Assembly (NCBI GenBank): GCA_014874475.1 | Contig: JADBJJ010000027.1 | Coordinates: 95,793 to 159,792 of the forward strand | Direction: 5' to 3' | DNA from: Chloroflexota bacterium | GTDB taxonomy: Bacteria > Chloroflexota > Anaerolineae > B4-G1 > DUEL01 | DNA: 64,000 nucleotides | In this document: in pieces, positions 1 through 64,000 of the stretch | Numbering within the stretch: the first letter of the stretch is position 1 | How the letters are laid out: each line of letters starts with the position of its first letter | Made by a program: the position numbers and the translations under genes | Notes under the pieces: generated by a model | Told to the model about the DNA's origin: nothing | Database searches by the model: none | What the model saw: the letters and a program-made list of their open reading frames with translations, nothing else

Positions 1-2
1 TC

Positions 3-941
3 ATTCTTGCCAGTGCTTTCATCGTTTATAAAACCATAACAGAGTGGCATCAACTGCAAAAAGCCCTATGGCGATTAGATTTGCATTGCTTTCTTGTAAG
101 TTTCGGGGTATACTCGGTGAGTGTTATGCTCACTGCGTCTTGCTGGGCACTCATTATGGGGCACTTCAGCGGCGTGCGAACTTTTTGGAAGCATGTGAGC
201 ACATTCTGTCTCACTAATTTGGCTCAAAGGCTCCCCACGCCGTTACCTTACATTTCTGCGCGAACTGAGGCTTATAACGCTCAGGGGATATCTCGGAAGA
301 CTACATTGACTGCAATGGCTATGGAGATCACGGTAACTTTGTTTAGCGCCGCTGTAGTTGCATTAGCGACTCTTGTTCTCGGCGCTCCTCTATATGCAAA
401 AGCGATCAAATACATCTTGTATGTTCTACTTCTATTCCTCTTCTTTCCCGCCATTTTCCCCCAAAAATTCCTTGGCCTTGTGAATCTGGTTGGGGGGCGC
501 TTGAATCGCTGCCCTCTGCCCACTGCGCTGAGCGGAAAACAAGTCTTGGGATGGATAGGGATATTTATTATCATCTGGCTGAATAGCGGTGTACTCTATT
601 ACTACTTGATATCCAGTATCTCTTGGGTCCCAGAAGGCCTTTTGCCATTTCTTGTTAATATCTCTGCAGTGTCCGGCATCGCAGGATGGCTTGGGCAGGC
701 TCTCTTCTTTGTACCCACTCCGGCAGTTCGTCAACTGACAATGGTTTATCTTTTAAGCCTTCGCTTTCCGATGCCCTGGGCTGTTGCCCTTGCTCTGTTT
801 TTCCGCATATCTGTTATGGTGTTTGAACTTGTTTGGGCAGGTCTCTGTCTCTTGATATCTGTTGTAATTGAACGTTTCAGCGAACATTCCACGGTTATCA
901 AAGCCAATCAAGAGGATGGTCATGAAGATCATCATAAATAA
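3..941 (+). CDS. Integral membrane protein, 5'-partial (open from the window edge). Multi-TM, resembles the UPF0104 / lysyl-phosphatidylglycerol-synthase TM-domain (flippase-like) family.
   Basis: The frame is open from nt 3 with no upstream stop, so the gene continues beyond the window. The product is hydrophobic with about 8 predicted TM helices. It lies in a lower-GC block. Confidence 0.4.
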   Translation: MLASAFIVYKTITEWHQLQKALWRLDLHCFLVSFGVYSVSVMLTASCWALIMGHFSGVRTFWKHVSTFCLTNLAQRLPTPLPYISARTEAYNAQGISRKTTLTAMAMEITVTLFSAAVVALATLVLGAPLYAKAIKYILYVLLLFLFFPAIFPQKFLGLVNLVGGRLNRCPLPTALSGKQVLGWIGIFIIIWLNSGVLYYYLISSISWVPEGLLPFLVNISAVSGIAGWLGQALFFVPTPAVRQLTMVYLLSLRFPMPWAVALALFFRISVMVFELVWAGLCLLISVVIERFSEHSTVIKANQEDGHEDHHK

Positions 942-1416
942 AACTCTTTCGTGGTGGGTTGTACTAACTACAATGGCATTGCTGATCAGTTGCACCAGCA
1001 AAGTGCAGTCCACACTTTCTCCTCTCTCTCCTCTTGTTCCAGTCAGTACTGAGGGGTCTTGCCCCAGTATTCCCCCTGTAACCGATACACCCGACCCGTC
1101 GGTTTCTCCCCTTATTATTTCTGAAGTAACGCACACCCGGGAGGGAATAGAGGTTATTGTTATAACGAACATCAGTAGTTCTGAACAGAATTTGGAAGGA
1201 ATGGCACTTCTGAATCCGATTACGATGGAACACGTCGTTTTGCCAAACGTCACGATATCGCCCGGGGGCTCGTTTAAGGTTTATAACGGCCTGGAGGCTG
1301 GGAAAACCAATGAAGGAATAAAATGGCTTGATGAGCCTGTTCTGCGCCAACCGGGAGACTACATTGTTTTGCTCAATCCGGCCGGTCGTGCAATTTGGTA
1401 TTACGTTAATCCATAA
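916..1416 (+). CDS. Lipoprotein with a lamin-tail domain (LTD).
   Basis: ATG at 916 is preceded by AAGAGGA. The N-terminus carries a signal peptide with a lipobox (LLISC). The motifs IISEV, EWxxL-like and 'GDYIVLLNPAG' are typical of the LTD fold. Confidence 0.55.
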   Translation: MVMKIIINKTLSWWVVLTTMALLISCTSKVQSTLSPLSPLVPVSTEGSCPSIPPVTDTPDPSVSPLIISEVTHTREGIEVIVITNISSSEQNLEGMALLNPITMEHVVLPNVTISPGGSFKVYNGLEAGKTNEGIKWLDEPVLRQPGDYIVLLNPAGRAIWYYVNP

Positions 1417-1506
1417 TTACCCGTAAGTGGTATGGACTTTGCCCTTGAACTGTGATAAATTATATAACAACTAAAACCTTATCTGTGTTTGCATAAGGAG
1501 GTAAAA

Positions 1507-2919
1507 ATGAAAAAGAGAAGCCGTTTCCTTACGTTGGGTTTCCTGTCATTGGTTGCTGCAATGCTGGTTGTTTCTGGAGGAGTGCGCGCCAATGCACAGG
1601 GATTTGGAGTTGTATGGGACTCCAGTATTCAGGTGCTGAACCTTAGCGATGCCGAGCCCGCCAACATTGCGATTACGTATTATCGCCAGGATGGGACAGT
1701 CGCGGCATCGCCCACTGATACCGTTCAGCCTGGGCAGTCCAATACTTACTTCCCTATCCATGCACCAGATGGTTTTAACGGTTCAGTGGTGATTTCCTCC
1801 GATAAGCCAGTGGTTGTGGTATCCAACCTGGTCGTTAATACTACCCAGAAAGGGTTGGGAAGTTATGTGGGTTTTCAGCAAGGGGCTCCTACGATTTATT
1901 TCCCCCTTGTGATGAAAGGCAATGCGTACAATACAACGACCTTTAATGTACAAAACACAGGGAGTACGGAAGCAAATATTACGATCCAATTTACACCGGA
2001 AGCAGGCAGTACTTACCCCGCTGTGCCTAATATTACGGACACCATTCAGCCTGGGGCGGCAAAAACCTATGATCTGAGCACATTAAGTCAGTTTAGCGGC
2101 ATCACCAAGTGGGTTGGCTCTGCCACTGTGTCCGTGAACGATACCGCCAATGATTCTATCGCTGGTGTGGCTACCACAGTTAACCAGAGATACCCTGCCG
2201 CATATCAGCTTTACACGTACAATGCTTTCTCCCAAGGTTCCACGACAGTTGTATTGCCGCTCATTCAAGAGAACAACAATGGCAACCGCACCAGTGTGAA
2301 CTGCCAGAACATTAGTTCATCTACTTCAACCACCGTCACGGTCACATATATTCCCGAGTCCGGATATGGGGCTAAACCTGCTGAAACCAAGACCAACGTG
2401 CCTCCCAATGGTGTGGCGGTATTCCTGCAGGATTATCAGGGCACGACCAAGTGGGTAGGCAGTGCAAGGGTCACTTCAGATCCCGCGGTGCCGATGGTTT
2501 GTGTGGTGAATCAGCAGAGACCTGCCTATGGTACTGGTTCGGCGTATGAAGGCTTTGACCCCAATTCCGCTACGGACACCGTTGTCTTGCCGCTGATCCA
2601 GAGCCGCAATGGTAGTGCAACTACAGGATGGGTTTATACTTCAATTAACTTGGCTACCGCAGATGGCAACCCCCATACGATTACGTGTGACTTCAAGCCA
2701 GCCCCTGGTTTCACAGACCCGCCTACTGTCACCAAGACTGGCGCTTCTGTGGTGTTCCTACAAAACGACGTGTATGGTAACGGGAGCAAGTTCATTGGAG
2801 GTGCTATATGCAGTACGTCTGATGGGGCCGGTCTGTTTGCTATTGTGAATCAAAGTCGGCAAAGCACTCCCGTCTTCCCGCGTGACACGCTTGCAACTTA
2901 TAACGGGTTCAACCAATAG
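1507..2919 (+). CDS. Secreted protein with four ~105-aa tandem beta-rich repeats; function unknown.
   Basis: AAGGAGG lies 6 nt before ATG 1507. There is an N-terminal signal peptide (MKKRSRFLTLGFLSLVAAMLVVSGG). Repeated blocks recur (…TKWVGSA.V…VNQ…). Composition is rich in T, N, S, G and V. Confidence 0.6.
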   Translation: MKKRSRFLTLGFLSLVAAMLVVSGGVRANAQGFGVVWDSSIQVLNLSDAEPANIAITYYRQDGTVAASPTDTVQPGQSNTYFPIHAPDGFNGSVVISSDKPVVVVSNLVVNTTQKGLGSYVGFQQGAPTIYFPLVMKGNAYNTTTFNVQNTGSTEANITIQFTPEAGSTYPAVPNITDTIQPGAAKTYDLSTLSQFSGITKWVGSATVSVNDTANDSIAGVATTVNQRYPAAYQLYTYNAFSQGSTTVVLPLIQENNNGNRTSVNCQNISSSTSTTVTVTYIPESGYGAKPAETKTNVPPNGVAVFLQDYQGTTKWVGSARVTSDPAVPMVCVVNQQRPAYGTGSAYEGFDPNSATDTVVLPLIQSRNGSATTGWVYTSINLATADGNPHTITCDFKPAPGFTDPPTVTKTGASVVFLQNDVYGNGSKFIGGAICSTSDGAGLFAIVNQSRQSTPVFPRDTLATYNGFNQ

Positions 2920-2943
2920 CATTTGAGCCCTCGCAGATATCTC

Positions 2944-2990
2944 TGATGGGCTCCCCCTCTTCGGTGGGGGAGCTCATTTTATCCGAGTCG
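2944..2990 (+). terminator. Rho-independent terminator after the repeat-protein gene.
   Basis: A GC stem (gggctcccccTCTTCGGTgggggagctc) is followed by a T-rich run (attttat). Confidence 0.55.
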
Positions 2991-3377
2991 CAACTGATAT
3001 TACTGATATTAAGGACAACTGCCGCCACTTCAACCCCCGAGCTTCTTTTTGCCATTGTTTTGCGCCATCGTCAGCTTGATGCGCCGTGGTGTCTCCAGTT
3101 CCTTACAATGGTGGCACAAAGGGCAAGTCGTCCTCTTGGCCGCATGTTACGATGAGCGGGGGTTCCTCGTTGGGGTCGTGCCAGGGTGGTCAGCGAGAAG
3201 CCACACTGCGTGAGTGGCCCAGTTCGGCAGAGGTGCTTGAGCAATATGGCGCGACAGTAGCGAGACTGACCTGTTCGGTCGCTGGATAACGCCGCGCTGC
3301 GCGCCGTCGGCTTCGCCCGCTGCGACGCTGGGAGGAAACGCTGGCGGTGCATGTTGAGGAAAGGTCGGTGCCCATTG

Positions 3378-3700
3378 CTACGACCCGACCGTGATCAAAT
3401 CCTTGATCCCTGCAAACGTCGTCGGGCCGATGCTGGGCACGTCCGGAATCTCATCAATGGCTCCGAATGGCCCGTTGGCCTCGCGGTACGCTACGATGCG
3501 CTGTGCCGTTATCGGCCCGATGCGCGGGGGTGTCTCCAACTCCGCTGCGGTGATAGTATTGATGTTGACCTTGACTCCTGTTGTCTCCCTAAGTATTAAC
3601 TCCGCCGCTTGCCCCCAGTGATGGCGGACTGGCTTTCTCCCGACGCGGCCTGTAGACCTGCTGCGGATCCCGCACCTCCCGTGCTTTCACTTTCGTGCTT
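3378..3700 (-). pseudogene. comEA: ComEA-family helix-hairpin-helix DNA-binding protein, C-terminal fragment only, 5'-truncated by IS insertion.
   Basis: The minus-strand translation reads …GVKVNINTITAAELETPPRIGPITAQRIVAYREANGPFGAIDEIPDVPSIGPTTFAGIKDLITVGS*, a classic ComEA HhH domain. The reading frame runs straight into the IS end at 3701, and there is no Met in the remaining frame. Confidence 0.6.
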
Positions 3701-4582
3701 GTGATTGTTCCAAAAATTGGCATAGAGTTTGAATTTCAAATATTTCCCCATTTACTGCTCTTTCTTATGCGGCCATCAGTTCCACCAGGGAAATCTTCCC
3801 TCTCCTCAACCCTCCGAATAGGCTGCTTACATTACAACACCGACTCCGCGCTTCTACCCGGCACACCGGGTGCTTCAACCCCAATGCATCGGCCACCTTC
3901 TTGAACCCATCCGCATCATCGGTGACCATCACCTCCGCCTGAACCATCTCGGCGACCTCCCGCAACCACTCCTCCAGCGTCTCTGCCGTCTCGTCTTTCA
4001 GAACCCGGATGCTGATGATGACCCTCTTCTGATCATCCACCGCCACCCCGACCGAATCCATTCCCCCCGGCACTTCACGCTGGTGACATCCCCACCGATG
4101 ACGTTCACCCGCCCTCCTTTCTCCAACCACTGGCGACGCAAGCGCTGGGCTCTCTTCCCTGCCGCCTGTATATTCCGATAAACGGTGGTCTTGCCTAATC
4201 CGATGGGCTTCTTCAGGGTACTCCCCAGCAATGCCAGAAAGAGGGCTACGGCGCCGTAACTGAGTTCCAACAAGTACAGAATCCCACTCACCGCTCGTAG
4301 GGCATCCGAATGATGCGCCCGGGAGACACCCGCTGGGTAGGCCCGAAACGTCCGCCGACAACGGAGACAGCGATAGCGCATCGCCTCCACTTCCTCATAC
4401 TCCAGGTCTCGGAGGGGTTTGGGGCACACTTGGAGCGCCTTGAAAAAGCCCCCACCGCAAAAAGGACAACGGGTCGGGGGAGCGGGGCTGGTGTTCACGA
4501 CCGGAATCCGTAGATTGTAAGTCCTCAATGTTCTCACCTCCCACAGAATCTCCCCCTATTTTACCATACCCGGAACAATCAC
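3701..4582 (-). mobile_element. IS1-family insertion sequence (~882 bp) with imperfect terminal inverted repeats (GTGATTGTTCC at both ends).
   Basis: The ends are 3701 gtgattgttccaa and 4572-4582 ggaacaatcac (reverse complement). The internal InsA-like (Zn-finger plus HTH) and InsB-like (DDE) coding regions are present. A related end fragment occurs at 45385-45559. Confidence 0.65.
3765..4537 (-). pseudogene. IS1-family transposase (InsAB'-like) split into two overlapping frames by a frameshift at a G6 run.
   Basis: ORF 3998-4537 carries CPFC…CLRC zinc-finger and HTH motifs plus '…NVIGG'. ORF 3765-4361 continues 'MDSVGVAVDDQ…VTDDADGF', which parallels IS1 InsB 'EMDEQWGYVG…MTDGWPLY'. The frame change maps to the C6/G6 homopolymer at 4063-4068. 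Confidence 0.6.
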
Positions 4583-4666
4583 AAAGAACGCGAGGGCTTG
4601 CCCTGCAGGGGTTTTTATGCTAAAATTAAATCGGTTCGTCCCCCTGCGCTGGCCCCGGAGGAGAGA

Positions 4667-6364
4667 ATGGCGGGTAAAAAAACCCTTCCTGGCCAGTTCC
4701 GCCAGAAAATCCAGTGGTGGTACTGGCGCCATGCCGATGAATGGCCCATTTCGGCTCTCAAGCGATATATCAAAGCTCTCTTTATCCTGTTGTTATGGAC
4801 TCTGACAGCCATTGGGCTCTTCCGCCTCCTGATGTTCCTGCTTCCTGATACTCTCCGCATCCCACTGACAGGCAGAGAGACGGGCGAAGCCTCTAAAGAA
4901 TCCGTTGCCCTCCTGGGCTCCCTCCTTGCTGCCCTGATCGGTTTCGCCCTTCAGCAGTGGAAGGGTCAGGAAGAGGAAGAACGGCGACATCAGGAGGAGG
5001 AAAACAGCGCCATATCCCTGATTGAGGAGAGGCTTTGTGACTCTCGCGGAGATTTATCAGAGATTGCACGCCACTATCTGGACTTCCGAAAGAAAGGAGG
5101 TGTTTGGCAGAGTAACAGAGTCCGGGCGAGGAGAGAAGAGATTTGGGAAAAGTTAGCACCTCCAGAACTCCGATGCGCCATAGCTGTGATGGAAAACCTG
5201 CCGGAAATAAAGGATTTTGATTGGTCGGAACAAGTGGATGCTCTCCACTGGGCCTCTAATTATCTGGATGAAGATTGGCAATCCCGGGCGGTTAACGCCC
5301 TGCTTGATCTGCAGTGGACGGAGAAAGCATGGCGTACGATTCTGTATATGTGGCCTGAGGTATCTCTGGGCAAAGCCCTCTTCATCCCGGACCAACGGAC
5401 CGTTCAGGGCCTTCATTTTTTGAAGTTGAAGGTCAACCCGTTCGGTTCGGAAAGGGCGGAAGCAGATGCCGATCTGCTGAAGGCCCGGGTTATCCCTTCG
5501 TGGTGGGAAAAATTGGCATCCCTCTCTGATGGGCTTTTCTTCACTGCGCCTGGAGGCGGCAGGACTGCCGCTGCGCTTCTCCTGGCCTACGACGTTCTGG
5601 ATAAGAGAACTGCATTTCCCGTCTACTGCCGGATAACGACAGCCCAGTTAGGCCTGGCTGACCTGGCTCGGTGGACAGCACAGGCGATAGCCCGATACAT
5701 CGCGCTTTCCCCTCTCGCTTTCACAAAATGCTCCTACGACGCCAGGCGGGCGATCAAACGGCTCCTTTTCGGCTATATGCCGGCAAACCCCCTGTTGTAT
5801 CTTCAGGAGGCAGGGCTGCCGCTCATAGGAGAGGGCGGAAAGGTGCTGGAGGAGTTCAGGACCCCTCTCGCCGATTCATCCAGGCCAGCCTTCTCTCAGA
5901 CCGATCCTCTCGCCTTGTTGGGCGAAGCCCGCCCAGCGGATTTCCCCCGCACTCTGATTCTGGCAGATGTCCAGGGAGTCGTAGATACCGAAAATGTTGT
6001 CCTCTCTTTTTATGGCTTACACAAAGCACTGGAGCAGGTCGGGGTTACCCTTCAGGTCTTTCTGGCTGCGTCCCCTGCTACAAACCTGCAGAGATACGGA
6101 GAGTTGCTGGAATGGTCGGAGGAAGACCTCCGGGCTTTGCTTCGGAACCGGCTGATCTTCCTTTCCCCCGATGACTCTCTGGATGCCTGGTGCGACATGC
6201 GGGTATGGGAAGAGGATTCAGTGGAGGAGCGGCTTATAAAAGCAGCGGAACGCAACCCGCGCAGGTTGATTCAAAAAGGCAACGCTCTACTTCAGCGCAT
6301 TGGCGAGACAAGGCGCCGGCTGAGACCCGAAGATGTGGATGAAGTGCTGGGCCAGAATCTCTGA
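4667..6364 (+). CDS. Membrane-anchored protein (N-terminal TM helix) with a degenerate P-loop. It is a paralog of the next two NTPases.
   Basis: GGAGGAGA lies before ATG 4667. There is a TM segment (ALFILLLWTLTAIGLFRLLMFLL). The motif 'TAPGGGRTAAAL' corresponds to APAGGGKTAL in the paralog, with K->R in Walker A. 'TLILADVQG' is Walker-B-like. The stop overlaps the next start (TGATG). Confidence 0.55.
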   Translation: MAGKKTLPGQFRQKIQWWYWRHADEWPISALKRYIKALFILLLWTLTAIGLFRLLMFLLPDTLRIPLTGRETGEASKESVALLGSLLAALIGFALQQWKGQEEEERRHQEEENSAISLIEERLCDSRGDLSEIARHYLDFRKKGGVWQSNRVRARREEIWEKLAPPELRCAIAVMENLPEIKDFDWSEQVDALHWASNYLDEDWQSRAVNALLDLQWTEKAWRTILYMWPEVSLGKALFIPDQRTVQGLHFLKLKVNPFGSERAEADADLLKARVIPSWWEKLASLSDGLFFTAPGGGRTAAALLLAYDVLDKRTAFPVYCRITTAQLGLADLARWTAQAIARYIALSPLAFTKCSYDARRAIKRLLFGYMPANPLLYLQEAGLPLIGEGGKVLEEFRTPLADSSRPAFSQTDPLALLGEARPADFPRTLILADVQGVVDTENVVLSFYGLHKALEQVGVTLQVFLAASPATNLQRYGELLEWSEEDLRALLRNRLIFLSPDDSLDAWCDMRVWEEDSVEERLIKAAERNPRRLIQKGNALLQRIGETRRRLRPEDVDEVLGQNL

Positions 6365-7791
6365 TGAGCACAGAACTGCTTGAGTCCGAATCTCCCCCAA
6401 AGCGGTCTGCCGGTTCAGGGGCCAACCCTCCTGGCCCAGTGGCCTTTCGGTTCCTTCGGGCCGAGGAGGAGCCCTGGCTTTCGGCCTGTTTTGTACCTCC
6501 ACCGGAATTCAGCCGCATGGCCGAGTCTCGCTCCTGCGTCATTTTTGGCGAGCCGGGGAGCGGCAAAACGGCCATTTGTCGGGAATTACAGGCGCGCAAT
6601 ACTCGCCCGGATGGTAGGCCCGTGCGCCTGATGACCCCCTGGAGACCTTCTCCGCCCCCGCTGGAGGTCCGCCCCGACCTGGCATGGGTCAGACGACTGG
6701 TGGAAGGGCTACTGGACGCCTGCGCTGCGGCGCTGGTCCAATACCTCTGCCGGTTTCCAGAGGATTACACCCGTGCTCCTACCTGGGCCCAGGACCGCCT
6801 GATCTGGTTCATCCACCGATACACCCTCGGTCAGCCGGAAGTCCGATGGGGGCCGTGGGCAGAAGGCTCCTATCCCGGCGCCCCTCTGATCCGGCGGATT
6901 CTGAGCGCGCCCGTCCCCGTCATTCTGTATGATGATGCCTCTCCGGAGATGGTAATGGCGGAATTGCTCAGCGGATTGGGGGGACTGGGTTTAGAGGGTC
7001 TCTGGGTGATAGCCGACGGCCTGGAAGGGTGGGCCAACGTGGCCTCGGAACATCTGACGGAGAGCCTGAAATCATTTCTTTCCACCCTCTCTTTGTTTGG
7101 CCAATACAGCCCGGTGTACAAGTTGTTCTTGCCAGATGAAATGGAGCCAGCCATCAGCCGCGCCGAGGGGCTGAGCCGACGGCGGATAGAGGGGGTCCGG
7201 ATCCGGTGGGATGCTCCTGCCCTGAAAAGTCTGTTGGAACGGCGCCTGGCTTTTGCGTTCGGGCGGGAGACATTCCCCTTAGAGCAACTCTGTAACGCCC
7301 CTGGGCTACCCGGATGGCTGGAGAAAGTGGGGGGAACATCGCCCAGAGAATGGCTGGACCAGGTGGCATTGCTGGCAGAGTATTACGCGATGCAACCTCA
7401 AAGTGCGCCTATTGACGAGGAAACGTGGAAAACACTGCGGCGGGAACACCCTCTGCGCGTTTACTTGGACGAGGAGAAGCGACAGGTAAGGATTGGAGGC
7501 CGTCTGATAAATCTGGAGGACTTACCAGCAAAAACCTATGAAATGCTCCGCTACCTGTATCGCCACAGTGGCCGGGTGGTCACTAAAGCCGAATTGTACT
7601 TCCGGGCGTATCTCGGCAAGGACCGGGTTCCTCGCCAGGGGGATAATGATTACGAGTGGCCTACCCGATATGCAGGCCTGATAGACACAAACCTCTGGCG
7701 TCTGCGACAAGCGATAGAGCCGGACCCCGACGATCCGGTCCTCCTGATCACTCGCCGGGGGCATGGCGTCATTCTTCAAGTTCGGTGGTGA
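6364..7791 (+). CDS. P-loop NTPase fused to a C-terminal OmpR/PhoB-type winged-helix DNA-binding domain.
   Basis: Walker A is GEPGSGKT and Walker B is LWVIADGLEG. The C-terminus ('TYEMLRYLYRHSGRVVTKAELYFRAYLG…NLWRLRQAIEPD…LLITRRGHGVILQV') matches the trans_reg_C fold. It is translationally coupled to the upstream gene. Confidence 0.6.
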   Translation: MSTELLESESPPKRSAGSGANPPGPVAFRFLRAEEEPWLSACFVPPPEFSRMAESRSCVIFGEPGSGKTAICRELQARNTRPDGRPVRLMTPWRPSPPPLEVRPDLAWVRRLVEGLLDACAAALVQYLCRFPEDYTRAPTWAQDRLIWFIHRYTLGQPEVRWGPWAEGSYPGAPLIRRILSAPVPVILYDDASPEMVMAELLSGLGGLGLEGLWVIADGLEGWANVASEHLTESLKSFLSTLSLFGQYSPVYKLFLPDEMEPAISRAEGLSRRRIEGVRIRWDAPALKSLLERRLAFAFGRETFPLEQLCNAPGLPGWLEKVGGTSPREWLDQVALLAEYYAMQPQSAPIDEETWKTLRREHPLRVYLDEEKRQVRIGGRLINLEDLPAKTYEMLRYLYRHSGRVVTKAELYFRAYLGKDRVPRQGDNDYEWPTRYAGLIDTNLWRLRQAIEPDPDDPVLLITRRGHGVILQVRW

Positions 7792-7896
7792 GAAATGGGT
7801 AAGGTAACTGCAAGCCATCTTAGAGAGATTTGCAATCTCAGCAAGCCATAGTTGTGCCATAATATATCTACACTCTCATAAGGAAGGGGTGAGAAT

Positions 7897-7986
7897 ATGC
7901 CATTTTTCCTATCCGGCGCCTTCCTACCTGGCCCGGCGCAAACCGTGTGCCCACTTCTTCACCCTCCCGCTTCCCTCTTCCCGTAA
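7897..7986 (+). CDS. Small ORF (29 aa, MPFFLSGAFLPGPAQTVCPLLHPPASLFP) with a strong SD, translationally coupled to the following NTPase gene.
   Basis: AAGGAAGGGG sits 7 nt upstream of ATG 7897. Stop TAA (7984-7986) overlaps ATG 7986 of the downstream gene as TAATG. The downstream gene has no SD of its own. Confidence 0.35.
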   Translation: MPFFLSGAFLPGPAQTVCPLLHPPASLFP

Positions 7987-9179
7987 TGGCTTCTCCAGAT
8001 AGCCCTATCGCTCAGATGCCAGGTGCGCCGGAGGTGACCGCATGGCTGAGTTGGGCCGGGTTTCGGTTTGACCCCTTCGGGCCCCTGGATGCTGCCGCAG
8101 ATCCCCACCTCAGCGAATATCTGGTCGGTCACCATATCTTTGCGCGCGTCTGGGGAGACGACTTATCCTGGGTTTTCGCTCCGGCAGGCGGCGGTAAAAC
8201 GGCTTTGCGCATCAGTGTGATGCAGGCCTGCTGGGTCGGACAGGAAACCAATCGCCCATTTCCCATCCCCTATGTACCTCCTTTCCTTTCCTGGGGACAC
8301 GCGCATCCCTCGGAGGAAGAACACCTCGCGGCCCTGGCTCGTGCAGGCGCAATAGCGCTCTTCCTGGCTCTGGCCTACCGTGTCCACTGGTTTCTCCGCT
8401 TGGATAAGTCGGAGCGCCGGCGCGTTGCTGAAGTGCTCCGCTGGAATCTTCCCGGTCCCCTTCCAACCTATCTGGAGCGATGCCGTTCGATCCCCAGTCC
8501 TCAAACTCTGTCGGAGGTTCTGGACCCCGCTTTTATCCTCCGAAGCCCACCAACCCCTGCCGATCTATTGAGGTGGTGCGACGCTCTGGAAGCGGCTTGT
8601 GGGGATGAGGCACCGCCTCCCCTCCGCGAGCGGTGGATGCGACTGAAGGAACTCTTGCGGGATATGGGTTTCCCGAGCATCTACATTTTGCTGGACGGGC
8701 TGGATGGCACGCCCGAAACCATCGCCAATCCGTCAGCTATAGCCCTTTGTATGGAGCCTTTGCTACGATGGGCGGAGAAGTGGGCAGAGGAGCGGGTATT
8801 TCTGAAGGCGTTCCTTCCTGCGGAAACGCAGGCCTTGATGGAGGACCGCTTCCGGGACGTGTTTGCTCCCGCGCGGGTATCCGTCATTCACTGGACGCCA
8901 GACCTGCTGGCGGAGGTCGTTCGCCGACGAGTCTACGTGGCGACCGAGGGCGCCTTTGGTAGCTTAGATGCACTGGCATCCCCGGCCCTGCGGGATATAG
9001 AGACCTTGCTGGCCAAGACGGTCTATCCCCTTCCCCGCGAAATGCTGGTGATCACTCGCCGGGTGATAGAAGAGCACCTCCGGCATGGCGGAAATGGCCT
9101 TTTAGCAGAAGCGGATGTAAAGGCCGCCATCCAGTGGTACCAGACGACATCCATCTATTTCTCTTTTACCCCCGCATGA
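7947..9179 (+). CDS. P-loop NTPase, paralog of 6364-7791 but lacking the winged helix.
   Basis: Walker A is APAGGGKT and Walker B is IYILLDGLDG. The C-terminal region is colinear with the upstream paralog (VSVIHWTPDLLAEVVRRR vs VRIRWDAPALKSLLERRL). The likely true start is ATG 7986, coupled to the uORF; 7947 is the GTG given in the ORF track. Confidence 0.6.
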   Translation: MPTSSPSRFPLPVMASPDSPIAQMPGAPEVTAWLSWAGFRFDPFGPLDAAADPHLSEYLVGHHIFARVWGDDLSWVFAPAGGGKTALRISVMQACWVGQETNRPFPIPYVPPFLSWGHAHPSEEEHLAALARAGAIALFLALAYRVHWFLRLDKSERRRVAEVLRWNLPGPLPTYLERCRSIPSPQTLSEVLDPAFILRSPPTPADLLRWCDALEAACGDEAPPPLRERWMRLKELLRDMGFPSIYILLDGLDGTPETIANPSAIALCMEPLLRWAEKWAEERVFLKAFLPAETQALMEDRFRDVFAPARVSVIHWTPDLLAEVVRRRVYVATEGAFGSLDALASPALRDIETLLAKTVYPLPREMLVITRRVIEEHLRHGGNGLLAEADVKAAIQWYQTTSIYFSFTPA

Positions 9180-9190
9180 GGAGGTTTCAA

Positions 9191-10315
9191 ATGGCTATTA
9201 GACTTTCTCCACCTCCGTACTCACCGGACAAGTTTGTGGATCGGGATGACGAATTAAGGCGGCTGGATGCCATTCTAGAGTCCGGTGAAACGCGCGCTGT
9301 TATTTTTAGAGGAGAGCGCGGTGTCGGGAAATCCTGGCTACCCGCTCACTGGGAATGGCAACTTCGCCGACGTAAAGACCTCCAAGTGCTGCGGCTGGAC
9401 TTGAAGGAGTACAAGGGGAAGGATCCGGGGTGGGCCATGGCACATATGATCCGTCGGGTCAGCGAGAAGATCGGACAGGCTGGAGAGGCACTGGGCGCTG
9501 GCCTGACCGAGATGTCCCGTGCGCTTCTCCAGAATGTCCGTAAGATGGAGAAAAAGATAGTCCTTATCCTGGACCACGTTTATGAATCGGATTGGGCACT
9601 GCTGGCGTTGCTGGAGGAGTACCTGGTGGCTCCCCTGATCGCGGAGCCCCGCGTGTTCATAGTCCTGACAGGGCGCGGCCGATGGTATCCATGGAGGACA
9701 CCTGACCTGAACCTTCGCGCAGAGCGGATGGTTGTGGAACCGCTTCCAAGCGAGGAGGAAACTCAACGACAATTGGAGAAGCAAGCCCCTCAGAGCCGTC
9801 AAAAGGCCAGGGAAATCCACCGTTTGACAGGAGGTAATCCTCTGGCCAATTACCTTCTCGCTGCGGAGCCTCAGCCCGCTCAGGTATCAGAATCAGTTAT
9901 TGAGAGTTTATTGGAGCCGGTCCCGGAGGAAGACCGTCAGAAAATCCGGCAATATTTGGAAGCGCTCTGTGTTCTGCGCGCTTTTGATGAAGAACGGATT
10001 CCTGAAATGATGGCGGTTTATACTGAGAACTCTTCTTACCGGGAGTGGACATATGCTCAGGCCCGGCAAGTACGAGATGAACTGATCCGCTGGGCACTGG
10101 CTCAGTGGGATACTGACCAGAAAGCGTATACGCTGGATAGAATCGTCCGGCAGTTGACAGAAACTCATCTGAAACAAAATCGGCGGGAGAAATGGGTCGC
10201 TCTCCACCAGGCGGCGGCACAGATGTATGAGCGCTGGGCGAGCGATCACCCCGCTTCAGCGCCACGCTGGGAAAAAGAGAGGCAGTATCATCTTGAACGT
10301 TTGCAAAGCCCATGA
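9191..10315 (+). CDS. STAND/NB-ARC-type (AAA_16-like) NTPase, single-domain.
   Basis: GAGGAGG lies before ATG 9191. The motifs are 'FVDRDDELRRLDAIL…RGERGVGKSWL' (Walker A), 'IVLILDHV' (Walker B) and 'TGGNPLA' (GxP motif). Confidence 0.6.
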   Translation: MAIRLSPPPYSPDKFVDRDDELRRLDAILESGETRAVIFRGERGVGKSWLPAHWEWQLRRRKDLQVLRLDLKEYKGKDPGWAMAHMIRRVSEKIGQAGEALGAGLTEMSRALLQNVRKMEKKIVLILDHVYESDWALLALLEEYLVAPLIAEPRVFIVLTGRGRWYPWRTPDLNLRAERMVVEPLPSEEETQRQLEKQAPQSRQKAREIHRLTGGNPLANYLLAAEPQPAQVSESVIESLLEPVPEEDRQKIRQYLEALCVLRAFDEERIPEMMAVYTENSSYREWTYAQARQVRDELIRWALAQWDTDQKAYTLDRIVRQLTETHLKQNRREKWVALHQAAAQMYERWASDHPASAPRWEKERQYHLERLQSP

Positions 10316-10337
10316 CCGTTTACAAGGAGGCAGAGCG

Positions 10338-13300
10338 ATGAGCCCCTTTTTTATCCACCCGGAAGAAGTATACTTGAGCCCTATCGCCACGGTGACGCTG
10401 ATTGGTCGGAAGGGTGAACTGGATGTTTTGGAAAAAGCCATTCGGGATTGCCCCAACCGGTATGTGATTTATCTCACCGGACAGGGCGGCATTGGAAAAA
10501 CTCGACTGCTTCAACATCTCCTTCAAAACCCTCCCGAAGGCTTGCCCCTTCAGGTTGCTATCCAGCCGGTGGATATGTACCACACCATTAACCATACTGT
10601 GGAAGGGCTTCTCCAGTCCATCCAGAAGGTCATCTCCCCCGACGGAAGCGGCTTTGAACGGTATCTGGAGGAACGAGAGAGATGGATGCGGATACCCAGC
10701 GAAGAAAGTAAGCGGTGGCAAGAGCAACGGGAACGGATGATCGGGGCTTTTATCCAGGATTGGAACGCATTGGCGCAGAAAATCCGCATCCTAATCGGCC
10801 TGGATACGGTGGAGCGGCTGTTCCTCCAGGATGACCCTGTGGCTCACGAGTTGGGTCTTCCCCTTAGCACTCCCCTGGTCTACAACTGGCTTCTGAAAGA
10901 TTTCCTCCCCCACCTTCAAAATACGGTGGTCGTTCTGGCCGGCCGCCCTATTCCTATGCCTGTAGTAGAAGAACTCAAAAAAATCGGGGAGCTTATTCAA
11001 GTCTCGCTCTCAGGTTTTACGGAGGAGGAAACTTTAGAATACTTTCAAGCGCTCATCCCGCATCTCCAGGGGAGTTCTGAACCGCGAGACCGCATGGCCG
11101 CCGAGGTATTGTCCCGATGGAACGATGATCTCCGCCGGATGTTTTTCTACGGCCTGCGGGACGACGGCACGGTACGCCCGATCTTCCTTGCCCTGGTCAT
11201 AGACTACCTGACAGTCACTGGGCGGCCCTTTCCGGTAGGACGATCCCTGGTGGAAGTTAAGAGTCTCTCCGAGGAAGATCGGGAGAGGCTTCAAGAGGAG
11301 TTGTTGAAAGGGGTAGAGGAGGAAATTCGCAACGCACTCCATCCAACCGAAGAGATCGTGAGAGTCCTGAGTTGGTTGCACCGGGGGGCCGATGAAAATC
11401 TTTTAGGCCAAATCACCGGTATTGGCGAAGAAACGCTGAAAGAGGCATGTGAGCGGGTTCGCCGCCTCTCCTTTGTGAAAATCCGCCCTGCCGACCAGCG
11501 CCTCTTCCTGCACGATGAAATGTATGCCCTCCTCCGCAGTTTACACGGTGTCATCCCTGAGAGAGCGTTCAAACCCGTCCGGGAATATTATGGAGCGCTC
11601 ATTGATCAGATCAAGAAAAGCATCTGGAGTCTATATGAGGCTCAACCTTATCTTTCCCCTTCAGAGCAAGTTGCCCTGGAAACAACCCGCCTCCGGGAAG
11701 CGATAACGGAGGACCTCCATTACAAATTGCACCGGAGTTTTGACAAAGGGTTTGATCAGTATTTCATCTACGCCGAAGAAGCACTGGCTATGGGTGACGA
11801 GACACTGGATGTGGAGTTGCGAGCGGAATTGGTGGAATTTCTGAGGGAGCAAAACGCCTCCCCTCCAGCCGATGTCCGGGCCGACGCGGCCGTCCGGTGG
11901 GTCAAACGACAGATCAGTGCCGGAAATCTCAACGAAGCGCTATCACTGATCCAGAAAATACGCGAAGAAGCCCGGCATCTGGTTGAACCCGGCGGCCTTC
12001 TTACCCAGGCCGAGTTGGATATTGCCGAGGCCACAGTCTATCTTTACCAGGGAAATCTTGATAAGGCCGAACAACGGTTGTCCGAAGCCCAGCAAAATCT
12101 GGAGCGCTTTCAGGTCTCTCCAGAAACCCCCGTCCGTTTCAATGCTGTGATGGGTCGGTTGTATAATCACTGGGGGTATCTACGGAGGGTACAGGGGCAA
12201 TTTGGTGCTGCAGAGGAGAAGTATCGTAAGGCTCTCCCTTACTGGCGCGCTGCCAGCATGGAGGCTGAGCAAGCCAACACGTTAACCAATCTGGCTTTCG
12301 TGCTGGCATTACGGGGTCGGTTTGACGCCGCTCGCCGTCAGGCGCAGGATGCTTTAAAACTGCGCGGGCAACTGGGGATGACTGGCGCCGTTGCCTTTAC
12401 GCTAAACACTCTGGCCCAGATAGAGATTTATGCCGGGCAGTACCGGGACGCTGAAGATTGGGCCCGTCGGGCCCTGGCTGTGGCCCAGGGTGCCGGATTC
12501 CGTCGTGGCGAGGGACTGGCCCATCTCTCTCTGGCCAGCATTTACCGATATATGAGCGAGCCGCCTTGCCCGGCTGCAAATCGGCGAGAGTGGCTGGAGA
12601 AATCTCTGGAACACAGTTCCAGGGCGCGGGAAATCTTCTCCAAAGAAATCTCAGAGCCAGAGCGGCTCGGTACGGCCTATTACGAGGATGCCATTGCCCA
12701 CCAGGAATTCTGTCGCCCTCCCTTGATAGAAGGCATTGACGTTAAGAGGCACGCCGATCAATCTGAAAAATCGTTTCAGCAGGCAATGAAGATTGCAGAA
12801 GAATGTAGGTTATGGCCCCTTTATTTGGATGCGGGAATGGGTCTGGCTTGGCTTTACTATTATACCGAGGAGAAAGAGAAACTGGCTTCCCACCTGGAAT
12901 CTCTGGAGACATTTCTCCAGGAGCAGTTTGCTTCACTCCAGATTACTCCAACTGCCTCTCCATCAATTGGAGAAGATACAATTCTTGATGTTTTCTCTCA
13001 GAGGGCCCGATGGCACGTTTTAAGGGGAGTGCAGGCACTGGATGGCTTTGACTCGGCCCGTGAGAGCCGGCAAGCGCCGCCGTATCCTTCATTGAGGCGA
13101 GCCGCCCGGGAATTTGCTTTGGCCCTGGAATATGACACCCTGGTGGCGGACAACTTCCGGGACCTTCGTCGAGCCCTTAATCTCATCTATGAGCGGTTGA
13201 AAGTGCTGAACACGGCTGAGTTGAGGGCCTTCTATGAGACCATCACGGAAATGGCTGATGAATTCCCCTGGAAGCCCCGCGAGGAATGGCGTTTGTGGAA

Positions 13301-13355
13301 AGAACTCGTGGATCACTTCGGCCCTTATGATGAACTGCGTCCGCCGGCCTTATGA
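10338..13355 (+). CDS. Large STAND NTPase: N-terminal NB-ARC-like ATPase plus central TPR repeats and a C-terminal domain of unknown function.
   Basis: AAGGAGG lies before ATG 10338. The Walker A is 'LIGRKGELDVLEKAI…YLTGQGGIGKTRLL'. TPR-like repeats fall at roughly residues 600-760 (…ANTLTNLAFVLALRGRFDAARRQAQDALKLR…). Confidence 0.65.
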   Translation: MSPFFIHPEEVYLSPIATVTLIGRKGELDVLEKAIRDCPNRYVIYLTGQGGIGKTRLLQHLLQNPPEGLPLQVAIQPVDMYHTINHTVEGLLQSIQKVISPDGSGFERYLEERERWMRIPSEESKRWQEQRERMIGAFIQDWNALAQKIRILIGLDTVERLFLQDDPVAHELGLPLSTPLVYNWLLKDFLPHLQNTVVVLAGRPIPMPVVEELKKIGELIQVSLSGFTEEETLEYFQALIPHLQGSSEPRDRMAAEVLSRWNDDLRRMFFYGLRDDGTVRPIFLALVIDYLTVTGRPFPVGRSLVEVKSLSEEDRERLQEELLKGVEEEIRNALHPTEEIVRVLSWLHRGADENLLGQITGIGEETLKEACERVRRLSFVKIRPADQRLFLHDEMYALLRSLHGVIPERAFKPVREYYGALIDQIKKSIWSLYEAQPYLSPSEQVALETTRLREAITEDLHYKLHRSFDKGFDQYFIYAEEALAMGDETLDVELRAELVEFLREQNASPPADVRADAAVRWVKRQISAGNLNEALSLIQKIREEARHLVEPGGLLTQAELDIAEATVYLYQGNLDKAEQRLSEAQQNLERFQVSPETPVRFNAVMGRLYNHWGYLRRVQGQFGAAEEKYRKALPYWRAASMEAEQANTLTNLAFVLALRGRFDAARRQAQDALKLRGQLGMTGAVAFTLNTLAQIEIYAGQYRDAEDWARRALAVAQGAGFRRGEGLAHLSLASIYRYMSEPPCPAANRREWLEKSLEHSSRAREIFSKEISEPERLGTAYYEDAIAHQEFCRPPLIEGIDVKRHADQSEKSFQQAMKIAEECRLWPLYLDAGMGLAWLYYYTEEKEKLASHLESLETFLQEQFASLQITPTASPSIGEDTILDVFSQRARWHVLRGVQALDGFDSARESRQAPPYPSLRRAAREFALALEYDTLVADNFRDLRRALNLIYERLKVLNTAELRAFYETITEMADEFPWKPREEWRLWKELVDHFGPYDELRPPAL

Positions 13356-13356
13356 G

Positions 13357-13785
13357 GTGAGGCGATATCGGCTTCAGGATCAGAATGCTCTCCATTCTGC
13401 GATCAACGCCGTCTGCGCCGAGGGGATGATGCGCACCCCCCGCTTTGAGCCCACCCCGGCCTGGGAGCACGCGCTGGCGTGCCCGGATTGCCCCTGCCAC
13501 CTCCTGTTGGTAGCGGAAGAGAGGCCGCATATCGCAGGCTGGTGTCGCCTTTTCCCAACCGACGAGGGTACACTGGAGTTGGGTATCGGGGTGGTGGCCC
13601 CATACCGCCACCGGGGGATTGGCCGCGCACTGCTGGCAAACGCGCTGGACTGGGCCTCGGCTCGGAGGATGCCGGTGGTGCTGGAAACCCGAACCGATAA
13701 CATCCCGGCCGTTCGCCTGTTCACTCGCTTCGGCTTCCACGTGGTCGGGCAGGCGGACGGACACTGGCAAATGCGATATCCGTAA
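13357..13785 (+). CDS. GNAT-family N-acetyltransferase.
   Basis: GTG 13357 lies 2 nt after the stop of the upstream gene. The motif 'YRHRGIGRALLANALDWA…LETRTDNIPAVRLFTRFGF' is the acetyl-CoA-binding motif A/B. Confidence 0.6.
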   Translation: MRRYRLQDQNALHSAINAVCAEGMMRTPRFEPTPAWEHALACPDCPCHLLLVAEERPHIAGWCRLFPTDEGTLELGIGVVAPYRHRGIGRALLANALDWASARRMPVVLETRTDNIPAVRLFTRFGFHVVGQADGHWQMRYP

Positions 13786-13828
13786 CCCCTCTGCGACCTG
13801 CGACTTGCGACCGGTGAGGAGGCAACCC

Positions 13829-15352
13829 GTGGCGACGAACAAGATGGACTTTCCCCAAATTTTCTGGGATTCCAGCCGCGAACGGGCGGAACTAGAACCG
13901 GTTACCGAAACCGACTGCGCCTGCGCGCCCGCTGGGCCCTCTGATCCGCAATCTGCCATCTCCCATCCGCCATCCGCAGGCCTCTGGGGACTTCCCCCCT
14001 CCCTCTATCGCGCCCCCCTCCCCAACGGCCACCAACTGGCTTTCAACCCCGTCGGCCCCGCCGGTGTGGTGGTGCTGAACGGCCCGGCGGCCCATCTCCT
14101 GGCTTCCTTCGCCACCCCAGCCCCTCTGGCCGACCACACCGCCCGCCAACTGGCCGCTCTGGGCCTGCTCACCCCGACCCACGCAATGGAATACGCAAAG
14201 CGCTACACGCCTCACGTCCTCACTCTCTGGCTCCACCTCACCACCCGCTGCAACCTCCGTTGCGCCTACTGCTACGCCCCCCGGGGCGACGCCGATATGC
14301 CCCCAGAGATTGGGCGGGCAGCAGTGGACGGGGCCATCCGTTCCGCGCAGGCCCACGGTTTCCAGGCCCTGAAACTCAAGTACGCCGGCGGTGAGCCTCT
14401 CTTCAATCTCCCCACCCTCCGCGCCGTCCACGAGTGGGCGCGGGCGCGCGCGGCGCAGGCCGGCCTGGAACTCCGGGAGGTGATTCTCACCAACGGGACC
14501 ACCCTCACCCTTGCTCTGCTGGCCTGGCTCCGAGATGAAGGGGTCCGGCTCTCCGTCTCTCTGGACGGCCTGGGTCCGGCCCACGACGGGCAACGGGTGG
14601 CGGCCAGCGGCGACGACTCCTTTGCTGCTACCGCCAGGGGGTTGGAGCGGGCGCTGGCCCTGGGCCTTACCCCTCATCTATCCATTACCGTCACCGCGCA
14701 CAATGTGGACAGGCTGGCAGAGGTGGTGACCTTCGCCCTGGACCGGAACCTCCCCTTCAACCTGAACTTCGTCCGCCCGACCCCCGGTCATCTCAACCTG
14801 GCCCCGGCGCCGGAACGTCTCATCGCCGGCCTGCAGGCCGCCCTCTCTGAGATAGAGCGCCGTCTGCAATCCGCAACCTCTACTCTGCCATCCGCTATCT
14901 GCCATCTGCTGGACCGCTGCGACTTCAGCCTCCCCCACCACTACCCCTGCGGCGCTGGACACGCCTATATCGTGGTGGGTCCGCAGGGAGAACTGGCCCC
15001 CTGCCATATGAAGATGGAGCGCACGGTGGGCACCATTTGGGAGGAAGACCCACTGGCGGCGGTGCAAGGGGAGGACGGGTTCCACAACCCGCCAGTGGAG
15101 GAGAAAGAAGACTGCCGGGAATGCCTCTGGCGCTACGTCTGCGCGGGCGGATGCCCCTTAATGGCCCAACGGCATCGGGGCACCCCCGCCGCTCCATCCC
15201 CCTACTGCGCCGTCTATCAAGCCATCCTCCCCGAACTTCTGCGGCTGGAGGGGTTGCGGTTACTACGCGATAGACCACAAGCCCCAGCCCCTGAACCGCG
15301 GTCAGTTATCAGCGAAGACCCTCGTTCCTCCGGGAGACCGGCGGCCCAGTAG
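13829..15352 (+). CDS. Radical SAM enzyme with a C-terminal SPASM domain and an N-terminal PqqD-like RRE. This is a RiPP/peptide-modifying type.
   Basis: GAGGAGG lies 7 nt before GTG 13829. The radical SAM core is CNLRCAYC (CxxxCxxC). The C-terminal Cys cluster (CGAGH…CHM…CRECLWRYVCAGGCP) is the SPASM domain. The N-terminal ~110 aa contains 'LAFNPVGPAGVVVLNGPAAHLLASF', which is RRE-like. Confidence 0.7.
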   Translation: MATNKMDFPQIFWDSSRERAELEPVTETDCACAPAGPSDPQSAISHPPSAGLWGLPPSLYRAPLPNGHQLAFNPVGPAGVVVLNGPAAHLLASFATPAPLADHTARQLAALGLLTPTHAMEYAKRYTPHVLTLWLHLTTRCNLRCAYCYAPRGDADMPPEIGRAAVDGAIRSAQAHGFQALKLKYAGGEPLFNLPTLRAVHEWARARAAQAGLELREVILTNGTTLTLALLAWLRDEGVRLSVSLDGLGPAHDGQRVAASGDDSFAATARGLERALALGLTPHLSITVTAHNVDRLAEVVTFALDRNLPFNLNFVRPTPGHLNLAPAPERLIAGLQAALSEIERRLQSATSTLPSAICHLLDRCDFSLPHHYPCGAGHAYIVVGPQGELAPCHMKMERTVGTIWEEDPLAAVQGEDGFHNPPVEEKEDCRECLWRYVCAGGCPLMAQRHRGTPAAPSPYCAVYQAILPELLRLEGLRLLRDRPQAPAPEPRSVISEDPRSSGRPAAQ

Positions 15353-15534
15353 AAGGAGATGGTTCTCTGAGGGGCATCATCTTCCCACCGGATGGGACTG
15401 CGGAGCGATCAAATCGGTGCTGGAGGACAGCGCTCTGAAGGGGAGGGGGCACTCTTCGGCAGAAACGCGGCCGGGACGGTGCGGGCATTTCTCCAGCGAT
15501 CGGGCGCCCAGGGATAGAAAGCCCCACCCCGCCT

Positions 15535-16590
15535 CTACCGGCAATAAATTGGACTGCTGAAAATCCAGCCGCGCGTCCGTCCCCGGAACGTCCGCCAGAC
15601 TTCCACCCGATACGTGCCCGGCTCCGCTGTGGTGAACCGAAGGGTCCGGCCATAGGTACGGGCCACCACCCGGCCCTCCCGTAGGAGACGGATCGCCCCT
15701 GGCCGGGAGACCTCCACCTCAAAGACCAGAGCACCGGCGCGGGGGATTTCTTCCCCCATCGTCGCCACGGCTGGCCCGCTGCGGACATGGAAGCGGAAGC
15801 CGCGCGTGGCTCCGATCCGGTCGTACCCCACCCATGTGCGCCCCGCCCGCAGCGCGTCGTAAATCAGCCGCCGATCCGTCTCCAGGTCGCCGGTCAGGGG
15901 TTGCTCCACCAGGACGTGGGTGTTGACCCAGCGCAAGAGCGTATCGTAGGGGAAAACGACCCGCCGGATAGGCCCCAGACGGTAGGTATGGCCGTGGGCA
16001 TCCGCTCCGCCGATGGCTGCCACCTTCCGACCGGCCCGCAGGAGCGCATCCCACTGGCGCAGGGTGGCGCGAAATGGCCCCCGAATCCCCAGTTCCGGGA
16101 ACAGCGCGTAGAACAGCGCGGCCAGTCGCCCCCACAGCAACCCCTTGAACTCCGACATTGCGTTCCAGATTTCCAGCCCCGTGTACCCATCTACCTCCCA
16201 GTCCACCCAGGGAATGGGCTCCAGGTCGGGGCTGATGGGGCTGCCCTTTTCGTAAGGGTGGGCCAGAAAACAAATGCCGCCTCGCTCATTGACTTCGTGG
16301 ATTAACCGCTGAGGGTCGGCGGCGAGGGGGGCCAACTCCGCTTCCGCCCCGTAGATGAGGAGATGGTTGACTTGGGGGTATCGGCGCACAGAGTGAACTT
16401 CCTCCCCCACCAGGAGAAGGACGCCGTCGGTGTATCCCTCCACCCCGTGCACCCAGATGTTGTGGTCGGTGACCACAACGAAATCCAGACCGGCCCGGGC
16501 CGCCGCCCGGGCGACCCCTCGGTGGTCTGCTACCCCGTCGGAGTACACGGTGTGGATGTGCAGGTTGCCAACGACCTCGTAGTAGCGCAT
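15535..16590 (-). CDS. PHP-domain metal-dependent phosphoesterase.
   Basis: 'GNLHIHTVYSDG…VVVTDHN' is the PHP motif. Confidence 0.65.
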   Translation of the reverse strand: MRYYEVVGNLHIHTVYSDGVADHRGVARAAARAGLDFVVVTDHNIWVHGVEGYTDGVLLLVGEEVHSVRRYPQVNHLLIYGAEAELAPLAADPQRLIHEVNERGGICFLAHPYEKGSPISPDLEPIPWVDWEVDGYTGLEIWNAMSEFKGLLWGRLAALFYALFPELGIRGPFRATLRQWDALLRAGRKVAAIGGADAHGHTYRLGPIRRVVFPYDTLLRWVNTHVLVEQPLTGDLETDRRLIYDALRAGRTWVGYDRIGATRGFRFHVRSGPAVATMGEEIPRAGALVFEVEVSRPGAIRLLREGRVVARTYGRTLRFTTAEPGTYRVEVWRTFRGRTRGWIFSSPIYCR

Positions 16591-16624
16591 TTCGGGGCAA
16601 TCATACCCGATGGCCGGGGCATTG

Positions 16625-17359
16625 TCAAGTCGCCTGCACTCCCTCCTGCCATTTCAGCATCCAGCGGGCAAAATCGGCCAGTTCCCCCTGCCCGTCGGGG
16701 GGCGGCTCGCTGGCCGGGTGAGGGGCCTTTCGGTCGGCAATCCAGAATGTCCGCATCCCGACCTGGCGGGCAGGGCGGATGTCCATCTCCCAATCGTCCC
16801 CCACCATCATGCACTCCTCCGGCGTCCGGCCCAACCCCTCGGCGACTTCCGCGAAAAAGGCCAGGTGGGGTTTGGAGGCGTGCATCACCTCGTAGGACGT
16901 GATGAGGTGGTACGGGAACTCCTCCACCGGCACGCCTGCCCAGGCCAGCCGCTGGTCTATCGCCGTACGGGGGAAGAGAGGATTGGTGGCAATAGCGACC
17001 TGGAATCCCTGTCGGAAGAGCCACTCCATCAGCGGCCGCGCAACGCGCACCGGACGGGTGAGCGCGCGCAGCGTGGGGAAGTGGGTGGCGTAGAACTCCT
17101 CAAACAGCGGCTCCATCTCCTCCCGCGTCCGGCCGATGGCTGGAAAGAACGCGGCATCAAAGACGTCCCGGTTGGTCCGCTCCGACCCGTTGTTGGCCAT
17201 CATCGCGTCCGTCGCGCGCATCAGATGACGGATAAACGCGTCCGGCGGATAGTGGTCGGCGATGAACCGGCCCAGAAGCCCCAGATAGGCCGGGATGAAC
17301 TGTTCCATGTCGTTCTCCAGTAGGGTGTTATCCAGATCCAGAAGTACAGCGCGAATCAC
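16625..17359 (-). CDS. HAD-superfamily hydrolase.
   Basis: The N-terminal 'LLDLDNTL' (DxDxT) and a C-terminal 'VGDDWEMD' are present. Confidence 0.65.
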   Translation of the reverse strand: MIRAVLLDLDNTLLENDMEQFIPAYLGLLGRFIADHYPPDAFIRHLMRATDAMMANNGSERTNRDVFDAAFFPAIGRTREEMEPLFEEFYATHFPTLRALTRPVRVARPLMEWLFRQGFQVAIATNPLFPRTAIDQRLAWAGVPVEEFPYHLITSYEVMHASKPHLAFFAEVAEGLGRTPEECMMVGDDWEMDIRPARQVGMRTFWIADRKAPHPASEPPPDGQGELADFARWMLKWQEGVQAT

Positions 17360-17417
17360 GGCTCCTCCTTGTGCTGGTACATCGGCAAACGGGGCAGAGG
17401 GTCATTCGGCCATTGAG

Positions 17418-18116
17418 TCATTCGGTCATTTCTTCCGCGCGACGTTCTCCGATGATGCGCCCGTCTCGCATCAGCAGAATCCGGTCGGTGCGGCGGGCCA
17501 CCGATGGGTCGTGGGTGACGATGATGATGGTAGTCTCCAGGTCCCGGTTCAACTCCCGCATCAAGCCCACCACCTCCGCCCCACTCTGAGAGTCCAAATT
17601 CCCGGTGGGTTCGTCGGCCAGGAGCAGGGCGGGACGGTTCGCCAGAGCGCGGGCGATCGCCACCCGCTGCCGCTCCCCGCCCGACATCTGGTTGGGCAGG
17701 TGGTTCATCCGGTCGCGCAAGCCCACCCGCTCCAGCAACTCCTCCGCCCGCCGTCGGCGCTCCCGGCGGCCCACGGGCTGGCCCATCATCGGCACTTCCA
17801 CATTCTCCCGCGCCGTCAGTGTGGGAATCAGGTTGTGCAACTGGAAGACGAAGCCCACCGTCCGGGCGCGAAAGGTATCCAGGTCCCGAATCTGGAGCAG
17901 ATTCTGCCCGTCCACCCAAACCTCCCCACCGGTAGGCCGGTCCAGCGCGCCGAGGATGTGGAGCAGGGTGGACTTCCCGGAGCCAGAGGGCCCCATCACA
18001 GCGACGAACTCGCCCCTGGCCACCGTCATTGTCAGCCGGTCCAGTGCCCGGACCTCCGCGCCGTCTCCGTAGACCTTCACCAGGTCCCGTGCGACAACGA
18101 TCGCATCCCTCTCCAT
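17418..18116 (-). CDS. ABC transporter ATP-binding protein (MacB/LolD/FtsE type).
   Basis: Walker A is GPSGSGKST. The signature LSGGERQR and Walker B LLLADEPT are present. GAGGGGG lies before the ATG. Confidence 0.75.
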   Translation of the reverse strand: MERDAIVVARDLVKVYGDGAEVRALDRLTMTVARGEFVAVMGPSGSGKSTLLHILGALDRPTGGEVWVDGQNLLQIRDLDTFRARTVGFVFQLHNLIPTLTARENVEVPMMGQPVGRRERRRRAEELLERVGLRDRMNHLPNQMSGGERQRVAIARALANRPALLLADEPTGNLDSQSGAEVVGLMRELNRDLETTIIIVTHDPSVARRTDRILLMRDGRIIGERRAEEMTE

Positions 18117-18139
18117 GGCCCCCTCACGTTTGTCACATT

Positions 18140-19246
18140 TCACTTCTCAATATCCACAAACGCCGTCATCCCCCAGCGCAGGGCCGGGTCCGTCTCTTCC
18201 AGCGCGATGATGGCGGTGTAGCGCACCCCACCGGCTCCCGGCTCCGCCATCGGGTAGATGCGCACAATAGTGCCCTCAAAGGCGCGGTCCGCGACGGCAT
18301 CAAAGGTGACCTTCACCTTCTGGCCCACCTGCACCCGCGCCACATCCACCTCGTCCAGGTCGGTGGTCTCCACCTGGAGGGCAGTCAGGTCTCCCAGCGT
18401 CACCAGCGGCTGGCCAGGCGTGACCAGTTCCCCGGTTCGGACGTGGACCCGCCCGACGGTACCCGCAAAGGGGGCGCGGATTTCGCAGCGGCTCAGGGCC
18501 AGTCGCGCCGCTTCCAGCGCGGCGCGGGCGCGCGCCACCTCTGCCTCGGCGATGGCGATTTCCTCTGGTCTCGCCCCCGCCTCCAGGCGCGCCAGCCGTG
18601 CCTGAGCCTGCTGCAGTTGGGCGCGGGCCGCCGCCACGTCGGCGGAGGACGGGCTCAGCAGAGCGTCTAGCCGGGCTTTGGCCACGTTGTAGGCCCCGGT
18701 GGCTTGCTCCAGTTGCAGCGCCTCCGGCCGGGCCCCGATGGCAGGGTCCCACTTCACCGCGTCGTAGGCCGACTGGGCCCGCCGCAGATTGACCTCTGCC
18801 TGGGCCAGTTCCGCCCGCGCGGCCGCTACCAGCACCGGGTCGGGCCGGAGCAGTCTCTGGAGCGCAGCCTGGGCCGTGGCGACGGCCGCTTTCGCCTCCT
18901 CCAGTTCCTCCGGGCGCGGGCCGGCCTTCAATCCATCCAGGCGGGCCTGCGCGGCGGCCAGTGCCGCCTCCGCTTGCTGCACCGCCAGCAGGGCGTCGGC
19001 GGGGTCCAACCGGACCAGCACATCCCCGGCCTGCACCGGGTCGCCAGGGGCCAACCGGACCTCCAGCACCACCCCGCCGGTCTGGGCGCTCAGAGTTGCC
19101 CACACTGCTGGGACCACTTTGCCGCTCACGGAGATGACCGACCCCACCTCCGTCGCGGCCTCCGGGACCGGCGTTGGCGTGGCCTGACCGCAGGCAGAAA
19201 GGAGCAGAACGACCAGAGCCATTGCCATCTTGAGCATCCTGCGCAT
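18140..19246 (-). CDS. HlyD/MacA-type periplasmic adaptor (membrane fusion protein).
   Basis: There is a signal/lipobox (LLSAC). The product has a long Ala/Glu/Leu/Gln-rich coiled-coil and a beta-barrel C-terminus. GGAGGT lies before the start. Confidence 0.7.
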   Translation of the reverse strand: MRRMLKMAMALVVLLLSACGQATPTPVPEAATEVGSVISVSGKVVPAVWATLSAQTGGVVLEVRLAPGDPVQAGDVLVRLDPADALLAVQQAEAALAAAQARLDGLKAGPRPEELEEAKAAVATAQAALQRLLRPDPVLVAAARAELAQAEVNLRRAQSAYDAVKWDPAIGARPEALQLEQATGAYNVAKARLDALLSPSSADVAAARAQLQQAQARLARLEAGARPEEIAIAEAEVARARAALEAARLALSRCEIRAPFAGTVGRVHVRTGELVTPGQPLVTLGDLTALQVETTDLDEVDVARVQVGQKVKVTFDAVADRAFEGTIVRIYPMAEPGAGGVRYTAIIALEETDPALRWGMTAFVDIEK

Positions 19247-19338
19247 CACCGACCTCCAAAATTCACGAATTCACGTTCCACTTTTCACGCTTCACCCTCA
19301 CCCCACGCCCCCGCTTCCATCCCCAGTCGCATCTTCTC

Positions 19339-21573
19339 TCACTCGTATCTCAGCGCTTCCGCCGGACGCATCCGGGTGGCCCGCCAGGCCGGGTAGAGGC
19401 CGCCCAGTGCGCCCGCCACCAGCGAGACAGCCGCGGCCTGCAGGAAGAGCCCCGGTTTGAAAACGGGCATGAAGGCCTGGGCAATCCCCGGCATCCGGGT
19501 GACCCCTGCGGCCAGAAGGATGCCCAGGGCAGTCCCGCAGAGCCCCCCCAGAATTCCCAAGAGGAGCGATTCCCGTAGGATCATTCCCAGCACGTGGCGA
19601 CGCCGCCACCCCAGCGCCCGCAGGACGCCTATCTCACGCGTCCGTTCCAGCACGCTCATCAGCATCGTGTTGAGCATCCCCACCGCGCCAATGAAGACCG
19701 CCAGAAAGGAAATCTGGCCCACCATTTGCCGGAGCACTCGCAGGTCGCTGACCACCTGCTCGGCCTCGGTGGTGAGGGCGAAATCCACCCCCGGGAAGGC
19801 CGCTTTCAACCGGTCCCGCACGGCCTCAGCCTCTTCGGGCCGCTTCAGTTTGATGTAATATATCTGGACCTGGCGGGGCTTTCCAGCGAGCGTCTGGGCC
19901 TCCCGCAGGCTGACGACTGCGCCGATATCCTCGTACGCGACGCCCGTCTCATAGATGCCGACAACGCGGAAAGTGGATTCCTGCAGACGGAGGGTATCTC
20001 CCACCTTCAGGCCCATCTGCTCCGCTGCGCGCCGCCCGACCAGAATCTGGCGCGGCGCCGTGAGTGGGCCGCCCTCCACGATGCGAAAATGGCCCATCAC
20101 AAAACTGCGCGGGTGGTAGCCGGAGAGGATCAGCATGGGGGTCTTCTCGGTGCTGAGCGCGGCGAAAATGACCCCTGCCACCGCCTCCACTTCGGGCAGA
20201 GCGGCGAGGCGGGACCTCACCCGTTCGTCTATCGCGCTGAAGTCGCTATCCACGTTGGCCTGCATAGCGATCAGGTCCACCTGGCTATCCCGCCAGATTT
20301 GGGAGAACATCGCATACATCCCCTCGGCCATACTGCCCAGGGCGACCACCGCTGCGATGCCGATGGCGATGCCCAGCGTGGTCAGCGCGGTGCGCGTTCG
20401 GCGGCGGAGGAGATTCCGGAGCGGCATCCCGCCGGGCAGCGGGCGGGAGACGCGGCCGCCCGCGCCCCCTTCGTAGCGCATCGCCTCCACGGGCTGGAGA
20501 CGGCTGGCCCACCATGCCGGATACGCGCCTCCTACCAGTCCCAGCACTCCCACCGTGACCAGCGCGCGGGAGAAAACGCCCGGCGAGAACTGGCTTCCCC
20601 ACGCGCCGATCCAGCCTCCGGCCCGACGAACCAGCAGGGCCGCCGCCACGCCCAGGACAACGCCCGCCAACCCTCCCAGCAGGGAGAGGACCAGCGACTC
20701 CCGCAGAACCAGGGACACTACCCGACGGCGGCGCCACCCCAGCGCGCGCAGGACGCCTATCTCCGTCGTCCGCTCAAAGACGGACATGAAGAGCGTATTG
20801 GTCATCCCCACCCCGCCGATGACGACTGCCAGCCCGGCGACAGCCATCGCCATCGCGTCTACTGCGCGCACCATATACTCCTGGTCGGCAAACCCCGCTG
20901 TAGCCATAACCGAGAGGTCCGGAAAGCGGCGGGCCATCCGCGCGCGGAACGCGTCGGCCATGCCGGGATCCCGCAGTTTGACATACAGGAGGGTCAACCG
21001 ATGCGGCTGGAGAGTCAACGTCTGGGCATCTTCCAGAGAGACGACAGCGGCAGTGTCTTCCATGTTGCTGCCTGTCTCATAGAGACCGACGACGCGGAAC
21101 GGAACCTGGCCCAAGTAGAGGAGATCGCCCACCGTTCGGTGTAGCCGTTCAGCAGCCTGGCGGCCCAGCAGAAGGGGTCGCCCCCGCCGCACGGACGCCT
21201 GATCCAGCCGTTCCCCCTCCACAATGCGGAACCGGCGGATAGCGAAGCCCCGGGGGTCCAGCCCGAAGCAGAAAAGATACGAGCCGTCATCCAGAATCGT
21301 ATTGGCGAAGACCAGGCCATCCACCGCGGCAACCTCGGGCATAGCCTGCACCTCATCGGCGATAGCCTGGTCCACGCTGCCCAGGATGGCCGTAAGGGTT
21401 CCCGCCTGGGTAATGACCAGGTCGGCCTCTGATCCGCGCGTCATAGACGCAAAGCCCTCCCGGAGACCGCCCGCCACCGCCCCCAGTGCAACAATCGCCG
21501 CCACCCCGATGGCAATCCCGACCAGGGTGAGAATCGTTCGTCCCTTGCGCCGGAAGAGATTCCGCAGCACCAT
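19339..21573 (-). CDS. ABC transporter permease with duplicated FtsX/MacB-like domains.
   Basis: There are two repeats of the 'MVLRNLFRRKGRT…' / 'MPLRNLLRRRTRT…' modules, each with 4 TM helices. Confidence 0.7.
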   Translation of the reverse strand: MVLRNLFRRKGRTILTLVGIAIGVAAIVALGAVAGGLREGFASMTRGSEADLVITQAGTLTAILGSVDQAIADEVQAMPEVAAVDGLVFANTILDDGSYLFCFGLDPRGFAIRRFRIVEGERLDQASVRRGRPLLLGRQAAERLHRTVGDLLYLGQVPFRVVGLYETGSNMEDTAAVVSLEDAQTLTLQPHRLTLLYVKLRDPGMADAFRARMARRFPDLSVMATAGFADQEYMVRAVDAMAMAVAGLAVVIGGVGMTNTLFMSVFERTTEIGVLRALGWRRRRVVSLVLRESLVLSLLGGLAGVVLGVAAALLVRRAGGWIGAWGSQFSPGVFSRALVTVGVLGLVGGAYPAWWASRLQPVEAMRYEGGAGGRVSRPLPGGMPLRNLLRRRTRTALTTLGIAIGIAAVVALGSMAEGMYAMFSQIWRDSQVDLIAMQANVDSDFSAIDERVRSRLAALPEVEAVAGVIFAALSTEKTPMLILSGYHPRSFVMGHFRIVEGGPLTAPRQILVGRRAAEQMGLKVGDTLRLQESTFRVVGIYETGVAYEDIGAVVSLREAQTLAGKPRQVQIYYIKLKRPEEAEAVRDRLKAAFPGVDFALTTEAEQVVSDLRVLRQMVGQISFLAVFIGAVGMLNTMLMSVLERTREIGVLRALGWRRRHVLGMILRESLLLGILGGLCGTALGILLAAGVTRMPGIAQAFMPVFKPGLFLQAAAVSLVAGALGGLYPAWRATRMRPAEALRYE

Positions 21574-21606
21574 ATTGCGTACTCCGTACTCCGTGTCCCG
21601 TGCCCT

Positions 21607-22419
21607 TTATTCCGCGATGTGACTCTCCATTGCCCGGGCGAAGAGTTCCCGGTCCTCCTCGCGGATGATCTCTTCGGCCCGCTCTCCCAGGCAGACCAGA
21701 ATCTGCGGGAGATACGGGTCGGTACGGAGGTGATGCTCGGCAATGAAGACCAGGAGCGGGCTGCAGGTCCAGGACGCCCGGGCCTGGAGAGCCCCCAGTT
21801 GCTCCCCAATCAGGACCTCTTTCTCGTCAATCACCAGGATCAGCCAGAAGCCCTCCACCCGCTCCTGCGCCTCCTCGGATACTGGAGCAACGACCACCTG
21901 ACCGCCGGGCAGGTCTATCGGTCTGGGCGAATAGACCACCACCCGGACGCCCTTGCGGATGGCCTCCAGGAGGGCGGGACGAACTTCAAGGAAAGTGGCC
22001 GGCGTGAGAGAAAGATAAATCTCCTGCTCGGCCTGGCGGATCATCTCCTCCGCCTTGGCGAGAATGTTCTCCCGACCCTCTATGTTCCAGACGTACTCCA
22101 GGTCGGGAGCGACGGCGAGGGAGGAAAGGTCCTGCCGGAGAGCCGCGATGAGGGCCTCGTATTCCCGGTGGAGTTGGTCCAGGAACTCTTCCGGCGGGAT
22201 GGGAGCGTAGCGAACGACTCCCTCCTGCCGGAGGCTCATCACCGCACCGCGCGCGATCAACTTGCCCACCACCTCGTAAATCATGGAACGGGGCACATTG
22301 GAAATTTTGGAGAGTTGGTAACCGGTGACCGGGTTCTCTTGCAGCAAGGCAACATAGGCTTTGGCTTCATACTCTGAAAAACCCAGCGCCATCAGTTGCT
22401 CTATCGGATCACTCCCCAT
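21607..22419 (-). CDS. TrmB-family transcriptional regulator.
   Basis: The N-terminal wHTH is 'LGFSEYEAKAYVALL…GYQLSKISNVPRSMIYEVVGKLIARG'. It lies immediately upstream of the efflux operon. Confidence 0.6.
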   Translation of the reverse strand: MGSDPIEQLMALGFSEYEAKAYVALLQENPVTGYQLSKISNVPRSMIYEVVGKLIARGAVMSLRQEGVVRYAPIPPEEFLDQLHREYEALIAALRQDLSSLAVAPDLEYVWNIEGRENILAKAEEMIRQAEQEIYLSLTPATFLEVRPALLEAIRKGVRVVVYSPRPIDLPGGQVVVAPVSEEAQERVEGFWLILVIDEKEVLIGEQLGALQARASWTCSPLLVFIAEHHLRTDPYLPQILVCLGERAEEIIREEDRELFARAMESHIAE

Positions 22420-22602
22420 TGGACAAGCCCTCCTGCGCCAGACGCGCCTTTAGTAGTTAGCCCAATAACTACGCCAATTATACTCCAATTGAAAATTTTG
22501 TCAAGACCCTTCTCTGCTCTCTACTCGCCCCTGGGAACGCCTGCCCTTTTCCGGACGTCTAAAAAACGTAAATCTATCCCACAGAGATAAGGAGAGCGCA
22601 AA

Positions 22603-23886
22603 ATGAAAACCTCCGTTCCCCTGCTTATTGTCCTGCTTCTGATAAGCCTGGTTACAGGTTGCATCCACCCTGAAGCCCCCCGTATACAGATCGTCCAGGC
22701 GGACGTGGCGCGGGTGACCCAGCCCGATGTCCCCGACCAGGACCTGGCCGAACTGGTCAGTGGCAACAACGGTTTCGCTTTTGATCTGTACCACGCGCTG
22801 CGGGAGAGCCAGGACGGCAATCTCTTCTACTCCCCGCTGAGCATCTCCATCGCTCTGGCGATGGTCTGGGCGGGTGCCCGGGGCGAGACGGAGCGGCAGA
22901 TGGCCGAAACCCTTCATTTCACCCTCCCCCAGACCCGCCTGCATCCCGCTTTCAACGCCCTGGACCTGGAACTGGCCCGACGAGGCCAGGGGGCCCAGGG
23001 CAAGGACAACAAGGGCTTCCGGCTCCACGTCGTTAACGCCCTCTGGGGGCAGAAGGACTACCAGTTCCTCTCCGAATTCTTGGAGACGCTGGCCCGCAAC
23101 TACGACGCCGGGCTGCGGCTGCTGGACTTTGCAGGCGACCCTGAGGCGGCCCGGCGCATCATCAACGACTGGGTCAGCCGGCAGACGGAGGGCCGCATCC
23201 AGGACCTGATCCCGCCGGGAACCATAGACGCCCTAACGCGCCTGGTGCTGACCAACGCCATCTACTTTAACGCCGCATGGGATCAGCCATTTGACCGGCG
23301 GGACACCCGAGATGGCACTTTCTATCTGCTGGACGGGAGCCAGGTTGCCGTGCCGATGATGCGACAGATGGCCAAATACGGCTATGCAGGAGGGGAAGGG
23401 TTTCAGGCAGTGGAGTTGCCCTACGACGGGGGAGAACTGGCGATGGTCATCCTTCTCCCGGACGCGGGCCGGTTTGAGGAGTTTGAGAGATCGCTGAGCG
23501 CCAGCCAGATGGAGGAAATTTTGAGAAGATTGGAGTATCAACGGCTCCATCTCACTATGCCCCGGTTCCGGGTGGAATCGGCCATCGGCCTGAGGGACGT
23601 GCTGGCTGAGATGGGCATGCCTGCCGCTTTTGACCCCGGTCAGGCCGATTTTTCGGGGATGGATGACAGTCGCGACCTCTACATCAGCCACGTCCTGCAC
23701 AAAGCCTTTGTCGTCGTGGATGAGAGTGGCACCGAAGCAGCCGCTGCGACGGCGGTCGTGATCGGCCTGACAAGCCTCCCCTCCCATATGGAGGTCACCG
23801 TGGACCGTCCTTTCATCTTCCTCATCCGTGACCTTCAGACTGGCACGATTTTATTCATCGGGCGGGTCGTCAATCCGGCGCAGTAG
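22603..23886 (+). CDS. Serpin (serine protease inhibitor) with a lipoprotein signal peptide.
   Basis: AAGGAGAG lies before the ATG. A lipobox (LVTGC) is present. The serpin body and the C-terminal 'VDRPFIFLIRD…FIGRVVNP' hinge/signature are present. Confidence 0.75.
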   Translation: MKTSVPLLIVLLLISLVTGCIHPEAPRIQIVQADVARVTQPDVPDQDLAELVSGNNGFAFDLYHALRESQDGNLFYSPLSISIALAMVWAGARGETERQMAETLHFTLPQTRLHPAFNALDLELARRGQGAQGKDNKGFRLHVVNALWGQKDYQFLSEFLETLARNYDAGLRLLDFAGDPEAARRIINDWVSRQTEGRIQDLIPPGTIDALTRLVLTNAIYFNAAWDQPFDRRDTRDGTFYLLDGSQVAVPMMRQMAKYGYAGGEGFQAVELPYDGGELAMVILLPDAGRFEEFERSLSASQMEEILRRLEYQRLHLTMPRFRVESAIGLRDVLAEMGMPAAFDPGQADFSGMDDSRDLYISHVLHKAFVVVDESGTEAAAATAVVIGLTSLPSHMEVTVDRPFIFLIRDLQTGTILFIGRVVNPAQ

Positions 23887-23963
23887 GCACCGGTTGGACA
23901 GGCCCGGGAGAGGCCGCCCGGGTTCTCGGGTATGATTTGTGGCGGCGGTCCACAGCAAACCAG

Positions 23964-24010
23964 GCGGCCTTCTCAGCCGCTGGCTGTGGGTTCAAGTCCC
24001 ACCGGGGATG
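23964..24010 (+). other. tRNA-like 3' fragment: anticodon arm (loop CTTCTCA), variable loop, T-arm GTGGG-TTCAAGT-CCCAC and a 3' acceptor strand. There is no matching D-arm or 5' acceptor.
   Basis: The stem/loop geometry from tRNA position 27 onward is perfect, but the upstream sequence cannot form a D-arm or acceptor stem. Confidence 0.3.
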
Positions 24011-24084
24011 CTGCTGGAGGTCAGGAAAAGGCTGACGAGCCGGAGGATGTTTGGAGGTCGGCGGCGGAGCCGCCGACCCCCAAA

Positions 24085-24723
24085 TTATTTACCCTCAGTG
24101 ATGCGCTCAATAATTATCTCAGCGGCGATCCGGGCCCCGATACCGGGCAGGAGGCTGCACTTTTCAAAACCTTTCGCCGCTGCGAAAGCCGCCATATTCT
24201 CCGGACTGGCTGCCGGGTCCATATAACGACCGAATATCACAGCCTCCTGCAACTCGGGACAGCGGACAAACCCGACTGTCTCCTGGAAGCGGGGCATGAA
24301 TGTTCGCGCAGCCTGAATGGTCGCCCTGGTCGCGTCGTAATTCAGCACGTCCCTGCTGCCGAAGTAAAGGCCCAGAGCAATCAGCCCCCCGGTCACTGCC
24401 CCGCACATCCAGCCGGTCCCGCCGAAGCCGGGGAACGGAGAGAGCCCCTGGATGATTTCCAGATTGCCCAGACCGAATTCCTCCATAAGAGCCAGAGCGG
24501 TCCCTTTCGCACAGTTGCGGGCGAGAAAGTTGTACTCTTCGGCCCGTCGCTGGACCCGGTCCAGGATTTGCTCCCTGTTCGCCAACACCTCATCCGGGTT
24601 GAGCGCCTTCTGGGGAATTCCCGTTTCGGCCATTCTCCGGTATCGGGCGACTATCGCCTCTATATCCCACTCCCTCTCAGCCAGTTCCTGCACCCTGGCC
24701 TTTAGGGATTCGTAGTCTACCAT
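24085..24723 (-). CDS. C_GCAxxG_C_C-family putative redox protein.
   Basis: 'NCAKGTALAL' and 'GWMCGAVTGGLIALG' are the motifs. GGGAGGTGG lies before ATG 24723. Confidence 0.45.
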   Translation of the reverse strand: MVDYESLKARVQELAEREWDIEAIVARYRRMAETGIPQKALNPDEVLANREQILDRVQRRAEEYNFLARNCAKGTALALMEEFGLGNLEIIQGLSPFPGFGGTGWMCGAVTGGLIALGLYFGSRDVLNYDATRATIQAARTFMPRFQETVGFVRCPELQEAVIFGRYMDPAASPENMAAFAAAKGFEKCSLLPGIGARIAAEIIIERITEGK

Positions 24724-24800
24724 CGGCCACCTCCCTGTGTCATCGCAAAATGGGTGTTTTTGAGTCGGCGGCGAAGCCGCTGGCTCCAAAGCAAATATGC

Positions 24801-26903
24801 TTAAATATCTAATAAAATCCGCGCATCCAGGATGTCGTACCCCTTTTCGTAAACGCGAATCGGATTCAGGTCAATTTCCCTGATTTGCGGGTACTGCGCG
24901 GCCAACCGGGATACCCACACCAGCAATTCCGACAAACTCGTAATGTCTTTCGGTTTCTCGCCGCGCATACCCTGCAACACGCGATATCCCCGGGTCTCCT
25001 TGATCATATCCAGTGCGACCTCCTTTTCAAAGGGCGCAACGCGGAAACTCACATCCTTGAACAATTCCACAAATACGCCGCCCATGCCGAACATGATAGT
25101 GGGGCCGAATTGCGGGTCGCGCGTCATTCCGATGATGAACTCAGGGCCCGGCGATGCCATCGGCACAACCAGTGCACCATGAATATCTGCATCGGGAACG
25201 GCACGCCGGACGTCGTCAATCAACTGGTCGTAACCCTGACCGACGGCCTCAGGGCCCCAAAGGTTGAGCCGGACACCGCCAACGTCGCTCTTGTGAATGA
25301 CCTGGGGCGAGACGACCTTCAGGGCAACGGGACCTCCCATTTCCATCGCGGCGCGCTGGGCCTCTTCCCGCGTCTTCGCCAGGACATGCGGCATCACTGC
25401 GATGCTATGGTCAGCAAGGAAATCCAGCGCCTCGGGCTCCAGAAGGTGACGTCCTTCCGCCACCGCGCGCTCAAGAATTGGATGGGTGGCGGCGGGTAAA
25501 TCTGTAAGCGGATACCCTTTGCGGAAGGTCGCCTGAGTCAGAATCGCCAGCGCGCGCACGGCGGCATCCGGCGTGTCAAAGGTCGGGATACCGTTCTCTT
25601 CCAGGTAGCGGCGCGCCTCCACCACAGTTTCGTTGACGGTGAAGCACGCTACGACTGGCTTGTGAAACTCTTTGATGACTGGTACAACGGCCCGCGCGAC
25701 GTCCATCGGAGGGAGGAAAGTGGGCGGAATGCTGTTGAAGACGACCATATCCACGTTGGGGTCTGCGAGGATCAGGCGCATGGCTTCGCCGAATTCCTTC
25801 GCCATCGCAGCAGCAGACGTGTCCACATACCCATTCGGTTTGCAGACCATAGCCATCGGCGGCAGCAGTGCGGTCAGTTTCTCGCACGTCTCCTGGCTCA
25901 TCGGCGCCAGTTTCAGCACGCCGCTGGCCTCCACCTCGTCTGTGCTGATGACCCCCATGCCGCCCGCCTCGGTCAGGATGCACACCCGATTGCCCTGGGG
26001 TTGGGGCAGCATGGAGATGGCCTTGGCGCCGGCGATCAAATCCTGCATAGTGTTCACACGGACGGCGCCGCATTGCTGGAAAGCGCCACTGTATACTGCA
26101 TCCGTACCGGCGAGCGTGGCCGTGTGGGAGAGTGTCGCCCGGGCGCCGCTCTCCGTGCGCCCCACTTTGAGCACGAGCACCGGTTTCTTGTTCGTCACCT
26201 GGTAGGCAACACGCATAAATTCCCGGCCGTCCCTGACTCCCTCCAGATAGACCAGGATCACCTTCACTGCAGGGTCGTTGCCGAACTCCTCCATCACTTC
26301 CACGTTAGAAACATCGCACATGTTCCCGACATGTCCGAAGCGCGCGAAACCCAGCGGTTTGGGCTGGCTGAGGGCTAGGGTCACCAGTGAGCCACCCAGT
26401 GCTCCGCTCTGGGTCACGTAACCAACGTTGCCCGGGACGAGAGTGACCCCCGGATGAAAGCCGGTGACCAGTTTCGTCTCGGGGCTCATAATCCCGATGC
26501 AATTGGGCCCAAACACGCGGATGCCGGAACGGCGAGCAATCTCAGCGAGTTGCCGCTGTGCCTCTACGTTCTCCGGTATTCCGGTTTCTGCGAATCCGGC
26601 AGAGAGCACCACGGCGCCTTTGACATCGCCGCGCTGCTCAGCCTCCTCCATTACGGTGACAGCCGCTTTGCCCGGCAGACAGATTACCACCAGGTCCAGC
26701 GGCTCCTGGATTTCGGCGATGGAACGATAGCATGGCAGCCCCAGGATTTCTTTTTCGTTGGGGTTGACCGGGTAAATCTTGCCCGCATATCCGACGGCGA
26801 GGAGCGTCCGCACGACCTGGTGCCCTGCCTTGAATGGGTCCCTGGATGCGCCGACGACGGCAACGGATTTGGCTTCAAAAATCTCGCGCAGAGAAACAGC
26901 CAT
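24801..26903 (-). CDS. Acyl-CoA / acetyl-CoA synthetase (ADP-forming, NDP-forming type), alpha-beta fusion.
   Basis: The N-terminus is a CoA-binding domain ('KSVAVVGASRDPFKAGHQV') plus a succinyl-CoA-synthetase-like flavodoxin domain. The C-terminus is an ATP-grasp domain. Confidence 0.7.
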   Translation of the reverse strand: MAVSLREIFEAKSVAVVGASRDPFKAGHQVVRTLLAVGYAGKIYPVNPNEKEILGLPCYRSIAEIQEPLDLVVICLPGKAAVTVMEEAEQRGDVKGAVVLSAGFAETGIPENVEAQRQLAEIARRSGIRVFGPNCIGIMSPETKLVTGFHPGVTLVPGNVGYVTQSGALGGSLVTLALSQPKPLGFARFGHVGNMCDVSNVEVMEEFGNDPAVKVILVYLEGVRDGREFMRVAYQVTNKKPVLVLKVGRTESGARATLSHTATLAGTDAVYSGAFQQCGAVRVNTMQDLIAGAKAISMLPQPQGNRVCILTEAGGMGVISTDEVEASGVLKLAPMSQETCEKLTALLPPMAMVCKPNGYVDTSAAAMAKEFGEAMRLILADPNVDMVVFNSIPPTFLPPMDVARAVVPVIKEFHKPVVACFTVNETVVEARRYLEENGIPTFDTPDAAVRALAILTQATFRKGYPLTDLPAATHPILERAVAEGRHLLEPEALDFLADHSIAVMPHVLAKTREEAQRAAMEMGGPVALKVVSPQVIHKSDVGGVRLNLWGPEAVGQGYDQLIDDVRRAVPDADIHGALVVPMASPGPEFIIGMTRDPQFGPTIMFGMGGVFVELFKDVSFRVAPFEKEVALDMIKETRGYRVLQGMRGEKPKDITSLSELLVWVSRLAAQYPQIREIDLNPIRVYEKGYDILDARILLDI

Positions 26904-26998
26904 TGCAGTTCTATCCTCTGGTGGATTTTTGTGACGAAAGGAGCGCAGGCCGTCGGCCTGGATGCGGACCTGGCGGCCTGCGCTATGCAATCATCCGC

Positions 26999-28888
26999 TC
27001 ATTGTGGCTCCTCCCCGGTAAAGACCGGCGGGCGCTTTTCCAAGAACGCTCGCATGCCCTCCACGCGGTCTGGGGTCGCGTGGGCTTCCATCGCCCGCTC
27101 CAGTTCAAAGGCCAGCCCCTCCTCCAGTGGCAGTTGTTCCGCAGCAAGGATTGCCGCTTTCGCTTTGGCAATTGCAATTGGCGCCCGCGATGCGATGCGT
27201 TCCGCCATCTTGCGGGCTGTCTCCATCAACTGAGCCGGTGGGACAACCCGGTTGACCAAGCCTACCCGCGCGGCTTCCTCAGCGCTGATCAGGTCGCCAG
27301 TGAAGATGAGTTCCGATGCGACGCCGCGCCCCACCAGGCGCGTTGTCCGTTGGGTGCCGCCCAAACCCGGTATGATGCCCAGGCCCACTTCAGGCAGACC
27401 CATGCGCGCGGTGGACGAGGCGACGCGGATATCGCAGGCCAGCGCGAGTTCCAGCCCGCCGCCGAGGGCGAAGCCATTGATTGCGGCGATGACGGGCTGC
27501 GGAGAGGTCTCAATATCGCGCAGCACGCTTTGCCCGAGTTCAGTGAACGCGCGGATCGCAGCCGGGTCGTCTGCGATGGCCTGCATCTCTTTAATATCCG
27601 CGCCAGCGATGAACCCATCGCCCTCGCCGGTAATGATGACGACCCGCACCGCGCGGTTGGCGCGCACCTGCGCGAGCGCGTCCTTCAAATCGTTCAGTAC
27701 TTTGGTGTTGAGCGCATTCAGGGCTTCAGGACGGCTCATCAAAATGGTCGCAATCGGACCGTCAACGGTCAACCGCACGTAGCGCAGAGGCCAGGGCTGG
27801 CCGCTGGCCGCCTGCTTTTTGAGCAGATCGGGGACGAAACCAGGATACTTCTCCTCAACGATGTTCATTAACTCCATCACGCGGTCCCATCCCAGGTCAT
27901 CCATCATCGCAAACGGCCCTTTCGCCCAGCGCAGGCCGACCGTCGTGCCGCGATCCATGTCCTCAATCGTTGCTACGCCCTCTTCCACGACGCGCGCGGC
28001 CACCCCGCACACCACCGCCAGCAAACGGTCCGCGACGGCCTGCTTGCGGGCCGGGTCCACCTCGCCGGAGAGGTCCCACAACTGCCCGGCTTCGCAGAGT
28101 TCGCGCAGGGCCTTTGCCGGTGTGTAGAAGGGACCGACGGATTCGGATAGGGAGACTGCGGCATGGTACGCCAGAGGCACGCCCGAGATATTGATGAGTT
28201 TGAACGGCCCCATCGTGAGCCCGAAGGTCTCGCAGGCTGCCGCGTCAATCGTCGGAATGTTGGCCACGCCTTCGTCCAGCATACGGATAGATTCGTTGTA
28301 CCAGGCAATGAAAACGCGGTTGACGGCAAACCCTGGCGAGTCTGCGACGAGGATCGGCAATTTGCCGGTAAGGCGAGCGAAATTCATCAGCGTATCAATG
28401 ACCTCGGGGGCTGTCTCTTTTGCCTGGACGACCTCCAGCAGTTTATTGATGACCGGCGGGAAGAAATAATGCAACCCGGCAAAGAGAGGCGGGCGTCGGG
28501 TCAATGCGGCGAATTCCGCAACGCGGAATGACGACGTGTTGGTTGCGAAGATCGTCTCAGGCTTGCAGATTCGGTCCAGTTCGGTGAACAACTCTTTCTT
28601 CGCCTCGCGGTCCTCGGTGATGGCTTCAATGATAAGGTCGCAGTCCGCCAGGTCCGAGAGGTCTGTCGTCCCCCGGATGCGCGCCCATACCTCATCGCGA
28701 CGCTCCGGGGTCATCTTGCCCCGTTCCACGCCCTTCGCCATAAAGTCGCGAATCCGTTCCAGGCCCTTCTCCAGTAATTCCGGGGTCGGCTCGCGCACGA
28801 TGGTGAGGAATCCGCCCTCCGCGGCCGTCTGCGCGATGCCTGAGCCCATCAGCCCACAACCGACAACGCCAACTTTTTTGATTTGCAT
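26999..28888 (-). CDS. Bifunctional 3-hydroxyacyl-CoA dehydrogenase / enoyl-CoA hydratase (FadB/FadJ-like).
   Basis: 'KVGVVGCGLMGSGIA' is the NAD-binding motif. The C-terminus has the crotonase fold. AGGAGG lies before ATG 28888. Confidence 0.7.
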   Translation of the reverse strand: MQIKKVGVVGCGLMGSGIAQTAAEGGFLTIVREPTPELLEKGLERIRDFMAKGVERGKMTPERRDEVWARIRGTTDLSDLADCDLIIEAITEDREAKKELFTELDRICKPETIFATNTSSFRVAEFAALTRRPPLFAGLHYFFPPVINKLLEVVQAKETAPEVIDTLMNFARLTGKLPILVADSPGFAVNRVFIAWYNESIRMLDEGVANIPTIDAAACETFGLTMGPFKLINISGVPLAYHAAVSLSESVGPFYTPAKALRELCEAGQLWDLSGEVDPARKQAVADRLLAVVCGVAARVVEEGVATIEDMDRGTTVGLRWAKGPFAMMDDLGWDRVMELMNIVEEKYPGFVPDLLKKQAASGQPWPLRYVRLTVDGPIATILMSRPEALNALNTKVLNDLKDALAQVRANRAVRVVIITGEGDGFIAGADIKEMQAIADDPAAIRAFTELGQSVLRDIETSPQPVIAAINGFALGGGLELALACDIRVASSTARMGLPEVGLGIIPGLGGTQRTTRLVGRGVASELIFTGDLISAEEAARVGLVNRVVPPAQLMETARKMAERIASRAPIAIAKAKAAILAAEQLPLEEGLAFELERAMEAHATPDRVEGMRAFLEKRPPVFTGEEPQ

Positions 28889-29074
28889 GATGGACCTCCT
28901 GTTGTGTTGGTTTTGCATCACTGTTCAGCCCGATGGAAATCGCTCTCCATAGGCGCTTTGCGCCGGGTGTCGGCCTGCGCCGACACGTTCACCGGCACGG
29001 TGATAGACAGGTTGGCGAGGGCCAACCTTGTTCCAAACTGGGGATGGCTGTTTCGCGGTCTCCAACCTCTATGC

Positions 29075-30271
29075 CTAACCCACTCTGATGACCAGGGCTG
29101 CTCCGGAGTCGCCTGCCGCGCAACCGGTCACCAGGCCGTAACCGCCGCCTTTCATAACCAGTTCCTCTATCAATTCAATGGCCAATCTCATCGTGGTGGG
29201 GCCTTGGGGGTGTCCCCAAATCAGCGAGCAGCCGTAATTGTTGAATATTCTATCGTCAATCCCTAACTCCTTTCTCAGGACGATGTCGTTCACAGAGAAC
29301 GGGTTGTGGGACTTCACCGCTGTCAGGTCCGATGCCTTGATGCCTGCTCTTTCCAGAGCCCGCATAGCGGCCGGGACGGGTGCCTCCGGCATGTACGCTT
29401 TTTCGGCCCGCGCAAATCCATAGGAGACAATCCGAATGGTCACGGATGGGTCGGCAGAGAGTTCGCCCGCCTTCTCTTTCGTGGTGACGATCATCCCGGC
29501 ATTGCCGTCGGCCGGATGAGTCTGGGCGGCGTAGGTCAGGATGGAATCCGGGGAGACGGGCTTCAGCGACGCCAGGCCTTCAGGGGTACAGGGAATGATC
29601 CCTTCATCCTCTTCTACGACGATGGTTTCTTTCCTGGAAATCCTGACCTCCAGGGGAATCATGAAGCCCTTCTGAAACTTGCGGTCCTCTGTCAGTGCGT
29701 CCAGGTACTTGTGGTACCGGTCAAGGACCAGGGCGTCGGATTCTTCCCGGGTGATGCCGTATTTCCGGGCAACGTTGTTCGCTGTGCCCAGAGGGCTGGT
29801 ATCGGCGACAGGGTCCAGGTTGAACCCGTCGACCATCCAACTTTCATAGATAGGCTTTCCGCCGAGGCCCTGAGGGTTGGGCCAGATGATGTTCGGGCCG
29901 TTGGACGTTCGGTCAGCGGTGACCACCAGCAAGTTGGAGTTGCTTCCGGCCTCAATGGCAGACGCGCCGTAGTTGAGAGCGACCGTGGAGGTGGCGCATG
30001 CCTGGGAAATGCGGGGGCCGCTGATAGTGGGATTGCCGATCATCGTGGCCAGATAGGGGACGTCAAAAAACCACTGGGGCTGGGGGATGGTCGCGCCGTA
30101 GATGAGCCCGTCAAAGATGTCCGGCGAGAGCCCACGCAGTTCAAAAAAACGCTTTGCTGCGGCGGCGGCCAGTTCGGTGGCGTTCTGATTTTGTAGGGAG
30201 CCCTGCCAGCGGCAAAAAGGCGAGCACCAATACCCCTTATAGGGAATATACGCTTTTGTGTACATCGTCAT
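29075..30271 (-). CDS. Thiolase-family protein (acetyl-CoA C-acyltransferase-like).
   Basis: It has the thiolase fold, with the active-site Cys region 'SQACATS' and a C-terminal 'GCAAGDSGAALV'. Confidence 0.6.
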   Translation of the reverse strand: MTMYTKAYIPYKGYWCSPFCRWQGSLQNQNATELAAAAAKRFFELRGLSPDIFDGLIYGATIPQPQWFFDVPYLATMIGNPTISGPRISQACATSTVALNYGASAIEAGSNSNLLVVTADRTSNGPNIIWPNPQGLGGKPIYESWMVDGFNLDPVADTSPLGTANNVARKYGITREESDALVLDRYHKYLDALTEDRKFQKGFMIPLEVRISRKETIVVEEDEGIIPCTPEGLASLKPVSPDSILTYAAQTHPADGNAGMIVTTKEKAGELSADPSVTIRIVSYGFARAEKAYMPEAPVPAAMRALERAGIKASDLTAVKSHNPFSVNDIVLRKELGIDDRIFNNYGCSLIWGHPQGPTTMRLAIELIEELVMKGGGYGLVTGCAAGDSGAALVIRVG

Positions 30272-30316
30272 CTCCTTTCCAAAAGATTTTTCGCGGATAC
30301 CTTGGGCCGGAATTCT

Positions 30317-31648
30317 TTAAATCACACCGGCCTCCTTCAACTTCTTCAGTTTGCGGGGCCCGAAGCCCAGATATTTGAGGTAGATGTACTCATTGTCATA
30401 GCCCACAGGCCGGCAGACCCACTTCGTCCGAATGGGTGTCTCCGACAATTTGTATTGGGCCTGGGCAACGATGACCTCACCATACACAGGGTCCTGAACT
30501 GGGGTGAAGATCCCCCGGTCCAGCCAGTTCGGCTCGCGCATGGTCTCCTCAGGGGAACACACTGGTGCCACGACCGGGGTGATGGGTGCCAGGCGGCCCT
30601 TCTGGCCGTATTCCACAGCCATTCTCACCAGTTCTTCGGAGGTGTACTTGCTTGTCTCAGCGAAAACCCGCTCCGCCCATTTCAACTGTTCCTCTCTGGT
30701 TGAGAAGTCCGCCAAGTCTCTCCAGTCTGCAGCGCCCCACTCATCCCACTTTCCCAACATATCGGCAAATGCCTGCCACATCTCTAACCGGAGGCCGCCC
30801 AGGAAGACGGCACCGTCTCGGGTCGGGGCAAAGCAGTAGAGCCAGCCGCCTATATTCAGGTTGCCGAAGCGCTCACTCACGACTCCTGCCCCCTGATACC
30901 ACACTGCCGCCCAGTCCTCCAGGGAGGTGTAAGCCTCTACGGCCGAGACGTCCAGTGCCTGCCCCTCTCTGGTCAGTTCTCTCCAGTGCAGAGCCGCCAG
31001 GATGCCGACGGCCATATACGTCCCCGCCACGACCCAACCGATCCAGGGGCCGGCCTTGGTGGGAACAGCCCACGGACACTCATCATAGGTCTTGCCCTCT
31101 GGCAACATCTCGCCATTATCGTACTGGTTCCCCGATATGGCCTGAATGATGTTATCATAGCCCGGCATCCGGCTATGGCTTCGGGGCCCAAACTGTCCAA
31201 ATAGCGTGATAGAGGCGTAAATCAACCGGGGGTTAATCTCTTTGAGTCTCTCGTAGCCGATACCCCATTCATCCATCAGTCCTGGTCGGAACGTCTCTAT
31301 GAGTACGTCTGATTGAGCGACAAGACTCTTGAGAATATCTCTGGCCTCCGGTTTCTCCAGATTCAGGGTAATGTGGAACTTATTTCTGCCCTCGGACAGG
31401 TAATTGAGTCCCTCGCCCCTGTACAGGATTCCGTAGGGGGTGCACTTCCGAATGAAATCGCCCCCTGGCGGTTCTGCTCTCAGAACTTCCGCGCCAAACT
31501 CGGCCAGGAGGGAAGAGCAGTAACAGCCCGCAAAGGACTTGTAACTCAGGTCCAGAACGGTGATATCATCCAGTGCCTCGGGTTTGGTGGATGCAATTCG
31601 GGGATCATCCCGCTCCCTGATCCAATCCTGCCACCGTTGTTTTTCCAT
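30317..31648 (-). CDS. CoA-transferase family III (CaiB/BaiF type).
   Basis: 'ITVLDLSYKSFAGCYCSSLLAEFGAEV' is the motif. GAGGAGG lies before ATG 31648. Confidence 0.65.
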   Translation of the reverse strand: MEKQRWQDWIRERDDPRIASTKPEALDDITVLDLSYKSFAGCYCSSLLAEFGAEVLRAEPPGGDFIRKCTPYGILYRGEGLNYLSEGRNKFHITLNLEKPEARDILKSLVAQSDVLIETFRPGLMDEWGIGYERLKEINPRLIYASITLFGQFGPRSHSRMPGYDNIIQAISGNQYDNGEMLPEGKTYDECPWAVPTKAGPWIGWVVAGTYMAVGILAALHWRELTREGQALDVSAVEAYTSLEDWAAVWYQGAGVVSERFGNLNIGGWLYCFAPTRDGAVFLGGLRLEMWQAFADMLGKWDEWGAADWRDLADFSTREEQLKWAERVFAETSKYTSEELVRMAVEYGQKGRLAPITPVVAPVCSPEETMREPNWLDRGIFTPVQDPVYGEVIVAQAQYKLSETPIRTKWVCRPVGYDNEYIYLKYLGFGPRKLKKLKEAGVI

Positions 31649-31665
31649 ATGCCCTCCTCGTACTC

Positions 31666-33000
31666 TCATTCTCTGGATAGAATCAGGCCGGCTTTGCCGT
31701 CCCAGTCTGGGGGGGGTCGGCGACCGCGCACCTGAGCCCATTTGCCCAATGCACCACACTGGTACAATTGCCGGATCTCGTCTTCGCTCTTGCCCAGGAT
31801 ATATTTCATGACGTATTCGTTATCAAAACCTACCGGCCTGACAGACCATCTGACCCTCGGTGAAGTCCTGGACATCATTACCGGGAATTCGTAGTCCAGA
31901 AACTCACCGAGGAGGGGGTCGTCCACTTCCGCCAAAAATCCACGGGCCCGGGAATGTTCGCTTTCAACGACGTCCTTAATAGAGTAGACACGGGATGCTG
32001 CGAAACCGTACTCTTCCGCCAGACGCTCAATCTCCTCAGCGGTCCTGGTCCGGGCCCATTCGGCGATGATCTGGAGAATCTCCAACGCGTTTTCTTCCTG
32101 TAACCGGGTCAGGTGGTCCGCGAATCTGGGGTCTTCAGCCAGTTCCGGCCTGCCCATTGCCAGACACAGGCCTCTGAACTCCTCTTCATCCGGGGCGGCA
32201 ATCGCCACAAACGTATCGTCCGCGCAGCGGAATGTGTCGGCCGGGCATATGGATACGTCCCGATTCCCCGCCGGCTCGGCACCCTGGCCCGTAATCTGCT
32301 GATAAGGCCAGACCCATGACATAGTCCGCATAATCGCTTCGGACTGGGATAATTCAATGTACTGCCCCTTCCCGGTTCGATCCCGATAATAGAGAGCCGC
32401 CAGAACTGCTACCTCACCCAGCAATGCGCCGTAACTATCGCAAACGTACAGGCGGTTCTTCAGCGGAGGCCGTCCGGGGAAACGGGAAATCCATGCGTAC
32501 CCGGACATCCCCTGAGCCGCGCCATCGTTGCTGGGCCGGTTCTCTTCGGCGTACTGACCCCATTGACCAAAACCGGTCTTTGAGATGTAGATGATACCCG
32601 GATTGATCGCTGAGATTTGCCGATAGCCAACATTCCACCGCTCCATTACGCCGGGTCTCAGGTTCTCTTCTATGATATCCGCCTTTGCAGCCAGTTCCAG
32701 AAATAGTTGCTGGCCTTCGGGTTTGTGTAAATCCAGGCCGACCCAGTACTTGTTGGGGTTGGGGCGGATCAACGATGTGCTCTGGTCTTTGAAAAAGTAA
32801 CTGAAGGGCGCCATACTGCGCAGAGTATCTCCCATAGGGGGCACTTCGCACTTGATGACTTCGGCACCCAGCCTGGCCAGGAAGCCCGGGCCGGAGGGCC
32901 CCAGCACGAGGGTACACACTTCCAGCACCCGGATGCCCTTCAGCGGTAGCGGTTTAGAAAATTTGGTTTCTTTATAACTCTCCCACGAGTATTCCGCCAT
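31666..33000 (-). CDS. CoA-transferase family III (CaiB/BaiF type), paralog of the preceding gene.
   Basis: 'IRVLEVCTLVLGPSGPGFLARLGAEV' is the motif. It is in tandem with its paralog. Confidence 0.65.
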   Translation of the reverse strand: MAEYSWESYKETKFSKPLPLKGIRVLEVCTLVLGPSGPGFLARLGAEVIKCEVPPMGDTLRSMAPFSYFFKDQSTSLIRPNPNKYWVGLDLHKPEGQQLFLELAAKADIIEENLRPGVMERWNVGYRQISAINPGIIYISKTGFGQWGQYAEENRPSNDGAAQGMSGYAWISRFPGRPPLKNRLYVCDSYGALLGEVAVLAALYYRDRTGKGQYIELSQSEAIMRTMSWVWPYQQITGQGAEPAGNRDVSICPADTFRCADDTFVAIAAPDEEEFRGLCLAMGRPELAEDPRFADHLTRLQEENALEILQIIAEWARTRTAEEIERLAEEYGFAASRVYSIKDVVESEHSRARGFLAEVDDPLLGEFLDYEFPVMMSRTSPRVRWSVRPVGFDNEYVMKYILGKSEDEIRQLYQCGALGKWAQVRGRRPPPDWDGKAGLILSRE

Positions 33001-33159
33001 AATAACGCAACCTCCGCTTGTAGTTTTTGGACCTTTCTAATCGCAGAGCACAGAGAGCCCAGAGAAAATCTGCAGGGGGCAAAATTACACTTTGGGCTAT
33101 CCACGCAGCCGTTGGCCCCGTATCCCCGTTATCCTCTTCTCCCTACCGCTTCGCGGCGA

Positions 33160-33480
33160 GGGAGAGAGATGAAAGAGGGATTTTCCGCTCCCGCTGCCGG
33201 GGCGAGCGGGAGAGGGAAAGGGCTGGGGGTGGGGTGGGGGCCATAGCCCAGGCAAGCGCAGTGCGGATTTTGTCTTGATGCGAAATATCATGAGACTCTC
33301 TGCGTCCCCTGCATTCTCTACGGTAAGTCCCGTTGAACCGTCCAGTAGAAAAATCGTGGTGCTCCAACCTCTGGCACAATGCACTTATCCGCATTTCATC
33401 CAGAAGGACAAATAGACTCTCCTTCTCTCTGTCCCCTGCGGGGGGGACAGGGGCAAGGGGGATAAGGGGTAAAAGCCCGA
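33160..33480 (+). repeat. Intergenic G-rich block with G-quadruplex-type motifs (GGGAGAGGGAAAGGGCTGGGGGTGGGGTGGGGG; GGGGGGGACAGGGGCAAGGGGGATAAGGGG) and short GC hairpins.
   Basis: There are four or more G-tracts of at least 3 G with short loops. Similar motifs recur at 62610-62640 and 63650-63700. Confidence 0.4.
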
Positions 33481-33569
33481 GGAGCGGAAGGCCATCGCCG
33501 AAGCAAGAGGGTCCGGGGTTTGGGGGTAGCGGCTTTGCTGCCGTCCCCAAACCTGCCCACCGACAGACT

Positions 33570-34358
33570 TCATATCGGCTGCCGATCGGGTGGATAGAAG
33601 GCCACCGACAATTTCCGGATGATCGCACCGGCGGGTGTATTGTGGATGCTCCCGTCTTCACCGATGGCAAAGAACTTGCCTGTGCTTCTCATCTGGTCCC
33701 AGTTGTAGAAGAACACAGTGGAGACCGGCAGGCCGAACTCTCGGAAAGCGAAGATGTACTGGTTGTCGTCAAATTTGTAGATAGTGGACATATCCACATC
33801 CGCCTGGCCGCGCAGCGGGCCGACGATGCAGTGCCAGGCATACCGCTCCGAATTCAGGTAGATGTGCTCAAAACACTGGGTGGGGCTGTAGTCATAAAGT
33901 CCCCGCAGGCCAATGAGGTCCCGGGTGGGGGCCGGTTTTCGCCCTGTCGGCGGAACGGTGGGGTCGCCGAGTACGCCGGGGGAGAACTCGTGAGCCGCGC
34001 GAGGCTCCCTGCCCACGTCACCGTCTCGCATGATCGTGCGAATTCCCAGCACCTGCCGCGTTTGAACGTTGACGATGAAGGTCTGCGACTCGCGGGGTTT
34101 CTGGACAAATGTCATATCAATAAAATAGGTGTTCGGTGCCACTTCTATCACTTCACACCAGTCCGTGCCGGACTCGCCGTTGCTTTGCCAGATAACCTTG
34201 TTGGGCTCCACGAACTGGAGTTTAAAGGTCGTTCCCGAATCCAGGGTAATCTGGAACGTCTGACCTACCAGTGCAGAGGTCGGAGGGAGACGATAGGCGG
34301 CCACTTCCGACGCGTAGTCCTCATACTTGTAATTGGTGGTTCCCTCTTGTTGTGGCAT
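33570..34358 (-). CDS. Hypothetical two-domain beta-rich protein (possibly MoaF-like).
   Basis: AAGGAGA lies before ATG 34358. There is no clear catalytic motif. It is co-oriented with the SDR gene upstream. Confidence 0.3.
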   Translation of the reverse strand: MPQQEGTTNYKYEDYASEVAAYRLPPTSALVGQTFQITLDSGTTFKLQFVEPNKVIWQSNGESGTDWCEVIEVAPNTYFIDMTFVQKPRESQTFIVNVQTRQVLGIRTIMRDGDVGREPRAAHEFSPGVLGDPTVPPTGRKPAPTRDLIGLRGLYDYSPTQCFEHIYLNSERYAWHCIVGPLRGQADVDMSTIYKFDDNQYIFAFREFGLPVSTVFFYNWDQMRSTGKFFAIGEDGSIHNTPAGAIIRKLSVAFYPPDRQPI

Positions 34359-34408
34359 GGGTCTCCTTATGCGAAAGGTGCGGGTTGGTCTGAGCGACTG
34401 TTGCTTTC

Positions 34409-35230
34409 TCACACCCCCCACTTCACACCGACAGTGGTCAATGCGGCGCCCGCCACATCCACAATCGCGGCGCCTCCGTCAACCAGGAAAACGGCTCCGG
34501 TCACAAAGGAGGAATCATCGCTAGCGAGATAACTGCAAATGCCAGCAATCTCTTGGGGATATGCTGTTCGCCTCAGCGGAACCATGGCAGAGATGCGGGT
34601 GAAGACGTCATCCAGGTTCGTCCCGAGCGCTTCTGCAAGGGGAGTCAGCGACTTTTCCAGCATAGCCGTCCGGGTGCCGCCCGGGCAGACGGCATTGCAG
34701 CGGATGTTGAGCGGCCCGAAATCCAACGCCACCTGTTGGGTGAGCATAATGAGTCCCGCCTTGGACGTGCAATAGGCCGGCATGCCAGGGAGACAACGCA
34801 ACCCTCCCAGAGAAGCGATGTTAATAATAGAGCCACCACCCGCTTCAATCATATGCGGTATGGATACCTTCATCAGGTACATAGGGCCGGTGAGGTTAGT
34901 CTCAAGGACTCTATGCCAAAGTTCCGGATCGATGTCCACGACGGTCGTGCCGCCCGGATCAATGGCTGCGTTGTTCACCACCACGTCCAGTTTACCGGTG
35001 AATCCGAGTGCCGTATTTACCATGCGTCGGACGTCCTCCAGGTTGGTGACATCTCCGGCGCACGTCACAACGGTTCCCGCCGGCAACGATTGGGCCACCC
35101 GGTCCAGCATCTCCTGGCGGCGGCCGGTGATGCAGATTCTGGCCCCATCTGCGACGAACCGCTCGGCGATAGCAGCCCCGATGCCAGTTCCCGCTCCGGT
35201 AATGAGAGCGACCTTGCCATGTAATCTCAT
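34409..35230 (-). CDS. Short-chain dehydrogenase/reductase (SDR).
   Basis: 'KVALITGAGTGIGAAIA' is the motif; the catalytic motif is 'YCTSKAG'. Confidence 0.75.
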   Translation of the reverse strand: MRLHGKVALITGAGTGIGAAIAERFVADGARICITGRRQEMLDRVAQSLPAGTVVTCAGDVTNLEDVRRMVNTALGFTGKLDVVVNNAAIDPGGTTVVDIDPELWHRVLETNLTGPMYLMKVSIPHMIEAGGGSIINIASLGGLRCLPGMPAYCTSKAGLIMLTQQVALDFGPLNIRCNAVCPGGTRTAMLEKSLTPLAEALGTNLDDVFTRISAMVPLRRTAYPQEIAGICSYLASDDSSFVTGAVFLVDGGAAIVDVAGAALTTVGVKWGV

Positions 35231-35250
35231 CTTTTGCCCCTTTGGACGGG

Positions 35251-35949
35251 TTACATCCCCAGATAGGCTCGCCGGATGTGGTCACTTTCCAGCAATTCCG
35301 TGCATTCTCCTTCCATACAGATGCGGCCATTCTCCAGGACATACGCTCGGTCGGCGATCTCCAGAGCACGCCGGACGTTCTGCTCCACCAGCAGAACTGT
35401 TACCCCCTGCTCACGAATCTTCTGCACAATCTCAAAGATTTCTCTCACCATCAGCGGGGCCAGACCATATGAGGGCTCGTCAAACAGGCACAATCGGGGC
35501 CTGGACATCAAGGCCCGGGCGATGGCCAGCATCTGGCGCTCACCGCCGCTCAGCGTCCGGGCCAGTTGCCGTTCCCTTTCCTTCAGCCGTGGGAACAACT
35601 GGTAGACATACGCCAATGCCTCTTTCCGGCGCTCCCAGGCATAATATGCGCCCATCTCCAGGTTTTCCCGCACGTTCATATCGGGGAACACCCGTCCGCT
35701 TTCGGGCACCACGGAAATTCCCTGTTCCGCGATGGCATAAGAGGGCAGGCCGTCTATGCGCCGGCCCAGAAAAGTCACGCTACCGGAGGTGGGACGCACC
35801 AGGCCCAGGATTGAGTTCAGGAGGGTTGTCTTGCCAGCGCCGTTAGGCCCCACAATGGCGACGATTTCCCCTTCTTGGACCTGGAGGGATACACCCCACA
35901 ATACCTGTATCTTGCCGTAGAAAGTTTTGAGATCCTGGACTTCCAGCAT
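35251..35949 (-). CDS. livF: Branched-chain-amino-acid-type ABC transporter ATPase (LivF-like).
   Basis: Walker A is GPNGAGKTT. 'LSGGERQMLAIARAL' is the signature motif. Confidence 0.7.
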   Translation of the reverse strand: MLEVQDLKTFYGKIQVLWGVSLQVQEGEIVAIVGPNGAGKTTLLNSILGLVRPTSGSVTFLGRRIDGLPSYAIAEQGISVVPESGRVFPDMNVRENLEMGAYYAWERRKEALAYVYQLFPRLKERERQLARTLSGGERQMLAIARALMSRPRLCLFDEPSYGLAPLMVREIFEIVQKIREQGVTVLLVEQNVRRALEIADRAYVLENGRICMEGECTELLESDHIRRAYLGM

Positions 35950-35953
35950 AGGG

Positions 35954-36673
35954 TTATTCTCCCAGGTAGACCTCAATGACGGTTCTGCTGGTGGCAATCT
36001 CCTGTGGCGTCCCTTCGGCGATCTTCTCGCCGTGGTGGAGTACCATAATGCGGCCGCACACGCCCATAATGGCTGTCATCACGTGCTCCACCATAAAAAT
36101 GGTAATCCCCTGCTCCCGGATCCGGTTCACCAGTTCCATCGCCTGAGCTACTTCAGTGGGGTTCAGTCCAGCCATCAATTCATCCAGTAACAGGAGTTCG
36201 GGACCGGTAGCCAGCGCTCTGGCGACTTCCAGCCGTTTCTGGTTCGCCAGGGTCAGACTCCGGGCCGGCAAACCTTTCACAGCCGATAGCCCCACAAAAT
36301 CCAGCCACTTCTCCGCTTGCTCCAGCGCTTGTCCCCTTCCGTGACCATCGGACTTCCCGAACAGTACCCCCATCAGCACATTTTCCAGAACGGACATGTT
36401 GGGGAAAACCCTGACCAGTTGAAAGGTTCTGGCGATCCCCTTTCTACAGATCGCATGGGGCTTCAGGTTGGTGATATTTTCACCTTTGAACCAGATGGTT
36501 CCCGATTGGGAGACCAGAGCGCCTGAGATCAGGTTGAATAGAGTGGTTTTGCCGGCTCCATTGGGGCCGATCAGGCCCACCACCTCTCCCTGTTCCACAT
36601 AAAAATCTACATTTAGGACGGCGGCAAGCCCCCCGAAATACTTTGTCACTCCCTTTCCTTCAAGCAAGGGCAT
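35954..36673 (-). CDS. livG: ABC transporter ATPase (LivG-like).
   Basis: Walker A is GPNGAGKTT. A LivG-type C-terminus is present. Confidence 0.7.
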   Translation of the reverse strand: MPLLEGKGVTKYFGGLAAVLNVDFYVEQGEVVGLIGPNGAGKTTLFNLISGALVSQSGTIWFKGENITNLKPHAICRKGIARTFQLVRVFPNMSVLENVLMGVLFGKSDGHGRGQALEQAEKWLDFVGLSAVKGLPARSLTLANQKRLEVARALATGPELLLLDELMAGLNPTEVAQAMELVNRIREQGITIFMVEHVMTAIMGVCGRIMVLHHGEKIAEGTPQEIATSRTVIEVYLGE

Positions 36674-37607
36674 CTTGACCTCCTGCCACCCTCTTCCGTA
36701 TATTCGCGACCAATCCGATGAGTCCTTCGGGCAAGTATAGAACAGTCACGATTAAAACAATGCCAAAGATGAGCATGTAATAGTAGGGGAACCGGGTGAT
36801 CAGAATTTCCTCCAGATAGGCAAAAATCGCCGCGCCCAAGATGGGGCCGTAGGGCTGCCCGATGCCGCCGAAAATAGCCATCAGGACAGACATAAACGAG
36901 TAGAGTGGGTTGAAGGCAACATACGGATCAACGTATGTCCATCGGGTCGCCATAATTGCCCCGGCTGCTCCCATAAAGATGGCGCTGATGGCAAAGGTGG
37001 CTGTTTTGAGCGCATTTACATGAACGCCGATATGAGCCGCTGCCTCCTCGCATTCTCCGATGCCCCGCAGGGCCAGCCCAAACCTGGAGCGCCGGATGAG
37101 ATAGGTGACCAGCAATAACAGGGCAAGGATAATGAGCATAACGTAATAAATCGTGGTGTTATCCACAAAAATCACAAATCGCCCCCGGGTGCCCGTAAAC
37201 TGAATCTCGTACCACAGCCAGAAGTTCTTGATCAGTTCCACAAGTCCAAAGGTGAACATAGCGAAATAGATGCCCCGCAATCGGAGAGTGAGAGCACCGA
37301 TGAGAAGGGCAAGGCAGAAACTGATCAGACTGCCAGCCAGGATAACGGCCGGTAGGGGAAGTCGGGTCCCCAGAATGGCAGAGGTATATATGCCAATCCC
37401 GAAGAACGCGGCAGGAGCCAGGGAGATGTAACCAGTGGGGGCAGAAAAGAGAGCCCAACTCATAGTCAGGACAATGTACATCAGAATGCTGGTCATCAGA
37501 ATGATGGTGTAGGTTGGAGCATATAAGGGAAGAGTGGCAAGCAGAGCCAGAAAGATGAGCGTCAGCCCCAGGAGCCAAATCTGGCGAAGATTCTTTCGGG
37601 TGTTCAT
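36660..37607 (-). CDS. livM: ABC permease (LivM-like).
   Basis: It is a polytopic membrane protein in the Liv operon context. Confidence 0.65.
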   Translation of the reverse strand: MNTRKNLRQIWLLGLTLIFLALLATLPLYAPTYTIILMTSILMYIVLTMSWALFSAPTGYISLAPAAFFGIGIYTSAILGTRLPLPAVILAGSLISFCLALLIGALTLRLRGIYFAMFTFGLVELIKNFWLWYEIQFTGTRGRFVIFVDNTTIYYVMLIILALLLLVTYLIRRSRFGLALRGIGECEEAAAHIGVHVNALKTATFAISAIFMGAAGAIMATRWTYVDPYVAFNPLYSFMSVLMAIFGGIGQPYGPILGAAIFAYLEEILITRFPYYYMLIFGIVLIVTVLYLPEGLIGLVANIRKRVAGGQDALA

Positions 37608-37609
37608 AT

Positions 37610-38479
37610 CTATCTCCCCAGGATGCCCGTTGGTCTCACCAGCAGTAAGAGGATGAAGATAACGTAGTAAGCTACCAGGGCCAGCCCTGGTTCAAAGAAG
37701 GTAACCACACTCCCGATCAGGCCCAGGATAAAGCCGCCAATGAAACTGCCGGGGATACTGCCCAGCCCGCCCAGGACCACCACAATGATAGCAATAATGG
37801 TGTATTCAAGTCCCATCACGCCATGAACGGGATAGCACATGCTGATCAGTACACCCGCGATACCGGCCATCGCGGCGCCCAGGCCGAAGCACAGAGCCAG
37901 CACATTGTTGATGTTGACCCCCATAAGTCCCGCGGTGGGGGGGTCCTGGGCTGCTGCCCGGATGGCTTTACCCGTACGAGTGAGGCTCAGGAACAGGTAA
38001 AAACCCAGGCCAATAACAAGAGCCAGCCCGAAGGTCAACAGCCGGTTGGCGCCAAATAGCGTTCCCAGAAAATGGACCGGTATAACCAGATATGAGTACC
38101 CTCTGATCTCAGGCCCCCATATGAGCAGGGCGATGTTCTGGAGGATGAACATCAGGCCGAAAGCGGCCAGCATAGAGTTGCTCTCAAAGATGGCCGGCGA
38201 TGCCGACGAGGCCAACAGCCTCTTGAAGAGGGTTCTGTGAATCACAAAACCCAGGATGAAAGCCACAGGACCACATATAGCAAGGGATAACAGCGGGTTG
38301 ACGCCCAACGCCGTGTACAGGGCCCAGGTAGTCAAACCGCCGAGCATGATGAATTCGCCGTGAGAGATATTCAGAATCCGGGCGACCCCGTACTGCAGGC
38401 TGAGGCCCACAGCAACCAGGGCATACAGACCGCCCATCAACAGACCAGTAATCAGTACCTCTATGATCTTGATCGTCAT
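37610..38479 (-). CDS. livH: ABC permease (LivH-like).
   Basis: It is a polytopic membrane protein immediately downstream of the SBP gene. Confidence 0.65.
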   Translation of the reverse strand: MTIKIIEVLITGLLMGGLYALVAVGLSLQYGVARILNISHGEFIMLGGLTTWALYTALGVNPLLSLAICGPVAFILGFVIHRTLFKRLLASSASPAIFESNSMLAAFGLMFILQNIALLIWGPEIRGYSYLVIPVHFLGTLFGANRLLTFGLALVIGLGFYLFLSLTRTGKAIRAAAQDPPTAGLMGVNINNVLALCFGLGAAMAGIAGVLISMCYPVHGVMGLEYTIIAIIVVVLGGLGSIPGSFIGGFILGLIGSVVTFFEPGLALVAYYVIFILLLLVRPTGILGR

Positions 38480-38680
38480 AAATCTTCTCCGACAATATCA
38501 TCGTGGCGGATTGCAATCCGCTGCGCCCCGTAGCCTGCCAGGTATAGGAAAATTACAGCGGTAGTAAGGGCGCAGGCTGCCTGAGAAATGGGAAACGCCC
38601 TGAATCAGGGCCTGCTGACCTGACATTCTCAGACAGCCTGCCCGGTATTCATCCCGCTATCAGGGTACTCCTACCTTATT

Positions 38681-39928
38681 TTACCCCTTCGGCCACGGGG
38701 GCTTAGGATAGACGAATTCCGCCGTTGCCCACTTCTCGGGCCCGACGACCTCGTACACGCCGTTGATCCACTGGCCGATTTCCCCGGTGTGGCAGTCCTT
38801 GGAGAGCAGGCCGTTCTCAAACCAGGTGTCCCCCAGCACCGTCTGGAAGCGCTCTGTGGCGATGATATCGCGAATCTTCTTCTGGTCTAGGGTGCCAGCC
38901 TTCTCTATAGCCTGCTTCCAGATTTCCAGGCCCGCCCAGTAGAGCGGATGCCCCCAGTAGTCCTGGACGTCTATAGGCTTGCCCGCATACAGTTTCTCGG
39001 CCAGCGCCCGGGCGGCATCGGACTGCTTGGGGCTGTAGGATGTGAAACCGATAACTCCTTCGGTGGCGGGGCCGAACGCAGTATAGTAGAACCCGAAGTT
39101 GACGCCGGGACCGCCGACCCAGGCCTTGGGGTTGAAATCCAGTTCTATGGAGAGCGCGGTCGCAGGCATAATCTGGTCGGGATAGGCAAAGCAGCAGAAG
39201 ACGTCCGGGTTTGCCGCCTTCGCATCCCGGATGATGGGCGAGAGGTCTTTCATATCCGGCGGGATGCTCTTCACACCGAGAATCTCAATGCCCACTTTGG
39301 GGAACTCAATCCCCGCCACGCCGGAGTACTCAATGCCGTGGAGGTCAGCGATGTAGGCGATGTAGGCTGTCTTGGCACCCTTCTTGGACAGCAACTCAGC
39401 CAGGACGGGCAACTGGTACCAGTCGGAGAAACTCAGGGTGACAAACACGTAGGGCAGGCTGGGGAGCATGTCTTTAATGGTGGTGGCGCCTCCCTCGGCA
39501 GTGATCAGCACATACCCGTACTTATTGGCGATGGGGGCCTGAGCGAAGATGAACGAGGTGCCGCATGCGGGCCAGAGGAAATCCACCTTGTCCTCAACGA
39601 TCAACTTCTCCGTCAGCCTCGTCATCGTGCCTACATCGGTTTTGTCGTCGTAGACGATCAGTTCAATGGGCAGTTTCTTGCCGTACTCCTCCACGTAGAC
39701 TCCACCGGCATCGTTGACCTCTTTGACAAAGGTCTCATAGACCGGTCTGAAGGCGGAATCCCCAACGATCGCTTGCGGGCCGGAAAGGGGCCTGGACATC
39801 CCGACGACAATCTTGTCCTTGGCGGGCTTGGGGGTCACTTTTGGAGCGCAAGCGCTCAGCGCCAGTCCGGCACCGGCCACAGCCACGCCCCGAAGGAACT
39901 CCCGGCGGGTCCAACCTTTGGTAGCCAT
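38681..39928 (-). CDS. Periplasmic substrate-binding protein (LivJ/K-like) with a Tat-type signal.
   Basis: 'TRREFLRGVAVAGAGLALSAC' is a twin-arginine plus lipobox signal. The type-I PBP fold is present. Confidence 0.7.
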   Translation of the reverse strand: MATKGWTRREFLRGVAVAGAGLALSACAPKVTPKPAKDKIVVGMSRPLSGPQAIVGDSAFRPVYETFVKEVNDAGGVYVEEYGKKLPIELIVYDDKTDVGTMTRLTEKLIVEDKVDFLWPACGTSFIFAQAPIANKYGYVLITAEGGATTIKDMLPSLPYVFVTLSFSDWYQLPVLAELLSKKGAKTAYIAYIADLHGIEYSGVAGIEFPKVGIEILGVKSIPPDMKDLSPIIRDAKAANPDVFCCFAYPDQIMPATALSIELDFNPKAWVGGPGVNFGFYYTAFGPATEGVIGFTSYSPKQSDAARALAEKLYAGKPIDVQDYWGHPLYWAGLEIWKQAIEKAGTLDQKKIRDIIATERFQTVLGDTWFENGLLSKDCHTGEIGQWINGVYEVVGPEKWATAEFVYPKPPWPKG

Positions 39929-40038
39929 CTCTCCCTCCTTGCACTAATTACATAGCCATTAAGGGGTCGCAAATGATCTCTGGTTCTGCCGGTTCATAGG
40001 AACATTCCCATATGCACCTCCTTTCGGGATAGACGTCT

Positions 40039-41760
40039 TTAAAAATCAAAAACACTATCCAGTTCCTCATCTCGGATGACGAAGACTTTGTTATGGGGCG
40101 GCAGGGGCTCTTCGTAGAAGAACCGGGGCAGTCGGTCGTCCTCTTTCGTGAAGCCCGCCTTCCGGTTGAACTCCCGCTCCGCGTTCAGCACCCGTCGGCC
40201 CAGGCCGAAGGGAAATTCATCGGGCTCCAGCGGCCGGCCCAGTCTGGCGCTGATGGCCTTGCTGACCACCTCAAACCCCTCCGGGCTCAGCAGAGAGACG
40301 CTCGCCATAAAGCACATCCCCAGCGTGTCGTAGGCGGCAATCGCGATCTGGAGGAACCGGGAAGTCTCCACCTGCCCCTCAGGGCTCAGCGGGTTCAGCG
40401 CACCTGTCAGGTATGCCCCAACTACGTTCCCCGCCGTGTGGTCTGCTCCCATCGGCGAGGTGGCGTAGGTTACGCCGTTCCCCAGCATTGCCCGGGGGTC
40501 GTAGGCGGCAATTGTCTGCCCCTTGACCGCAGGGACGCGGGGGTTATTGAAGTGCTTGCCCACCGCGACTCCGCCGCCCCCCAGAATCCGACCCAACTCC
40601 GTACCCCTGCCGATTTCCTCCACCATCTCCAGGACGGCTTCGGCGTCCCCGAACTGCCGGTACCCAGCATCCAGCGCCACTGCGATGGCTGCCCCGGTGC
40701 TCATCGTGTCTATCCCGATGTTGTCGCACATATAGTCCAGCCGGGCAATCACATCCAGGTCGGTGATGCCGGTCATCCCACCCATCGCCCAGATAGTCTC
40801 ATACTCCAGGGAACTGGTAACATACTTGCTGTCCTTATCCACATAGACGTTGGAGCAGTGGATGATGCACTGGGCACATCCCTGGTGGGTGGGATTTCCT
40901 CCCCGCTGCTGGATGATTTCGGCCATCCGCTCTCCACAGATGTTTTCCCAGCCGTCCAGTACCCCCTTCCGCGCGTTGTAACTGGGGAAGGCTCCCATTG
41001 TGTTGACCGGCGCCACCAGGGCTGCGGTGCCCAGTTTGGGCATCACTTCGGCATTCATCGGGTCCGATTTGACCATCTGGACAATGGCCTGGACGGCCTC
41101 TTTGAAAGCCTGGGGGTCCGCGATGGGGTCGGCGCTCTTGCCGTGCTGATCCACCACGATGGCTTTGAGGCCCTTGGCCCCCATCACTGCCCCCATGCCG
41201 CCCCGTCCCGCAGCCCGGCAGGGATGATTATCCACATCGGAGGATTGAACGGACGCAATGGGCATCCGGTACTCGCCCGCCGGCCCAATACAGAGTACCG
41301 AATTGTCCTTCCCGTAGATTTCCATGAGCCGCTCTACCAGCGGGTACGTCCGCATCCCCCAATATTCCTGGGCTGGGACCAGGCTGGCGTTCCCTTCACG
41401 GTCAATCCGAAGGATGTAGAGTTCTCCTTCCGGCGCCTGGCCCTCCACGATGATGGCCGTGATGCCCAGGCGGCCCAGAGAGGCTCCCATTGTCCCTCCG
41501 ACGTTGCTCTCTTTGATCCCGCCCGTCAGCGGGCTCTTGGCCCCGATGGAGGTGCGGCTGGTATTGGGGAGTGTCGTGCCGCTCAGGAGTCCGGGGGCGA
41601 CAATCAGTTTGTTCTCCGGCCCCAGAGGGTCACAGTGGGCGGGCACTTCGGCGTTGACGATGGTGGATGTCAGCCCCCGGCCCCCAAGCCCCGTGTACGC
41701 CAGAGGCACATCCTCCACACGGATGGCCCTGCGGGTCATATCTACGCGGATCAGTTTCAT
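40039..41760 (-). CDS. Aldehyde:ferredoxin oxidoreductase (tungsten-containing AOR family).
   Basis: The AOR N-terminal signature is 'MKLIRVDMTRR…GLGGRGL…'. The product is about 570 aa. AAGGAGG lies before the ATG. Confidence 0.75.
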   Translation of the reverse strand: MKLIRVDMTRRAIRVEDVPLAYTGLGGRGLTSTIVNAEVPAHCDPLGPENKLIVAPGLLSGTTLPNTSRTSIGAKSPLTGGIKESNVGGTMGASLGRLGITAIIVEGQAPEGELYILRIDREGNASLVPAQEYWGMRTYPLVERLMEIYGKDNSVLCIGPAGEYRMPIASVQSSDVDNHPCRAAGRGGMGAVMGAKGLKAIVVDQHGKSADPIADPQAFKEAVQAIVQMVKSDPMNAEVMPKLGTAALVAPVNTMGAFPSYNARKGVLDGWENICGERMAEIIQQRGGNPTHQGCAQCIIHCSNVYVDKDSKYVTSSLEYETIWAMGGMTGITDLDVIARLDYMCDNIGIDTMSTGAAIAVALDAGYRQFGDAEAVLEMVEEIGRGTELGRILGGGGVAVGKHFNNPRVPAVKGQTIAAYDPRAMLGNGVTYATSPMGADHTAGNVVGAYLTGALNPLSPEGQVETSRFLQIAIAAYDTLGMCFMASVSLLSPEGFEVVSKAISARLGRPLEPDEFPFGLGRRVLNAEREFNRKAGFTKEDDRLPRFFYEEPLPPHNKVFVIRDEELDSVFDF

Positions 41761-41771
41761 TGCAGACCTCC

Positions 41772-42872
41772 TTAGTGCTCCATGCGTAGGACTGGCTTAA
41801 TCACACGGCCCGCCTCCATATCATGAACAGCCCGCCCGATTTCCTCAAAGGGGTAGTATGTAATCAACCGGTCAAAGGGGAAACGACCCTGACGGTACAG
41901 TTCCACCAGTCTGGGGATGAAGAGGTCCGGGATGGCATCGCCCCCGAGGATGCCCCGGACCACCCGACCGTTCATCAACAGGTCCATATCCAGGGCCACC
42001 TCTGTGCCAGGCGGGACCACGCCGATCAGGCCACAGACTCCCAGACGAGGGAGAGAGTCCACTGCCTGCCGCAGGACTTTCGGATTCCCCACGCACTCCA
42101 GAGTGAATTGGGCTCCGCCACCGGTGATCTCCCGGATAGCATCCACGGGGTTCACTTCGGCCGCGTTGACGGTGTGCGTCGCGCCTAATTCTCGGGCCAC
42201 CGCCAGACGCTCCGGGTTGATGTCCACCGCGATGATAGTTGTACATCCGCAGACTATCGCCCCCAGAATAGCGCTCATTCCCACTGTGCCAATACCGAAC
42301 ACCGCGATGGAATCCCCCGGCCCGGCCTGAAGCGAATTGATGACCGCTCCCGCACCGGTCATCACGCCACAGCCCATAGGGGCCAATACGTCCAGAGGCA
42401 CATCGTCCGGCACTTTGACCACATTCCGCTCATTAGCCAGTGCAAAGGTGGCAAATGAGGACTGGCAGAAAAAGGAGCCGTGGACGGCCTGATGGTCTTT
42501 GTGGAGGGTTATGCTGCCATCCGGTCGGGCGCCGTGGAAATTGTGCAGGAAGAAGTTCAGGCAGTAGAGGACCTTACTCGCCTTGCATGCGGAGCATGTT
42601 CCGCAATAATCCCAGGTCATAATCACATGGTCGCCCGGTTTGACTTTGGTCACCCGCGCGCCGACCTTCTCCACAATGCCAGCCCCTTCGTGCCCGAAGA
42701 CGCTGGGCGGCTCAGGGATCGGCAGGTGACCAGCCCGAGCACCCAGGTCGGTGTGGCAGATACCCGAAGCGACGATGCGGACCAGCACCTCGTCGTCCCT
42801 GGGCTCATCCAGTTCCAGTTCCTCAATCTGGAAATCCCCCCCGGTCTCAAAAATGACGGCCGCTTTGACCTT
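41772..42872 (-). CDS. Zn-dependent alcohol dehydrogenase (MDR family).
   Basis: 'GICHTDL' and 'GHEGAGIVEKVG' are the motifs. GGGAGGG lies before ATG 42872. Confidence 0.7.
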   Translation of the reverse strand, partial: KVKAAVIFETGGDFQIEELELDEPRDDEVLVRIVASGICHTDLGARAGHLPIPEPPSVFGHEGAGIVEKVGARVTKVKPGDHVIMTWDYCGTCSACKASKVLYCLNFFLHNFHGARPDGSITLHKDHQAVHGSFFCQSSFATFALANERNVVKVPDDVPLDVLAPMGCGVMTGAGAVINSLQAGPGDSIAVFGIGTVGMSAILGAIVCGCTTIIAVDINPERLAVARELGATHTVNAAEVNPVDAIREITGGGAQFTLECVGNPKVLRQAVDSLPRLGVCGLIGVVPPGTEVALDMDLLMNGRVVRGILGGDAIPDLFIPRLVELYRQGRFPFDRLITYYPFEEIGRAVHDMEAGRVIKPVLRMEH

Positions 42873-43069
42873 CATAATATCCCTCCCGTTTTGAAGGACG
42901 GTTTTTGCGGCGGCTGCAGGCTGCCGCAAAAAACCTTCGGCCCTTACACTCCCGGGCTGGTGAGGCCACCAGCCCCTGCCCGGCGAATCAGGAGGCTTGT
43001 TGTCTGCCGGAATCGCCTGTCAACAAGCCTGACAGGCCCCCAGAAAGGGGGGCCTGTCAGGATGCAAGT

Positions 43070-44410
43070 TCAGTATCCGCCGTATTCTTTGGCCGCCTCC
43101 ACCATCGCCTTCACGTTCTCTGGCTTCGCCTCGTCAAAGAACGATCCGTTGGAGATGATGAGGCCACCATCCTTCCCGGCCACTTCTATGATTCGCTTGA
43201 CGTAGGCCCGGACCTCGTCCGGCGTCCCCAGATTCAGCAGGGAGGACGGCACATTGCCCATGATGCAGGCGTTCTGGCCGAGGGTCCGCTTGGCATCCGC
43301 CATGTCGGTCAGGTCAATCATCCACAATGTCTTGCCCCGAGGCAGGTCCTTTACCACCTCCAGGCGGGAACTGTAGCCACCCTCGGCAGCCGGCAGCGGG
43401 ACGCAGCCTCCTTCAATCAGGCCCAGGATGACTTCCTTCAGTGTGGGCCAGTAGAAGTTCTTGAACTGTTCGTCGGAGAGGAAGCCATCGGCGCCCTTGT
43501 GGAGTGGGATGAAGATGAGCGGATTGCCGGTCGCTTGAGCGGAGTTGATTCCCATTTGGATCATCAAGGGGGTAAGGACCTCCATCGCATTGAGGAGTTT
43601 TTGGGGCCGCCGGTAAATATCCAGCATGATCCCCCGGGTGCCCCGGAGAGTATCGCCGATGACGTCAAACGGGGCCTTGGTAAAGCCTCCCAGAAGCGTC
43701 GGATATCCGAGGGTGGCCAACTCCACGTCCAAGCCACCGATGGGCACCACCCATTTCAGGGCTTCGGCGCCGGCCTCAAAGAGAGCCTGGAACGTCGCCT
43801 GAACCGGGGGCAGGCCAAAGGGAATGAAGGTGAGGGCCAGGCCGTACATCTCCAGGATGCCAGGGAAGAAGGGGAGCATCTGGAAGCCACCCAATACCCC
43901 AAAGACCCGAGGCAGGTAAACGTGGATGAAGTAGCCCGTGGGGTCCTGGATCAGGGCATCGTACTCCTCCGGCTTCATATACTCGCCTTCGTTGCACTGA
44001 TAACAGCAATCTGGAGCCACCCCATGGCCAGGCCAGGAGTACAATTTGTAGTCCAGAATCTCAAAGAACCTTCCCGGACCGGGGGCGTATGCGCCCCACT
44101 GCAAATCCGGATCAAAGTCCAGGATGAACTTCTTGAAGGCCGCGGCGCACTTCTCGTAATCGTACATAGCCTCCTGGACGGTCATCCCGGCATACTTCCA
44201 GGGGAACATGCTGGGGAAAATGGTCACCGGGACCCGGTCTGGCAACTTTTCCATCTCAATCGCGGCCTTGACCCGGAGGATTCGCTCTTTATATTTCTTC
44301 TCGGCTTCCGGACTCTGGAAGGGGAGAGGATTCCCCTGGGGATCTTTCGGTGAGAGTTTCCCCTGCCAGAGCGCTTCTCGCTTTTCGTCGGGTGACAACT
44401 GAGGATTCAT
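43070..44410 (-). CDS. Uroporphyrinogen-decarboxylase (URO-D)-like methyltransferase (corrinoid-dependent methyltransferase family, MtaA/MtvB-like).
   Basis: It has the URO-D-like fold and is immediately downstream of a corrinoid protein gene. GGAGGT lies before the ATG. Confidence 0.5.
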   Translation of the reverse strand: MNPQLSPDEKREALWQGKLSPKDPQGNPLPFQSPEAEKKYKERILRVKAAIEMEKLPDRVPVTIFPSMFPWKYAGMTVQEAMYDYEKCAAAFKKFILDFDPDLQWGAYAPGPGRFFEILDYKLYSWPGHGVAPDCCYQCNEGEYMKPEEYDALIQDPTGYFIHVYLPRVFGVLGGFQMLPFFPGILEMYGLALTFIPFGLPPVQATFQALFEAGAEALKWVVPIGGLDVELATLGYPTLLGGFTKAPFDVIGDTLRGTRGIMLDIYRRPQKLLNAMEVLTPLMIQMGINSAQATGNPLIFIPLHKGADGFLSDEQFKNFYWPTLKEVILGLIEGGCVPLPAAEGGYSSRLEVVKDLPRGKTLWMIDLTDMADAKRTLGQNACIMGNVPSSLLNLGTPDEVRAYVKRIIEVAGKDGGLIISNGSFFDEAKPENVKAMVEAAKEYGGY

Positions 44411-44437
44411 TTTTTTACCTCCGTTGCTCGCTGGGGG

Positions 44438-45070
44438 TTATTGAACGCCGATCCATTTCTTGGCCAGAGACACGCCGGTCACGGCGTCCCTCCCGTAGGC
44501 GTCTGCGCCGGTGTAAGTCCGCACATGCTCGTCCACCGAGCCGCCGCCGATCATTACTTTCACCTTGTCCCGTAGCCCGGCCTCCTCCAGCGCCTGGATG
44601 GTCGCTTTCATGGAGTCATAGGCCAGGGTGAGGAACCCGCTCAGGCCGACGACCTGGGGCTGGAAATCCCGTACTGCCTCCACAAACTTCTGCGGGGGAA
44701 CGTCCACGCCCAGGTCCAGGACCTCAAAGCCGTTGGCATCCAGCATAAAGGTCACGATGTTCTTGCCGATGTCGTGGATGTCTCCCTGGACGGTGCCAAT
44801 GAGGACCCGCCCGAGCCGCTTGACCTCCGGGGATTCGGCCAGTTTGGGTTTGAGGATTTCGGCGATCTGGCCCATAATCTCACCAGCCATCATCAGTTCC
44901 GGGAGGAAATAGACACCCTTCTCGTACTGCTGGCCGATGATGTCCATTGCCTGCCGGGCCGCATCCAGGATCGCCATGGGCTTGACGCCCGTATCCAGCA
45001 TGTCTCGGACTAATTGGATGGCCTCTTCTTCTCTCATCTCGGCAATGGCATTGACCAGTTTTTCTGACAT
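44438..45070 (-). CDS. Cobalamin-binding corrinoid protein (MtaC/MtbC-like; B12-binding cap plus Rossmann domain).
   Basis: The DxHxxG motif is 'GDIHDIGKN', and the Rossmann part is 'GLSGFLT…IGGG'. AGGAGGA lies before ATG 45070. Confidence 0.75.
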   Translation of the reverse strand: MSEKLVNAIAEMREEEAIQLVRDMLDTGVKPMAILDAARQAMDIIGQQYEKGVYFLPELMMAGEIMGQIAEILKPKLAESPEVKRLGRVLIGTVQGDIHDIGKNIVTFMLDANGFEVLDLGVDVPPQKFVEAVRDFQPQVVGLSGFLTLAYDSMKATIQALEEAGLRDKVKVMIGGGSVDEHVRTYTGADAYGRDAVTGVSLAKKWIGVQ

Positions 45071-45350
45071 TTTATCCTCCTGCTGAAAGTAGAATGGGGA
45101 GATCAAACGAAGAGTTTTTTCACTTGAGGAATGACTTGAGGGATACGTTCAGAGTACGGGCACCTCCTGTTACAGTTTATACGACCGCCTTTGATTGTAA
45201 ATAGATGCCCCCTCAGGGAACCAGGGGGAATGGCCAGAGGCTCTGTGGAGCCTGAAGGTACACGAAGCTCTGTTCTTCGTACCCACCTCGTTCCAGTTCG
45301 CTGGGGCGCAGGTGAAGGTCCGACCCGACGTGTTACGCGTGGTGGAGTTG

Positions 45351-45379
45351 CTCTGCTATAATTATACACTGGTATAGGG
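45351..45379 (-). promoter_or_regulatory. Sigma70-type promoter (TTGACA-N17-TATAAT on the minus strand) with an embedded TATAC-N4-GTATA palindrome. It drives the corrinoid/methyltransferase operon through a ~270-nt 5' UTR.
   Basis: The reverse complement reads cTTGACAatttccctataccagtgTATAATtat. The same motif recurs at 61810-61838. Confidence 0.5.
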
Positions 45380-45384
45380 AAATT

Positions 45385-45559
45385 GTCAAGGCCGTTCGGG
45401 GGTATAAGCGGACGGCGTCGGTGTTGAATGTGAGCAGCCTGTTAGGAGAATTGAGGAGAGGGAAGATTTCCCTGGCGGAACTGATGGCCGCATAAGAAAA
45501 AGGCGGTAAATGGGGGGATATTTGAAATTCAAACTCTATGCTAATTTTGGAACAATCAC
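45385..45559 (+). mobile_element. Solo right-end fragment (~175 bp) of an IS1-family element related to 3701-4582, in inverted orientation.
   Basis: It is about 90% identical to the reverse complement of 3701-3870, including the transposase C-terminus (…NVSSLLGELRRGKISLAELMAA*) and the terminal GGAACAATCAC. Confidence 0.6.
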
Positions 45560-45856
45560 CGTGTCCCCCGTTCCCTTATAGACTGCAACCTGCGGGTATG
45601 GGCAGATGGGACGAGTCCGAAGCACATTGATGCGAAGTGTATCAAACCTGGCCGCGATGATCTGGTCGGGCGCTACCCCGTCCTCCACCCATGCCTGGAT
45701 GGCCGCGAGCCAGTCAATGGTATCCGGACCATCCCCGCCTCCGCAGTGTGTTACCCCGGGCAGCAGAAAGAGGCGGAAGAACTTCTGTGTCTTCTCCAGA
45801 CCGTCCATTGCTTTGACGACACTGTTAGGTAGTTGATGTTGTTTCCCTACACTCAC
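45536..45856 (-). pseudogene. C-terminal ~100-aa remnant of a tannase/feruloyl-esterase-family gene. Its last 7 codons and stop are supplied by the IS end.
   Basis: 'FRLFLLPGVTHCGGGDGPD…AIQAWVEDGVAPDQIIA' matches the family C-terminus. There is no N-terminal catalytic part, because the upstream sequence is another gene. Confidence 0.45.
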
Positions 45857-46914
45857 GATGAGGGCAAATCCACCGTGGCCCCTAGTTCAGCAGATAGTTC
45901 CTTTAACTCCTTTAATGCTTTGACCGGTACAGGAACGCCGGATTGCCGGTACTCGCGCTCCTTGAGCCATTCAATCTCCCCAGGTAGGTAGATGCGATCC
46001 ACGCCCGGAGCGCGCGGAGAATGGCGAATGACGTCAATCAGCGATGCCATGTCGTTCGTGTACTCCGTCCAGTCACTGAACGCCGCGATGTCCACCGCCT
46101 GCATTACGAAACCAACCGACGCGCGACGACTCAGGTCATGGAGCGAGGCCAGATATATGCTGTAATCCGATCCGGTCAACACCCCGGCCAGGGCATCTAC
46201 CACCAGTGCCAAGCCGTACCCCTTCGGCCCACCGATAGGCAGTAGAGTCCCTTCCAGGGCGGCTTCCGGGTCTTCGGTGGGGCGCCCTTCGGCATCCAGG
46301 GCCCATCCCAGGGGAATCCGTTCGCCCTGGCTGGCAGCAGAGCGAATCTTCCCCCGCGCCACGATGGACGCCGCCATGTCCAGGACAATATCCACCTCCT
46401 GACCCGTGGGGATAGCCACGCTGATCGGATTTGTACCGAGCACGGCGGTGGCACCGCCCCAGGCGGCCATACTGGGCGCCGCGTTGGTGGCCGCGATCCC
46501 GATCATCTGGTGGGGTAAGGCCATCATGGTGTAGTACGCGGCGATCCCAAAGTGATTCGCGTTCCGTACGGCGACGACTCCCACCCCCCACTGGCGCGCC
46601 CGCTCAATGGCATGATTCATCGCGTACGCACCGGCTACCTGCCCGAATCCTCCCTGCGCGTCCAGCAGAACGGTGGCGCCCCGCTCCCGAACGACCCGGA
46701 GTCGGGTATCGGCCGTCATCAGTCCAGCCTGTACCCGGTGGACATAGGCCGGCAGCCGGAGCACTCCGTGGGAGCCCACACCGCGCAGGTCGGCCTTGAC
46801 GGTAGCCTCCGCGATAATCCTGGCCTGGTCCTCTGGCACACCGACTTTCTGCAATATCCGCTCGCACGCTTCTAAAAGAACATCCGCAGCGACGAGAATT
46901 ATGTTCCCTGCCAT
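45853..46914 (-). CDS. Ldh_2 family oxidoreductase (malate/L-lactate/ureidoglycolate dehydrogenase type).
   Basis: 'LRGVGSHGVLRLPAYV' is the motif. GAGAGGA lies before ATG 46914. Confidence 0.6.
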   Translation of the reverse strand: MAGNIILVAADVLLEACERILQKVGVPEDQARIIAEATVKADLRGVGSHGVLRLPAYVHRVQAGLMTADTRLRVVRERGATVLLDAQGGFGQVAGAYAMNHAIERARQWGVGVVAVRNANHFGIAAYYTMMALPHQMIGIAATNAAPSMAAWGGATAVLGTNPISVAIPTGQEVDIVLDMAASIVARGKIRSAASQGERIPLGWALDAEGRPTEDPEAALEGTLLPIGGPKGYGLALVVDALAGVLTGSDYSIYLASLHDLSRRASVGFVMQAVDIAAFSDWTEYTNDMASLIDVIRHSPRAPGVDRIYLPGEIEWLKEREYRQSGVPVPVKALKELKELSAELGATVDLPSS

Positions 46915-46927
46915 TTTAACCGTCCTC

Positions 46928-48640
46928 TCAGAGGGCCGAGAATATCTCGTCCAGTTCAGCGTCCGGCACATCAAAGACGGTGTTGTGGGGTGGGAGCGGC
47001 TCTCGCCTCATATACTCCGGTATCCGGGCATCCGCCGATGTGAGGCCAGCCTGCCGGTTGAATTCCAGTTCCATTTTCAGCACCGTCTTCTTGTACTCCT
47101 GGAGGTCTGCCACTGTCCACCCCCAGCCGAAGCGGCCGTTAATCAGGTCCACCATCAACTGAGGGTCGCTGAACACCGGCGGCCTGGCGAACAGGCACAA
47201 TCCCGTACTATCCAGGGAGATGACGTCCAACTGGAGCCGGAGCGATGCTTCACATTGTCCTGTGGCGGCCAGCGGATCTACCTTGTCCCTGACGCCGAAA
47301 GCGTTCCCTGCGGTATGGTCCGCGCCCATCGGCGACGTGGCGTAGGTCACTCCGTTGCCCTTGAGCGCGCGGGGGTCGTAGGCTGGCATAGCCTGCCCTT
47401 TGGCCGCAGGCACCCGGGAGATCCCCAGCACACGGCCTGCGACAACGGCTCCCTGTCCCAGCACCCGTCCCAAAACGCTGCCTGCTGCAATCTCGTTCAG
47501 GAGCGCCTCAAAACTGGCTGCATCACCAAAGCGGGCCAGGCCTGCCTCCGCCGCCACCCCCAGAGCGGCTCCGGTCTCAATGGAATCCAGACCCAGGTCG
47601 TTGCAGATGCGATTCAGACGGGCAACCTCATCCAGCGTCCCGATGCCCAGATTGGAGCCGAGCATCCCGATGGTCTCATATTGCAGGGTGGCTACGATGG
47701 GATTGCCGTCCGGGTCCACGAACTGGTTGCAGCAGGCGATAACACAGTTGGCCATGCACCTTGTGCCGACCTTGCCACCTCGCGCCAGCGCGGTTTCCCG
47801 TAGCCGCGGACCGGTCAGATTCTCTATCTTCTCAAACTGGCCTGCGCTGAAGTTGCGCGTGGGGAAAGCTCCCATCTCGTTGACGGCCTCAACGATGGCC
47901 GAGGTCCCATATAGGTGCATAGAGCCCTGGCGGCCCGTCCGGGGGTTCTCGGCCAGTTCGGTGGCGAAGCGGCGCGCTGCGGCGCGGAACAACTCGGGGT
48001 CAGCCAGAGGGGGCATCTCACCTCCCGAGGCGTCCAGCACAACGGCCTTCAGTCTCTTGCTGCCCATCAGCGCGCCCAGTCCGCCGCGCGCGGCCATCCG
48101 GCTGACTTGCTCTTCGTACCCGGTGCAGGCGATGGCAGCAGCGGTCATCCCCATCTCACCGGCCGGGCCGATGGAGATGACTGTGCAATGCTCCCCCCAC
48201 CGCTCCTGCGCCTTCGCAACCGTCGCGTACGTGCCCAGCCCGCGCCACTCATCGGCGGGGAGCAACTCCGCTCCCTGCCGGGATATATACAGCAGGTACA
48301 ACTTCCCATCTCTGGGCTGACCCTCCACCACCACGGCCTTGATGCCGAGGCGGATCAGGTGGGAGCCGGCGTCCCCACCGCAGTTGGCCTCTTTGACCCC
48401 GCCGGTCAGAGGGCTCTTGCCGCCGACGGAGAGTCTCGCCGAACTGGATAGATTCGTGCCGCCCAGGAGGCCGGGCGCCAGAATGAGTTTGTTATATGGG
48501 CCGAGAGGTTCGCACTGAGGTGGGACTTCTGTCAGCAATACCTTTGCGATCAGGGCGCGCCCCCCGAAGCGTTCGTACTCCGGGGGGACGGGCTCCCAGT
48601 TCAGTTCCAAACGATCCATGTTGACCCTCAAAATCTTCAT
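46928..48640 (-). CDS. Aldehyde:ferredoxin oxidoreductase (AOR family), second copy.
   Basis: 'MKILRVNMDRLELNWEPVP…' begins the product; it is colinear with the first AOR. Confidence 0.75.
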   Translation of the reverse strand: MKILRVNMDRLELNWEPVPPEYERFGGRALIAKVLLTEVPPQCEPLGPYNKLILAPGLLGGTNLSSSARLSVGGKSPLTGGVKEANCGGDAGSHLIRLGIKAVVVEGQPRDGKLYLLYISRQGAELLPADEWRGLGTYATVAKAQERWGEHCTVISIGPAGEMGMTAAAIACTGYEEQVSRMAARGGLGALMGSKRLKAVVLDASGGEMPPLADPELFRAAARRFATELAENPRTGRQGSMHLYGTSAIVEAVNEMGAFPTRNFSAGQFEKIENLTGPRLRETALARGGKVGTRCMANCVIACCNQFVDPDGNPIVATLQYETIGMLGSNLGIGTLDEVARLNRICNDLGLDSIETGAALGVAAEAGLARFGDAASFEALLNEIAAGSVLGRVLGQGAVVAGRVLGISRVPAAKGQAMPAYDPRALKGNGVTYATSPMGADHTAGNAFGVRDKVDPLAATGQCEASLRLQLDVISLDSTGLCLFARPPVFSDPQLMVDLINGRFGWGWTVADLQEYKKTVLKMELEFNRQAGLTSADARIPEYMRREPLPPHNTVFDVPDAELDEIFSAL

Positions 48641-48864
48641 GATGCCTCCGGTTGTGCAAAGTATCTGTTTGTTCTCGTGGTCGGAATGGTTTAAATTGGC
48701 TCGCTTCAGGCATCGCTTTCATTGCTCACAGCGGGAGACCTCCCGGGCAACGACTCCAGGCCTGACGGAGGTGAGGGTAGCCGTCTCGCAAAGGGTTACT
48801 GCACAACGTCCGCCACTCTCCCGTCTGCCAGAACGCGAGGGTCATCGGGCTGCAGAGCGCATAC

Positions 48865-49827
48865 TCATGGTGGGTAGGCGATGGTGTAGATATGTCTGCC
48901 GCCGCGAAGCGGCCCCTTGAGCACCGCCTCAATCTCTGCAGGGTCACGCATGGAGACTTTATCGGCTGGCGGCAGTTGCCCCGGCGGGAACCGCTCCAGA
49001 ATGTCGTTGATCAGCCGAACCATGTAGTCAAAGAGCGCGTTCAGGCCCGCCTCGGCCTTGGCCGGGTCTGCCAGCGAGGGCTTGCCGAGCACTCCTTCTG
49101 GCGTCATAATGACTTCCAGACCACCGAAGCCCACTTGCTCGTGGCCTTTGATCGGCGCGTGATAGACGTCGCCACCCTTATCCACGTGATCGGGAGGCAG
49201 AAACCCGTGGGGGGTCGTATCTACGGCCTTTTCCAGTTTGATCATCTCCGGGAACAGAGCCATTGAATAAGAGCACTCCGCTTCGTCGGCGTGACGGAAG
49301 GGGGTCTCAAACGGCCCGCCGTGCGCTTTGTCCTTCATGTAATCGTGGATCACCGTCGGCCAGTGCAGAGAAATCAACAGGCAGGGCACCTGGTATTTCT
49401 TGGCAAACTGATGAAGGGCCAGCGGAATGACCTCTTCCTGTCCGTGGCCGTTGAGGAGTATCTGTTTGCGGAAGCCCGCGTTCCAGAATCCGGCAATGAT
49501 AGCCCGCAGATAGGCAATGAACGTATCTTCCGGAATGATCACGGTGCCCGGCATGCCCAGGTGATTGTGCGGATGGGAACCGTACCACACCGGCTCGGCG
49601 ACAGTGCACCCGGTCGCCTGGGCCACCATTTCGGCCATCCGGGTCACCAGGAAGGTGTCCTCACCAAACGGCTGAGCGTCGCCGTGACATTCGGTGCTGC
49701 CTACAGGGATCAGGAGAATATCGTTGACTTTGAGCCGCTCTTCCACCTCGGCCTTGGTCATCGTCTGAAAATAAATACCCGTCGGCTTATCCATGTGGCC
49801 GCCTGAGGGTGGCAGTTTCCACTTCAT
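48865..49827 (-). CDS. Creatininase-family amidohydrolase.
   Basis: The creatinine-amidohydrolase fold is present ('LLIPVGSTECHG…' metal ligands). GAGGAGG lies before ATG 49827. Confidence 0.55.
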   Translation of the reverse strand: MKWKLPPSGGHMDKPTGIYFQTMTKAEVEERLKVNDILLIPVGSTECHGDAQPFGEDTFLVTRMAEMVAQATGCTVAEPVWYGSHPHNHLGMPGTVIIPEDTFIAYLRAIIAGFWNAGFRKQILLNGHGQEEVIPLALHQFAKKYQVPCLLISLHWPTVIHDYMKDKAHGGPFETPFRHADEAECSYSMALFPEMIKLEKAVDTTPHGFLPPDHVDKGGDVYHAPIKGHEQVGFGGLEVIMTPEGVLGKPSLADPAKAEAGLNALFDYMVRLINDILERFPPGQLPPADKVSMRDPAEIEAVLKGPLRGGRHIYTIAYPP

Positions 49828-49950
49828 ACGAGCCTCCTCGCGGGGTAATGTGCCAGGCACCTTCAAAGTGCCTGGCACGTTCCCGTTATGAAAAAAACCG
49901 TTCTCACTGGGGTGACTACACCGCCACAGCGAGCACCCGGATCGCCGTTG

Positions 49951-50865
49951 TTACGCGTGAGGGATCTTCAGATCTGGATCGCCTCGCTTCGTCTGCTTCG
50001 CCTCTGGGTAATACTTGCTCACCATCTCCACGACGATGGCTGCCTGCTCAGCCATACGCCGGCCATCGGCCGCGCTGGTGATTTGTCCGTGAGCGCTCAC
50101 TACCGAGTTGCCGGTCTTCAAGTGGACCGGTGCAGCCACGCGGGCAATCTCGGGGGCTTCGTAGACGCGAATGAAACCGCCCGACCCGGGTGGGTTGTCC
50201 GTGTGGACGTCAATGTGGGCCTTCACGGCTGCCCGCAGGGCAGCGATCATGGGAAGTTGGAGGTCCCGCACAGGGTTGATGCTATCGGCCCCCAGTTCCT
50301 CCAGCACCTTGAACGATGCCGGGTTGGAGTAGCCCATATGTGCTGAAGCCTTGAAGATGATGTCGCTCGGCAGGAAGCCGTCTCTGCGCATCCGCCCCAG
50401 GAGCCAGAGCAGACCCTCGTCGTAGACTACGAAGCCACGGCACCCGATGTCAATGCCGCGTCGGATATCCTCCACTGCGCGAATCAGTTGCTCCATCCCG
50501 CGCAGGCGGTAGCCAATCCGCATGCCCTGGGGAGATAGGGCGGTGGCGCTGGTGTCGTAGGTGGCCCGCGGTCCCACCGAGAGGAGCAACTCTGCACCGT
50601 ACTCGTGGCACAGGCGGCAGTACTCCTTCAATTCCTGGCGCGTGTGCCGGAAGATGCCATAAGTCTCCGTTACCCGGTTGACAGTGATGCCGAGTTTGTC
50701 GCTGGTCTCCAGCAGCGCGGCAACCGCTTCGGCCGAGTTCACCGTTGGCACCTCAATGCGGTAGACGGCCCCGTCGGGGAACCGGGCCTGGGACGTCGGG
50801 AGGTCCCACAGGTCCCCCTCTGGCAGACCCAATGTCTTGATATAACGCCGGATATCCTCAAACAC
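49951..50865 (-). CDS. Hypothetical protein (304 aa).
   Basis: It is an uninterrupted ORF in operon context with the creatininase and cupin genes. No diagnostic motif was recognised. Confidence 0.35.
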   Translation of the reverse strand: MFEDIRRYIKTLGLPEGDLWDLPTSQARFPDGAVYRIEVPTVNSAEAVAALLETSDKLGITVNRVTETYGIFRHTRQELKEYCRLCHEYGAELLLSVGPRATYDTSATALSPQGMRIGYRLRGMEQLIRAVEDIRRGIDIGCRGFVVYDEGLLWLLGRMRRDGFLPSDIIFKASAHMGYSNPASFKVLEELGADSINPVRDLQLPMIAALRAAVKAHIDVHTDNPPGSGGFIRVYEAPEIARVAAPVHLKTGNSVVSAHGQITSAADGRRMAEQAAIVVEMVSKYYPEAKQTKRGDPDLKIPHA

Positions 50866-50913
50866 CTTTTACCTCCTTTGGTGAGATTAATTTATGGTTG
50901 GATAACGAATTGG

Positions 50914-51276
50914 CTACTCATAGTGCTGTGGCAGGGGTGGGCAATAGACCCACACCAGTTTCAGTGGTTCGTCACCGATATTTTCCAGGCGATGCTTCTT
51001 GCCGGGCGGGGAGTAGATAGCCGTCTCCGGGCCGACCTCCCACTCCCCTTCTCCCTCAATCACCAGTCTGGCACGCCCACTGATAATGAACATGACCTCC
51101 TCGCAGTCCTCATGGACATGGTCCGGGATCATGCTCCCGACCGCGGTGACATTCAATCCCATAGAGACGTTCTGGGTGCCTACCGTCTTGGGAGCGAGGA
51201 GCAACTTGGACACTCGCTTGGGGATTCGCTCCTCCCCTTCCACATCGGCAGCGGCTACAAAAGGAACTTTATCCAT
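50914..51276 (-). CDS. Cupin-domain protein.
   Basis: 'HVHEDCEEVMFIISG…GKKHRLEN' are the cupin motifs. Confidence 0.6.
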   Translation of the reverse strand: MDKVPFVAAADVEGEERIPKRVSKLLLAPKTVGTQNVSMGLNVTAVGSMIPDHVHEDCEEVMFIISGRARLVIEGEGEWEVGPETAIYSPPGKKHRLENIGDEPLKLVWVYCPPLPQHYE

Positions 51277-51348
51277 AACCCTTCATCCTCCTGATTGGGA
51301 ATGAGAACGCATACCCCACTGGCTTGCGCTCGAGATGGTGATTGCAAC

Positions 51349-52125
51349 TTACCGGCGCAGAACATGAGCGGAGAGCGCGCTCGCGGCCTCCATTAGGGCC
51401 TGGGCCATTTCAGAAACACGGTCCCAGGTCATCCGATACACAGGACCGGGTATGGCGAGCGTGGCGATAACGTTTCCAAAAACGTCGCGAACCGGCACGG
51501 CGACGGCCCGAATTCCGGGCTCAAACTCTCCGTCGTCAATGGCGTATCCTCGTTGGCGGATCGCTTCCAGTTCCTCCCGCAACCGGTCGACGCAGGTTAT
51601 CGTCTTCTCCGTACAGGCTTTTATGGGAACGTTCAGTAAAGGCCCAACGATCTCCGGCGGAAGAAAAGCCAGAAATATTCTACCGCTGGCCGTACAGTGG
51701 ATGGGCAGATAGGTGCCGACCCGGGTCGCCACGATCAGCGCATGGTCACCGTATATAACCTCAATGGATAGCACCTGGCCCTGGTCAAAGATACCCAGGT
51801 CGCACGTTTCCTCAAAGCGGTTCACCAACTGCTCCATATACGGACGGGCAACCCGGGGAAGGTCCAGATGACGCAGCGCCCTCAGCCCCAGATTCACCAT
51901 GCGCACTCCCAGGCGGAACTTCTCTCCCTCCGCTGTACGCTCCAGCAGGCCATGCTGGAGCAGGGTCATAATGATGCGATGGACGGTTGCCTTGTGCAGG
52001 CCCGTGGCCTGTGCGATCTCAGTCACTCCCCGTTCGGGATGTCCGTCGTCAAAGGACATCAGAATCTGGATCGCCCGTTCTACAGCCCGAACGTTATATT
52101 GGTCCAGGTCCGGTTCCTTGTTCAT
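51349..52125 (-). CDS. IclR-family transcriptional regulator.
   Basis: The N-terminal HTH is 'VERAIQILMSF…GVTEIAQATGLHKATVHRIIMTL', followed by an IclR effector domain. Confidence 0.7.
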   Translation of the reverse strand: MNKEPDLDQYNVRAVERAIQILMSFDDGHPERGVTEIAQATGLHKATVHRIIMTLLQHGLLERTAEGEKFRLGVRMVNLGLRALRHLDLPRVARPYMEQLVNRFEETCDLGIFDQGQVLSIEVIYGDHALIVATRVGTYLPIHCTASGRIFLAFLPPEIVGPLLNVPIKACTEKTITCVDRLREELEAIRQRGYAIDDGEFEPGIRAVAVPVRDVFGNVIATLAIPGPVYRMTWDRVSEMAQALMEAASALSAHVLRR

Positions 52126-52247
52126 CTGCAGACCCTATTTGCTGGAGGATGGCCGGCGCTCCGGCTTCTGGCTCGGGGGTCGGTAGACCGGCCGCGCCGG
52201 CCATAATTGTGTCGCAGCCCTCTACTTTGCCGAGAGCATCCCGCTGT

Positions 52248-53540
52248 TTACCGCTGGTCAAACGGGACTGCCGGGTAGGCCAGCGGCGCTGTGGCGTGCT
52301 CCGGCGGCCATACCAACTCCTGCTTGCCGTTCTGCCACTGGACCAGCGGGTTGAGGACGTTGCCTGTGCCATCCGTGTTGAAGTTGACCGGGCCAACCAC
52401 TGTCATCATTTGGATGGCAGCGATCGCGTCCCGGATCGCGTCCCGGTCCAACGTGCCGGCTTTCTCAATGCCCGCGGCGGCGATCTGCACGCAGGCGTAC
52501 GCAGGCCCCGTCAGCAGGTCAGCAGGCCGCCCGAACTGGGCCTGGTACTTGGCGTTGAGTTCATCTACCCCGGGGAAGTTCACCGCATAGTGCCACCCGG
52601 GGAAGATGGTGACATAGTCGCCGTTTTTACCCATCGTCTCTCCCCAAGCGACATTCTCGGGAGCCCGGATCATCAGGGTGAACTTGGGCGTCCATCCCAG
52701 TTCGGCCATCTGCTTGACCATCGTGATGCCGTCCGGAGGGCTGGGCACAGTGAGCAGTGTCTCCGCCCCTGCCTCCTTAGCCTTGAGGATCATGGCCGAC
52801 ATGTCCTCAGCTCTGGGGGCGTATGTCTCGTAGACAACCACCTCATACCCGTACTTGGGGGCGTTCTCCTTCCACAGATTGCCTAACTCTATGCCCCAGT
52901 CGGTGGTCTCTTGGAAGATGGCGACTTTGGTCGGCCGTTCGCCCTTAGGAATGGAGGCGTTGAGGATTTCAAAGACGTCCCTGGCCTGGGCAGGGGACTT
53001 GGGGAACGGAGAGAACAGGTACCGGTAGCCCTGCTGGTGAATGGAGTACAGAGCGAAAGCAATGCCGAGATAGGGGACCTTGTTCTTCTCTGCAACGGCC
53101 GCGGTCGCAGCGTGCATATCGCTAGCGGCACCGCCCAAGTAGACCACCACCTTCTGCTCGGCGTAGAGGGACTCCAGTTTGCTCACCGCCTTTGTCGGGT
53201 CGGATTCGTCGTCGTAGATGGTCAGGCGGATGGGGATCTTTTTGCCGTATTCGGCAACGTATACCCCACCCTGGGCATTGATGTCCGCCACAGCGATCTC
53301 ATACCCCGGCTTCACCATGGCACCGAGGGCACCGTACTTCCCGGTGAGGGGAATGGACGCGCCGAACTCAATGTACTCCGGGGCCGGCGGCGCCTGGGTG
53401 GGTGCCGCCGTGGGCGGAGCCTTTGTGGGCGCTACTGTGGGTGGGGCCTGGGTGGGCGTCGCTGTCTGGGGCCCGCAACTGACCACCAGTGCGCCGATCA
53501 AGAGTACGGTTATGACCACCACTGCTTTTCCGGTTCTCAT
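52248..53540 (-). CDS. ABC substrate-binding lipoprotein (Liv-type) with a Pro/Thr/Ala-rich linker.
   Basis: A lipobox (VVSCG) is followed by an (APPT)n linker and a type-I PBP fold. Confidence 0.7.
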   Translation of the reverse strand: MRTGKAVVVITVLLIGALVVSCGPQTATPTQAPPTVAPTKAPPTAAPTQAPPAPEYIEFGASIPLTGKYGALGAMVKPGYEIAVADINAQGGVYVAEYGKKIPIRLTIYDDESDPTKAVSKLESLYAEQKVVVYLGGAASDMHAATAAVAEKNKVPYLGIAFALYSIHQQGYRYLFSPFPKSPAQARDVFEILNASIPKGERPTKVAIFQETTDWGIELGNLWKENAPKYGYEVVVYETYAPRAEDMSAMILKAKEAGAETLLTVPSPPDGITMVKQMAELGWTPKFTLMIRAPENVAWGETMGKNGDYVTIFPGWHYAVNFPGVDELNAKYQAQFGRPADLLTGPAYACVQIAAAGIEKAGTLDRDAIRDAIAAIQMMTVVGPVNFNTDGTGNVLNPLVQWQNGKQELVWPPEHATAPLAYPAVPFDQR

Positions 53541-53612
53541 GGCTAGTCCTCCTTAACCTGCCTGTTGAGAGTGGTCTATAAACTACGAGCCTTGATTTAC
53601 ATATCCGTCACA

Positions 53613-54638
53613 TCATATCATTGGCACCTCCTTCCTTTCACTGGCTAATGAGTTGCCCGATAAATCACTCCCCTCGGCGGAGGGGGAAAGCACGATCTTC
53701 CCCGCCGGACGGTGGGTAAATACCCGGCGTATCCGCTCCCAGGCCTCAACCAGTCCACCAGGCAGGAAGAGCACAACCAGAAGGAACAGAACGCCAAATA
53801 TGATTAAATGGTACTCGCCCACCTTCATCACCAGCCACTCTTTAAGCAAGACAAAGAACACCGCGCCGATGACGGGGCCGTGAATCGTGCCCACGCCGCC
53901 AATGAAGGTCATTGTCACCGGCTCCAGGCTCCACGGAGGCGAGAAGGTGTAGTTGAAATAGTAACTCGTCTGATAATACGCGTAGGCTCCCCCGGTCAGG
54001 CCGCCCAGGAAGGCGCTGACTGCCAGGGCCAGCAACTTGTGCGCAAAGGCGTTGATGCCCAGCGATTCCGCCGCGTCCTCATTCTCCCGCACCGCTACCA
54101 TGCCCAGCCCTAGCCTGGATTTAACCAGCGCGTAGGCAACCCCAATGGTGAAAAGCGCCGAGGCCAGAATGATGTGATAGCGGGGGCCCAGTTGGTAGTT
54201 CTGGATGTCCGCGATAGGGAGATACGTAATTTTCGGGAGCACATTCCCAATGGTGATGTAGAGAATCTGCGAGAGCGCCAGCGTGCCAATAGTGAAATAA
54301 TCTCCCCTGAGCCGGAGCCTGAAGGCTGGAATCCCGATGAGCATGGAAAAGGCCACAGGCACAACGCATGCTGCCAGAAGGGCGAGGAAAAGAGGACGCC
54401 CACCGGTATATAGTATGCGCGCGACCAGGGTTCCCAGACCAAAGAACGCCGCATGGCCCAGATTGACCTGCCCGGTGTAGCCACCCAGAATGTTCCAACT
54501 GGAGGCCAGCATGGTGTAGATAAACATCAAGATCAGCAGGTTGAGCAGGCTATCTGACACCCCCATGCTGGGGACCAACCAGAGCGCCGCCACGCCAGCG
54601 ACAAGAAGGGCGAGAGAGATGCCTTTTTTCGCCGTCAT
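53613..54638 (-). CDS. livM: ABC permease (LivM-like).
   Basis: It is a polytopic membrane protein. Confidence 0.65.
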   Translation of the reverse strand: MTAKKGISLALLVAGVAALWLVPSMGVSDSLLNLLILMFIYTMLASSWNILGGYTGQVNLGHAAFFGLGTLVARILYTGGRPLFLALLAACVVPVAFSMLIGIPAFRLRLRGDYFTIGTLALSQILYITIGNVLPKITYLPIADIQNYQLGPRYHIILASALFTIGVAYALVKSRLGLGMVAVRENEDAAESLGINAFAHKLLALAVSAFLGGLTGGAYAYYQTSYYFNYTFSPPWSLEPVTMTFIGGVGTIHGPVIGAVFFVLLKEWLVMKVGEYHLIIFGVLFLLVVLFLPGGLVEAWERIRRVFTHRPAGKIVLSPSAEGSDLSGNSLASERKEVPMI

Positions 54639-54641
54639 GGA

Positions 54642-55520
54642 TTACCCCTCTTTTGCGCCGAATAGCCCCTGGGGCCTGATGAGCAGAACTAGAATAAAGA
54701 TGGCGAGGCCAATGACATGCCGATAGTTGCTGATCCAGATGGCGGCAGCCGACTCGGTCACACCCAGGATGAGGCCCCCGACCAGGGTTCCCGCGATGCT
54801 CCCTATACCTCCCATAACCAGCACGATCAAGGATTTGAGTGTCCAGTGCATCCCCATCACCGGTTCTACCGAATATCCCACGGCCACCAGAGTCCCTGCA
54901 GCCCCCGCCAGCGCAGCGCCCAGCACGAAGGATAGGCGGTAGATACCGTGTACGTTGATGCCCATCAGCGTGGCCGCCTCCCAGTCCTGCGCGGTCGCCC
55001 GGATGGCTTTGCCTATGTAGGTCCTCCGCAAGAACAGCTGAAGGGCGAGGAGGAAGACGAAAGCAATCACCAGGCTCGCTACCCGCACGTAGGGTAGGCG
55101 TACCCCAAGGACAGTGAATGTCGCTCCTGCATACGCAGTCGTAATGCCCCGATTGTCGGCGGTCCACAGGCGCAGGGCTATGTTCTGCAAAATCAGGCCC
55201 AACCCGAACCCAATGAGGAGGGAGTTCCTGATCTTGTCTTCCGTGGGGAGTTTAATCAGGCGGGAAAAGAACAGTTGATACATAATTAACCCGATCAGGA
55301 CCAGGGCGAACATGGACAGGGGAATTCCACCGAAGGGGTCTACGCCCAGTAGAGTGAAGAGCCAGAAACTGGCGTAGCCGCCCAACATCAGGAGTTCGCC
55401 GTGGGCCACGTTGAGGATTTTGGTGACCCCAAAGACCAGCGAAAGACCCACTGCCGCCAATCCGTACAGGGCACCGACCAGAATTCCAGAAACCAGGCTC
55501 TGGGCTACAGTTGTAGGCAT
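54642..55520 (-). CDS. livH: ABC permease (LivH-like).
   Basis: GTGAGGGG lies before ATG 55520. It is a polytopic membrane protein. Confidence 0.65.
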   Translation of the reverse strand: MPTTVAQSLVSGILVGALYGLAAVGLSLVFGVTKILNVAHGELLMLGGYASFWLFTLLGVDPFGGIPLSMFALVLIGLIMYQLFFSRLIKLPTEDKIRNSLLIGFGLGLILQNIALRLWTADNRGITTAYAGATFTVLGVRLPYVRVASLVIAFVFLLALQLFLRRTYIGKAIRATAQDWEAATLMGINVHGIYRLSFVLGAALAGAAGTLVAVGYSVEPVMGMHWTLKSLIVLVMGGIGSIAGTLVGGLILGVTESAAAIWISNYRHVIGLAIFILVLLIRPQGLFGAKEG

Positions 55521-55554
55521 AGAACCCCTCACTTTCTGAGATGTTTTCTTTGCT

Positions 55555-56256
55555 CTATCCCAGGTACGCGCTGCGCACGGATTCAAAGGACAGCAGGGCA
55601 TCGCCGCTGCCTTCTCCCACGATCCGGCCGTTCTCAATCACGTATGCCCGCTGCGCCAGTTCCAGAGCCGCCCGGACGTTTTGCTCAACCAGCAGGACGG
55701 CGACATCTTGCTGGTTAATCTCCTGGATCATTTCAAACATCTGTTCCACCAGTATCGGGGCCAGACCAAAAGAGGGCTCGTCCAGCAACAGAAGCCGGGG
55801 TTGGGCCATCAAGGCCCGGCCAATGGCCAGCATCTGCCGCTCGCCACCGCTCAAGGTGCCTGCTCGCTGGTTCTTGCGCTCCTCCAGGCGAGGGAAGAGT
55901 TGATACACCCATTTCATTCTTTGCTCTTTCTCTCTCCTGGCCCGGGCGGTGAAGGCCCCCAGTTCCAGATTCTCCTCCACGCTCATGCCGGTGAATATTC
56001 GTCCCCCTTCCGGTACCTGGGATATACCCATCTCCACAATTCGGTGGGGTGGCTCTCTATCCAGAGAGCACCCGTAGAAACGGACAGACCCAGCAGTAGG
56101 TTTGAGCAACCCGCTGATAATCCGCAGGGTGGTCGTCTTACCGGCCCCGTTCGGGCCCACCAGTGCGACCAGTTCGCCCTCCCCGACCCGAAGGGAGATA
56201 CCCCAGAGAACCCGCAAATCCTTATAACCGGCGTACACGCCTTCCAGTTCAAGCAT
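55555..56256 (-). CDS. livF: ABC ATPase (LivF-like).
   Basis: Walker A is GPNGAGKTT. Confidence 0.7.
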   Translation of the reverse strand: MLELEGVYAGYKDLRVLWGISLRVGEGELVALVGPNGAGKTTTLRIISGLLKPTAGSVRFYGCSLDREPPHRIVEMGISQVPEGGRIFTGMSVEENLELGAFTARARREKEQRMKWVYQLFPRLEERKNQRAGTLSGGERQMLAIGRALMAQPRLLLLDEPSFGLAPILVEQMFEMIQEINQQDVAVLLVEQNVRAALELAQRAYVIENGRIVGEGSGDALLSFESVRSAYLG

Positions 56257-56980
56257 GATGGGCCTTCCCTAAATAGACTTCTATGACATGGGGGTCATGA
56301 ACGATCTCCTGGGGCGGCCCTTCGGCGATTTTCTGCCCCATGTTGAGGACAATGACCCGGTCCGAGAGCCCCAAAATCGCTTTGACGATGTGCTCTACCA
56401 CCAGAATGGTGACCCCCGAATCCCGGATTTTCCGGATCAACTGCATTGTCACCTCGGTCTCGGCGGGGTTCAGACCTGCCATCAGTTCGTCCAGGAGAAG
56501 CAGGGAAGGTTGGGCGGCTAGGGCGCGGGCCAGTTCCAGCATTTTGCGCTCCATCAACGTGAGGTCCCGGGCCAGGAAATTTGCCTTGTCCGCCAGACCC
56601 ACTTGCACCAGAATTTCGGTGGCCTCCTTAGCTGCCACCCGCAGGTTCGGTGCCGGACTCCGGCCATACATCCGCGCAATCATCACGTTCTGCAGAACGG
56701 TGCAGCAGAGGAACGACTTGGTCAGTTGAAAGGTCCTGGCCACACCGTTCCGGCACATCTGATGGGGCGGCAGGCCGGTGACATTCCTCCCTGCCAGGGT
56801 GACCCGGCCGGCATTGGGCTTGAGGAACCCGGTAATCAGGTTCAAGACCGTCGTCTTGCCCGAACCGTTGGGGCCGATGAGACCAATAATCTCCCCCTCC
56901 CGGATCGTGAATCCCACCTTGTAAACCGCCGCCAGACCTCCGAAGAACTTGGTAAGCCCTTCTACGGCGAGGAAATCCAT
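56249..56980 (-). CDS. livG: ABC ATPase (LivG-like).
   Basis: AGGAGG lies before ATG 56980. Walker A is GPNGSGKTT. Confidence 0.7.
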   Translation of the reverse strand: MDFLAVEGLTKFFGGLAAVYKVGFTIREGEIIGLIGPNGSGKTTVLNLITGFLKPNAGRVTLAGRNVTGLPPHQMCRNGVARTFQLTKSFLCCTVLQNVMIARMYGRSPAPNLRVAAKEATEILVQVGLADKANFLARDLTLMERKMLELARALAAQPSLLLLDELMAGLNPAETEVTMQLIRKIRDSGVTILVVEHIVKAILGLSDRVIVLNMGQKIAEGPPQEIVHDPHVIEVYLGKAHHA

Positions 56981-56987
56981 AGTCCTC

Positions 56988-57173
56988 CTATTCTTCATCC
57001 ACGTAAATAATGGCCTCTACTGGACAATTCTCCTCACATGTTCCGCATTCAATGCAGACTTCCGGGTCAATCCGGGAGCGGGTATCGCCATCGGCGATGG
57101 TCACGGCGCCTGTCGGGCAGCCCGCCATACAGGCCCCGCAGAGAATGCATTGATCAGTGACTTGGTACGGCAT
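56988..57173 (-). CDS. 2x[4Fe-4S] ferredoxin (61 aa).
   Basis: There are two CxxCxxCxxxCP motifs (CILCGACMAGCP; CIECGTCEENCP). Confidence 0.75.
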   Translation of the reverse strand: MPYQVTDQCILCGACMAGCPTGAVTIADGDTRSRIDPEVCIECGTCEENCPVEAIIYVDEE

Positions 57174-57215
57174 CGCTTATCATCCTCGTTTGGAATGGCG
57201 AAAGAATCCGGCGGA

Positions 57216-57983
57216 TCAACCCGCGTAGATCCGCTCCGGATCAATCTCCTCCCGGATCAGGCGAATCTGCTCTACCGTCGGCGGTTCGGTGACCGGCACC
57301 TGATCGGGCACCAGCGGCTGAAAGCCCATATTGGCCAGGACGTCTTCCAGCGTGATGCGCGGGTGGATGGATTCTAGTCTCAACCGTTTGCTATGGGGAT
57401 CAAAACCGAAAATGGCCTTATCGGTGATGACGCGGACCGGTCCGCCCCGTAGTCCGGCAGCCTCGCGGGCGCTTCCCCCCTGCAGGTAGCCGGGGCTGGT
57501 GACAAACGAGACCGCCTCTTTGAGTTTGCGCGCCTGGTGGCGGATGATGATAACGGTCCGCTTCGCCGAGGACGCGATATCGTTGGCCCCTCCGCTGCCG
57601 ACGGAATGGGTGAATGTGCCCCTGGGGTCGCCCAGCAACGTGGTGTTCAGGTTCCCATAGGCGTCGGTCTCCAGGCCGCCCAGAAAGCCCACATCCACCA
57701 GCCCTCGGTGCAGCACCATCCCCAGCATATCCACGAAACTGCTCATCACCTTCGCCCGATACCAGACCCGGGGATCTGCCAGACCTACTCCGGTGTGGAT
57801 GGGCTCCGGGTCCACGATGCCCAACTCAAAAAGAATGGTCAGGCGGGGCGCATGGGTGCGCTTGGCCAGGAACGACGCAACCACTGGCAACCCAATCCCT
57901 ACGGCCACAATCTCGCCGTCTTTCAACTCTCGCGCCCCTGCCACTGCCATCAGTTCAAAGGGTGTGTAATCCTCTGCGTACAT
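57216..57983 (-). CDS. CoA-transferase subunit B (glutaconate/3-oxoacid CoA-transferase family).
   Basis: The real start is ATG 57983 (MYAEDYTPFEL…). The long GC-rich N-terminal extension in the ORF track is spurious. The subunit B fold is present. Confidence 0.6.
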   Translation of the reverse strand: MYAEDYTPFELMAVAGARELKDGEIVAVGIGLPVVASFLAKRTHAPRLTILFELGIVDPEPIHTGVGLADPRVWYRAKVMSSFVDMLGMVLHRGLVDVGFLGGLETDAYGNLNTTLLGDPRGTFTHSVGSGGANDIASSAKRTVIIIRHQARKLKEAVSFVTSPGYLQGGSAREAAGLRGGPVRVITDKAIFGFDPHSKRLRLESIHPRITLEDVLANMGFQPLVPDQVPVTEPPTVEQIRLIREEIDPERIYAG

Positions 57984-57997
57984 AACTCTCTCCCCTC

Positions 57998-58897
57998 TCA
58001 GTACCCCAGAATCGGATCGGCCATCAGGCTGGTCAGGCGCTTCATACCGCCGATCAACTCCAGGTATTCCCAGTGGTCCTGGACGCCGAAGACGTATTTC
58101 TCCAGGTACGCCCGGAACTCCTCCACCGTCCTGGTCGCTGCCGCGTATTCCCGGATATGCTCCGCGTCGTAGTCGTAGACGCGATAAACGGACGTGGGAT
58201 GAGCGGAGAAGGGCAGATGGACGACATGCGAGACCTTGAAGCCAGGAATGACCGTTCGCTCCGGGTCGCGGCGGATGATCTCCGTGGGGACCAGTTGCTC
58301 GGTGATGACGATCACCCGCTGGCTGGCCTTCACCTGCTCCTCGTTGTCCCAGCGCGGGCCGAAAATCCAGGCGTTGCCTTCCTCGTCCGCCACCTGCACC
58401 TGGACAACGGCGACATCCGGCACCAGGGGCCGCAGGGCCAGCCACTCGTCGCCGGTGAAAGGGTCCTGCACCGTGCCGATATTCTCGGGCGCAATCTGCT
58501 GCAGCCTGGCGAGGATGTCCGAGCCACGCAGGGAGCGGGTGGGGATGAACGGCAGGCCGAGGGCGCCAGCCAGGTAACGGAAGGCCACCGAGAGGCTGCT
58601 GTATTCCTCGGCGATCAGCGTGCCGGACTCAATCGCTCGGTTCACGTTGTTGAGCCGCCCGAAGCGGTCCAGTGAGCCGCCGCCGTAAATCATCCGCTCC
58701 ACCGCCCCTGCTCCCACCAGCAGGTCCGCATCCATTGCTCCGACGCACTGGGAGACCGTCAGCCCGCGGATGCCCTGACGGATCACCTCGCGCGCGAAGG
58801 CCATATTGCAGCGCGTGATGGCAAATCCCGAGAGGGCGACATGCGTGCCGGAGGGGATGGATGCCACGGCTTCCGCGAGGGTCGCCAGTTTGCCCAT
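57998..58897 (-). CDS. CoA-transferase subunit A (glutaconate CoA-transferase GctA-like).
   Basis: GGAGGT lies before the ATG. It has the subunit-A fold and sits upstream of the B subunit. Confidence 0.6.
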   Translation of the reverse strand: MGKLATLAEAVASIPSGTHVALSGFAITRCNMAFAREVIRQGIRGLTVSQCVGAMDADLLVGAGAVERMIYGGGSLDRFGRLNNVNRAIESGTLIAEEYSSLSVAFRYLAGALGLPFIPTRSLRGSDILARLQQIAPENIGTVQDPFTGDEWLALRPLVPDVAVVQVQVADEEGNAWIFGPRWDNEEQVKASQRVIVITEQLVPTEIIRRDPERTVIPGFKVSHVVHLPFSAHPTSVYRVYDYDAEHIREYAAATRTVEEFRAYLEKYVFGVQDHWEYLELIGGMKRLTSLMADPILGY

Positions 58898-58909
58898 ACC
58901 GACCTCCGT

Positions 58910-59377
58910 TCAATCAAATGTTGGACGGGCGTCAAAGACCACCAGCAGAAGGTTGCAGACCCCGTCTTCCACCTTGATCTCCGCCAGTTCTACTGGCCGG
59001 TCCAGGGCCTCCTCCATCGCCAGCACGATCAGGTTAGCCGGGATGCAGGTGAAGGGCTCCACCCCTTTGGAGACCAACCGCTGCTCCACCGGCACATGTA
59101 GGCAACCCCGCACCTGGACCTGCAGGAGTTTGTCCTCTAACTGATGGGATACCTCAGTAACCAGCCTCTCTTCCCTCAATACCTGCTTAATGATCTCAAT
59201 AATCGGCTCTACATCTTTGTTTTGAATCCTGGGCAGACACTTGCTCAGAAAATAATCCCGCCCCACTGTTGTCACGCGAAAGCGGGCCCCCTTGCCCCTT
59301 TCGTCCCAGAATGCTTTTTGCAGGTCGTGGACGATGCTATTGACGTATTCCAGAGAGACCTGGCGCTCGCTCATCAT
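58910..59377 (-). CDS. Hypothetical small protein (possibly a V4R-type hydrocarbon/ligand-binding domain).
   Basis: AAGGAGG lies before the ATG. Conserved Cys and His residues (GCLHVP…FTCIP) are present. The assignment is tentative. Confidence 0.3.
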   Translation of the reverse strand: MMSERQVSLEYVNSIVHDLQKAFWDERGKGARFRVTTVGRDYFLSKCLPRIQNKDVEPIIEIIKQVLREERLVTEVSHQLEDKLLQVQVRGCLHVPVEQRLVSKGVEPFTCIPANLIVLAMEEALDRPVELAEIKVEDGVCNLLLVVFDARPTFD

Positions 59378-60051
59378 TCCTCCTTTTTCCCGTAGTAAGG
59401 AACGCCCCACTTCTCGCGGTAGACCAGTTCGTGCAGGGGGATGCGCGGACGGGGCCGGGGATAGCGCGCGGGGTGGCCCACAGCGATAATGCTGACAATC
59501 TTCAGCCCCTCCGGCACGCCCAGCAGGTCCTTCAGGCGTTCTTCGTCGCGGATGTCAATGCAGGGCGCGATCACCCAGCAGGCACCCAGTCCCAGCGCCG
59601 TCACCATCAGCAACATATTCTCAATGGCTGCCGACGTGTCGTAGGGCAGGTCCCAGACGTCCTTGCGGCCGCAAACGACGATGCTGACCGGCGCCTCGGC
59701 AAGGAAGGCGGATACCTGACCCGACGTCAGTTTCTCAAAGGCCGCTTTCCGCTTCGCCTCATCTTCCAGACCGGCGAAGCGCTCCTGCATTTTTTGGGTG
59801 ACAAACTCCGCCGTGAACCGGCGCCCGCTGCCACCGCCCGCGATGGCCCCCATCCGTTTGCGCGTCTCTGGGTCTTTGACGATGATGAACCGCCAGGGCT
59901 GGGCATTCTCCCCAGAGGGCGCCAGGCGGCCTGCCTCCAGAATCATCTGCAGCGCTTCCTCAGATACCGGCTCCTCCGTGTACTGCCGGATACTCCGGCG
60001 GTCTTGGATGACCTTTTCCACGGCCTGAACCAGGGTATAGAGTTCTGACAT
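59374..60051 (-). CDS. Nitroreductase-family protein.
   Basis: 'RRSIRQYTEEPVS…APSGENAQPWRFIIV' is the motif. AAGGAGG lies before ATG 60051. Confidence 0.7.
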   Translation of the reverse strand: MSELYTLVQAVEKVIQDRRSIRQYTEEPVSEEALQMILEAGRLAPSGENAQPWRFIIVKDPETRKRMGAIAGGGSGRRFTAEFVTQKMQERFAGLEDEAKRKAAFEKLTSGQVSAFLAEAPVSIVVCGRKDVWDLPYDTSAAIENMLLMVTALGLGACWVIAPCIDIRDEERLKDLLGVPEGLKIVSIIAVGHPARYPRPRPRIPLHELVYREKWGVPYYGKKEE

Positions 60052-60548
60052 TGGATGCCTCCTTGCGGAAAAGTGAGCATGAGAGGTGGATCGGTCTATG
60101 CTGTGAAAGAAAACAAAATGGGGGTTGAGGACGGCGGATTTGCCCTTCTCCTCAACCCCCGTTGATATCTCCCCTTCCCCGCGTCCCAAAGTGGACGCGA
60201 AAGGATAGAGGCGGAAGAAAGCCAGTGAGATAGCGCTCGTTACATCGGCACAAACGGGAGCAGAATAAATACTCGCTATCCATAGAGTGCCCAACCGAGG
60301 AGTAGTCGCCCTGGAGATACTCTTTTACGATGCCGGCGATAAGTGTCTCATACAATGATACAGGGTATCATTCTGTAATACATTGTACCATATTTTGTTG
60401 CATTTGTCAAGACCCTTTCATCGGTCGTCGGCCTCTCCCACGGTCAGGATCGCGGTGTTCTGAGGCAACTCGGCCCCGGATAGGGCAGTCGTCAAGGTCA
60501 GCAGCATCTCTCTGGCCATAATGCACCATACAGGGCCGGCGCAAGTCC

Positions 60549-61104
60549 TTGACCGGGAGGAGGATGTACAGGAATACTGATGGGCGGGTCTACGTCGGGG
60601 ATGGGCTGGTCGTGCGCTCCGAGGGGTCGCGCGGGGGGCTGGGGATGCGGGAGTTATCTCTGCCAGCGGCCATCATAGTCGGGATGGTCTGGCGGATTCC
60701 GTCGCGATGGTCACCGATGGACGGTTCTCCGGGGCGACCCGCGGGCCTGCATTGGGCACGTCTGCCCGGAGGCGGCGGTGGGCAGGCCGCTGGCAGCCCT
60801 GCGGGGCGGAGGTGTCATTGAGACGGACATCCCGGCCCGGACCCTGAACGTCCGCCTGAGCGAAGACAAATTACGGGTCCGGATGAGGGACTGGATGCTG
60901 CCAAAGGAGGAGATTCCGCCGGGATTTTTGCGCTTCTGTACCCGCTATGTGGGCGCTGCCCACCAGGGGGCGATGCTGGGGGAATCGTTGCCGAGTTGGA
61001 AATCTACCTTGTCCCGCTTCTTGAAACCTCCGCGTTCTCTGGGCCCTCTCCAGCGAGTTCAATCTCTGGGGGTCTCTTTGTCGGGAGGGAAGAAATCCTC
61101 GTAG
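60549..61104 (+). pseudogene. ilvD: Frameshifted 3' remnant (~130 codons) of a dihydroxy-acid dehydratase / phosphogluconate dehydratase (IlvD/EDD family) gene.
   Basis: Frame 1 reads 'LVVRSEGSRGGLGMRELSLPAAIIVG' (compare IlvD [26 protein letters not shown]). Frame 2 reads 'LRGGGVIETDIPARTLNVRLSEDKLRVRMRDW' (IlvD C-terminus). There is no N-terminal part. Confidence 0.5.
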
Positions 61105-61745
61105 CGGACCGTCGCACTGGGCGGCACCACGACGAATTCATCGGGGAGCCAGGGTCCGTAGAGCATCTTCTGGATCAGGTCTGTGGAGCCCAGAATCTCC
61201 TCGTAGCGCAGCCCAAACCGCTCCGCTGTCCGACGGGCGTATTCCCGATACTTCTCCAGCGCGTACTGACCAGTATTGATGAGCGCCAGCCGGGTGTAGT
61301 GGGCCAACATAATGCGAATGAGGCGGTCGGCCCGCTCCTGGCCGTACTGCTGAACCATCCGCTCGTATTCGTTAAAGGGGGTATCGCCTACCTCAATCCA
61401 GCCTTTGGTCAGATAGTACGTCCCAGGCTCCCGGGCGTGCTGCTCCCGATGGGCATCCCGGGAGCCGAGAAAAATGGCGATACAATCATCCACCCGGGGA
61501 ATCACCAGGGGGGACTGACGGGCCTGGATGGCGATGACTGCCTGGGAGCAGAGACCGTAGCCGAGGATGACTGCATCGTAGGGCTTCTGGAGGGCATCTA
61601 TGTGTTGCTGGAGGGTGTGCCGGAGGTGCTCGGGATTGATGTGGAGGCCAAAATCCAGAACTTCGTACTCTGTGCCCTCGGGCATCAGGGGTACCATTTC
61701 CTCAATGACCGTTGCGCAGGCGAGAACAAAGAGTCTCCGGTTCAT
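61059..61745 (-). CDS. DUF1638-like protein (a family often found with corrinoid methyltransferase systems).
   Basis: The start is at 'MNRRLFVLACATVIEE…'. A perfect promoter lies 60 nt upstream. It is divergent from the GntR gene. Confidence 0.4.
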   Translation of the reverse strand: MNRRLFVLACATVIEEMVPLMPEGTEYEVLDFGLHINPEHLRHTLQQHIDALQKPYDAVILGYGLCSQAVIAIQARQSPLVIPRVDDCIAIFLGSRDAHREQHAREPGTYYLTKGWIEVGDTPFNEYERMVQQYGQERADRLIRIMLAHYTRLALINTGQYALEKYREYARRTAERFGLRYEEILGSTDLIQKMLYGPWLPDEFVVVPPSATVRYEDFFPPDKETPRD

Positions 61746-61746
61746 G

Positions 61747-61775
61747 TTGACGAGTCGCTCCGTTCGGGCTATAAT
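61747..61775 (+). promoter_or_regulatory. Sigma70-type promoter TTGACG-N17-TATAAT for the GntR regulator gene.
   Basis: There is exact 17-nt spacing. Confidence 0.45.
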
Positions 61776-61809
61776 AGAGGATGGAATGGTGCCTGTGTGT
61801 CCTGGTAAT

Positions 61810-61838
61810 ATTATACACTGGTATAGAGAAGTTGTCAA
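61810..61838 (-). promoter_or_regulatory. Divergent sigma70-type promoter TTGACA-N17-TATAAT (minus strand) with the TATACACTGGTATA palindrome. It is near-identical to the motif at 45351-45379.
   Basis: The reverse complement reads cTTGACAacttctctataccagtgTATAATatta. The palindrome lies between the GntR promoter and its GTG start. Confidence 0.5.
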
Positions 61839-62579
61839 GTGGGAAATAAGTACGCCATAGACCGGAACTCCTACGAGCCAGCCTACGCGCAACTAGCCCG
61901 CATCCTCAGTATGCAGATTGCCGAAGGAACCTACCGCCCTGGCGACCAGTTGCCCTCTGAGGCCCAGTTGGTTGCCCAGTTTGGTGTCAGTCCGATGACG
62001 GTACGGCGGGCCATCGGACTGTTGCTGGACCGGGGCATCGTCAGCACAGCGCAGGGCAAAGGGACGTTCGTTCGGGGATTGGTCATCTCCGAGGCCACTT
62101 TTCGCCTGCAGGAAATGGGGGAGGAGGAAGCGGAACGCACTGTCCGCCTGCTTCAGGCCACCATTCTTGCAGCCGACGAGCGGGTGGCCCGCAAACTGGC
62201 GGTTCCGAAGGGGACGCGAGTCATCTATCTGCGCCGTCTGGTTTCCCGCGCTGAGGGGCCGACGATGTACCACCGGGAGTATCTCATCTACGACCCTCAT
62301 CGTCCGGTGGTGGAGGCGGAGTTGCAAATTACGTCTCTGGAGGGGCTGTTTCGGGGGAACGGCGGGCAAGGGTTGCGCCGGGGCGATCTTTCCATAGAGG
62401 CGGTGACGCTGACCCCGGAAGAGGCAGAGTTACTGGAGGTTTCTCCAGGTTCTCCGGCCTTCTGTCTGGAGCACATCTTCTATGATTTCACCAACCAGCC
62501 GATAGCCTGGGGATGGTTCATCTGCCGGGCCGACCGCTTCCGGCTGACCACCCGTGTCGGGCCGGATGTGGAGGTGTGA
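61839..62579 (+). CDS. GntR-family (HutC subfamily) transcriptional regulator.
   Basis: The N-terminal wHTH is 'PAYAQLARILSMQIAEGTYRPGDQLPSEAQLVAQFGVSPMTVRRAIGLL'. A UTRA-like effector domain follows. Confidence 0.7.
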   Translation: MGNKYAIDRNSYEPAYAQLARILSMQIAEGTYRPGDQLPSEAQLVAQFGVSPMTVRRAIGLLLDRGIVSTAQGKGTFVRGLVISEATFRLQEMGEEEAERTVRLLQATILAADERVARKLAVPKGTRVIYLRRLVSRAEGPTMYHREYLIYDPHRPVVEAELQITSLEGLFRGNGGQGLRRGDLSIEAVTLTPEEAELLEVSPGSPAFCLEHIFYDFTNQPIAWGWFICRADRFRLTTRVGPDVEV

Positions 62580-62726
62580 AAGGTAAGGTTGGACAGCAAA
62601 GATGCCGCTCCCCAAACCCCTCTTTCTCCGAAGGGGGTGGGGGGATTGAGGAGGGGTGAATCACTGCCCGCTATGAGATAGCGATTCGGATTGCCTGTGC
62701 GCTACAGATTCAGGAGTTAGAAAGAG

Positions 62727-63368
62727 ATGAACCTGTCCCTTCGGGAAACGATGAAAGAAAAAGTTGCCGGGCTGGACGAGGAGGGGGTTCTGGCCCTGGT
62801 TCGCCAGTCGCTGGAATCGGGCGTGGACCCGGTAGAGATCATTGCGGCCTGCGAAGAGGGGATGCGGCAGGTCGGAGAGAAGTATGAGCAGGGGGTTTTC
62901 TATCTATCGGGGCTGATTATGGCGGGGGAGATATTCCGCCAGGTGCTGGAACTGACCCAGCCGGCCCTTCAGGAGGCGCTGAAAGGGGATGCCTCCGGAC
63001 GGGTGCTCATTGGTACCGCCCACGGCGATATTCACGACATCGGCAAGACGATTGTCCACATCGCCCTGCGCAGTTTTGGCTTTCAGGTGGAAGACCTGGG
63101 GGTAGACGTGCCGCCGCAGCGGTTTGTGGAGCGGGCTCTCACCTGGCAGCCGGATGTCATCGGCATTTCCGGCCTGATCACGTCCTCCTATGGGAGCATG
63201 CGGGAGACCGCCCGTTTATTACGGGCTGCTCTCTCCTACCCCATCCCCATCATCATTGGCGGCGGGATGATGAATGAGCAGATTTGTCGCTTTGTCGGCG
63301 CTGACTACTGGACCAACGACGCCCTCAAGGGCGTGCGGATCTGTGAAGAGATTATCCGCAGCAAATAG
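62727..63368 (+). CDS. Cobalamin-binding corrinoid protein (second copy).
   Basis: 'GDIHDIGKT' (DxHxxG) and the B12-binding Rossmann domain are present. It is about 55% identical to the 44438-45070 product. Confidence 0.75.
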   Translation: MNLSLRETMKEKVAGLDEEGVLALVRQSLESGVDPVEIIAACEEGMRQVGEKYEQGVFYLSGLIMAGEIFRQVLELTQPALQEALKGDASGRVLIGTAHGDIHDIGKTIVHIALRSFGFQVEDLGVDVPPQRFVERALTWQPDVIGISGLITSSYGSMRETARLLRAALSYPIPIIIGGGMMNEQICRFVGADYWTNDALKGVRICEEIIRSK

Positions 63369-63483
63369 CGGTTCATTGGGTCATACTGGGAGCGGATGTG
63401 AGCCGCTATTGACTATGTAGAGTTCAACCTATCTTTGCAACGCCTTGCCGTTTGCTTGCGTCTCTGGCGAAAAACAAAACGAG

Positions 63484-63513
63484 GAGGCCGGCAATTCGCC
63501 GGCCTCTTTTATT
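63484..63513 (+). terminator. Rho-independent terminator after the corrinoid protein gene.
   Basis: The stem gaggccggc-aattc-gccggcctc is followed by TTTTATT. Confidence 0.6.
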
Positions 63514-63824
63514 GGCCAGGACGACCATTGGGACAGAGCGGGGTGTGTCCCCATTTCGTCGGAAACGGCCTTTTAGGCTCGGACATATTGCGGCTCAGTA
63601 AATGATTCTGGCAATCGCCTACGAGGGGATTTGACCCCTCTTATTCCTCTTGCCCCCTTCTTCTCCAACGCGGAGGGGAAGGGGACAGAAATGGGGTTGG
63701 GGGGGGCGGCCCCAAGGGCTGCTCCCTCCAAACTCCCACGATTTCCCCTGGAACCCTGCGGTGAACCGCCGGGCGAATGAAGCCTGTCAATTTGGGGATA
63801 CACCCGGCAGGGCGTTTGCACTCT

Positions 63825-63872
63825 TGACAATCAGGCTGAAAGGTGTATAATCTGAATGAACGTTCATTCAGG
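63825..63872 (+). promoter_or_regulatory. Sigma70 promoter TTGACA-N17-TATAAT followed by a perfect 20-bp palindrome (CTGAATGAACGTTCATTCAG), the putative TetR operator.
   Basis: The sequence reads cTTGACAatcaggctgaaaggtgTATAATctgaatgaacgttcattcag, immediately upstream of the TetR gene. Confidence 0.5.
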
Positions 63873-63878
63873 AGTGCC

Positions 63879-64000
63879 TCGTGACCGAACTGCAGGAAGC
63901 CCGGGACCGCCGCGAGCAGATTCTGCAGGCCGCCGTTGCGGTTTTCGCCGAGCGCGGCTATCAGCGGGCGACCGTCAAAGAGATCGCTGCCCGCGCGGGG
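63879..64000 (+). CDS. TetR-family transcriptional regulator, 3'-partial (runs off the window).
   Basis: GTG 63879 follows AGGAGTG. The N-terminal HTH reads 'RREQILQAAVAVFAERGYQRATVKEIAARAG'. Confidence 0.6.

Follow-up and report, generated by a model that had tools for sequence, protein, structure and literature searches.

A conserved leader ORF with a strong Shine-Dalgarno sequence may supply ribosomes to an SD-less NTPase start in Chloroflexota

In a stretch of 64,000 nucleotides from a Chloroflexota bacterium, referred to here as the window, a 29-codon ORF with a very strong Shine-Dalgarno sequence (SD) lies directly upstream of a P-loop NTPase gene that has none. A comparison of about 30 orthologous loci, with the relatives grouped as classes 1, 2 and 3, revealed that the promoter -10 element, the SD, the ATG and the first five codons of this ORF (M-P/S-F-F/L-L/I, including a U-run) are conserved. 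We favour, with a probability of about 0.55, the interpretation that the ORF is a translated mini-cistron in the 5' leader of the transcript that delivers ribosomes to the SD-less NTPase start. Judged from the orthologous loci, its 29-codon form and the overlap of its stop with the NTPase start are recent and lineage-specific, having arisen from the loss of a stop at codon 15.

Direct reading of the window places AAGGAAGGGG at 7880-7889, followed by the 7-nt spacer TGAGAAT and the ATG at 7897-7899, and yields MPFFLSGAFLPGPAQTVCPLLHPPASLFP as the product of 29 codons on the plus strand. The SD 7 nt before ATG 7897, the ORF length and the TAATG overlap given in a preliminary description of this DNA were thus confirmed. 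SD strength was expressed as duplex energy with a generic anti-SD tail, and the value of -13.2 kcal/mol at ATG 7897 is equalled or beaten by 0.5% of the 940 plus-strand ATGs in the window. The neighbouring genes g393 (ATG 9191, -12.7 kcal/mol), g1042 (ATG 10338, -11.2 kcal/mol) and g588 (ATG 4667, -9.5 kcal/mol) also have strong SDs, all of them weaker than that of the leader ORF. Strong ribosome binding at ATG 7897 would be expected from this complementarity. The CTA codon behind the U-run is, tied with TTA, the rarest leucine codon of the window, with 3.8 occurrences per 1000 codons and 4% of all Leu codons. A Pfam search with the 29-aa peptide gave no match. The features of the locus are listed in Table 1.

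Table 1. Sequence features of the leader region and the NTPase gene (coordinates refer to the window)
Feature	Position	Strand	Remarks
Three direct repeats, 11-bp period, GTGAG-N6-GTAAG-N6-GCAAG	7788..7814	+	First repeat shares bases with the TGA stop of the preceding AAA+/winged-helix gene
Extended -10, TG-C-CATAAT	7855..7863	+	CATAAT 7858-7863, TG 7855-7856
Shine-Dalgarno tract AAGGAAGGGGTGA	7880..7892	+	7 nt 5' of ATG 7897; -13.2 kcal/mol with generic anti-SD
Leader ORF, MPFFLSGAFLPGPAQTVCPLLHPPASLFP	7897..7986	+	Conserved core: ATG and codons 2-5
U-run TTTTT (7903-7907), then CTA (7909-7911)	7903..7911	+	From the alignment of 13 sequences and codon usage
GC-rich local hairpin inside the ORF, CCGG-C-GCC / loop / GGC-CCGG	7913..7936	+	Predicted fold
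Codon 15, CAA	7939..7941	+	Stop codon here in most class-1 relatives (TAG/TAA; TGA in L074)
Pyrimidine-rich spacer, poorly conserved	7942..7983	+	Codons 16-29 of the ORF in this genome only
TAATG, leader stop overlapping the NTPase start	7984..7988	+	TAA 7984-7986, ATG 7986-7988, one A common to both
P-loop NTPase gene, 397 aa	7986..9179	+	Walker A APAGGGKT; without an SD of its own

The leader ORF is preceded by an AAA+/winged-helix gene (6364-7791) and followed by the NTPase gene, for which GTG 7947, ATG 7986 and ATG 8016 are candidate starts in one and the same reading frame. With the generic anti-SD these score -2.5, +1.9 and -1.1 kcal/mol, respectively, in agreement with the earlier statement that the gene lacks an SD at any candidate start. 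Public annotation is inconsistent here, as the identical NTPase sequence is annotated with 397 aa (P0121) and with 387 aa (P0001), the latter placing the start at ATG 8016. ATG 7986 (ATGGCTTCT, Met-Ala-Ser) is invariant in 13/13 class-1 relatives and is, on this comparative ground, the conserved start of the gene. The alternative start at GTG 7947, which had been considered in the preliminary description, was dismissed, because this codon was seen only in the window and in L060/L139 and is not conserved among relatives, whereas ATG 7986 is. A start at ATG 8016 was also rejected, the respective Met being Thr or Trp in several relatives. A Pfam search with the NTPase gave no match, and weak sub-threshold matches pointed to Sll1717-family and DS41 ATPases. 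All named organisms among those carrying its 239 homologues are Chloroflexota MAGs. PADLOC returned no credible assignment to a defence system, and nothing of relevance came from a literature search on the Sll1717 family and on uORFs or frameshifting in Chloroflexi.

The sigma70-like -10 hexamer reported upstream of the leader ORF is indeed present, is extended by a TG and is conserved, (C/T)ATAAT being kept at the equivalent position in the aligned relatives. Since a two-hexamer scan found no -35/-10 pair, it is the conservation of the extended -10 that suggests promoter function. The repeat pattern further upstream has a single match in the 64 kb, versus 0.09 expected, and recurs at the same place in most orthologous loci; the repeats probably serve as an operator at the promoter of the leader transcript.

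An SD-led ATG ORF starting with M-x(0-2)-F-[FLI]-[LIR] was detected in 19 of 83 unique upstream regions, compared with 0.98 expected from shuffled sequences (maximum 5), and a leader start MxF[FL][LI] also occurs in every additional close orthologue fetched with upstream DNA available. In an alignment of 13 sequences the leader ATG is invariant, as are columns T39-T43 and A47 covering the U-run and the CTA region, while the SD drifts in sequence and stays G-rich, as it does in every ORF-bearing relative. Codon-size indels occur near the ORF start (one codon more in L074, one less in L080). Three orthologous lineages lack the leader ATG, namely L001 (ATA), L006 and L016, which indicates that the ORF is dispensable; in L001, with 85% protein identity the most similar among the recovered loci, both ATG and SD are lost.

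The situation in L001 would fit a chance ORF in a stop-poor, pyrimidine-rich leader, with the NTPase starting unaided at ATG 7986, GTG 7947 or ATG 8016, the last being the start chosen in one public annotation. Moreover, no stop interrupts any of the three frames from 7897 to 7984, so that the length of 29 codons alone means little in this pyrimidine-rich leader. However, chance falls far short of accounting for the conservation of SD, ATG and first codons, and neither GTG 7947 nor ATG 8016 is maintained among the relatives. In addition, SD-less and uncoupled starts were not seen in the operon, whose other genes have either a strong SD or a stop-start overlap such as the TGATG at 6362-6366 joining g588 and g475. 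An SD-less, uncoupled NTPase start would therefore be the exception in this operon, and we regard a chance origin of the ORF as improbable.

The length of the ORF, which varies between 6 and 29 codons, is not conserved. In most class-1 relatives (L003, L141, L142, L137, L062-L064, L068, L074) it has 14 codons and ends with TAG, TAA or TGA where the window has CAA; this includes L141, a member of the same clade with a 77% identical protein, in which codon 15 is TAA. In classes 2 and 3 the ORF mostly ends after 16 codons, in other relatives after 6-9, and the lengths of 14 (class 1) and 16 codons (classes 2 and 3) are kept through interchange of TAG, TAA and TGA. A leader stop overlapping the main ATG was found only in the window, L002, L061 and L074, and in the remaining ORF-bearing relatives a gap of 5 to roughly 60 nt or more lies between the end of the ORF and this ATG. 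In the family as a whole, 16 of 59 unique contexts have T[AG]ATG where the main gene starts, about twice the expected 12.5%, and a distant clade shows AGGAG-N8-ATG-TAATG-GCT with a one-codon ORF in the same phase. It is the common stop at codon 15 of class-1 relatives, replaced by CAA in the window, that points to stop loss as the origin of the long form and its TAATG. The preliminary description had proposed checking the conservation of the small ORF upstream of homologues, and the check supports its SD, its ATG and about the first five codons, but not its length. The view that only the coupling geometry was certain holds for this genome, although the geometry is a derived state and not the conserved feature. 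If coupling is the function of the ORF, the sequences imply that its mechanism is not uniform, the stop-start overlap being absent from most relatives.

With respect to coding, variability in the ORF frame is highest at third codon positions (entropy 8.2 / 8.2 / 10.8). Within the clade of the window, pN/pS is 0.42 in the ORF frame versus 1.97 in the main frame, but a Thermoflexus-like clade gives 0.28 in the main frame versus 3.16 in the ORF frame, on small counts. In frame-specific dN/dS estimates (Nei-Gojobori) the clades contradict each other, and the spacer at 7942-7983, with a purine fraction of 0.28 and three open frames, carries no signal, none of its frames showing a clear excess of synonymous change. 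U-runs also follow the ATG of g1042 (MSPFFI) and the main starts of L042 and L074, so that what is conserved in the 'peptide' may in fact be a feature of initiation regions at the nucleotide level. The conserved MPF(F/L)(L/I) could be a regulatory nascent peptide or merely a U-rich, unstructured initiation region.

These data also bear on the suggestion that the ORF encodes a functional small peptide, notably the missing precursor for the radical-SAM/SPASM enzyme encoded 6 kb downstream. This enzyme resembles peptide maturases (best match rSAM_nif11, 1.9e-42, below the cut-off), in most relatives its gene and that of a GNAT occur in synteny with the NTPase genes, and a search for other conserved small ORFs of at least 20 aa in the cluster returned only out-of-frame shadows of large genes, leaving no intergenic competitor. 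However, the radical-SAM gene is kept at 30-47% identity in L017, L019-L021, L027, L031, L033, L035, L043 and L047-L049, in which either no such ORF or just a one-codon ATG-TAA was found. In most genomes the ORF is 6-16 codons long. Conservation is confined to residues 1-5, the C-terminal 'core' cannot be aligned from one clade to the next, and the window peptide has its Cys in the lineage-specific extension. Furthermore, three genes separate the ORF from the maturase gene, and the peptide is without a Pfam match. Since the radical-SAM gene is syntenic far beyond the ORF-bearing clades and the C-terminal half of the peptide is unconserved, the substrate idea does not hold up: phyletic pattern and length contradict it, and there is no conserved core. 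We consider a functional small peptide, and this precursor in particular, highly improbable.

Alternatively, the conserved element might be an RNA structure or regulatory site to which the ORF is incidental. Two structures are candidates. The first is a long-range helix of GAGAA-uau-GCCAU (7891-7903) with AUGGC-UUCUC (7986-7995), linking the two starts; it was proposed by RNAalifold with 96% of cells paired in 13 sequences and two covarying pairs, every one-sided change leads to a G-U pair, and its score was reached by 5 of 500 shuffles. Consistent with pairing, ORF codon 2 varies between P, S and L solely by changes that preserve it. The second pairs the SD with an anti-SD-like tract, UCACCCU; in the clade of the window, the tract has CCCCC where the SD is GGGGG and CUCCC where it is GGGAG, with p = 0.01-0.05 for L002, L141 and L003. 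Nevertheless, when compared with about 135 other pairings along the same RNA, the duplex between the starts takes ranks of roughly 30-90 in most sequences, no better than others, and the helix is unrecognisable in class-2 relatives. As for the second structure, shuffled spacers pair with the SD as well as the tract does in 9 of 13 sequences. The fold of the leader has a z-score of -1.25 and a consensus energy of -3.9 kcal/mol, and Rfam 15 gave no match at E <= 1 on either strand of 7000-9000. Structure alone would also hardly explain an invariant ATG at optimal SD spacing or the maintained stop positions, and we judge this explanation to be unlikely. The local hairpin inside the ORF has a CCGG/CCGG core whose pairing is kept in 85-92% of 13 relatives, wobble pairs arising from C-to-U changes; its pairing amounts to 73% overall with modest covariation, and in class 2 it is not recognisable.

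This hairpin also plays a role in a reading in which ribosomes start at ATG 7897 and slip by -1 on the U-run (A UUU UUC, followed by the rare CUA), producing an NTPase isoform that is about 30 residues longer at its N-terminus. The still-engaged initiation SD, the rare next codon and the hairpin would assist the slip, the leader would then be read in the main frame, and the short zero-frame peptide would be a by-product, hence its variable length. The ORF ATG is in -1 phase to the main frame in 21 of 21 sequences (spacing 41-98 nt, always 2 mod 3) and likewise in L149, L150 and L083. Of 23 sequences, 22 have no main-frame stop between the ORF ATG and the main ATG, whereas 18 have a closed third frame. 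From composition, an open main frame has a probability of 0.34-0.76 per sequence, and multiplying these values over the 10 in-phase lineages chosen without regard to long gene calls, we obtain a joint value of roughly 0.003. Some positions vary synonymously in the main frame (Thr ACC/ACA/ACG; Ser-Gly TCC/TCT, GGT/GGC/GGA) and radically in the ORF frame. The U-run and a following NUA or AGA codon are conserved, CUA being among the rarest codons. The SD lies 9-12 nt upstream of the U-run, which in dnaX is a stimulatory distance for -1 shifts, and the GC-rich hairpin begins 4-5 nt past the run. L149 and L150 have a main-frame ATG at this spot and encode the extension directly.

Several observations, however, argue against such a shift. 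The heptamer A UUU UUC deviates from the canonical X XXY YYZ at its first position and is degenerate in L009, L080 and L083, the phase is broken in L013, L014 and L015, and a stop interrupts the main frame of L005. Beyond +14 the third frame is open too in about 7 of 10 lineages, so that the purine-poor composition explains much of the openness of the main frame, and the selection of L144-L150 for long gene calls biases the sample towards open frames. The spacer shows no purifying selection in the main frame, and substitutions within the clade of the window are synonymous in the ORF frame, not in the main frame. U-runs occur after the ATG of ordinary starts in this operon as well, and the core protein needs no extension, as distant homologues start near ATG 7986. 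Taken together, we regard a slip into the NTPase frame as doubtful, and the stricter version, a programmed post-initiation shift at codons 3-4 conserved across this Chloroflexota gene family with ATG 7897 as the true isoform start, as if anything somewhat more so. A main-frame non-AUG start at the position of the L149/L150 ATG was rejected as a general start, the codon being ATT in the class of the window and GTT, GTC or GGT elsewhere.

In the favoured interpretation of a ribosome-delivering mini-cistron, the transcript would start at the conserved promoter between the AAA+/winged-helix gene and the NTPase gene, and the very strong SD would bring ribosomes to ATG 7897. Being SD-less and located behind a purine-poor tract, ATG 7986 would rely on ribosomes arriving from the leader ORF. 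In this genome, where the ancestral stop at codon 15 would have become CAA, the ORF reads on to the stop overlapping ATG 7986, and delivery may take place by termination-reinitiation in the same geometry as between g588 and g475. In the relatives with an early stop, ribosomes might scan after termination over the spacer of roughly 17-60 nt, which is poor in start codons; as an alternative step, translation of the leader might melt a structure masking the main start. Both the translation of the ORF and the dependence of NTPase translation on it are what we infer from the sequence comparison. The earlier reading of a leader or coupling ORF is thereby sustained as regards the conserved SD-led start and the SD-less downstream gene, but not as regards the 29-codon length and the TAATG, which are not conserved. 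Two regularities are not accounted for by the mini-cistron model: the ORF almost always keeps the same phase to the main gene, and the main frame remains open through the leader.

Termination-reinitiation coupling of overlapping cistrons is known from trpE-trpD and trpB-trpA with UGAUG, and many operons have AUGA. As in these pairs, the stop of an SD-led upstream ORF shares a base with an SD-less downstream AUG, and the same operon contains a TGATG. In contrast to them, the upstream cistron is here a 29-codon leader ORF without an evident product function, and the overlap is not conserved, as most orthologues terminate 17-60 nt upstream. Regulatory leader peptides of the ermC, cat/cmlA, tnaC and speFL type act by translation attenuation or ribosome arrest. 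The locus resembles them in its short SD-led ORF in the 5' leader, its few conserved N-terminal residues and the possible pairing of the leader-ORF region with the downstream initiation region; it differs in that it has no known arrest motif, that the alternative structures are statistically weak and that the downstream gene codes for an uncharacterised P-loop NTPase and not for a resistance or catabolic function. Start-stop or minimal uORFs, consisting of an AUG with an immediate stop beside the main start, have emerged from start-site profiling in E. coli. The distant clade of the gene family with its SD, one-codon ORF and TAATG at the main start corresponds to this type, unlike the 29 codons of the window; that both arrangements are homologous we infer from their common GTAATGGCT context only. 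Programmed -1 frameshifting is exemplified by dnaX, with A AAA AAG, an SD-like stimulator upstream and a hairpin downstream, and by U UUU UUA of HIV-1. Similarities are the N UUU UUN run with an SD 9-12 nt upstream and a GC-rich hairpin a few nt downstream, together with an open -1 frame that is continuous with a long ORF and conserved in phase. Differences are the mismatch at the first heptamer position, the location of the site at codons 3-4 right after initiation, and the broken phase in several orthologues.

The comparison also corrects the NTPase start, given at two different positions in public annotations, and the substrate of the radical-SAM enzyme has to be sought elsewhere. The conserved phase and the open main frame, for which the mini-cistron model does not account, make the locus a reasonable one in which to test for recoding. 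To our knowledge, there is almost no experimental work on translation in Chloroflexota. If our preferred reading is true, the leader ORF would be a clean, phylogenetically supported bacterial uORF in this phylum, supplying an SD-less gene within a conserved, uncharacterised gene set that comprises several P-loop/STAND NTPases, a winged-helix regulator, a GNAT and a radical-SAM/SPASM enzyme. The locus would furthermore illustrate how, by the loss of a single stop codon, a leader ORF that was separate from the next gene comes to overlap with it and is coupled to it directly.

As the preliminary description had stated, ATG 7897, upstream of the P-loop NTPase gene g397, follows a Shine-Dalgarno (SD) sequence at a 7-nt gap and opens a leader ORF of 29 codons that ends in TAATG, with a CATAAT hexamer upstream, and this was borne out by direct reading (see table). 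SD strength, expressed as pairing with a generic 16S 3' tail, was -13.2 kcal/mol for ATG 7897, a value equalled or bettered by just 0.5% of the 940 plus-strand ATGs in the window, while the three candidate starts of the NTPase gene scored -2.5, +1.9 and -1.1 kcal/mol. Because the leader is purine-poor (purine fraction 0.28) and open in all three frames from 7897 to 7984, the length of the ORF alone is uninformative.

Features of the leader and its gene set in the window, and leader peptides of orthologous loci (L handles)
Feature	Position	Strand	Remarks
SD tract	7880-7889	+	AAGGAAGGGG; 7 nt ahead of ATG 7897
Leader ORF	7897..7986	+	29 codons; product MPFFLSGAFLPGPAQTVCPLLHPPASLFP
TAATG	TAA 7984-7986	+	final A common to ATG 7986
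Extended -10	7858-7863	+	CATAAT with TG-n ahead
g588	4598/4667-6364		co-directional set
g475	6364-7791		AAA-type P-loop domain and C-terminal OmpR-type winged helix
g397	7986-9179		P-loop NTPase; no Pfam match
g393	9191-10315		ATPase_2
g1042	10338-13355		STAND-like P-loop domain and TPR repeats
GNAT-like ORF, then radical-SAM/SPASM enzyme			members of the same co-directional set
GTGAG-N6-GTAAG-N6-GCAAG	7788-7814		three direct repeats, 11-bp period; first one begins inside g475 stop codon
TTGCAA	7829-7834		noted with the GTGAG repeats
Leader peptide, L141			MSFFLSGALLPGPA
Leader peptide, L003			MLFLLSGDFSVGPA
Leader peptide, L064			MPFLLNGSSLLSPE
Leader peptide, L142			MPFLISCPYPTGLA
Leader peptide, L074			MSSFLIPGLLLRPA
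Leader peptide, L145			MPFLIPNRAPILRTQK
Leader peptide, L009			MPSLIRTCVLVLLIRA
Leader peptide, L148			MSFLIPK
Leader peptide, L080			MVFIRK
Leader peptide, L042			MFLIRRRTP

GTG 7947, ATG 7986 and ATG 8016 share a single frame, and homology best supports ATG 7986 as the start of the NTPase gene. Close homologues open with Met-Ala-Ser at the matching position, and ATGGCTTCT is invariant or nearly so across 13 aligned relatives. GTG 7947 was rejected as a start, being present only in the window and the related loci L060/L139, as was ATG 8016, whose Met is replaced by Thr or Trp in several close homologues. Identical DNA has been annotated in two ways (P0001, 387 aa from ATG 8016; P0121, 397 aa from ATG 7986), and since the frame of the NTPase gene (main frame) is open across the leader, gene callers often lengthen the ORF of relatives upstream by 50-100 codons.

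Upstream regions were collected from species-representative genomes, JGI metagenomes and contigs encoding specific homologues. The leader is alignable where the NTPase is 64-85% identical, from the -10 over a stretch of some 20 nt and an SD rich in G through ATG-CCN-TTT-TTN-NTA. Of 83 unique upstream regions, 19 had at this position an SD-led ORF beginning M-x(0-2)-F-[FLI]-[LIR], compared with a mean of 0.98 and a maximum of 5 in shuffles, and the ORF was additionally found in L139-L142 and L144-L150. Judged by this distribution, the core of SD, ATG and about five codons is genuine and old. The length of the ORF is variable: 14 codons in most lineages of the class of the window (class 1), 16 in most of classes 2 and 3, and 6-9, 17, 23 or 29 elsewhere. 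Codon 15 is CAA in the window, L002, L060 and L139, TAA in L141 of the same clade, and TAG, TAA or TGA in more distant relatives, so that a stop loss from TAA to CAA in the window lineage is the parsimonious reading. Reading of the ORF would then have continued across a stop-poor spacer to the following stop codon, one that happens to share a base with ATG 7986. L061, with TTG at codon 15 and a terminal TGATG, arrived independently at the same end state. The coupling geometry, which had been taken as certain, thus holds in this genome and is derived. Since L001 (ATA in place of the ORF ATG, SD also lost), L006 and L016 lack the ATG, the leader ORF is dispensable. In one relative (L007/L072) an inserted segment of about 300 nt takes the place of the ORF in this intergenic region; full of G+C palindromes (CCCCCGCCGCGGCGGGGG and others), the segment resembles a REP- or MITE-like element.

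Several observations speak for translation of the ORF. The ATG is invariant and optimally spaced from an SD that drifts in sequence and remains strong, indels beside the ORF start are codon-sized, third positions of the ORF frame show the most variation, and the stop position is held while TAG, TAA and TGA swap. In the clade of the window, codons 2-14 have eight variable sites, of which six are synonymous, and pN/pS is 0.42 in the ORF frame versus 1.97 in the main frame. Caution is advised by a Thermoflexus-like clade, in which the same comparison favours the main frame, and by the first Phe codon, which is invariably TTT. U-runs also follow the ATG of g1042 (ATG AGC CCC TTT TTT ATC, MSPFFI, 10338-10360, behind AAGGAGG) and, in L042 and L074, the main start, so that what looks like a conserved peptide may be an initiation region that is rich in U and unstructured. 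MSPFFI resembles the beginning of the leader ORF (ATG CCA TTT TTC CTA, MPFFL...); either U-runs are general in initiation regions here, or the leader stems from the duplicated 5' end of a gene.

The leader ORF occupies the sole sizeable gap in a co-directional gene set, in which the order g475, g397, g393, g1042 was held in most of about 60 loci compared by tblastn, many of them also with g588 and the GNAT gene. Strong SDs precede g588 (GGAGGAG), g393 (AGGAGG) and g1042 (AAGGAGG), and g588 and g475 join in a TGATG overlap (6362-6366); an uncoupled start without SD would be an exception in this operon. Mechanical ORF starts had been placed too far upstream, SD-backed ones being ATG 4667 (g588), ATG 9191 (g393) and ATG 10338 (g1042); the radical-SAM gene probably starts at ATG 13844, without SD. 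The set (window 4598-15352; L001-L058) retains its order over Chloroflexota down to about 30% identity, including Thermoflexales, Anaerolineae, Roseiflexus and Chloroflexaceae, and PADLOC and Pfam gave the system no assignment. This Chloroflexota-type cluster also lies on a contig binned as Acidithiobacillus ferrivorans (L013, DYJM01000064.1), probably a binning error. Just upstream of g588, two overlapping minus-strand ORFs (3765-4537) with transposase-like features, among them a zinc-finger-like CPFCGG... N-terminus, suggest an IS remnant at the cluster edge.

The preliminary description had also offered the ORF as the missing substrate peptide of the radical-SAM/SPASM enzyme encoded about 6 kb downstream. 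The synteny of this enzyme with the NTPase genes is real (tblastn found it in most sufficiently long loci, down to about 30% identity), and a rival conserved intergenic ORF of at least 20 aa was not found in the gene set. However, the enzyme is retained at 30-47% identity in many loci with nothing, or ATG-TAA alone, ahead of the main ATG, the ORF has just 6-16 codons in most genomes, conservation is confined to the first five residues, and the single Cys of the window peptide falls in a lineage-specific tail. The substrate proposal is therefore not supported.

RNA structure is a possible component in unmasking the main start, though not the main explanation. RNAalifold paired GAGAA-uau-GCCAU (7891-7903) with AUGGC-UUCUC (7986-7995); across 13 sequences 96% of cells were paired, two pairs covaried and one-sided changes led to G-U. 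This duplex, however, is no stronger than those its 5' segment forms elsewhere along the RNA, it is not evident in class-2 leaders, and the whole-leader fold gave z = -1.25. Pairing of the SD with an anti-SD-like tract, UCACCCU, covaries neatly in three close relatives but equals shuffled spacers in most sequences. The local hairpin at 7913-7936 has a well-preserved CCGG/CCGG core with just modest covariation, and the leader had no match in Rfam. Most orthologous loci have the GTGAG repeats at the equivalent site, ahead of the conserved -10, and these repeats look like an OmpR/PhoB-type operator for the C-terminal domain of the g475 product itself.

In 21 of 21 sequences the ORF ATG precedes the main ATG by a spacing (41-98 nt) that equals 2 mod 3, with L149, L150 and L083 in the same phase. 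Between the two ATGs the main frame is stop-free in 22 of 23 sequences and the third frame closed in 18 of 23, the probability of an open main frame being 0.34-0.76 per sequence in shuffles preserving mononucleotide composition. A -1 frameshift from the leader ORF into the main frame would agree with the conserved N UUU UUN run, the rare codon after it (CTA, 3.8 per 1000), the SD 9-12 nt 5' and the hairpin 4-5 nt 3' of the run; some main-frame codons also vary synonymously (ACC/ACA/ACG, TCC/TCT, GGT/GGC/GGA) where the change is radical in the ORF frame. We nevertheless consider such recoding unlikely. The heptamer does not follow the canonical pattern, some members have degenerate versions of it, L013, L014 and L015 are off phase, L005 has a main-frame stop, and past the conserved TAA at +10/+13 the third frame is mostly open too. 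Moreover, the spacer shows no main-frame constraint, seven sequences had been picked for long gene calls, and distant homologues start near the equivalent of ATG 7986. In L149 and L150 the gene calls extend through the leader because a main-frame ATG lies five nucleotides past the ORF ATG.

Taken from sequence comparison, the conserved SD-led leader ORF is genuine, and it is plausible that the NTPase start, having no SD, depends on this ORF; from the original interpretation the SD-led ORF stands, whereas its 29-codon length and TAATG are not essential features. The element is a bacterial uORF or leader mini-cistron, a known type, and its phase and open-frame pattern is an unexplained regularity worth an experiment. 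Across the family, a stop overlaps the main ATG (T[AG]ATG) in 16 of 59 unique contexts versus 12.5% expected, the sequences not being independent. A distant clade (L026, L031-L034, L039, L111) carries AGGAG-N8-ATG-TAATG-GCT some 63-68 nt before the FNPF anchor, in which the SD spacing suits a one-codon start-stop ORF and not the overlapped main ATG. Together these patterns support the idea that a short upstream ORF often serves the start of this NTPase gene family.

Follow-up and report, generated by a model that had tools for sequence, protein, structure and literature searches.

Through corrinoid-dependent methyltransferase systems, anaerobic metabolism is supplied with the methyl groups of methoxylated aromatics, methylamines, betaines and halomethanes. 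The window, that is the whole 64-kb stretch of DNA analysed here, contains two loci with a gene for a corrinoid protein (CP), and at both of them a nearly identical promoter element precedes genes on the minus strand. Beside one of these elements a regulator of the GntR/HutC family is encoded. This raises the question whether the element is a strong promoter that happens to occur twice, or whether it contains an operator for the regulator, as the sequence-only reading had proposed.

A search of the minus strand with TTGACAAYTTCYCTATACCAGTGTATAAT gives two matches in the window, at 45361-45389 and 61810-61838. When up to three mismatches are allowed the number of matches is still two, against 0.00 expected from 100 dinucleotide shuffles, so that the match is indeed far beyond chance in 64 kb. 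Both sequences quoted in the sequence-only reading are on the minus strand, and its position for copy 2 is correct; copy 1 had been placed at 45351-45379, which is 10 nt too low. The 29-mers differ at two positions, not at three as had been counted. In a local alignment the similarity covers 38 nt (45390-45353 against 61839-61802, 33 of 38 identical); it stops there, near the expected transcription start, and the flanks are unrelated. A larger duplication around the copies is thereby ruled out. The two copies and their parts are as follows.

45361-45389, minus strand: copy 1, promoter with predicted operator; exact match, 12/12 in the promoter scan, 30.6 bits with the position weight matrix (PWM)
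45389-45384, minus strand: -35 box of copy 1, TTGACA
45383-45367, minus strand: spacer of copy 1
45366-45361, minus strand: -10 box of copy 1, TATAAT
45363-45376: inverted repeat TATAC-N4-GTATA of copy 1
45368-45383: spacer-centred dyad of copy 1, with the halves ACTGGTAT and AGGGAAAT
61810-61838, minus strand: copy 2, promoter with predicted operator; exact match, 12/12 in the promoter scan, 33.7 bits with the PWM
61838-61833, minus strand: -35 box of copy 2
61815-61810, minus strand: -10 box of copy 2
61812-61825: inverted repeat TATAC-N4-GTATA of copy 2
61817-61832: spacer-centred dyad of copy 2, with the halves ACTGGTAT and AGAGAAGT

Both copies have the hexamers, the 17-nt spacer and the same-strand downstream gene of a sigma-70-type promoter. 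In the promoter scan, which finds 14 promoter-like sites in the region where 6.0 are expected, their canonical -35/17/-10 arrangement faces the minus-strand genes that they had been proposed to drive. The consensus hexamers TTGACA and TATAAT account for 12 of the 29 bases of the shared element. They are also used at other promoters of this genome (five sites with at most one mismatch); such promoters lie at 60382-60410, 61747-61775 and 63824-63851. Since the hexamers are generic in this genome, the non-generic signal is the 17-nt spacer, at which the copies are identical in 15 positions. The inverted repeat TATAC-N4-GTATA described in the sequence-only reading is perfect (5+5) in both copies and occurs nowhere else in the window; a version with a single mismatch is found at one site, within a coding region.

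The PWM was built from the first 22 motif positions and trained on other genomes only, with the window left out. With it, copy 2 has 33.7 bits and copy 1 has 30.6; the site that comes next reaches 12.3. Above this value the PWM finds no further operator site in the window, and none lies upstream of the gene for an ABC substrate-binding protein (SBP), unlike in some relatives. A 10.9-bit match, TCATACAATGATACAGGGTATC, at 60348-60369 on the plus strand lies in the leader of a nitroreductase gene, just downstream of the minus-strand promoter at 60382-60410, and is probably due to chance. The 9-mer CCGTTCGGG is shared by the gntR promoter and the sequence adjoining copy 1; it occurs four times in the window and was likewise taken as chance.

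Copy 1 is followed by a leader and a series of genes on the minus strand.

45071-45353, minus strand: 5' leader of about 284 nt between copy 1 and the start of corA1
44438-45070, minus strand: corA1, corrinoid protein (Pfam B12-binding and B12-binding_2; NCBIfam methyltransferase cognate corrinoid protein)
43070-44410, minus strand: MT I-type methyltransferase of the URO-D fold, 446 aa (Pfam URO-D, PF01208)
41772-42875, minus strand: Zn-alcohol dehydrogenase (ADH; Pfam)
40039-41760, minus strand: aldehyde:ferredoxin oxidoreductase (AOR; Pfam)
38681-39928, minus strand: ABC substrate-binding protein, SBP (Pfam)

The ATG of corA1 at 45070 has a GGAGG sequence 8 nt upstream, and similarity to relatives starts at this codon. 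The C-terminal 240 residues of the MT I match the solved CdmB of Acetobacterium (PDB 9rui) with E = 3e-40. This protein serves as the MT I in a corrinoid-dependent system that has the O-demethylases as relatives (PMC13222342). The predicted role of the 43070-44410 product is the transfer of a methyl group from the substrate to the corrinoid. Between MT I and ADH there is a gap of 194 nt, between ADH and AOR one of 11 nt, and between AOR and SBP one of 110 nt. The order CP-MT I-ADH-AOR-SBP is kept in seven related loci (L045, L054, L072, L078, L098, L106 and L143) at 70-94% identity, and ADH, AOR and SBP are probably co-transcribed with corA1 and MT I. In five contigs with the copy-1 arrangement the promoter and predicted operator are invariant, while everything upstream of CTTGACAA is unalignable.

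The copy-1 leader has no Rfam match at the gathering score or at E<=10, and its fold is no more stable than that of shuffled sequences (z-score 0.10); on these two results a riboswitch or other known RNA was rejected. A decayed DUF1638 gene in the leader would have allowed the presence of a second copy to be explained by a deletion. Weak blastn matches to the 5' ends of DUF1638 genes were found, and translated and nucleotide alignment gave them no support (the alignment scored 37, and shuffled sequences averaged 31 with sd 6), so this candidate was rejected. Conservation of the leader is patchy, with an invariant block, CAGGAGGTGC, at 45160-45169 in five relatives. A weak terminator-like hairpin is present at 45221-45207. 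A second regulatory layer in the leader, for example attenuation, is possible but unsupported.

At copy 2 the arrangement is divergent.

61059-61745, minus strand: DUF1638 gene, with a leader of about 58 nt (Pfam DUF1638, E = 1e-49)
61747-61775, plus strand: predicted gntR promoter, TTGACG-17-TATAAT, 11/12 in the promoter scan
61839-62579, plus strand: gntR, regulator of the HutC subfamily (Pfam GntR and UTRA)
62727-63368, plus strand: corA2, second corrinoid protein (PF02607 and PF02310), with no methyltransferase gene adjoining
63484-63506, plus strand: GC-rich hairpin of 10 pairs, like an intrinsic terminator, ending the gntR-corA2 operon

The gene content of both loci is that given by the sequence-only reading, with the corrinoid protein and URO-D-like methyltransferase at one and DUF1638, the regulator with its GntR and UTRA domains and the second corrinoid protein at the other. 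DUF1638 has been linked to corrinoid reactivation both genetically and by proteomics (PMC5764234, PMC12478193). CorA1 and CorA2 both carry the cap and Rossmann domains of B12-binding proteins (PF02607 and PF02310) and the sequence DIHDIG (DxHxxG motif). The terminator-like hairpin was called on the minus strand by the scan; when this palindrome is read on the plus strand, TTTTATT comes after it. No homologue of a pterin-binding MT II or of a RACo/RamA-type activase was found in the whole 64-kb window, and in this genome these components must be encoded elsewhere or have been lost.

The GTG start codon of gntR abuts the -35 box of copy 2, and this start is backed by orthologues of the same length. 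The predicted gntR promoter sits just past the start codon of DUF1638 and faces copy 2. It therefore lies upstream of the site, which bears out the earlier placement of the palindrome in the 5' leader of gntR. Judged from the positions of the hexamers, the facing transcripts from the two promoters would overlap by about 20 nt if both are used, and the shared element would be located at about +30 to +57 of the gntR leader. Nine Thermoflexales-like gntR regions have kept the hexamers of the gntR promoter and the operator, whereas the intervening 35 nt differ from region to region in both sequence and length. Copy 2 is conserved in eight Thermoflexales-like relatives, and the adjoining sequence is not.

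Metagenomes were scanned with the DNA motif only, using TATACACTKRTATAGRGAA as the query. The scan returned 115 contigs, about 100 of which carry the corrinoid-methyltransferase/gntR gene set. A gntR orthologue follows the motif directly, on the same strand, in 70 of the 115. Eleven more have DUF1638 to the left of the motif and no gntR hit, five of these stopping at the contig end. In another 11 the motif precedes SBP or CP-MT I operons, and five of them show the copy-1 arrangement at 89-100% identity. About 12 of the 115 have no flanking similarity and look like chance matches. Because a search with the motif alone lands almost exclusively on this gene set, the element is not a generic promoter. 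The sequence-only reading had named a motif common at many unrelated promoters as the outcome that would be fatal to its proposal. A few motif copies occur away from gntR, in front of genes for an acyl-CoA ligase, a family III CoA-transferase and a LivG-like ABC ATPase (contigs L086 at 3444, L129 at 6397, L091 at 3719, L093 at 1323, L176 at 4205 and L117 at 4099). The motif of L117 stands beside a product resembling CO dehydrogenase, as judged from its N-terminal sequence alone. In some lineages the regulon may thus reach beyond the methyltransferase genes.

Orthologues of the gntR product are numerous, with 55-93% identity, and the closest are found in Thermoflexales and Thermoflexus metagenome-assembled genomes (MAGs), which makes a member of the Thermoflexales the probable source of the window. 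We fetched 80 genomic loci by means of the gntR protein, so co-occurrence of the motif with gntR is partly built into this set; this selection bias is lessened, though not abolished, by the motif-seeded metagenome search. Of the 80 loci, 68, from several phyla, have the 29-nt element at a distance of 28-223 nt upstream of gntR, and all 86 hits have the same orientation. Most of the loci that lack it have indel or AT-rich variants or are truncated. On the gntR strand the consensus of this element of 22-29 nt is TTATACACTTATATAGGGAAGTTGTCAAG; its reverse complement, CTTGACAACTTCCCTATATAAGTGTATAA, faces the divergent gene with a -35 box and a -10 box that are separated by a 17-nt spacer. The spacer and the adjacent GntR/HutC orthologues are conserved across Chloroflexota, Thermodesulfobacteriota, Thermoleophilia and Bacillota.

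The gene neighbourhood is conserved along with the element. DUF1638, divergent on the minus strand, adjoins the motif and gntR in 58 of 74 loci, and a corA2-type gene follows gntR in 72 of 74, the median of the gap being 44 nt. Wherever a comparison was possible, which was the case in 76 loci, the gene after gntR is closer to CorA2 than to CorA1. No recognisable methyltransferase gene stands beside corA2 in the window or in any mapped locus of the fetched set. One to three CP and MT I pairs are found further along the minus strand in related loci, and these MT I modules vary in number and sequence near a conserved regulator. The same divergent operon as DUF1638 contains MT II in 52 and a RACo-type activase in 30 of the 80 related loci. 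The presence of a pterin-binding MT II and RACo indicates that the corrinoid methyltransferase system there is complete, with all four components.

In four of the related loci (L054, L045, L072 and L078) the entire copy-1 gene series lies within the same cluster, downstream of DUF1638; a fifth, L050, is arranged in the same way and ends within the AOR gene. This indicates that the window holds a split cluster, each half with its own promoter and predicted operator. Gene fragments flank both loci. Upstream of copy 1, at 45536-45856 on the minus strand, there are the C-terminal 90 residues of a tannase/feruloyl esterase. Just downstream of DUF1638, at 60549-61104 on the plus strand, lies a frame-broken C-terminal piece of a dihydroxy-acid dehydratase, at a place where relatives have CP and MT I. 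These fragments point to rearrangement when the cluster was split.

When 1.08 Mb of related loci were scanned with the PWM, 113 hits of at least 12 bits were obtained, compared with 2 in shuffled sequence. All but one of them (in L081, 12.0 bits) are in upstream regions of gntR or in front of corA1/MT I or SBP operons. Certain variants are common to all sites of a genome. Both copies in the window, like those of close relatives, have ACTGGTATAG, most lineages have ACTTATATAG, and in L010 both sites carry TATATATAAGT. Such sharing within a genome is expected if one trans-acting factor reads all the sites.

It might still be argued that the copies are two strong promoters and nothing else, or else the product of a recent local duplication or the remnant of a repeat element, in each case with no operator, given how much of the 29 nt is made up of hexamers that this genome also uses elsewhere. 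We consider this hardly credible. The spacer is kept across phyla in which the intergenic DNA is otherwise unalignable, the resemblance between the copies ends after 38 nt in unrelated flanks, and the other consensus promoters at 60382-60410 and 63824-63851 have spacers that are unrelated to the shared element. The explanation that we think likely is that each copy is a sigma-70-type promoter whose spacer and part of whose -10 box hold the predicted operator of the adjacent HutC-family repressor. It counts against this explanation that the position in the element which matches T-7 of the -10 box shows little conservation from genome to genome.

The extent and symmetry of the predicted operator were derived from the aligned sites. 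Information content is high over motif positions 1-29 and peaks at 4-22. Two dyads can be recognised. One is TATA-N6-TATA, the family form of TATAC-N4-GTATA, which is centred at 8.5 and has 61% complementary pairs over 109 unique sites. The other is ACTT-N8-AAGT, which is centred at 14.5 (positions 7-22) and has 65% complementary pairs over the same number of unique sites; this dyad takes up the 17-nt spacer, with its centre between the hexamers. Within the window the TATAC dyad is the better of the two: it pairs at 5 of 8 positions in both copies, and the spacer-centred dyad does so in copy 2 but has 3 of 8 in copy 1. A third possible description is provided by an 8-bp direct repeat in the family consensus, TTATACAC/TTATATAG.

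The sequence-only reading had equated the operator with TATAC-N4-GTATA. The repeat is present, but the conserved footprint is longer (positions 1-22, or 1-29 with the -35 box) and the second dyad is equally conserved. It is conceivable, though in our judgement doubtful, that the operator is exactly this repeat, spanning the -10 box and the half of the spacer next to it, and that the conserved GGGAAGT is promoter context only. Such an operator would be perfect in both window copies, its family form has nearly the same share of complementary pairs as the other dyad, and its half-sites are 6 nt apart, as in the dre sites of NagR (PMC4333415). However, positions 16-22 (G-G-G-A-A-G-T, 0.9-1.9 bits each), which are part of neither hexamer, would then lack an explanation; only ACTT-N8-AAGT accounts for them. 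In some lineages a perfect 16-bp palindrome, ACTTATATATATAAGT, is centred at 14.5 instead. Moreover, the TATA arms are self-complementary and also form the -10 box, so the symmetry of the TATAC repeat may be a by-product. We tentatively favour the spacer-centred dyad as the one that would be read, possibly together with the TATA dyad.

In other lineages a second operator copy without a -35 box overlaps the plus-strand -10 box in front of gntR or of CoA-ligase/CoA-transferase genes. The window has only the first design, with the operator between -35 and -10. One subgroup of Anaerolineae has a perfect palindrome, GTGACAAATGTCAC, directly after the motif, between the operator and gntR, and its -35 box is weakened to TTGAAC. 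This arrangement is seen in L053 (7917-7945) and in about 18 other loci (for example L023, L032, L047, L061, L073 and L075-L077); the palindrome, which is absent from the window, may be a second binding site.

The regulator, of 246 aa, contains a GntR winged helix-turn-helix domain (PF00392, E = 4.5e-21, residues 16-78) and a UTRA domain (PF07702, E = 1.3e-23, residues 101-235), and aligns over its full length with DasR and NagR. These two, DasR and NagR/YvoA, are also its closest solved relatives (E = 2e-20 and 2e-15). None of the named HutC-type equivalogs in NCBIfam (PhnF, HutC, TreR, PhnR) reached its cut-off; PhnF scored best, with 113 bits against a cut-off of 157, and HutC had 96 against 220. 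Hardly any variation is seen among the orthologues in the recognition helix, SPMTVRRAI, which matches the invariance of the operator. In NagR, the base contacts are made by Arg38 and Arg48, which read G-5 and G-4, and by Gly69 in the wing (PMC4333415). The equivalents here are Ala42, Pro52 and Gly73 by alignment. Neither arginine is present in any orthologue, the two columns being A/S/G and P/G/S, so the two-arginine recognition of dre-type sites is absent from this family. The absence of the arginines fits the AT-rich family operator. As the guanine-reading arginines of NagR, DasR and FadR are replaced, the recognition code cannot be copied from those structures. The column of NagR Arg48 (P/G/S) showed a tendency to covary with operator variants, with no strict rule.

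DasR from Streptomyces and NagR/YvoA from Bacillus subtilis share the architecture of the regulator described here, a GntR winged helix-turn-helix with a UTRA domain. They repress by binding at promoters, to imperfect palindromes of 15-16 bp, and natural dre sites are also asymmetric (PMC4333415). Identity to these proteins is low, and the Ala42/Pro52 pair replaces the two arginines. Their regulon concerns the use of amino sugars, whereas a corrinoid methyltransferase system is found here. The window sequence ACTGGTATAGAGAAGT matches the dre consensus, ACTGGTCTAGACCAGT, at 13 of 16 positions. The family operator (ACTTATAT joined to AGGGAAGT) is AT-rich and, unlike dre, lacks the GG.

A second comparison is offered by NanR of E. 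coli, a GntR-family repressor acting on (GGTATA)3, with GGTATA-like units every 8-9 bp (PMC8012715). The window sites contain GGTATAG, and the family consensus has the 8-bp direct repeat. In contrast to the present regulator, NanR belongs to the FadR subfamily and has an FCD instead of a UTRA effector domain. There are two units here rather than three, combined with dyad symmetry, and the repeat is one of three possible descriptions of the site.

Among methyltransferase systems, the regulated genes resemble CdmBCA of Acetobacterium dehalogenans and the O-demethylases in having a CP and a CdmB-like MT I, to which DUF1638 is added. Compared with the usual set of MT I, CP, MT II and activase, the window is without the last two, while related loci have both in one divergent operon. 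No regulator is known from the Acetobacterium systems, and a 2026 study called the way in which they are regulated largely unexplored (PMC13222342). GntR genes beside corrinoid methyltransferase genes were mentioned in passing for Eubacterium (PMC9303578). A literature search for GntR with corrinoid, DUF1638 and O-demethylase with Anaerolineae found no description of this regulator, operator or regulon. The proposed switch is of an ordinary kind, with a regulator and a site that seem not to have been described before.

A position between consensus hexamers is the classic one for occlusion. We infer from the sequence that the regulator binds the site and represses; the start sites, the extent of the operons and the effector have the same basis. 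A dimer of the regulator, or possibly two, would lie between and partly over the hexamers and would keep RNA polymerase off both minus-strand promoters. In the repressed state corA1, MT I, ADH, AOR and the transporter genes at copy 1 would be silent, as would DUF1638 at copy 2. Protein bound at copy 2, about 30-57 nt downstream of the gntR promoter, would in addition limit expression of gntR and corA2, which amounts to negative autoregulation: by obstructing transcription from the facing promoter, the regulator is proposed to limit its own synthesis and that of CorA2. A signal at the UTRA domain would then release the regulator, so that both loci open together.

The site could also be real and be read in another way, with CorA2 as a partner of the regulator, with a positive action, or by a regulator that is encoded elsewhere. 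This appears rather unlikely to us. In its favour, a dedicated corA2 without an adjoining methyltransferase gene so regularly follows gntR (72 of 74 loci), and the variation of methyltransferase modules beside a conserved regulator is hard to fit with a single substrate-like effector. On the other hand, synteny with the motif is shown by no further regulator, and related loci lack the window's IclR and TetR genes. An operator between consensus hexamers at the optimal 17-nt spacing argues against activation, and UTRA domains normally bind small molecules. Repression by the adjacent HutC-family regulator remains the reading that we prefer.

What is least ordinary here is that the regulator is obligately paired with a corrinoid protein whose gene has no methyltransferase gene adjoining it, while the modules nearby vary; corA2 may be tied to regulation rather than to catalysis. 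A precedent is AerR/PpaA, a B12-binding co-regulator of CrtJ/PpsR (PMC5362033, PMC9144470). CorA2 is encoded with a transcription factor and not with an enzyme partner, and it consists of two B12-binding Pfam domains. In contrast to AerR, it is paired with a regulator from another family, and it has the look of an ordinary corrinoid protein of methyltransferase systems; the comparison is a lead only. By analogy with the antirepressor AerR, CorA2 might be the sensor of the switch and not a catalytic carrier, relaying the state of its cobalt to the HutC regulator; we regard this as a long shot. The cobalt would be methylated by whichever MT I module is active, or would be unmethylated or oxidised. 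If this were true, one repressor-operator pair could control interchangeable methyltransferase modules for different methyl donors.

Our understanding of this class of switch is unchanged by these findings. They provide a concrete putative pair of regulator and operator whose sequence signature is clear. Many uncultured Anaerolineae and Thermoflexales have this pair conserved, as do some Thermodesulfobacteriota, Thermoleophilia and Bacillota. The pair would allow regulons to be predicted from sequence, and it offers a testable repressor for finding the inducer as well as a compact promoter-operator part. Elsewhere in the window, the plus-strand promoter at 63824-63851 (TTGACA-16-TATAAT) is followed by a perfect 20-bp palindrome, CTGAATGAACGTTCATTCAG (63852-63871), in front of a TetR-family gene. 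The stretch 63824-63871 looks like a self-regulated TetR promoter-operator.

Follow-up and report, generated by a model that had tools for sequence, protein, structure and literature searches.

A probable genomic scar composed of a solo insertion-sequence end and a tannase gene remnant between two operons in an Anaerolineae lineage

Results

Organization of the locus

In the window (the whole 64,000-nucleotide stretch of DNA that was analysed), an intact gene for a 353-aa dehydrogenase of the Ldh_2 family (Pfam Ldh_2, E = 7e-124) is located on the minus strand at 45853-46914, and its stop codon bounds a deletion. The exact 353-aa protein was present in the collection, the length of 353 aa was kept in 8 members of its cluster, and close relatives were found on many metagenome contigs. 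The gene is followed by a deletion junction (45844-45851), by the pseudogene remnant of a tannase/feruloyl esterase (45560-45843, minus strand), and by the right-end fragment of an insertion sequence (IS), a solo end, on the plus strand (45391-45559). An accidental 106-aa ORF (45536-45856, minus strand) covers the remnant and runs into the IS terminus. The IS fragment joins the neighboring operon 1 bp upstream of the -35 box of its promoter, which a promoter scan identified as sigma-70-type, TTGACA-17-TATAAT, with 12/12 positions matched (45361-45389, minus strand).

The operon served by this promoter consists of genes for a B12-binding protein, a URO-D-like protein, ADH, AFOR and an ABC transporter. 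Its first gene, at 44438-45106 on the minus strand, encodes the B12-binding corrinoid protein (Pfam B12-binding and B12-binding_2); the true start of this gene is probably located downstream of 45106, as relatives calling 209-210 aa suggest. A leader of 254 nt (45107-45360, minus strand) separates the promoter from the corrinoid gene, and blocks such as ACAGGAGGTGCCCGTACTCTGAA were kept in it even in the ~83%-identical contig L035. A structure with some compensatory pairs was obtained for the leader with RNAalifold from five sequences only. No Rfam match, including the cobalamin riboswitch, was found in the whole window at the gathering threshold or in 45050-45900 at E ≤ 1; the region is therefore not accounted for by a riboswitch or another known RNA.

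The IS fragment at 45391-45559

It had been claimed from the sequence alone that the segment 45385-45559 is about 90% identical to the inverted right end of an IS at 3701-3870, including the C-terminus of the transposase and the terminal GTGATTGTTCC. The homology was confirmed by alignment, repeat search and BLAST. Positions 45400-45559 matched the reverse complement of 3701-3859 in 144 of 162 columns (89%, with 5 gap columns), which also bore out the opposite orientation of the two copies. The repeat search of the window returned the same pair as two pieces with 91% and 88% identity, and contig L032, which carries the same locus, matched 3701-3844 in BLAST with E = 2e-49, far past chance. The limits of the segment did not stand. 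When 3701-3870 was compared with 45385-45559, the identity over the full span was only 85%, and the final ~10-15 bp were not IS sequence. Since the bases up to 45390 are homologous to promoter-region DNA common to the relatives, the IS-derived piece extends over approximately 45391-45559 (169 bp), and the left edge claimed initially lay ~6 bp too far.

The authentic outer terminus of the fragment, GGAACAATCAC, ends at 45559, and the inner break is located at 45391 (±5 bp). The fragment carries the last ~33 codons of the transposase on the plus strand, with the stop codon at 45494-45496, and the translation, ...AVRGYKRTASVLNVSSLLGELRRGKISLAELMAA*, matches the C-terminus of homologues of 394 aa. 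Both ends of the element at 3701-4582 carry the terminus GTGATTGTTCC, as do positions 45549-45559. A pattern search of the window with up to 3 mismatches revealed no second inverted terminus near the solo end, right-end termini being present only at 3701 and 45559. A MITE, or an autonomous small element, was considered for the 169-bp segment and was rejected because the segment has one terminus only; its inner end runs into promoter DNA.

The 21-mer of the IS end, ATAGAGTTTGAATTTCAAATA, gave only three chance matches, in unrelated phyla, when it was searched against the genome contig collection. Among the metagenome contigs, it was found in L032 and L030, in addition to four chance matches. 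L030 contains a third right end of the IS at another site, and the same metagenome also holds a 99.4%-identical copy of the locus (L032).

The second IS copy and the family of the IS

The other copy, at 3701-4582 on the minus strand, is 882 bp long and possesses both termini, GTGATTGTTCC (3701-3711) and GGAACAATCAC (4572-4582). Two overlapping minus-strand ORFs, 3998-4537 and 3765-4361, constitute its frameshifted transposase gene. In comparison with the homologue P0019 (394 aa), this copy aligned over residues 1-227 and then jumped to the last ~35 residues, so that approximately residues 228-360 of ~394 aa (~130 codons) are missing, including the region of the invariant TNNxxE glutamate. An intact relative was found at L025 2137-3456; it is 1,320 bp long and has a single ORF of 394 aa between the termini GTGATTGTTCC and GTGACTGTTCC. 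The 3701 copy had been described as a full IS, but it is internally deleted and frameshifted, with 882 bp against the 1,320 bp and the ~394-aa transposase of the intact relative. Because of these lesions, it is a defective, non-autonomous derivative of the IS. Approximately 110 bp from the right end of this copy, a C-terminal fragment of a ComEA-like helix-hairpin-helix protein (...NINTITAAELETPPRIGPITAQRIVAYREANGPFG...) is encoded at 3378-3590 on the minus strand; it is preceded by stop codons and is apparently another truncated gene.

The element has the general features of an insertion sequence, i.e., inverted termini around a transposase gene and more than one copy (3701, L025, 45559 and L030). 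Homologues with 388-399 aa were found for the reconstructed transposase, the best of them being only 56-58% identical, and D150, D207/208 and E346 (the glutamate of TNNxxE) were invariant in their alignment. Neither a target-site duplication (TSD) nor an 8-bp direct repeat was observed at 3701-4582 or in L025, among few intact insertions and with copies that may be rearranged; the solo end at 45559 offers one flank only for such a comparison.

The NCBIfam IS66 model (NF033517) was matched by 23 of the 25 homologues with at most ~42 bits, far below its curated cut-off of 180, and the IS6, IS256, ISL3 and ISH6 models matched the homologues nearly as often. IS66 gave the longest-spanning match for both homologues with coordinates listed (P0019, 17-349; P0060, 18-369), and the cut-off of Pfam DDE_Tnp_IS66 (23.1) was exceeded by P0060 alone (29.4 bits). 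L025 has a single ORF, with no division into tnpA and tnpB, and terminal inverted repeats (TIRs) of the kind that start with GTA/GTG, as is characteristic of IS66/ISBst12 elements. ISDge4, a single-ORF element of the ISBst12 group of the IS66 family, has the TIR GTGACTACTCAGCA and an 8-bp direct repeat (PMC12898284). The present IS resembles the ISBst12 group in its single ORF, its length of ~1.3 kb and the N-terminal Cys-rich region of its transposase, which is followed by a DDE domain with TNNxxER, and its termini begin with GTGAYT, like those of ISDge4 (PMC12898284). In contrast to ISDge4, its transposase has ~390 aa rather than 449 aa, and no 8-bp direct repeat was seen at the copies examined. 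The element is provisionally designated as IS66/ISBst12-like, with the family not settled. It is conceivable, with low probability, that it belongs to an uncurated IS66-like group, the features of which would be a transposase of ~390 aa, termini with GTGATTGTTCC, the lack of a visible TSD and homologues in metagenomes by the hundreds.

The tannase remnant and the 106-aa ORF

The remnant of 284 bp corresponds to codons ~454-548 of a gene of 559 codons. The ORF that covers it matched the Pfam Tannase profile PF07519 with E = 5.8e-29, and its residues 14-99 were aligned with positions 391-481 of 490, in agreement with the claim of the sequence-only reading that only the C-terminus of a tannase/feruloyl esterase is represented. 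Compared with the syntenic tannase of relatives (559 aa), the ORF was 85% identical at the amino acid level (BLASTP) to residues 460-548, and the remnant was 85.6% identical (BLASTN) to L001 8639-8923.

Tannases and feruloyl esterases are alpha/beta hydrolases with a CS-D-HC motif, which comprises a Cys-Ser nucleophile, an Asp and a His-Cys (PMC7936011). The remnant keeps the His-Cys (...GVTHCGGG...) and is devoid of the GCSGG serine (~230-235) and the HGWND Asp (~443-447); the intact orthologue has both of these motifs, and both fall in the deleted part. Compared with the PF07519 family, the remnant holds ~17% of the protein, with the catalytic Ser and Asp gone. Both the domain of ~490 positions and the catalytic triad of the CS-D-HC motif are incomplete, in contrast to what is expected of a functional tannase. 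By descent, the remnant is a tannase, i.e., a pseudogene, as indicated by the Pfam match and by the synteny directly downstream of Ldh_2 in contigs L001-L008.

The GTG start of the ORF overlaps the Ldh_2 stop codon (GTGA). The ORF is composed of ~10 first codons off the tannase frame, to which a 1-bp indel near the 5' end of the remnant has led, of 89 tannase codons, and of 7 codons and the stop codon from the IS terminus. These last seven codons (VIVPKLA*) had been ascribed to the IS, and this was read directly. In the NCBI annotation, the ORF appears in a 90-aa version, and its 90%-identity cluster contained two start-codon versions of the same locus only. Stand-alone conservation of the ORF in relatives, which had been named as a finding that would speak against a remnant, was not found, the cluster being confined to this locus. 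Judging by this sequence make-up, the ORF is a by-product, a fragment of a pseudogene.

The ancestral tannase locus and its lesions

Eight contigs from different samples (L001-L008) show the gene order Creatininase-(Molybdopterin)-AFOR-Ldh_2-218-bp spacer-Tannase (559 aa), and the tannase gene is followed by a sugar ABC transporter and a GH65 gene on the other strand. The comparison with relatives that had been proposed for finding the intact esterase gene therefore located it at the same place (~85% nucleotide identity), 218 bp after Ldh_2. This is consistent with the claim that the ORF adjoins the Ldh_2 stop codon and that the 5' 80% of the esterase gene has been lost. By BLASTN, L001 4269-7063 corresponded to window positions 48649-45852 (85%) and L001 8639-8923 to 45843-45560 (86%). 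What is missing in comparison with the relatives is L001 7064-8638, which is 1,575 bp comprising the 218-bp spacer and tannase codons 1-453. BLASTN against L001 and direct reading showed ~8 unassignable bp (45844-45851) in place of these 1,575 bp. No clear repeat indicative of microhomology was seen at this deletion junction, and the ~8 bp fit neither side. The 735-aa molybdopterin oxidoreductase of L001-L008 was found to be absent at 48650-48863 and in L020-L024, with ~70 bp of similarity remaining.

At the other end of the remnant, L001 continues from ...GGGGACACG into AACGACGC...TAA, whereas the window continues from the same ...GGGGACACG into GTGATTGTTCC. The IS terminus is located precisely 36 bp before the tannase stop codon, and the lost 36-bp tail includes AACGACGCGGCAAACTTTGCCTGTACGGCTCCTTAA. 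A stretch of 284 bp of tannase DNA separates the 1,575-bp deletion from the IS end. Because of this separation, the loss of the 5' part of the tannase gene is considered to be a separate deletion that was not caused by this IS copy. The sequence-only reading, in which the loss of the 5' part and the IS end were brought together as one IS-mediated rearrangement, was corrected in this respect, since the deletion does not adjoin the IS and sister strains have different lesions.

In L020 and L022-L024 (92% identical), another lesion was found, a 579-bp deletion (L001 7175-7753) by which the gene lost its first 158 codons together with the promoter-proximal spacer. In L021, a hairpin, a tRNA-Arg(TCT) gene and other genes have taken the place of the tannase gene, starting 10 bp past the Ldh_2 stop codon. 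Inactivation of the tannase gene has thus occurred in at least three different ways in the clade, and because it was lost in three ways in sister populations, it appears to be dispensable there.

The promoter side of the breakpoint

Contig L010 was collinear with the operon of the window over 10.3 kb at 88.6% identity, and the homology of L010, L011 and L016 to the window ended at 45390. The promoter was kept in these three contigs; at a distance of 16 bp, it is opposed there by the divergently oriented promoter of an adh_short gene. The true product of the adh_short gene of the relatives has 280 aa. An adh_short orthologue with 91% identity (P0204) was found in run SRR16588181 and on a 462-kb NCBI contig. 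L037, the contig with adh_short from the source sample, was placed in the source genome only through the shared sequencing run and the 'NCBI+Logan' provenance, and not through direct linkage. The homology of L037 to L010 ended at L010 1686, and that of the window started at L010 1688; both halves of the old adh_short/B12 spacer survive in the source sample, cut between the two -35 boxes. The claim that the IS end marks a rearrangement breakpoint was upheld by these data: the synteny of the relatives is lost at 45390, and the adh_short side is on another contig.

In L037 (553-1021), the adh_short promoter is joined at the breakpoint nucleotide to 390 bp of unrelated, unannotated DNA and tRNA-Lys(CTT). 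No IS or tannase remnants were detected beside adh_short in L037 by tblastn or local alignment. The ancestral adjacency of adh_short and the B12 operon was deduced from four or five contigs, all belonging to a single sister clade; in the more distant L035 and L036, rpsO-pnp is located upstream of the B12 operon instead of adh_short. Two AFOR paralogues of 573 and 570 aa, the genes of which share patches of ~79% nucleotide identity, lie within 40039-42929 and 45853-48640, with ADH_zinc upstream of one of them and Ldh_2 downstream of the other; the rearrangement brought these modules within 5 kb of each other.

The arrangement of Ldh_2, tannase remnant and IS end was reproduced by two other assemblies, L009 and L032. 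L009, a Logan assembly of SRR16588181, was 100% identical to the window down to 45530, and L032 (VSSL01010289.1) was 99.4% identical down to 45417.

The block at 2927-24000

The region 2927-24000, which contains the second IS copy, had no synteny with L033 and L034, the contigs with relatives of the flanking 470-aa gene, and five of the genes tested formed singleton clusters at 90% identity. Its G+C content varies from 46% to 71%. The region encodes several AAA_16/ATPase_2/TPR STAND-like NTPases, a radical-SAM protein, a MacB/FtsX permease, a TrmB regulator and a serpin. It likely represents one or more acquired islands.

At 23964-24096, the 3' half of a tRNA-Arg(TCT)-like gene is followed by a GC-rich hairpin, and this segment was 79% identical to L021 6926-7069. 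In L021, the complete tRNA-Arg gene is located 160 bp past Ldh_2, in the place of the tannase gene. No tRNA was reported in the window by ARAGORN, and no integrase gene was found beside the tRNA fragment at 24 kb, its upstream neighbor being the serpin gene. The segment 23964-24096 borders the strain-specific 2.9-24 kb block and may be what is left of an att-like site.

Discussion

Taken together, the locus is probably a non-functional genomic scar that arose through three or more separate events in a thermophilic hot-spring lineage of Anaerolineae. In the first step, a ~1.3-kb single-ORF DDE element of the IS66/ISBst12-like type inserted into the tannase gene, the next gene after Ldh_2, at a point 36 bp short of the stop codon and with its right terminus toward the gene body. 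The insertion is demonstrated, because the terminus is precise and the sequence of the relatives continues at that very nucleotide. In the second step, the IS would have been broken 169 bp inside its right end and joined, without filler, 1 bp upstream of the -35 box of the promoter of the corrinoid-protein/URO-D/ADH/AFOR operon. The junctions of this rearrangement were established by the comparisons described above; illegitimate recombination is the mechanism that we infer, along with the order of the events. In another step, an independent deletion of 1,575 bp took out the Ldh_2-tannase spacer and codons 1-453, with its edge at most 8 bp from the Ldh_2 stop codon.

The residue is ~460 bp of junk between two operons, the outer limits of which are a stop codon and a -35 box. 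Limits that coincide with functional elements would be expected from purifying selection on the neighboring genes combined with a deletional bias.

The second step is presumed to have been a rearrangement of the inversion or translocation type, probably followed by further loss, and not one simple deletion, because the adh_short half survives elsewhere and is cut at the same nucleotide. A single simple deletion would require that the AFOR-Ldh_2-tannase::IS locus and the B12 operon had been neighbors and that everything between the interior of the IS and the B12 promoter was lost. The two loci share their reading direction (minus strand), and the window does not contain the sugar ABC transporter found past the tannase gene in relatives, nor was an orthologue of this transporter seen on a large NCBI contig. 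However, if the arrangement of L010 is ancestral, such a deletion would have removed adh_short and its neighbors, and these occur in the same sample with the cut at exactly this nucleotide, the pattern that a reciprocal exchange leaves. One simple deletion is therefore unlikely. The reciprocal products of an exchange, namely, the left part of the IS, the 36-bp tail of the tannase gene and the sugar ABC transporter following it, were not recovered. No permease orthologue was found on a large NCBI contig of the source, and the one candidate looked up, L038, came from another sample and ends 128 bp past its permease gene. Deletion may therefore be part of the history of the exchange-type rearrangement preferred here.

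It is also conceivable that the breakpoints are not simply the points at which selection halted random deletions but recombination hot spots tied to a mobile segment associated with tRNA-Arg; the reshuffling would then be due to an integrative element rather than to the IS. Breaks at most 10 bp from the Ldh_2 stop codon were found in the window and in L021 and, to a lesser degree, in the clade with the 579-bp deletion. The hairpin is common to the tRNA-Arg of L021 and the segment 23964-24096, which lies at the edge of the strain-specific 2.9-24 kb block, and the second IS copy is located within this block. This explanation is considered improbable.

The sequence-only reading proposed past inversion or deletion events through the two IS copies. 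Of this proposal, the breakpoint was retained, and mutual recombination with inversion of 41 kb was not, as no evidence linking the two copies was obtained. In the form tested, the solo end and the 3701-4582 copy would have been partners in homologous recombination between IS copies, by which ~41.7 kb with the NTPase cluster and the catabolic operons were inverted. The two copies are indeed in inverted orientation, the 3701-4582 copy is not bordered by a target-site duplication, and synteny is broken at both of its flanks, where the homology of L033 and L034 ends at 2926 and the genes at 4.6-23.9 kb form singleton clusters. However, alignments of the flanks of the 3.7-kb copy with the missing 36-bp tannase tail and the downstream sequence gave scores of 16-20, compared with a mean of 16.6 and a maximum of 27 for shuffled sequences. 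No orthologue of the ABC permease, the SBP, adh_short or the 196-aa protein was found in the window by tblastn, and the adh_short side is on a different contig. In addition, the copies have diverged by 11% and differ in their lesions (an internal deletion in one and a one-sided truncation in the other), and L010 and L035 are collinear with 45390-29679 without any visible breakpoint inside. The 41.7-kb inversion is thus quite unlikely. A likeness of the left IS flank (4583-4620) to the missing tannase tail, noticed by eye, was also discarded, its alignment scores being no better than those of shuffled sequences.

The junction between the IS stump and the promoter (45390/45391) is spanned by the assembly of the window only, since L009 and L032 end inside the IS fragment, at 45530 and 45417, respectively. 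With no second witness, the junction could be an assembly artefact, i.e., a chimeric join induced by a repeat, where in truth a complete IS or a contig end is located. However, L032 enters the fragment for 143 bp with variants specific to the solo end and at 99.4% identity, and the interior of the IS and the promoter region share no sequence able to mislead an assembler. L037 shows that the adjacency of adh_short and the B12 operon was truly broken at this nucleotide in the sample, and the cut of the adh_short half at the same nucleotide provides independent support for a real breakpoint. An artefact is therefore very unlikely. That the 106-aa ORF encodes a functional small protein, a domesticated C-terminal tannase domain translationally coupled to Ldh_2, is hardly credible: its GTGA overlap has the typical geometry of coupling and the frame is open across 106 codons, but its cluster is confined to this locus, relatives carry the 559-aa gene or different deletions, the catalytic Ser (GCSGG, ~233) and Asp (~447) are gone, ~10 leading codons are out of frame after the indel, and 7 trailing codons come from IS DNA.

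Solo IS ends and IS scars at rearrangement junctions beside pseudogenes are known in the IS-rich genomes of Shigella, Yersinia pestis and Bordetella. The scar described here resembles them in the precise terminus in an interrupted gene, the inner truncation, the loss of synteny at that point and the further decay. It differs in that the host is an uncultured thermophilic member of Anaerolineae and in that the reciprocal junction was not recovered, and nothing essential differs. The locus is an instance of ordinary IS-associated genome decay, and no new mechanism is implied. For annotation, this means that the "tannase" ORF of 90-106 aa should be recorded as a pseudogene fragment and 3701-4582 as a defective IS, and that 45390/45391 should be treated as a synteny breakpoint in comparisons with relatives. 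The locus also provides a small example of how junk between two operons is trimmed until it is bounded directly by a stop codon at one end and by a -35 box at the opposite end.
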